Below, piece after piece: positions 1-20,000 of a stretch of DNA of 20,000 nt; positions within the stretch are counted from its first letter, which is position 1; the number at the start of each line of letters is the position of its first letter. The stretch lies in sequence record SRR20825010_2136. One strand, 5' to 3'. Under the pieces are notes generated by a model. The model saw only the letters and a program-made list of their open reading frames with translations, had not been told where the DNA came from and searched no databases. The position numbers and the translations under genes were made by a program.

Positions 1-1657
1 TTTTCCTGTCACCACTAATTAATTCTCCCGCCACAGGCACACTCTTAGAAGCATCCAAAACATGAATAACAGGTCCAGAATAGACAGGATCAATTTTTAC
101 TGCCGTATGAATTCTAGAAGTAGTTGCCCCACCTACCATAAGCGGAAGTGTCATCTTCCTCCTTTCCATTTCTTTAGCTACATGCACCATTTCATCAAGC
201 GAAGGAGTAATCAAGCCGCTTAGACCAATTACATCTACATTTTCCTCAATGGCTTTGTCTAGAATTTTATCAGCAGGAACCATTACGCCCATATCAATAA
301 TCTCATAGTTATTGCAGGCCAAAACCACCCCAACTATATTTTTACCTATATCATGAACATCACCTTTAACAGTGGCCATGAGGATTTTTCGCCCTGCGTC
401 AGTCTTGGTTTGATCACGATTGGGGTCATTACGTTTGGCTTCCTTCTCTTCTTCCAAATAAGGTAAAAGATAAGCCACGGCCTTTTTCATCACACGGGCA
501 CTCTTCACTACTTGTGGCAAAAACATCTTACCAGAACCAAAAAGGTCGCCCACTACATTCATACCATCCATTAAAGGTCCTTCAATAACTTTCAATGGAC
601 TTACATATTTCTGACGCGTTTCTTCCGTATCTTCATCGATAAACTCGATAATTCCTTTTACTAGAGCATGCTCAAGTCGTTTCTCAACTGATTCCTTCCT
701 CCAAGCATCGTCTTTTACTTGTTTCTTCCCCTCGCCCTTTACCGTTTCGGCAAAATCCAGTAAACGCTCGGTAGCATCAGGCCTACGGTTTAAAAGTACA
801 TCCTCCACCCTTTCTAATAAGTCCTTTGGTATGTCATCATAAATCTCCAGCATGGTTGGATTTACAATGCCCATGTCCATTCCATTTTGAATGGCATGAT
901 ATAGAAAGGCCGAGTGCATGGCTTCGCGTACAGGGTTATTTCCTCGGAATGAGAAGGATACATTACTTACTCCACCACTGACGTGAGCACCCCGTAGGTT
1001 TTCTCTAATCCATTTGGTCGCCATGAAAAAATCAACTGCATTATTGTTGTGTTCTTCAATACCCGTGGCCACAGGAAAAATATTTGGATCGAAGATGATG
1101 TCGTTTTTAGGGAACTTGACCACATCGACTAGAATATCGTATGAACGCTTACAGATTTCGATCCTCCTTTCGTAGGAATCCGCTTGCCCATCTTCGTCAA
1201 AGGCCATTACGATCACTGCTGCTCCATAACGCTTTACTTTCTTAGCGTGGTCAATAAATTGCTCTTCTCCTTCTTTTAAGGAAATCGAGTTTACTACACT
1301 CTTTCCTTGAACACACTTCAATCCAGCTTCGATAATTTCCCATTTCGATGAATCGATCATTATGGGAATTCGAGAAATATCTGGCTCAGCCGCTATCAGG
1401 TTCAGGAATTTAACCATCGCCTCTTTACCATCAAGCATTCCTTCGTCCATATTGATATCCAGAATTTGAGCACCACCGTCTACTTGGTCGCGTGCAACTT
1501 CTAAGGCATCATCAAATTTTTCTTCCAAAATCAAACGTGCAAAACGCTTTGAGCCAGTTACGTTCGTCCTCTCTCCAACGTTAACAAAGTTAGATTCAGG
1601 CGTAACTATAAGCGGCTCTAAACCTGAGAGTTGGAGTGTACTATTGTTGTTTCTCAT
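1..1657 (-). CDS. metH: B12-dependent methionine synthase, pterin-binding/cap/cobalamin-binding part (3' end runs off the window)
   Basis: Not in the ORF track because the stop is outside the window. Manual translation from ATG at 1657 gives [39 protein letters not shown], later LEHALVKGI (cap), [12 protein letters not shown] (DxHxxG cobalamin motif), [11 protein letters not shown] and GGATTS. Confidence 0.96.
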
Positions 1658-1689
1658 TTCCTATGCAGTAAAAAGTCTTGTGAATTGGT

Positions 1690-2703
1690 TTAATCTTGAA
1701 TTGCCTCACGTTCCAAGCTTCGCGGCTGATATTTAGCAGCCACATCCGCTATAGCCCTAATATGCTCTGGCGTGGTGCCGCAACAACCGCCAATAATGTT
1801 CAAGAAACCACTTGATAGAAAATCCTCTATCTGTTCAGCCATCTCTTCTGGTGATTCATCGTATTCCCCAAACTCGTTTGGCAAACCTGCATTAGGGTGA
1901 GCGCTGGTGAAAAAATCAGCCTTATCGGATAAGGTCTCCAAATATGGACGCAGTTGTTTGGCTCCTAAAGCACAATTAAGCCCTATTGAGAGCAAAGGAA
2001 TGTGAGAAACTGAAATTAAGAAAGCCTGAGTAGTTTGACCTGACAACGTTCTTCCACTGGCATCAGTAATAGTTCCAGAAACCATAATTGGCCACTCCTT
2101 TCCTTTTTCTTCAGAAACCTCTTCAATGGCAAAAAGTGCTGCTTTAGCATTCAAGGTGTCAAAAACCGTTTCAACCAAAAGTAAATCAACTCCCCCATCC
2201 GTAAGCGCGATTACTTGTTCCTTATATGCTTTTACCAATTGATCGAATGTAATTCCTCTAAAGCCCGGATCATTAACATCTGGTGACAATGAAGCCGTTC
2301 GGTTAGTTGGGCCAATGGAACCCGCTACAAAACGAGGTTTATGTGGTTCTTGAGCAGTTATTTCATCTGCTACTTCTCTAGCAATTTTAGCCGATTCGAA
2401 GTTGATTTCATACACAGCATCCTCCAAATGATAATCGGCCTGAGCAATAGTAGTTCCACTGAAAGTATTCGTTTCAACAATATCAGCCCCAGCTAAAAAA
2501 TACTGACGATGGATATCTTTTATGATTTCTGGACGAGTAATGGAAAGCAGGTCGTTATTTCCTTTAAGGGAATGTGAATGACCTTTGAATCTTTCTCCTT
2601 TAAAATCTTCTTCTTCCAAAGGGTGCCTTTGAATCATAGTGCCCATTGCACCATCTAAAACCAAGATTCGTTCTTTGAGAATTTCCTTAATATTTCTTGA
2701 CAT
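1690..2703 (-). CDS. metH: Homocysteine S-methyltransferase domain protein (stand-alone N-terminal part of split MetH)
   Basis: [18 protein letters not shown], Zn ligands in LNCALG and GGCCGT. ORF track start is 2712; 2703 is preferred (A at -3 as is typical for Bacteroidota, [14 protein letters not shown] start). Start choice is inference. Confidence 0.95.
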
Positions 2704-2752
2704 ATTTTGCATTTAGAGTGCTTATCAAGAAAGACAGGGAGAGTTTTACAGG

Positions 2753-2854
2753 CTCATCTTTTCCTCGAAAACAATTCGAGGCTAGGAGTTAGCACCAGAT
2801 TTTACAGGTTGCTAAGACATCACAGGGCCTAGTCCCTCAGTCTTTCTTGATAAG
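2753..2854 (-). ncRNA. SAM-I (S-box) riboswitch aptamer
   Basis: Minus strand reads CTTATC-AAGA-AAGACTGAGGGACTAGGCCCTGTGATGTCTT-AGCAACCTGTAAAATCTGGTGCT-AACTCCTAG-CCTCGAATTGTTTTCGAGG-AAA-AGATGAG: P1 CTTATC/GATGAG, kink-turn P2 GAGGGAC..GGCCC..GA, P3 GCAACC..GGTGC, P4 CCTCGAA/TTCGAGG. Directly upstream of methionine synthase. Confidence 0.95.
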
Positions 2855-2994
2855 TGATGCAAAGAAAGTAAATAAAGAACAAACCGAAGATCGTTATTCA
2901 AATTATTTCAAGAAAAAATGACAGGAACATACTTCCATAAAAATCCACATGATGATCCTTCTCACAATAATATTCTCTAATTTAATGCCCGTCT

Positions 2995-3903
2995 ATGAGT
3001 AGTCTAAGATTAGCAGCAATTGATATAGGTTCCAATGCCATAAGGTTTCAAGTCACAAACGTGTTGAGTTATGAAGGTCAACACATTTTCAAAAGACTAG
3101 AGTATGTAAGGTTTCCTTTACGACTGGGGCAAGATGTTTTTACACTCAAGAAAATTGGGCCTGAAAAGGAAGATAAGTTCTTGAGGCTAATGCATGCGTT
3201 TAAACTGCTCATTGATCTGTATGAAGTAGATGATTATTATGGTTGCGCCACCTCTGCAATGCGTGAAGCAGAAAATGGATACAAACTAGCCGAAAAGGTA
3301 AACCAGCTTTTAGGGCTAAAAATCAGAATTATTAGCGGAGACGCGGAAGCTGAACTCATTAATAAAGTGGTGCTCAAAAAGCTCGATAATGAGAACTATT
3401 TACATATTGACGTTGGCGGTGGCAGTACTGAACTCAACTTAATTTCCAATGGAAAGAAAGTGACCTCACAGTCTTTCAAAGTGGGTTCAGTAAGGAGCAT
3501 TGAGCAATTAGGCACCTCTGATATTCTTGGGAAAATCGATAAATGGGTTCTGGAAAACGTAACGGGAAAATATAAAGTAATCAAAGCCATAGGAACTGGT
3601 GGAAACATCAATAAGACCTACGAACTGGCAAATAAGCGTAAGGTAGATCGTGTTCTCACATTGAAAGAAGTTTTGGATGTCCAAACCTATGTATCAAGTT
3701 TCACTTTAGATGAAAGGATTCATAAACTTCAGCTTAACCCTGACAGGGCTGATGTACTAATTCCGGCTTCACATATTTATATGCATGTGATGAAATCTGC
3801 CAAATGTCGTAAAATTTTAGTACCGGATGTTGGTCTCAAAGATGGCATAATGCACATGTTGTACGAAAGAAATATTAAGGATACTGAGGTTGACTTTAAA
3901 TAA
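2995..3903 (+). CDS. ppx: Ppx/GppA family exopolyphosphatase, short form without C-terminal HD domain
   Basis: AAIDIGSNAIR, ATSAMREAEN, ISGDAEAE, IDVGGGSTE, DRADVLIPA and GLKDG motifs of ASKHA-fold Ppx/GppA. Confidence 0.92.
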   Translation: MSSLRLAAIDIGSNAIRFQVTNVLSYEGQHIFKRLEYVRFPLRLGQDVFTLKKIGPEKEDKFLRLMHAFKLLIDLYEVDDYYGCATSAMREAENGYKLAEKVNQLLGLKIRIISGDAEAELINKVVLKKLDNENYLHIDVGGGSTELNLISNGKKVTSQSFKVGSVRSIEQLGTSDILGKIDKWVLENVTGKYKVIKAIGTGGNINKTYELANKRKVDRVLTLKEVLDVQTYVSSFTLDERIHKLQLNPDRADVLIPASHIYMHVMKSAKCRKILVPDVGLKDGIMHMLYERNIKDTEVDFK

Positions 3904-3958
3904 AGAATTTACACTCTATATCCAATTCCTACCCTTGGTGTAAATCGTTATAGCCCAT

Positions 3959-3984
3959 TAAACCATTAGGCTTCAGACACGTCC
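3959..3984 (+). promoter_or_regulatory. Putative ECF sigma-factor promoter
   Basis: TAAAC (3959-3963), 16-nt spacer, CGTC (3980-3983) fits the general ECF AAC-N16/17-CGT pattern, about 20 nt upstream of ATG 4004. Confidence 0.5.
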
Positions 3985-4003
3985 AATGCTGAAACGAATC
4001 AAA

Positions 4004-4420
4004 ATGAGAAAAAGAACTCTATTAATTGTGGCGATATTCTTTGCTGTAGCAGCAACAGCATTCGCTCAGCGTGGCGGTCAAGGTGGGCAAAGACCTGACC
4101 CTAAAGTACAAGCCAAAACTACCGCAGATACTTGGCAAGAAAAATTTGGTTTATCAGATGAACAACGCACTAAGGTTTATGACCTACTTATTGTTTCTTC
4201 TGAGAAACAAACGGCAAAGATGACCGAACTAAGAGGTAGTGGTACTATGGATCGTGATGCAATGACAGCAGCAATGACCAAAATGCAAGAAGATCAAGAT
4301 AAGGAATTGAAGAAAATTTTCAGTGCAACCCAATGGACTGCATATGAAGTATGGAAGAAAGAAAACCCACCAACGCAAGGAAGAAGAGGGGGAGGCGGAG
4401 GCCGAGGCGGACAAGAATAG
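4004..4420 (+). CDS. Secreted helical protein, Spy/CpxP-like (LTXXQ-type repeats), Gly/Arg-rich termini
   Basis: Signal peptide MRKRTLLIVAIFFAVAATAFA|Q; LSDEQ and FSATQW repeats; RGG-rich ends. Start 4004 preferred over 3986 because it gives a clean signal peptide. Family assignment is by resemblance only. Confidence 0.65.
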   Translation: MRKRTLLIVAIFFAVAATAFAQRGGQGGQRPDPKVQAKTTADTWQEKFGLSDEQRTKVYDLLIVSSEKQTAKMTELRGSGTMDRDAMTAAMTKMQEDQDKELKKIFSATQWTAYEVWKKENPPTQGRRGGGGGRGGQE

Positions 4421-4442
4421 TCTTTGTTTTTTCAGTTGATAG

Positions 4443-4475
4443 AAACCCGATAACTAAATAATATCGGGTTTTTTT
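4443..4475. terminator. Intrinsic terminator between convergent genes (U-tract on + strand)
   Basis: AAACCCGATA (4443-4452), 9-nt loop, TATCGGGTTT (4462-4471), then TTTT; abuts the SemiSWEET stop codon. Confidence 0.85.
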
Positions 4476-4761
4476 ATGCCTTAAAACCCTTAACACCCGC
4501 TGACTTCTTCTTAAAAGTGACTTTAAAGTAAATTAAAATCAAGCTGAGAACGAGTATAGCTGAATTGGCTATAATCACTGGGATTAAGCCCAAAGCAAAG
4601 CCATAAATAAGCCATACAATAGTGCTGCAAAAAACGATCACGAGCATCCCCATACTTAAATCATCAGCACTCTTAATTTTCCATGTTCGAATAACTTGAG
4701 GTAAAAAAGTCAAGCTACTTAAAATTGCCCCCATCAAGCCCATTGATTCGTATATATCCAT
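4474..4761 (-). CDS. SemiSWEET (PQ-loop/MtN3) sugar transporter
   Basis: 95 aa, three hydrophobic helices, FLPQVIRTWKIKSADDLS, WLIYG and PVIIAN signatures. Confidence 0.93.
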   Translation of the reverse strand: MDIYESMGLMGAILSSLTFLPQVIRTWKIKSADDLSMGMLVIVFCSTIVWLIYGFALGLIPVIIANSAILVLSLILIYFKVTFKKKSAGVKGFKA

Positions 4762-4854
4762 CTCGTTCTATCTAGGCCGAAATTTATTACAATATTTCGG
4801 TAGATTTTTGAAATCAGAAAGCTTGTATCAAAACATAACCTAGGGGTAAAGGGC

Positions 4855-4896
4855 AGAAACCGATCCCAAAGACTTGACCCTTCGAGATCGGCTTCT
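4855..4896 (-). terminator. Strong hairpin 3' of the permease operon (terminator or stabiliser)
   Basis: Minus strand AGAAGCCGATCTCGAAG-ggtcaagt-CTTTGGGATCGGTTTCT: 17 bp with three G-U pairs that only work on the minus strand; 26 nt after the stop at 4923. U-tract is weak. Confidence 0.65.
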
Positions 4897-4922
4897 ATAG
4901 TTGAGTTTCTCTTTACTGACTA

Positions 4923-7364
4923 TTACTCGTATCGCAAAGCCTCAATTGGATTGCGCCTAGCCACTTTGATGGATTGGAAAACCACCGTTAGAAAGGCAAC
5001 CCCAAGGATTAAAACTGCGGGTATGGCAAAGATGTACCAAGCCAGATCAATTTGATAGGAGAAAGTTTGAAGCCACTTTTCGGCACCAAAATAAGTAATT
5101 GGAAGGGCTATTATTACGGAAAGAAGAATAAGCTTCATGAAGTTTGTAGACAGCATTTGTATGATGCTAGAAACGTTTGCCCCCAGAACCTTTCTAATAC
5201 CAATCTCCTTAATCTTCTGCTGAACTTCGTAAAGCACTAAACCGAATAAACCTAAGATAGAAACAAAAATAGTGATAGAAGCAAAAACACCGAAAACGGT
5301 TCCAAACTGCTGATCGGCCTTATATTGCTCGTTAAACTTCTCATCAAGGAAGAAGTAATCAAAATCACTATTTGGATAAACAGTTCGATAAGCACTTTCA
5401 ATTTTAGCTACCATGGCTTTATATGACCCCCCTGAATTTTCAGCATTCAGTTTCACAGAAGCATAATTCCCATTATCTCCCTCCTTATCGAACCAAAAAA
5501 CGGTAGGGTCAACACTAGTTTTGAGTGAATGATGGTTGTAATCATTGAACACTCCTAAGACCTGAACTTCATTACCCCAAAAATAAACCTTAGCTCCTAT
5601 TGCTTCTTCGTTTGAATTAAGACCCAACATTCTTCTGGCTGTTTCATTTACCATGATAGAAGTAAGTTTTTCGCTAGCTGAAATATCTCTTTCATCGTTA
5701 AAATTACGACCAGCTAAAACCTGAAAGCCAAAAGTTGGAACAAATTCAGCATCTATCCTGTAGAAAAAGAAAACGCTATTTTGAGCTTCTTCATGGCCCT
5801 GGGCATAAATTCCTGTCCCGGTATTCATTTCGCCTGTTCCTTGACCAAACAAGGTTTCGGAATAAGTTACATTGGCCACTTGCGGCAATCGCTTTAGTTC
5901 GGTTTTGAAAGCTTGGCGTTTTTGCAATTGTGCCTCATTAGAATCGGCTACTAATGGCGATCGTACCACCACGGTTCGGTCTATATTTACCCCCAATTTT
6001 TGATTCCGCATTTCTTGCACCTGAGAATAAATCACCATCGTTCCAGCCAAAAGCACCATGGTAATCATAAATTGAAACACCACCAGTCCCTTTCTGAGTA
6101 CTATTCCTTTTTTGGAACTTGCAAGGCTACCTTTGAGTACTTCAAGCGGCTTATAGTTCGATAATACTAATGCCGGGTAAACACCCGAAGCCAGTGTACC
6201 TATAAAAAGCAGGCCCATGACAAAGCCAAAAAGCGCTAGTTCTGAGAACACGTTAAAACTTAAACTGAGTCCAGAGAACTGATTAAAGAAAGGCAAAACA
6301 CCCTGAATCAGCGTGAGTGTAAGTACCAAGGATAAAAAGTTAATCAGGAAAGACTCTGTCAAAAATTGACTTAACAAAGCGCCCCTATTAGAGCCCAAAA
6401 CCTTCCTTACCCCTACTTCTTTGCCTCTTTCCAAAGCTTTTGCGGTAGATAGATTTATGTAGTTTACCCAAGCAATCACCAGAACAAATAAAGCAACGAC
6501 TAATAAAATATTTACGGTTGCTTGATTTCCGTTCACATCTGCTTCAAAGGTTTTGTCAGAATTAAGGTGAATATCTGTTAGGGGTTGAATGATCAATTTT
6601 TCGGCCCTGTCAGCTTCTGTTTTGGCTAAAAAACTCTGATTGAAACGTTCGGTAAAAGCATTATCGAGCTTTGCTCCATTCGTTTTTAAATACATAAATT
6701 CATTATTCCCGCTCCAATTATTGTAATCCCATTCTAAGTATTGGACTCCTGTTGCATAAGAAATAAGGATATCGAATTTAAGATGCGCATTTTCCGGAAC
6801 ATCTTTAATCACTCCAGTCACTTGCATTGGAATTTCAGCCCCACCAGGTACCGCTGTTAGAATTTTACCCATTGGGTCTTCATCACCAAAATACTTTTTC
6901 GCCACGCTTTCGGTAATTACAATCTTGGCTACTTCATTCAATGCCGATGCTTTATCCCCTTGAGTCACTCCCCAATCAAAAACACTTAGCCAGCCCGGGT
7001 TGGCAAAATACACCTGGTCTTCATTAAAGGCTTTGTCCTCATTTTTGAAAAGAAAACGACCAATATGGCGCACCATGGCAAAGTCTTTTACTTCCGGAAA
7101 ATCCTCTATAGCCATAGGCCCAACTGCAGGGTAACATTGAGCATCGGAAGTTTGTAAAGTACCTTCGGCATATAAGTCTACTGTCACACGATAAATATCT
7201 TCGGCCTGTGGATGAAAACCATCGTAACTCATTTCGAATCGAGCATAAGTCAGAATCAGAAAACAGACCGTCATGCCAATCGTAAGTCCAAAGACATTGA
7301 TGATTGCGAATGACTTTCTCTTCTTGATGTTTCTTAAAGCGACTAATAAGTTATTTTTAAACAT
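4923..7364 (-). CDS. ABC transporter permease, MacB/FtsX family with duplicated domains (4th in operon)
   Basis: MFKNNLLVALRN start, TM1, periplasmic domain, KEVGVRKVLG and KEIGIRKVLGA FtsX motifs, C-terminal NPIEALRYE. Confidence 0.93.
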   Translation of the reverse strand: MFKNNLLVALRNIKKRKSFAIINVFGLTIGMTVCFLILTYARFEMSYDGFHPQAEDIYRVTVDLYAEGTLQTSDAQCYPAVGPMAIEDFPEVKDFAMVRHIGRFLFKNEDKAFNEDQVYFANPGWLSVFDWGVTQGDKASALNEVAKIVITESVAKKYFGDEDPMGKILTAVPGGAEIPMQVTGVIKDVPENAHLKFDILISYATGVQYLEWDYNNWSGNNEFMYLKTNGAKLDNAFTERFNQSFLAKTEADRAEKLIIQPLTDIHLNSDKTFEADVNGNQATVNILLVVALFVLVIAWVNYINLSTAKALERGKEVGVRKVLGSNRGALLSQFLTESFLINFLSLVLTLTLIQGVLPFFNQFSGLSLSFNVFSELALFGFVMGLLFIGTLASGVYPALVLSNYKPLEVLKGSLASSKKGIVLRKGLVVFQFMITMVLLAGTMVIYSQVQEMRNQKLGVNIDRTVVVRSPLVADSNEAQLQKRQAFKTELKRLPQVANVTYSETLFGQGTGEMNTGTGIYAQGHEEAQNSVFFFYRIDAEFVPTFGFQVLAGRNFNDERDISASEKLTSIMVNETARRMLGLNSNEEAIGAKVYFWGNEVQVLGVFNDYNHHSLKTSVDPTVFWFDKEGDNGNYASVKLNAENSGGSYKAMVAKIESAYRTVYPNSDFDYFFLDEKFNEQYKADQQFGTVFGVFASITIFVSILGLFGLVLYEVQQKIKEIGIRKVLGANVSSIIQMLSTNFMKLILLSVIIALPITYFGAEKWLQTFSYQIDLAWYIFAIPAVLILGVAFLTVVFQSIKVARRNPIEALRYE

Positions 7365-7400
7365 GGTATTGAATTAAGATTGTAAATGTTGTTTTGAGTT

Positions 7401-9851
7401 TTATTCGCAGCGAAGTGATTGAACAGGATTTAACCGAGCGACTTTTAGGGTTTGCCCTATCACAATACCTAAAGAGATAAATGCGATAACCGCCAATGGT
7501 AGCGCAAAGAAAACCCAACCAATATTGGTTCTAAATGCATAGCCTTCTAGCCATGATTCAGCACCCATATAAATTAAAGGAAGGCCGATAAAATTGGCCA
7601 ACAGAATAAGCCAAAGAAACTCCTTGGAGAGCAATTGCAAAACATCAACAACGGAAGCGCCCAAGACCTTTCTGATCCCAATTTCCTTTGTCCGCTGAAC
7701 AGCGGTGTACCCTACTAAACCAAAAAGTCCTAAACAAGCAATAGCGATTGTCAATAGAGAAAATAGGTTGAAAATGCTCCCAAATTGTTCGTCAGACTTA
7801 TAAAGGTTATTGAATCTGGCATCCATAAAACCATACTCGAATACATCCCCTGGATAGAACTCATTGTAGGTTTGCTCAATATATGATAATGTTTGTGGCA
7901 CATTATCGGCACTCACCCTAATTTGATATGTATCGCTATAGCCAAAATAAATAGGTATAATTAGCATAGGTTCTATGGACTCTTTAAGTGAGCGATGATG
8001 AAAATCCTCTGTTATGCCTACAATAGTCCATTCCTGTCCGAAGAACAATAACTTTTTATTCACAGCCTCTTCTGCAGTTTTAAACCCTAGTAATTTGGAT
8101 GCCTTCTCATTTATTATAGCTGCATCAATTAGCCGTGGATCATCTTTGTGATCTGCTGGGCGAAAAGGTCTCCCTGCTAGAAAATTGATTTGGTAAACAT
8201 CAAAAAACCTATAGTTAGCCCCCATCCGATTAAGCATATGACCTTCAGTTTGGCCCAGCCTTCTCACATCAAAAACCCTTGGCATACGGCTTCCAAAAAC
8301 ATTGGAGGATGTACCAGCCTTTATGACATGTGCATTTTGTTCAAGTTTGTTGAGAAAGGTGTTCATATGAACTACAATAGTCGTATCAAAATTTGCCAAT
8401 GAAGGCCCCTCCACGGTAACTACTTGCTCCATATTTAATCCCAAATCCTGACGCTTCATGAATTGGGTTTGTTTCACCACTAGATAAGTGCCAGCAATAA
8501 GTGCCGTAGAAAGAATAAATTGAAAAGTGACTAAGGACTTTCTCAAAATCCGACCTTGCGTACTTTTTCCATAATCTCCTTTAAGAGTCTGAAAAGGCTT
8601 AAAGCCAGAAAGGATAAAGGCTGGATAAATGCCTGATCCTATAGAGCCCAATAATAGAATAATAAGCATCCAGACAAACACTTGAAGTGAGCCAAGCTTC
8701 AAAAATATAAACTCTAACAAAGACAGGTTTTCTTCGACCAAATTGTTAAACGGAACTTGCAAGGCCTGTACGAGAGTAATTGCCAATACAAATGCCAAGA
8801 GGTTCAGCATCATTGATTCGGTCAAGTATTGTCTAATTAACTGAATCCGGCTGGCACCCACTACCTTTCGTATCCCTACCTCCTTAGCCCTTTGTAAGGA
8901 TTTGGAGGTTGTCAAGTTCACATAGTTCACCCAGGCCATGATTATAATAAAGCCAGCAATAATTATGAGAACCCAAACCATTTTACCATCTGAAGTTTCA
9001 TGAATTTCATACTCATAATCAGAATATAGATGTACATCCGCCAAAGGTTGAAGGTGGAACTTTTCGAGGTTTCCTGTCACTTCATCTCCCCTGAAGTACT
9101 TCTCTGAGAAATCAACGAACTTCTCCTGAAATTTGCTGTAGTCTACACTTTCGGCCAGTTCTATATAGTGGAAATAATCAGAATTGTTCCAACTAAAACG
9201 GGCAGATTCTCCCCAGAGACTAAAGATTGTTACTCGCGAAAGAAGTGCTTCATATGGAAGACTCGAATTAGTTGGTGGGTCTGCCACGACTCCAGAAAGC
9301 TGCCATTTTAATCTTTCTGAGCCCATTTCTAAAACAGTACCTAGGTAGTCTGTCCAATCACCCTCCGTAGTCTGAAAAATTTTCTCCGCCATCGACTCGG
9401 TCAATACAACCTGGTAATTCTCGCTCACAAAGGTCTCACGGTTTCCAGCTAGTACCTCGATATCAAACATTTCGAAAAATGAAGGTTCAACTAATAATGC
9501 CGAAGATATTTCTGAAGCCTTATTCTCATATAAAAAAACATTCCCATCAAAAGTGTTGACTGTGGTATAATTCACAATTTCTGGATAATCTTCTGCCATT
9601 TGAGGCCCCACCGCAGAGTAGGTAATCTGACCACGCTGAAGCAATTGATCGCCTTCAAAGCGTTCATTCATTACTCGATATATCTGATCTGACTTGTGGT
9701 GATACTTATCGAAGCTCAGCTGAAAAAAGGCATATTCTAAAATAAAGATACAAGCGGCCAAACCAATGGAAAGCCCGAGTATATTGACCAAAGAGAAAGT
9801 TGTGTTCTTTCTTAAAGACCTGAATGTTGTTTTGAGATAGTTTTTGAACAT
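7401..9851 (-). CDS. ABC transporter permease, MacB/FtsX family (3rd in operon)
   Basis: MFKNYLKTTFRSL, LQPLADVHL, KEVGIRKVVGA, KEIGIRKVLGAS, NPVQSLRCE. Confidence 0.93.
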   Translation of the reverse strand: MFKNYLKTTFRSLRKNTTFSLVNILGLSIGLAACIFILEYAFFQLSFDKYHHKSDQIYRVMNERFEGDQLLQRGQITYSAVGPQMAEDYPEIVNYTTVNTFDGNVFLYENKASEISSALLVEPSFFEMFDIEVLAGNRETFVSENYQVVLTESMAEKIFQTTEGDWTDYLGTVLEMGSERLKWQLSGVVADPPTNSSLPYEALLSRVTIFSLWGESARFSWNNSDYFHYIELAESVDYSKFQEKFVDFSEKYFRGDEVTGNLEKFHLQPLADVHLYSDYEYEIHETSDGKMVWVLIIIAGFIIIMAWVNYVNLTTSKSLQRAKEVGIRKVVGASRIQLIRQYLTESMMLNLLAFVLAITLVQALQVPFNNLVEENLSLLEFIFLKLGSLQVFVWMLIILLLGSIGSGIYPAFILSGFKPFQTLKGDYGKSTQGRILRKSLVTFQFILSTALIAGTYLVVKQTQFMKRQDLGLNMEQVVTVEGPSLANFDTTIVVHMNTFLNKLEQNAHVIKAGTSSNVFGSRMPRVFDVRRLGQTEGHMLNRMGANYRFFDVYQINFLAGRPFRPADHKDDPRLIDAAIINEKASKLLGFKTAEEAVNKKLLFFGQEWTIVGITEDFHHRSLKESIEPMLIIPIYFGYSDTYQIRVSADNVPQTLSYIEQTYNEFYPGDVFEYGFMDARFNNLYKSDEQFGSIFNLFSLLTIAIACLGLFGLVGYTAVQRTKEIGIRKVLGASVVDVLQLLSKEFLWLILLANFIGLPLIYMGAESWLEGYAFRTNIGWVFFALPLAVIAFISLGIVIGQTLKVARLNPVQSLRCE

Positions 9852-9862
9852 GAGTTATAAGT

Positions 9863-12280
9863 TTATTCGTAACGAAGTGAATCGGAAGGATTCGTATTGG
9901 CTGTCTTTAAAACTTGATAACCCACTGTAAACAAGGTGAGTACAAAGACAATCAGCATAGGAAAAATAAATAAAGTAGCTCCTATGTTTATGTGGTTTGC
10001 AAAATTGGCCAACCACTTGTTAAGGAAAATGTAGCCTATGGGTATAGAAATGAGGGACGCTAATAAAATCAGCCATGCATATTCTTTTGTTAAAAGAAGA
10101 ACTAACTGATGAACAGAAGCCCCTAGCACTTTTCTCACACTTACTTCTTTGGATCTTCTGTTGATATTGTAAAGTGATAATCCAAACAGACCGAGTACGG
10201 TAATCACGATCGCCAATATTGAAAAGAAGCTCACAATACTTCCGAAAAGGCGATCTGATTTGTATTGTCTATTGAAATAATCATCCAAGAAGAAATACTC
10301 GAAGTAGCTATTTGAATAACTTTGGTCAAAAGCTTGTTCAATTTGGGCCATTGTATTTTGTACATCTTCAGTACCCAACTTTATAGAATAGTATATTACC
10401 CTATCATGATGGGTGTAAATATGAGGTGCAATATTTGACTTTAATGACTCTTGACTGATATCGTCCACAATACCGACTAAAGTATAAGGTTCGGTTTCAT
10501 AATAAATGGTTTGGCCAATCCAGTCTGCTAGTCCTTCGCCTTGTAATAAATCCTTAGCAGCCGATAGACTCAGAATTAAAGACTGACTATCATTAAAGTC
10601 TTTACTAAAATTTCTACCATACAGGATTTCAATATCATAGAGGTCTATAAATGATTCATCCACAGATATATCTTTGGCATACAAAGCTTTATCATCCTCG
10701 TCTGGGCCCAGTGCTACAAACCTCATTCTTGAAATTTCATAGCCTGGAATCTCAGAAGAGGCTGCAATAGATTGCACTCCGCTCATCGTTTTCACATCGT
10801 TGATGAAAGCAGACTTGGTATCCTCCCTATTGGCTTCATCCATGAAGGGCTTTTTCACAATCAGGGTTTGGTCAATATCCATCCCCAAAGATTGGTTCTT
10901 CATAAAATTTAACTGCGATTGAACAGCCATTGTGCCTAAAATCAAAACCAAAGCCACCACATTTTGAAAAACCGTGAGTGATTTTCTAAGGGCTAAGCCA
11001 GAACTGCTGGTTTTTGCCTTTCCCTTTAAAACCACAGTGACTTTCTGTATTGAAAATAGCCAAGCTGGATACAGCGCAAAAAACAGAGAACCCAAGGTAA
11101 AGAGCAGAAGCAATACCAAGGTCTGATTTAGTGAGTCTTCACCAAAAAAATCAACCGGAATGCCTAATAAGTTTTTAAAGAACACACTGCTAAACTGTAA
11201 TAGCGTAAGTGCTAAGAGTATTGCAAGGAAATTGATGATAAGTCCTTCTATCAGAAATTGGCCAATGAGCTGTGACTTAATACCGCCCAAAACCTTTCTT
11301 ATACCCACTTCTTTACTTCTATCAATCAACTTAGCGGTGCTCAGGTTTACATAATTCACCCACGCAATGATCATGATGAAAATGCCAACTATGCTCAGGA
11401 AGCCCACAGTCGACTTATTGCCATTCACTTCCATTTCAAAAGAATGGTGCGAGGTTAGGTGGATGTCTTGAATGTTTTGTAGTTTAAAAGTCACCCCCTC
11501 ATCTTTAAACCAAGCACCTTCTATCCCTACAAAAGCCCTGTTGATTTTGTCTTCAAGCAAATTGGGATCACCCGAATTATTAAGTTTTAGATAAGTAAAA
11601 AAGTTACCCCATCCATAATTATTGTCCAAGTCCCATTCGCTAGGCAATGACTTAAAAGAAACCAGCACATCATATTTGAAATGTGTGTTTTCAGCAAGTT
11701 CTTCGAAAACACCAGTCACTTTAAAATCCTGCTCCATGTTTTTAAACCTTAGCAGCTTACCAATTGCAGAATCTTCACCAAAAAAACGTTCTTTATAAGA
11801 AGAGGAAATCACGACCTCATACGGATTTTCCAAGGAAGCTATGCTTTCCCCTTCCACCCAATTCATGGTAAAAATCTTTAATGCATCGTCATCAGCAAAA
11901 AATGCCTTGGGTATATTAAAAGTTTTGATATCTCCTGAGGGGGCGTAATAGCTGAGAGCAAACGACTGATAGATATAATCGTAGTGAATTACGCGGGCAA
12001 TATTTTCGACCTCTGGAATAGAGCTTTTGATTACAGGAGCCATTGGCGGAAATACTGACACCACTCCATCATCTGGAGACTCTTCTTCCGCTATTCTATA
12101 AATCCTAAATACCCTCTCGGCATTTTCAATATGACTGTCATAGCTCTTTTCGAATGACACATATTTGAAAATGAGTAGACAGGCCACCATAGAAAGAGAT
12201 AGCCCTAAGATATTAATCAGAGAAAAAACCTTATTTCTCTTTAAGTGGCGAATAGCAATAAGTATGTTGTTTTTGAACAT
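9863..12280 (-). CDS. ABC transporter permease, MacB/FtsX family (2nd in operon)
   Basis: MFKNNILIAIRHL, LQNIQDIHL, KEVGIRKVLG, KEVSVRKVLGAS, NPSDSLRYE. Confidence 0.93.
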   Translation of the reverse strand: MFKNNILIAIRHLKRNKVFSLINILGLSLSMVACLLIFKYVSFEKSYDSHIENAERVFRIYRIAEEESPDDGVVSVFPPMAPVIKSSIPEVENIARVIHYDYIYQSFALSYYAPSGDIKTFNIPKAFFADDDALKIFTMNWVEGESIASLENPYEVVISSSYKERFFGEDSAIGKLLRFKNMEQDFKVTGVFEELAENTHFKYDVLVSFKSLPSEWDLDNNYGWGNFFTYLKLNNSGDPNLLEDKINRAFVGIEGAWFKDEGVTFKLQNIQDIHLTSHHSFEMEVNGNKSTVGFLSIVGIFIMIIAWVNYVNLSTAKLIDRSKEVGIRKVLGGIKSQLIGQFLIEGLIINFLAILLALTLLQFSSVFFKNLLGIPVDFFGEDSLNQTLVLLLLFTLGSLFFALYPAWLFSIQKVTVVLKGKAKTSSSGLALRKSLTVFQNVVALVLILGTMAVQSQLNFMKNQSLGMDIDQTLIVKKPFMDEANREDTKSAFINDVKTMSGVQSIAASSEIPGYEISRMRFVALGPDEDDKALYAKDISVDESFIDLYDIEILYGRNFSKDFNDSQSLILSLSAAKDLLQGEGLADWIGQTIYYETEPYTLVGIVDDISQESLKSNIAPHIYTHHDRVIYYSIKLGTEDVQNTMAQIEQAFDQSYSNSYFEYFFLDDYFNRQYKSDRLFGSIVSFFSILAIVITVLGLFGLSLYNINRRSKEVSVRKVLGASVHQLVLLLTKEYAWLILLASLISIPIGYIFLNKWLANFANHINIGATLFIFPMLIVFVLTLFTVGYQVLKTANTNPSDSLRYE

Positions 12281-12292
12281 GCTGTTTTGAGT

Positions 12293-14701
12293 TTATTCGT
12301 AGCGAAGGGAATCAATTGGGTTTGATAAGGTTGATTTGACCGAGTGAAATGAAACGGTAACGGCCACCACCAAAAGACAGATACTTGTGGAAAGCAGGAA
12401 AATATCGGCTGTTATGGAAGTGCTATAAGCAAAACCCGAAAGCCACTGATCCATAAAGTAATAAGATATAGGTAGCGAAATGGCTGTGCTCAGCACAATC
12501 AACCAAATGGTTTGTCGGTTTAAAAGAATGAGTACATCGGAGAAACCTGCTCCTAGTACTTTTCTAATGCCAATTTCCTTAGTTCGATTGGCCATATTAA
12601 TACCCGTTAAGCCAAAGAGCCCAATACAGGCTATGATTACCCCAAGTACAGAGGCTACATTAATAATCTCTTTCCATTTTTGGCTGTCCTTGTAGCGGCT
12701 GTTGAGGTAGTCGTTAAGAAAGCTAACCTCAATTTCCTTTTCAGGAACGATTTTCTCTGCGGCAGCTTTAATGGCAGCTATCCCCGCTTCAGTTTTCCCC
12801 GCTCCAATTTTTACGAACAAATCCGAAAGACCATTGCTATTGGCAACATTGAAACGAAAAGGCCCGATAGATTTCTGAAGTGATTCAAAATGAAAATCGT
12901 TTACTACACCTTGAATATCTTTTTGCGTAGCATTATACATTGCGGTATCTGACTTGTAAAGATCAAAGAGCGTTTTATTTATTATGCTTCTGCTCTCCAA
13001 TGCCTCTATTCCCATTTCCTCACTAAAATATTCTCCTTCCAAAAGTGGAATGCCAAAGGCTTCAAAGAAATCGAAATCAACCCGAGCGCTTTGTACCCAG
13101 TATTGCACGTTGTTAATCACAATACTGCCCCGACTCGTTGAAGGAGTGAAAATCCCGTTCACACCAGTAACTGATTCAATAGCTGTATTTGAAGTCAGCT
13201 CCTGCTTCATCAATTGAGTTTTTCCCCAAAGTCCACGAACGTAAACAATCTGTTCTTTGTTAAACCCTAAATCTTTGGTATTCATATAATCGAACTGGCG
13301 CGTCATGGCCAATCCCATTGAAATAAAGAAGAGGCAAAGCACAAATTGAAACACTACCATTGACTTAATTAAAGCAGGTTTAATTTTGTAAGTAGTATTT
13401 CCCTTAAGGCCATTCACCACCTTAAACCTTGATAAAACTTGAGCAGGATAAATGCCAGCTAAAAAAGCCAACAATAAAGAAAAAAGCAGACTAAAACTGA
13501 GTATTTGAATGTTTTCAGATATGCTTAACTCAATTGACTTACCAGCCAACTCATTGAATCTAGGCAGCACTAGTTGCATTAAAGTAAAACCACCTACAAC
13601 GGAGAAGGCAGAAATAAGGAGCGCCTCAATATAAAACTGAGTCCGCAAATAACCTCCATGTGCTCCCATTACTTTCCTTACAGAAACTTCGAGTTGCCTG
13701 CTTCCCGAAGAAGCCACATTGATAGAAAGGTAATTGATACAGGCAATCAGGAGGATGAGTAATCCAATACCAATAAGCACAATTGAATAAAGTGGAGATG
13801 AGCTCTCTCCATAACTTACGCTAGGATCGAGGTATAAATCTTGAATGTTCTTCAAACCGTACTGCACAACAGGATTGGATTCTGAAAGCTTGAGCATTTC
13901 GCGCTGACTAGAGATTTCATCGGCAAACCTCTCAGTATAAACCTTACTTATTTTGTTACTTACCAAGCTGGCATTCTCTGGGTTATTGAGAAGTAAAAAG
14001 CAAGAAATGGCATTATAATACCAGTTATCTTTATCCTCTTTAAAGTAATCAGAATTCGCGAGATTAAGTACTATGTTAAGCTTCAGGGAAGAGTGTACCG
14101 GCTTTTCTATTACTCCCGAAATTATGTAAACATCAGGTTGTCCATTTCCACTTGAAAAGGTTTCTCCCACCACATCTAACCGTCCAAAAAGCGTCATTGC
14201 CATTTCGTCTGTGATCACCGCATTTTTCATATCTTTTAGTGCAGTGCTAGGTTGACCATACAAAAAGGTAAAGCTGAAAGACTCAAAGAAATCTGGTTCT
14301 ACATAGTTGACAAACTCGAAAAGTTTCTTTTCATCTTTGTTAATACTTATGTAATTAGATTCAACCCTAATCACTTTATCAATTTCAGGCACACTTTCTC
14401 TCACCAATTCTAAAAAAGGTAAATTGTGAGAAATCCCCTTCTCAATTCCTTTGTCTGGTGTGGAATCAAACCAACCGAGTTCCAGTTTTGGGTCGTCCGT
14501 TTTGAAATCCGTTTTATAGAGAAGAAACAGATTGTCTCCCTTGGCGTGGAATCCATCATAACTCCACTCATCTTTCACAAATACACAAACCAATAAGCCT
14601 ATCATCACGGCAATGGACAGGCTCGTGAAATTTATAGTGCTGTATAACCTTCGCTTGGAAAGGTTTCTAAAGGACATTTTGAGGTGGTTCCTGATCATCA
14701 T
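12293..14701 (-). CDS. ABC transporter permease, MacB/FtsX family (1st in operon, most divergent)
   Basis: MIRNHLKMSFRNL, ACINY, LEVSVRKVMGA, KEIGIRKVLGA, NPIDSLRYE. Start is 14701 or 14698. Confidence 0.92.
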   Translation of the reverse strand: MMIRNHLKMSFRNLSKRRLYSTINFTSLSIAVMIGLLVCVFVKDEWSYDGFHAKGDNLFLLYKTDFKTDDPKLELGWFDSTPDKGIEKGISHNLPFLELVRESVPEIDKVIRVESNYISINKDEKKLFEFVNYVEPDFFESFSFTFLYGQPSTALKDMKNAVITDEMAMTLFGRLDVVGETFSSGNGQPDVYIISGVIEKPVHSSLKLNIVLNLANSDYFKEDKDNWYYNAISCFLLLNNPENASLVSNKISKVYTERFADEISSQREMLKLSESNPVVQYGLKNIQDLYLDPSVSYGESSSPLYSIVLIGIGLLILLIACINYLSINVASSGSRQLEVSVRKVMGAHGGYLRTQFYIEALLISAFSVVGGFTLMQLVLPRFNELAGKSIELSISENIQILSFSLLFSLLLAFLAGIYPAQVLSRFKVVNGLKGNTTYKIKPALIKSMVVFQFVLCLFFISMGLAMTRQFDYMNTKDLGFNKEQIVYVRGLWGKTQLMKQELTSNTAIESVTGVNGIFTPSTSRGSIVINNVQYWVQSARVDFDFFEAFGIPLLEGEYFSEEMGIEALESRSIINKTLFDLYKSDTAMYNATQKDIQGVVNDFHFESLQKSIGPFRFNVANSNGLSDLFVKIGAGKTEAGIAAIKAAAEKIVPEKEIEVSFLNDYLNSRYKDSQKWKEIINVASVLGVIIACIGLFGLTGINMANRTKEIGIRKVLGAGFSDVLILLNRQTIWLIVLSTAISLPISYYFMDQWLSGFAYSTSITADIFLLSTSICLLVVAVTVSFHSVKSTLSNPIDSLRYE

Positions 14702-14762
14702 ATCTTAATTATTCATGTTCTGCCGTTAATTTCAACATCTTCATAGACGCTCATAGCAATGT

Positions 14763-14778
14763 CCTACAATCATGCCCA
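14763..14778 (-). promoter_or_regulatory. Putative sigma54 -24/-12 promoter of the permease operon (non-canonical -12)
   Basis: Minus strand TGGGCATGATTGTAGG versus consensus TGGCACG-N4-TTGC: good -24 element GGCATG, weak -12 (TAGG). Lies about 60 nt upstream of the first permease and divergent from a sigma54 activator. Confidence 0.45.
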
Positions 14779-14839
14779 AACCACAAACATCTAAATAACA
14801 GCATCTTACAGTTTGTTCCATCCCGTTTATCAATTAATC

Positions 14840-14879
14840 CGTATCAATGTGAGACAAATGAACGTATCATAATGGTACA
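14840..14879. promoter_or_regulatory. Tandem palindromic binding sites (likely enhancer of the NtrC-family regulator)
   Basis: CGTATCA-atg-TGAGACA (14840-14856) and CGTATCA-taa-TGGTACA (14863-14879); both approximate TGTAYCA-N3-TGRTACA, centres 23 bp apart. Confidence 0.7.
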
Positions 14880-14919
14880 TTTCATACCTTTATTACCGAA
14901 AAAAGAACCATTATGAACA

Positions 14920-16293
14920 ATGTCAAAAATTGACGCCAAAATTCTAGTTTTAGACGATGATCAAGGGGTGCTCTATACGGCCAACATGATCTTGAAGCAA
15001 TATTTCCAAACTGTAATTACTGAAAAAGACCCTGCCAAATTAGACTTCCTTCTTAACCAACACGAATATGATGTCATTGTATTGGATATGAATTTCTCCT
15101 ATGGATTGACTGGCGGGAAAGAAGGAATCAAGCTATTGAAAAGAGTTTTGGAAAAAGACCCAAAAGCACACGTATTAATGAATACCGCCTATGGTGATAT
15201 TGACATTGCCGTGGAAGCTATGAAAGAAGGTGCTGTTGATTTTTTGGTGAAACCTTGGCCGAAAGAAAAATTATTGGCCACCGTATTGGCCATTTATGAG
15301 TTGAGTAAAAGTAGAAAGGAAGTTCAAGAGTTAAAGACTGGCCAGAAGATTCTGATGAAGGATCAACAGAAAGAGTTGAGCGATATAATTTCTGTGAGCC
15401 CTGTGATGAAGCCAATTTTTCACACCATTGAAAAAGTAGCCAAAACCGATGCTAACGTACTTGTTTTGGGTGAAAATGGAACGGGGAAGGAGTTAGTTGC
15501 CAGAGCAATTCATTATCAATCTGAAAGGGGCAATGAAAACTTCATCAAGGTGGATTTAGGGGCAGTTTCCGCTAGCCTTTTTGAATCTGAGCTATTCGGC
15601 CATATAAAAGGTGCTTTTACCGATGCCCATGAAGATCGTCCAGGTAGGTTTGAATTGGCTTCAAATGGAACATTGTTTTTGGATGAGATTGGAAACCTAT
15701 CCTTGCCCCTACAAGCGAAATTATTGACTGCTCTTCAGTTCAAACAAATTAGCCGTGTGGGCTCTAATAAAGTACTCCCTCTAAATATTCGTTTAGTTTG
15801 TGCCACCAATATGCCCCTTTACCAAATGGTAAAACATAATGAGTTCAGACAAGATTTGCTCTACAGAATGAATACGGTGGAAATCAAACTTCCTCCTTTG
15901 AGAGAAAGAAAAGAGGACATCGCACCATTGGCAAAGCATTTTCTCACCACTTACTCCAAAAAGTATCAAAAAGGAAAAATGAGGCTAAATGAAACCACCT
16001 TGAATAAACTACTCGGTTATAGCTGGCCAGGAAATATTCGTGAACTTCAACACGCCATTGAAAGGGCCGTAATTATGGCCAATTCTCCTCTTTTAGCCCC
16101 TGAGGACTTCCTCTTGAAAGACGACAGTATTGAAGGCAGTAGTCAGCCCGAATCCTTGAATATTGAGGCCATGGAAAAAACGGCAATTCAAAACGCAATA
16201 CGTAAAGCTGGAGGGAACTTAACGCAGGCGGCAATAGAATTAGGTTTTGGGCGCAGCACTCTATATAGAAAAATGGCTAAGTACGGACTCTGA
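14920..16293 (+). CDS. Sigma54-dependent response regulator (NtrC/AtoC family; REC, AAA+, Fis-type HTH)
   Basis: ILVLDDD and VLDMN receiver, Walker A GENGTGKE, ESELFGH-GAFTDA, Walker B LFLDEI, FRQDLLYR, WPGNIREL, GNLTQAAIELGFGRSTLYRK. Confidence 0.96.
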   Translation: MSKIDAKILVLDDDQGVLYTANMILKQYFQTVITEKDPAKLDFLLNQHEYDVIVLDMNFSYGLTGGKEGIKLLKRVLEKDPKAHVLMNTAYGDIDIAVEAMKEGAVDFLVKPWPKEKLLATVLAIYELSKSRKEVQELKTGQKILMKDQQKELSDIISVSPVMKPIFHTIEKVAKTDANVLVLGENGTGKELVARAIHYQSERGNENFIKVDLGAVSASLFESELFGHIKGAFTDAHEDRPGRFELASNGTLFLDEIGNLSLPLQAKLLTALQFKQISRVGSNKVLPLNIRLVCATNMPLYQMVKHNEFRQDLLYRMNTVEIKLPPLRERKEDIAPLAKHFLTTYSKKYQKGKMRLNETTLNKLLGYSWPGNIRELQHAIERAVIMANSPLLAPEDFLLKDDSIEGSSQPESLNIEAMEKTAIQNAIRKAGGNLTQAAIELGFGRSTLYRKMAKYGL

Positions 16294-16451
16294 TAATTAA
16301 TATAAATAGACTAGATTCAGCCCAACATTAATAAATCAAAACATTAGGTTATAAACTCTTCTTTCCAGCATTAGATTTAATAAATCAAGTTCAACACATG
16401 TGGCTGTATGTTCTTAACTTCTAAGTGAAAAGTTTCTGAGATCCGAAAAAT

Positions 16452-16922
16452 ATGCGTACTCTTCTAATCATTATCTGCCTGATTGGGATTCGACTCCATG
16501 CCAATGGACAGCGAAGTCTAGAAGAAATACACGATAGAATAAAGGACAGTCAGTTGTCGGATGAAAAATTTAAATGGAAGCATTTTGGCACCCTTAATTT
16601 TGAAGTAGTAGGCACTCAAAATTCAGGAGATTATAAACTAAATATTGAAGCTGGAACTACCGTAAGAATGTACTTGCTAGCAAAAACAGACTGCATTACT
16701 TACTTTGATGTTCGTGACCCACAAACACGATATGTGTTCGGTTCGAACAACAAAAATAGTTTGGAGACCGAAGTTGATGGATTCAAGGCTACTACAGCTG
16801 TTTATACTTATGAAAAAGACGCCACCATGGTCATTCGATTTGGAGTAAGGTGGGGTTGTCCAAGAATGCTAAGAACCAAATTAAAACTACTCGTTTTTTA
16901 TCAAGTAAAAGAAGTTGAATGA
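16452..16922 (+). CDS. Hypothetical secreted protein, beta-rich, two Cys in the mature part
   Basis: 156-aa ORF, signal-peptide-like MRTLLIIICLIGIRLHANG|Q; stop overlaps the kinase start (ATGA, 16919-16922). Confidence 0.75.
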   Translation: MRTLLIIICLIGIRLHANGQRSLEEIHDRIKDSQLSDEKFKWKHFGTLNFEVVGTQNSGDYKLNIEAGTTVRMYLLAKTDCITYFDVRDPQTRYVFGSNNKNSLETEVDGFKATTAVYTYEKDATMVIRFGVRWGCPRMLRTKLKLLVFYQVKEVE

Positions 16923-18250
16923 GGTATAAGTACTTCCGATTAAACGTAGTACTCCGTATTCTGGCCCTGCTGGTTCTGGGCTATTCTGGTTTCTATATCC
17001 TTACCCAAACTCATTTTTGGCTGGTTTCTTTCTGGCTCTTTCTTGCTTTAGTAATTGTCCTAATCAACCTTATCCGTTATGTGGAGCGCGCCAGACGAGA
17101 CTTGACTTACTTTCTATTGTCCATCAAGCAAAACGATTTCAGCAACTCATTTCCTTATCAAAAGACAGATGAATTGAATTACGCCTTTCATGAAATCAAT
17201 CAGGTGATGAAGAACTTAAGGAATGAAAAAGCATCCAACTACATCTACCTACAAACCGTAGTGGAACATGTTCGCGTAGCTGTTTTGTGTTTTGATGAAC
17301 ACAATAAGGTAGAACTCTCAAACAAAGCTGCCAAAGAGCTTTTCCAGAAGGATCACATCAGTTCGCTTTCTTCTTTAGAAAAAGTATCCAAAGAAGTGGC
17401 AAGCAAAGTATATCAGCTTAAAACGGGCGAAAGGGAGTTGGTAAAAGTGAAGATTGGCGGCAACCTTCTAAACCTTTCTATTCAGGTCACCACTTTCAAA
17501 CTTCAAGACAAGGATTACAAATTGGTGTCTTTCCAAGATATTAAGAGCGAACTTGAAGAAAAGGAAATTGAATCGTGGCAACGCCTTATTCGTGTACTTA
17601 CCCATGAAATCAAGAACTCGGTAATCCCAATTTCTACGCTTTCTGAGGTAATTCTTCAGGTATTCAAAACGGAAGTGCAAGCCAAAAGCAGTAGCCAAAC
17701 AGAAGCGGAAGCCTATCAAGATATTGTGGGCGGACTAGAAACTATTGAAGCCCGTAGTAAAGGCTTGGCTCATTTTGTAAATACTTATGATCAGCTGACC
17801 AAAGTATCGAAACCTGAGTTCAGTACTGTGCAGCTTCTCCCCTTGGTCAAGCGAATTGAAAACTTATTCAAACCTGATTTAGAGGCCGCTAATATCAACT
17901 TTGAAATTGAGGTGAGTTCAACCATTGAGATTCATACCGACCCTAACCTTTTGGATCAGGTGTTAATCAACTTGGTTAAAAATGCCATTGAAGCGATTAA
18001 GGATCAGCCTTATAAGGCTATTCAAATCAATACTAGAATTGAGCAAGACCGAGTAGTTCTAACCATCCGCGATAATGGCCCAGGGATTCCAGACGAAGTT
18101 TTAGACAATATTTTCGTGCCTTTCTACACCACAAAGCAAAGTGGTTCGGGCATTGGACTTTCACTTTCTCGTCAGATTATGGGCTTGCATAAGGGTAGTA
18201 TTGCGGTTAAATCAGGCAGCGAAGGAACTTGCTTTGAGTTGATTTTTTAG
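16919..18250 (+). CDS. Sensor histidine kinase (NtrY-like; two TMs, PAS-like region, HisKA, HATPase)
   Basis: H-box VLTHEIKNS, N-box QVLINLVKNAIEA, DNGPGI, FVPFYTTK, GSGIGLSL; two N-terminal TM helices joined by a very short loop. Confidence 0.95.
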   Translation: MRYKYFRLNVVLRILALLVLGYSGFYILTQTHFWLVSFWLFLALVIVLINLIRYVERARRDLTYFLLSIKQNDFSNSFPYQKTDELNYAFHEINQVMKNLRNEKASNYIYLQTVVEHVRVAVLCFDEHNKVELSNKAAKELFQKDHISSLSSLEKVSKEVASKVYQLKTGERELVKVKIGGNLLNLSIQVTTFKLQDKDYKLVSFQDIKSELEEKEIESWQRLIRVLTHEIKNSVIPISTLSEVILQVFKTEVQAKSSSQTEAEAYQDIVGGLETIEARSKGLAHFVNTYDQLTKVSKPEFSTVQLLPLVKRIENLFKPDLEAANINFEIEVSSTIEIHTDPNLLDQVLINLVKNAIEAIKDQPYKAIQINTRIEQDRVVLTIRDNGPGIPDEVLDNIFVPFYTTKQSGSGIGLSLSRQIMGLHKGSIAVKSGSEGTCFELIF

Positions 18251-18286
18251 GGTTGGTGATCTGTTACATTTTCAAGAGGAGAAATT

Positions 18287-18313
18287 CCACCCCCTGCCCC
18301 CGCCTGCGGGGGA
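18287..18313 (+). repeat. GC-rich REP-like palindrome
   Basis: CCACCCCCTG-CCCCCG-cctg-CGGGGG-A in an otherwise AT-rich intergenic region; no U-tract; single copy in the window. Confidence 0.5.
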
Positions 18314-18390
18314 TAACAAAGTGCCAGTTTTAAAGTTTTGTGCTCTACTTTTAATCTTACCAACTCTTATTAGCGGAATCATTAAGACAT

Positions 18391-18421
18391 AAAAAAGCAA
18401 CCGTTTTCACAGTTGCTCTTT
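18391..18421 (-). terminator. Intrinsic terminator of the dipeptidase gene
   Basis: Minus strand GAGCAACTGT-GAAA-ACGGTTGCTT-TTTT: GNRA tetraloop and U-tract about 25 nt after the stop at 18446. Confidence 0.88.
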
Positions 18422-18445
18422 ACAATTATAAACCAAAAATGATTC

Positions 18446-19759
18446 TTATTTTCCTTGAATCTGCTTAGCAACCGCTTGAACTTCATCTAAAACACGAAGT
18501 AAGTTTCCGCTCCAAAGCATTCCGATTTGCTCTTCGGTATAGCCTCTGCGCACTAATTCCAATGTTACATTGAAGGTCTCAGAAGCATCGTTCCAGCCTT
18601 CAACTCCCCCACCACCATCAAAATCAGAACTAATTCCAACGTGCTCTAAACCAATTTTATTTACCAAGTAGTCAATGTGGTCAACAAAGTCAACCACATC
18701 TACAGGTGGAGCTTCAGCGTTTATGGCTTCCGTTATTTCAGCGCTATGCTTTTCTTGAAAAGCTCTGTACGACTCCATATAATCAGATCTAGCGTCACCA
18801 GTCATTGCTCTAAACATACCTCCTGGCTTTATCTCAAAGTTCTCTCTTTCTGCTATTCTTGCGTTCACTTCATTAGACTTCTGTCTATTCGCACTGTTTT
18901 TATCAGTGTTTAAGTAACTTCTAAACGCTACAGTTTGAACGACACCCCCATTTTCTTTCAGCATCATTAATTGCTCATCGTCAAGGTTACGACTTACATC
19001 ATTCATCGCTCTTGCAGATGAATGCGAAGCAATTACTGGTGCTTTTGAAAGCTTCATCGTTTCCATATTGGCCACCTTTGAAGGGTGCGAAAGGTCAATC
19101 ATAATTCCCCACTTATTCATTTCAGCGATTACCTCACGGCCTAAATCGCTCAAACCATTGTGCAACCAAACGCTATCGCGCTCACCTGTATTAGAGTCGC
19201 TCAATTGGCTGTGACCGTTATGCGATAATGACATATAACGAGCACCTCTGTCATGGAATTCTTTCACTCTAGAAATGTCGGTACCAACTGGGTAACCGTT
19301 TTCTATACCAATCATGGCTACTTTTCTTCCAGAAGCAACTATGCTTCTTACATCGTCTGAAGTAAGCGCCAAACCAATTTTATCTGGTGCAATTTCTTCT
19401 GTCAGTCTGTGAATGGCCTTAAACTTGTCATCGGCATTCGCATAAGCCTTAGCATAACCTTCTTCCGTTAGGTCACCTTGGCCAGTATAAACGATCATCC
19501 AAGAGACATCTAAGCCCCCTTCTTCCATTTTAGGAATGTTCACTTGTGTGGAAAGGCGTTGGGTATAATTTCTTTCCGCAGTAAAGTTCGAAGTATTGAT
19601 ATCATCGTGCGTATCAAGGGTAATCACACGCTCGTGAATTCCTCTCGCATATTCGGTTAGTTCGGCTTCGGTCATATCTCCTACCTCTTTTTGTTTAGGC
19701 TCACACGCAACGAGTACAAAAAATGCTGCGAGAACCAGTGCTTTGAATTGTGTTTTCAT
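18446..19759 (-). CDS. Membrane dipeptidase (peptidase M19, amidohydrolase fold), lipoprotein
   Basis: Lipobox LVAC; LDTHDD, IGIENG, IDLSH, ASHS, DHIDY and GISSDFDG motifs. Confidence 0.94.
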   Translation of the reverse strand: MKTQFKALVLAAFFVLVACEPKQKEVGDMTEAELTEYARGIHERVITLDTHDDINTSNFTAERNYTQRLSTQVNIPKMEEGGLDVSWMIVYTGQGDLTEEGYAKAYANADDKFKAIHRLTEEIAPDKIGLALTSDDVRSIVASGRKVAMIGIENGYPVGTDISRVKEFHDRGARYMSLSHNGHSQLSDSNTGERDSVWLHNGLSDLGREVIAEMNKWGIMIDLSHPSKVANMETMKLSKAPVIASHSSARAMNDVSRNLDDEQLMMLKENGGVVQTVAFRSYLNTDKNSANRQKSNEVNARIAERENFEIKPGGMFRAMTGDARSDYMESYRAFQEKHSAEITEAINAEAPPVDVVDFVDHIDYLVNKIGLEHVGISSDFDGGGGVEGWNDASETFNVTLELVRRGYTEEQIGMLWSGNLLRVLDEVQAVAKQIQGK

Positions 19760-19852
19760 AGTAAATTTTTAGGTCTTTGGGTAAATTAGAGGTTTTATTA
19801 ACTCCTAAGAACTAAAATGATTTGAGTGGCAGAAATTAACCTCAGAAGCTTC

Positions 19853-19943
19853 CTAGTTCGCACTTGTAGTGCGGACTGATCTTATCTTTAATGATGCAAG
19901 CAAGTGCATAAAAAGATAGGCACTCACTGCAATTGGGCACCAG
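19853..19943. repeat. Inverted pair of REP-like hairpins with palindromic spacer (REPIN-like)
   Basis: + strand CTAGTTCGCAC-TTGTA-GTGCGGACT (19853-19877); - strand CTGGTGCCCAA-TTGCA-GTGAGTGCC (19943-19919); 16/25 identical by hand alignment. Spacer has TATCTTT/AAAGATA and ATGCA/TGCAT inverted pairs. Confidence 0.55.
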
Positions 19944-20000
19944 TTAGGTTTTTCAAGATAGTTTGGTCGTAGCGAGACCCTTAAATCCGCAAGTCGTTAA

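Follow-up and report, generated by a model that had tools for sequence, protein, structure and literature searches.

The window, as we call the whole 20,000-nucleotide stretch of DNA analyzed here, was assigned to a Roseivirga-like Cytophagales genome, and it carries a split metH operon located 3' of a riboswitch. The features on which our analysis is based are as follows:

2..1657, minus strand: second metH gene, with pterin-binding and B12-binding modules (PF00809, PF02607, PF02310)
1690..2703, minus strand: first metH gene, homocysteine S-methyltransferase module (PF02574, E 2e-100)
2693..2702, minus strand: strand C, comprising the UG of AUG 2703 and codons 2-4, which pairs with strand B in the fold without the aptamer
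2701..2703, minus strand: likely start codon AUG (MSRNIKEIL...), at which the N-termini of orthologs align
2712-2710, minus strand: alternative in-frame AUG, within the loop and inner 3-bp stem of the hairpin formed by strands B and C
2721..2740, minus strand: strand B, the switching strand, complementary to strand A and, at 2732-2723, also to strand C
2751..2856, minus strand: SAM-I (S-box) aptamer, P1-P4 with a short P3, matching RF00162
2833..2854, minus strand: strand A, the aptamer 5' arm (P1 5' strand, J1/2, P2 5' strand, AGGGA), one arm of inverted repeat I1
2860..2867, minus strand: putative sigma-A -7 promoter box TTTCTTTG (consensus TAnnTTTG), proposed from TTTG conservation and the published consensus

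Orthologs of the homocysteine S-methyltransferase module share 72-96% identity and occur in Cytophagales and Flavobacteriales. The second gene extends past the end of the window. Metatranscriptome contigs of related strains (90-99% alike), making up small shares of just two runs, cover part of the region: one spans 2550-2843 and another 2609-2769. These RNA-library contigs join the leader to the gene start; transcript ends, strand and level are not readable from them, and DNA carry-over is possible.

The earlier note had recognized a SAM-I aptamer upstream of the first gene, and the search with RF00162 bore this out: the match scores 68.6 bits (gathering score, 44.4; E 2.1e-14) and runs untruncated over model positions 1-108. 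Alignment to the RF00162 consensus revealed that P1, P2 (GAGGGA...GGCCC), P4 and the conserved GCAACC and GGUGCUAA segments are kept, and that P3 is shortened by the deletion of seven model positions. The aptamer core blocks are invariant in 66 aligned leaders, and the element lies in the same-strand 5' leader of methionine synthase genes, the placement expected of SAM-I. By its sequence, the element at 2856-2751 is a standard SAM-I riboswitch, the ligand of which would be SAM. In 57 of 70 leaders, a TTTG starts 9 nt 5' of the first P1 base, with 5 nt between them, and the consensus TAnnTTTG is reported to be positioned at -12 to -5 (PMC9723704). Judged from this promoter box, transcription would start at approximately 2855, directly at P1. 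A second SAM-I riboswitch, found in three Roseivirga genomes 159-167 nt 5' of a metX-like gene, showed no clear three-strand or terminator design in RNAduplex and MFE analysis.

Strand B is complementary to the aptamer 5' arm. The anti-aptamer helix A:B comprises 15 perfect base pairs (2854-2840 with 2735-2721), a 2-nt bulge (UG at 2839-2838), and five further base pairs (2837-2833 with 2740-2736), exactly as the earlier note had proposed; the arms of inverted repeat I1 lie at 2721-2742 and 2833-2854. Within the 20-kb window, the 15-mer has just two exact occurrences, one per strand. Helix A:B dominates the unconstrained minimum free energy (MFE) structure, whose energy of -53.0 kcal/mol (z -3.9) none of 200 shuffles reached. 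Strand A is conserved across the 66 leaders, in which 85.7% of A:B cells are paired; shifting the partner by 1-3 columns lowers this to 40-53%. Two-sided changes were found at three pairs of this alignment: column 6/166 (CG 53, GC 6, UA 3, UG 2), column 7/165 (CG 44, AU 17) and column 14/158 (AU 40, GC 8). The covariation score was reached by none of 500 shuffles. These leader sequences clearly support the A:B helix.

The same strand has a second partner at the start codon. Helix B:C joins 2732-2723 to 2702-2693 over 10 bp with one G-U pair (inverted repeat I3, with an 8-nt exact core), as had been claimed, and it is the main MFE helix of the window once the aptamer is set aside; folding, which had been proposed as a check, gave A:B as the dominant helix without constraint and B:C as the main helix with the aptamer left out. 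The latter fold also contains the inner GCA/UGC pairing that had been suggested to cover AUG 2712. The B:C duplex has an energy of -10.6 kcal/mol (p = 0.007); when the target region was dinucleotide-shuffled 1000 times, the energy was -4.7 +/- 1.8 kcal/mol. The resulting hairpin is AU-rich, has a 20-nt loop and, at about -11 kcal/mol, is only moderately stable. Segment 2732-2723 is shared by A:B and B:C and hence has two mutually exclusive partners, one of them within the aptamer; the same B columns serve both helices across the leaders. In addition, strand C forms the core of an imperfect direct repeat of the A region, with 70% identity over 27 nt (2685-2711 and 2835-2861, repeat D1). Inverted repeat I2 (2693-2712 with 2857-2876) was discarded as a possible fourth strand: its 2857-2876 arm shares positions with the presumed -7 box and is probably located 5' of the transcription start.

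Neither of the conventional expression platforms was found at this locus, in agreement with the earlier note. A scan of 2400-3100 returned no terminator-like site, and none of the motifs GGAG, GAGG and AGGA was found upstream of the metH gene or of any of the 11 open reading frames of at least 150 aa in the window, so that the leader and the long genes alike are free of these Shine-Dalgarno (SD)-like motifs. Where the known strand-exchange class hides an SD, the sequestor of this leader lies on the start codon and codons 2-4. In SD-less Flavobacterium johnsoniae, mRNA structure around the start codon is reported to tune initiation (PMC6847099).

The B:C hairpin might instead serve as an unconventional intrinsic terminator or a pause hairpin, giving transcriptional control as in the classical S-box. 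The order of the elements (aptamer, switching strand, downstream hairpin) is indeed that of terminator-type S-box leaders, and three orthologs (L028, L036 and L077) do carry terminators. Their GC-rich stems are followed by 5-9 T, and therefore those lineages use canonical signals. The B:C hairpins, however, have AU-rich stems and loops of 14-25 nt and are followed by A-rich coding sequence without a T-tract; together with the lack of any terminator-like site in the scanned region, this makes the terminator or pause function very improbable.

The survey of related metH leaders placed the window in a larger family. Among 80 related metH loci, SAM-I was present at 77; of these, 72 combine a short spacer with the three-strand architecture, three have canonical terminators, and two are unclear. 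Helix B:C is found in most lineages with differing sequences, always on or beside the start codon, and the position of strand C shifts between clades from -10..+1 to +2..+11 while C tracks A and B. Strand C is UGUCAAGAAA at +2..+11 in the Roseivirga clade and CCAGAAAGAG-UG at -9..+1 in the large GTG-start clade, where 33 of 34 leaders have a GUG start whose G closes the helix. It is CUAUGAAAA over the AUG in L035, L040 and L051, ACAGGAAA within codons 2-4 in L049, and AUGGC in L009 and L023. In most lineages, the copy of the aptamer 5' arm would be placed at -10..+1; in Roseivirga and a few others, it would fall within codons 1-4. The main-clade strand (AGAAAGAG) could be read as SD-like; we rejected this as its main function because it contains no GGAG, GAGG or AGGA core and because the anti-SD is sequestered in Bacteroidia ribosomes, as reported in PMC7797042 and PMC9976891.

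An alignment of orthologous leaders had been named as a check of both helices, and its outcome was favorable overall. The part concerning A:B stood in full, with covariation at the three pairs described above in 66 leaders, and B:C recurs in most lineages; double changes in B:C were not found in the main clade. In those 34 leaders, B:C is 87% paired, and the alignment showed no compensatory pairs but only the one-sided changes UA to UG (20 cells) and GC to GU (7 cells). Because B is invariant in the main clade, only one-sided changes are seen there and the shuffle control is uninformative; the assessment of B:C uses the slid control and the comparison between clades instead. Between clades, the 54 leaders with a B:C pair at column 7 include A/U/A triples of A, B and C in 11 cases and C/G/C triples in 31, although the duplex search from which these triples come returns standard pairs only, by construction. 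When the leaders were grouped into 37 clusters at 75% platform identity, B:C was significant against shuffles in 26 cluster representatives (p <= 0.05) and had p > 0.05 in 11. Weak signals in this comparison or in the opening cost described below were seen, for example, in L010, L016, L023, L043 and L075, and L030 and L066 were negative. The leaders are phylogenetically related, and the pooled p-values (Mann-Whitney 3e-13, Fisher 8e-26) therefore suggest more independence than there is.

These data also bear on the alternative that only A:B is functional, for example in tuning ligand sensitivity or through another mechanism, and that B:C arises incidentally where a pyrimidine-rich B meets a purine- or A-rich start region. 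Shuffled purine-rich targets do still pair with B (null means of -4.5 to -11 kcal/mol), the 11 representatives mentioned above are no better than the 5% tail, and the main clade is devoid of double compensatory changes. Against this, the 26 other representatives beat 95% of shuffles, the best partner is always found at the start codon or directly beside it, whether in the 5' UTR or shifted into the codons, the window has the 27-nt repeat of A at C, changed A and B are accompanied by a changed C between lineages, and the masking effect is absent in the terminator-type orthologs. We therefore regard an incidental B:C helix as improbable, and favor a role of B:C in masking the start codon.

Accessibility calculations pointed in the same direction. 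In 52 of 66 leaders, sequestering the aptamer raises the predicted cost of opening the region -18..+12 by at least 2 kcal/mol, and the median rise is 4.4 kcal/mol, compared with 1.3 kcal/mol in 198 shuffled-tail controls. The effect is about 0 in the three terminator-type orthologs, and the difference is below 2 kcal/mol in 10 of the 37 cluster representatives. For the window, the opening costs were 3.9 and 9.0 kcal/mol. Over the full length, nearest-neighbor energies favor the anti-aptamer structure by 12.7 kcal/mol (-49.6 vs -36.9 kcal/mol), and the OFF state would therefore need tertiary and ligand energy together with kinetic trapping.

Taken together, these results lead us to consider it likely that the leader is a SAM-triggered, SD-independent translational OFF switch that works by strand exchange, probably under kinetic control. 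The three-strand logic with start-codon masking that the earlier note had put forward is supported, since both alternative helices were found and the design is present in orthologous leaders. The transcript would probably begin at P1; the aptamer (2856-2751) would be made first, followed by strand B within the next 30 nt. Without SAM, B would invade P1 and P2 and form the 20-bp helix with strand A, and the A-rich start region would remain single-stranded, turning the gene ON. With SAM bound, P1, J1/2 and P2 would be locked, leaving B unable to invade; strand C would emerge 20-28 nt after B, and B would then pair with C, the degenerate copy of A that spans codons 2-4 and the UG of AUG 2703. The B:C hairpin would bury the start codon and trap AUG 2712 in its loop and inner stem, turning the gene OFF.

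The primary output might instead lie at the RNA level: within the early coding region, SAM would speed up mRNA decay or bring about Rho-dependent termination, as an effect of blocked translation or independently of it, with B:C serving mainly to keep ribosomes off the mRNA for Rho or RNase. Other riboswitches are described as combining translational with Rho-dependent control (PMC10907184). According to 10.1101/867226, Bacteroides TPP riboswitches located more than 40-50 nt from the start codon act on the mRNA level, and those within 5 nt acted on translation; the spacer between aptamer and start codon is 47 nt in the window. On the other hand, an intrinsic terminator is absent, and what the platforms have conserved is start-codon masking rather than a C-rich rut-like tract. 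We consider a primary RNA-level output unlikely, and it is largely compatible with the translational reading because the translation block would come first.

The translational switch shares its parts with several known systems. Classical S-box leaders of Bacillota use a terminator/antiterminator pair. A general statement on this use is given in PMC2258182. The Bacillota S-box (e.g., the met genes of Bacillus subtilis) shares with the present leader the RF00162 aptamer family, the principle that a downstream strand competes with the aptamer helices, and presumably the ligand logic in which high SAM turns methionine genes OFF. Here, in contrast, there is no terminator, the competing strand targets the 5' arm of P1 and P2, and the output hairpin forms over the start codon. 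The SAM-I riboswitch of Xanthomonas campestris (SAM-I Xcc) likewise combines a SAM-I aptamer, met genes and, as reported, mainly translational control. It is described as also sequestering an SD with an anti-SD and as sensing uncharged initiator tRNA. The window, by contrast, lacks an SD, and a single strand serves there as both mask and anti-aptamer strand.

The strand-exchange logic of antisequestor and sequestor is itself an already described class. The E. coli thiM TPP and Vibrio vulnificus add adenine riboswitches share the three-strand design with exclusive helices, according to PMC2258182 and PMC10907184. The element reported to be sequestered in them is the SD or RBS together with the AUG; in the window, by contrast, the start codon and the early codons take this place, and in its relatives the SD-less -10..+1 region does. 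The lineage is described as initiating without SD pairing (PMC6847099, PMC9976891, PMC7797042). In Bacteroides thetaiotaomicron, a member of the same SD-less phylum, translational control by the TPP riboswitches of thiamine transporters was demonstrated experimentally (10.1101/867226). The distance of these riboswitches to the start codon is below 5 nt, suggestive of direct occlusion, the molecular details being left open by the authors (10.1101/867226); the present leader has, in contrast, a 47-nt spacer and an explicit strand-exchange platform. A full-text search of the main texts of papers other than those in subscription journals found no description of this platform, and a prior account is possible. 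On balance, we lean slightly toward the view that the SAM-I leaders of Cytophagales and Flavobacteriales, with a mobile copy of the aptamer 5' arm on the start codon and strand B as both read-out and mask, constitute an undescribed, phylum-typical class of SD-independent platforms.

This study also provides insights into riboswitch platforms in general, which are understood mostly from Bacillota, with terminators, and Proteobacteria, with SD sequestration. The mechanism of translational riboswitches in SD-blind Bacteroidia was left open even where control was measured (10.1101/867226). This locus and its approximately 70 natural variants offer an explicit, testable model in which the anti-aptamer strand alternatively masks the start codon. 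The model gives design rules for SD-free synthetic switches in Bacteroidota, for which genetic tools are few. Among the leaders, the masked segment lies at times in the UTR and at times in the coding sequence, and together they form a natural mutational series. If the model is true, RNA pairing would shape the first codons, the choice of start codon (GUG) and the N-terminal sequence of the protein.

The aptamer in the window is an ordinary SAM-I member. The RF00162 (SAM-I) match covers the whole model, scores 68.6 bits where the gathering cut-off is 44.4 (E 2.1e-14, Rfam), and is the sole Rfam match in the window. This confirms the identification made in an earlier note, which had described a SAM-I switch that would hide the start codon with neither a terminator nor a Shine-Dalgarno (SD) sequence. 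The features are as follows.

2856-2751, minus strand: SAM-I aptamer
2854-2833, minus strand: strand A, the aptamer 5' arm (5' strands of P1 and P2)
2740-2721, minus strand: strand B, the switching strand
2702-2693, minus strand: strand C, the start-codon segment
1690-2712, minus strand: ORF, likely start AUG 2703, homocysteine S-methyltransferase module of methionine synthase (PF02574, E 2e-100)

The next ORF encodes a pterin-binding and two B12-binding domains, so the pair constitutes a split metH operon. The closest protein relatives are from Roseivirga (Cytophagales), at 94-96% identity. Methionine synthase is divided between two proteins, one of 337-340 aa that binds Hcy and another that binds pterin and B12, with 32 nt between their ORFs (1658-1689), and the split form is common to all 80 related loci, as judged on the first ORF only. 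P3 (2800-2813, minus strand) is very short in the Roseivirga clade, with seven model positions deleted and about four pairs including a U-U mismatch; the P3 stems of other orthologs are 10-25 nt longer. Elsewhere, four tandem ORFs of 802-816 aa occupy 4923-14701 on the minus strand; a domain scan of one of them (4923-7364) found MacB-like periplasmic core and FtsX permease domains, and the four resemble a set of paralogous ABC-type permeases.

Every pairing proposed in the earlier note was found in the window. Strands A and B form 15 perfect bp, a 2-nt bulge and 5 bp; the repeat search recovered this helix as an inverted repeat (I1), and its 15-mer has one copy per strand and no other in 20 kb. 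The A:B helix dominates the unconstrained fold (-53.0 kcal/mol, z -3.9, 0/200 shuffles as low). With the aptamer set aside, the MFE helix of the remaining leader is B:C (2732-2723 with 2702-2693, 10 bp with one G-U), to which an outer 3-bp extension is added, and the inner GCA/UGC stem over the alternative AUG 2712, also proposed earlier, is present in the same fold. The B:C duplex has an energy of -10.6 kcal/mol; when the target region was dinucleotide-shuffled 1000 times, the value was -4.7 +/- 1.8 (p = 0.007). The A region recurs around C as a 27-nt direct repeat with 70% identity (D1, 2685-2711 vs 2835-2861), a resemblance that would follow if strand B has to pair with each of them. The lack of a terminator and of an SD also held: no terminator-like site was found in 2400-3100, and GGAG, GAGG and AGGA are absent at -22..-4 of the metH gene and of all 11 window ORFs of at least 150 aa. 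That the B:C hairpin itself acts as an unconventional terminator is scarcely credible.

A scan of one genome per species yielded 80 loci encoding the first-ORF protein (72-96% identity) from Roseivirga, Cyclobacteriaceae, Flammeovirgaceae, Chryseolinea/Ohtaekwangia, Marinoscillum, Crocinitomicaceae and other Bacteroidota.

Platform (leader part after the aptamer) at the 80 loci
Truncated locus: 1/80 (L025)
No SAM-I upstream: 2/80 (L026, L054)
SAM-I upstream: 77/80
 GC-rich hairpin and T-tract: 3/77 (L028, L036, L077)
 Long spacers of 147 and 192 nt with other structures: 2/77 (L060, L079)
 Spacers of about 37-71 nt holding a strand complementary to the aptamer 5' arm: 72/77

The three loci with canonical GC-rich terminators belong to some Flavobacteriales-like MAGs and carry the same aptamer. 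These terminators, together with the two long spacers, indicate that the platform has been exchanged repeatedly on one orthologous gene. Three Roseivirga genomes (G001-G003; loci L082, L084 and L085) have exactly two SAM-I matches each, one in the metH leader and the other ahead of a metX-like gene (homoserine O-acetyltransferase-like), at a distance of 159-167 nt; in these genomes the metX-like leader showed no clear terminator and no A/B/C design.

We aligned 66 leaders, namely the window and 65 non-identical short-spacer loci, leaving out the three terminator types, the exact duplicate L074 and six loci missed by the search pattern. The A:B helix is paired in 85.7% of cells; shifting the 3' partner by 1-3 columns lowers this to 40-53%. 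The covariation sought for this helix was present, with changes on both sides at three pairs and a score reached by 0/500 shuffles.

A:B pairs changing on both sides (66 leaders)
Columns 6/166: CG 53, GC 6, UA 3, UG 2
Columns 7/165: CG 44, AU 17
Columns 14/158: AU 40, GC 8

The 34 leaders of the largest clade have CCAGAAAGAG as C, adjoining a GUG start whose first base is the last G of C and makes the final pair of the B:C helix. GTG is the start in 33 of the 34 (alignment A2, e.g. L072:1144-1206), and L057 has ATG; this suggests that RNA pairing influences start-codon choice. B:C is 87% paired there, compared with 46-62% when slid. Since B is invariant in this clade, the changes are one-sided only (UA to UG in 20 cells, GC to GU in 7) and the shuffle control is uninformative. 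Between clades, B varies along with A, and C follows while also shifting its position.

Strand C in the other groups
Roseivirga clade including the window: UGUCAAGAAA, +2..+11
L006-L008: GCUAUCGA or GCUAUUGA, codons 2-4
L009, L017, L023: AUGGC(U)
L035, L040, L051: CUAUGAAAA, across AUG
L069: CUAUGAG
L049: ACAGGAAA, codons 2-4
GGGCUCUCUGG group: GGGAGAGCU, -11..-3
L022, L033, L063: GAACAACU, codons 4-7

Column 7 is the most variable position of A, and a B:C pair occurs there in 54 leaders, with A/B/C triples of A/U/A in 11, C/G/C in 31, wobble-compatible (A/U/G or C/G/U) in 8 and B mismatching A in 4. As the duplex search yields standard pairs only, these triples reflect coincident register and exclusivity, not independent covariation. 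Clustering at 75% platform-column identity reduced the 66 leaders to 37 clusters. For B:C the comparative picture is mixed: the pairing recurs between clades, and the best duplex beats 95% of 1000 shuffles in 26/37 representatives, but no compensatory pair appeared in the main clade. Eleven representatives fell short (L010, L013, L016, L020, L023, L030, L034, L043, L069, L070 and L078), with L013, L069 and L078 near the threshold (p = 0.053-0.056). Fisher's combined p is 8e-26, which is overstated because the clusters are still related. We consider it improbable that the B:C pairing is incidental.

We also calculated the ensemble cost of keeping -18..+12, the region about the start codon, unpaired in the whole unconstrained leader, where the anti-aptamer helix forms, and in the platform alone, which stands for an aptamer sequestered as with SAM bound. 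The cost was at least 2 kcal/mol higher for the platform alone in 52/66 leaders (median difference 4.4) and in 27/37 cluster representatives, while the difference was at most 0.5 in seven of the 66; the window gave 3.9 (whole leader) vs 9.0 kcal/mol (platform alone). In 198 controls dinucleotide-shuffled downstream of B, the median difference was 1.3 and 33% reached 2 kcal/mol (Mann-Whitney p = 3e-13, for sequences that are not independent), and the three terminator-type orthologs gave -1.2 to 0.0. The window leader 2856-2670 folds at -36.9 kcal/mol with the Rfam aptamer pairs enforced and at -49.6 unconstrained, so on secondary structure alone the ON state is 12.7 kcal/mol more stable; this difference amounts to 20 kcal/mol with the 3' end at 2721, where B has just been transcribed, and is smaller once C is available. 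Tertiary contacts and SAM binding, both outside the energy model, would have to make up the deficit of the OFF state. Kinetic trapping most likely contributes, which would match the kinetic control of strand-exchange riboswitches described in part of PMC10907184.

TTTG begins 9 nt upstream of the first P1 base (5 nt between) in 57/70 leaders, and the 8-mer at this site in the window is TTTCTTTG (2867-2860). The Bacteroidota sigma-A -7 box is given as TAnnTTTG at -12 to -5 (excerpt of PMC9723704). From this spacing, we place +1 tentatively at about 2855, one base before P1. A 20-nt inverted repeat (I2, 75% complementary) links 2857-2876, just upstream of P1, with the start-codon region 2693-2712. 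I2 overlaps the presumed -7 box and would therefore probably be absent from the RNA if transcription starts near 2855; with a transcript start further upstream, I2 would supply a fourth strand that could cover both AUGs. In metatranscriptomes, contigs from related strains run across the leader and the start of the gene (2550-2843 and 2609-2769), weak evidence showing neither ends nor strand. An output at the RNA level, through Rho or decay, is unlikely, and would be largely compatible with translational control through B:C.

The logic of the window corresponds to the antisequestor/sequestor or strand-exchange scheme, as outlined in sections of PMC2258182 and PMC10907184. In the Xanthomonas SAM-I riboswitch, an "anti-AUG" masks the start codon and the SD is also masked (PMC7270179, in part), whereas the window has no SD at all. 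Translational control is documented for Bacteroides TPP elements abutting the start codon, with molecular details left open by the authors (10.1101/867226). The present platform differs from these in that it has no SD and would mask the start codon together with one of two segments, the first codons or -10..+1. In addition, the mask would be the same strand that unfolds the aptamer via its 5' arm, and the target would be a copy of that arm. We found no account of such a platform in the full-text literature; an earlier description is possible, as subscription journals and supplements lay outside the search.

The comparative analysis supports the interpretation of the earlier note at the level of sequence, and we regard it as probable that B:C serves as a SAM-dependent OFF switch of translation. 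When SAM is low, B would displace the 3' strands of P1 and P2 and pair with A, leaving the start region open and metH translated. SAM would have to bind within a span of about 30 nt before B appears, after which C would capture B. When SAM is high, the aptamer would be locked and B paired with C, placing the start codon and first codons in a helix whose loop and inner stem hold the alternative AUG. In an SD-blind ribosome, the 30S subunit depends on an unstructured start region (PMC6847099, in part) and would then be unable to load. The predicted direction of the switch fits the physiology, since SAM represses methionine synthesis.
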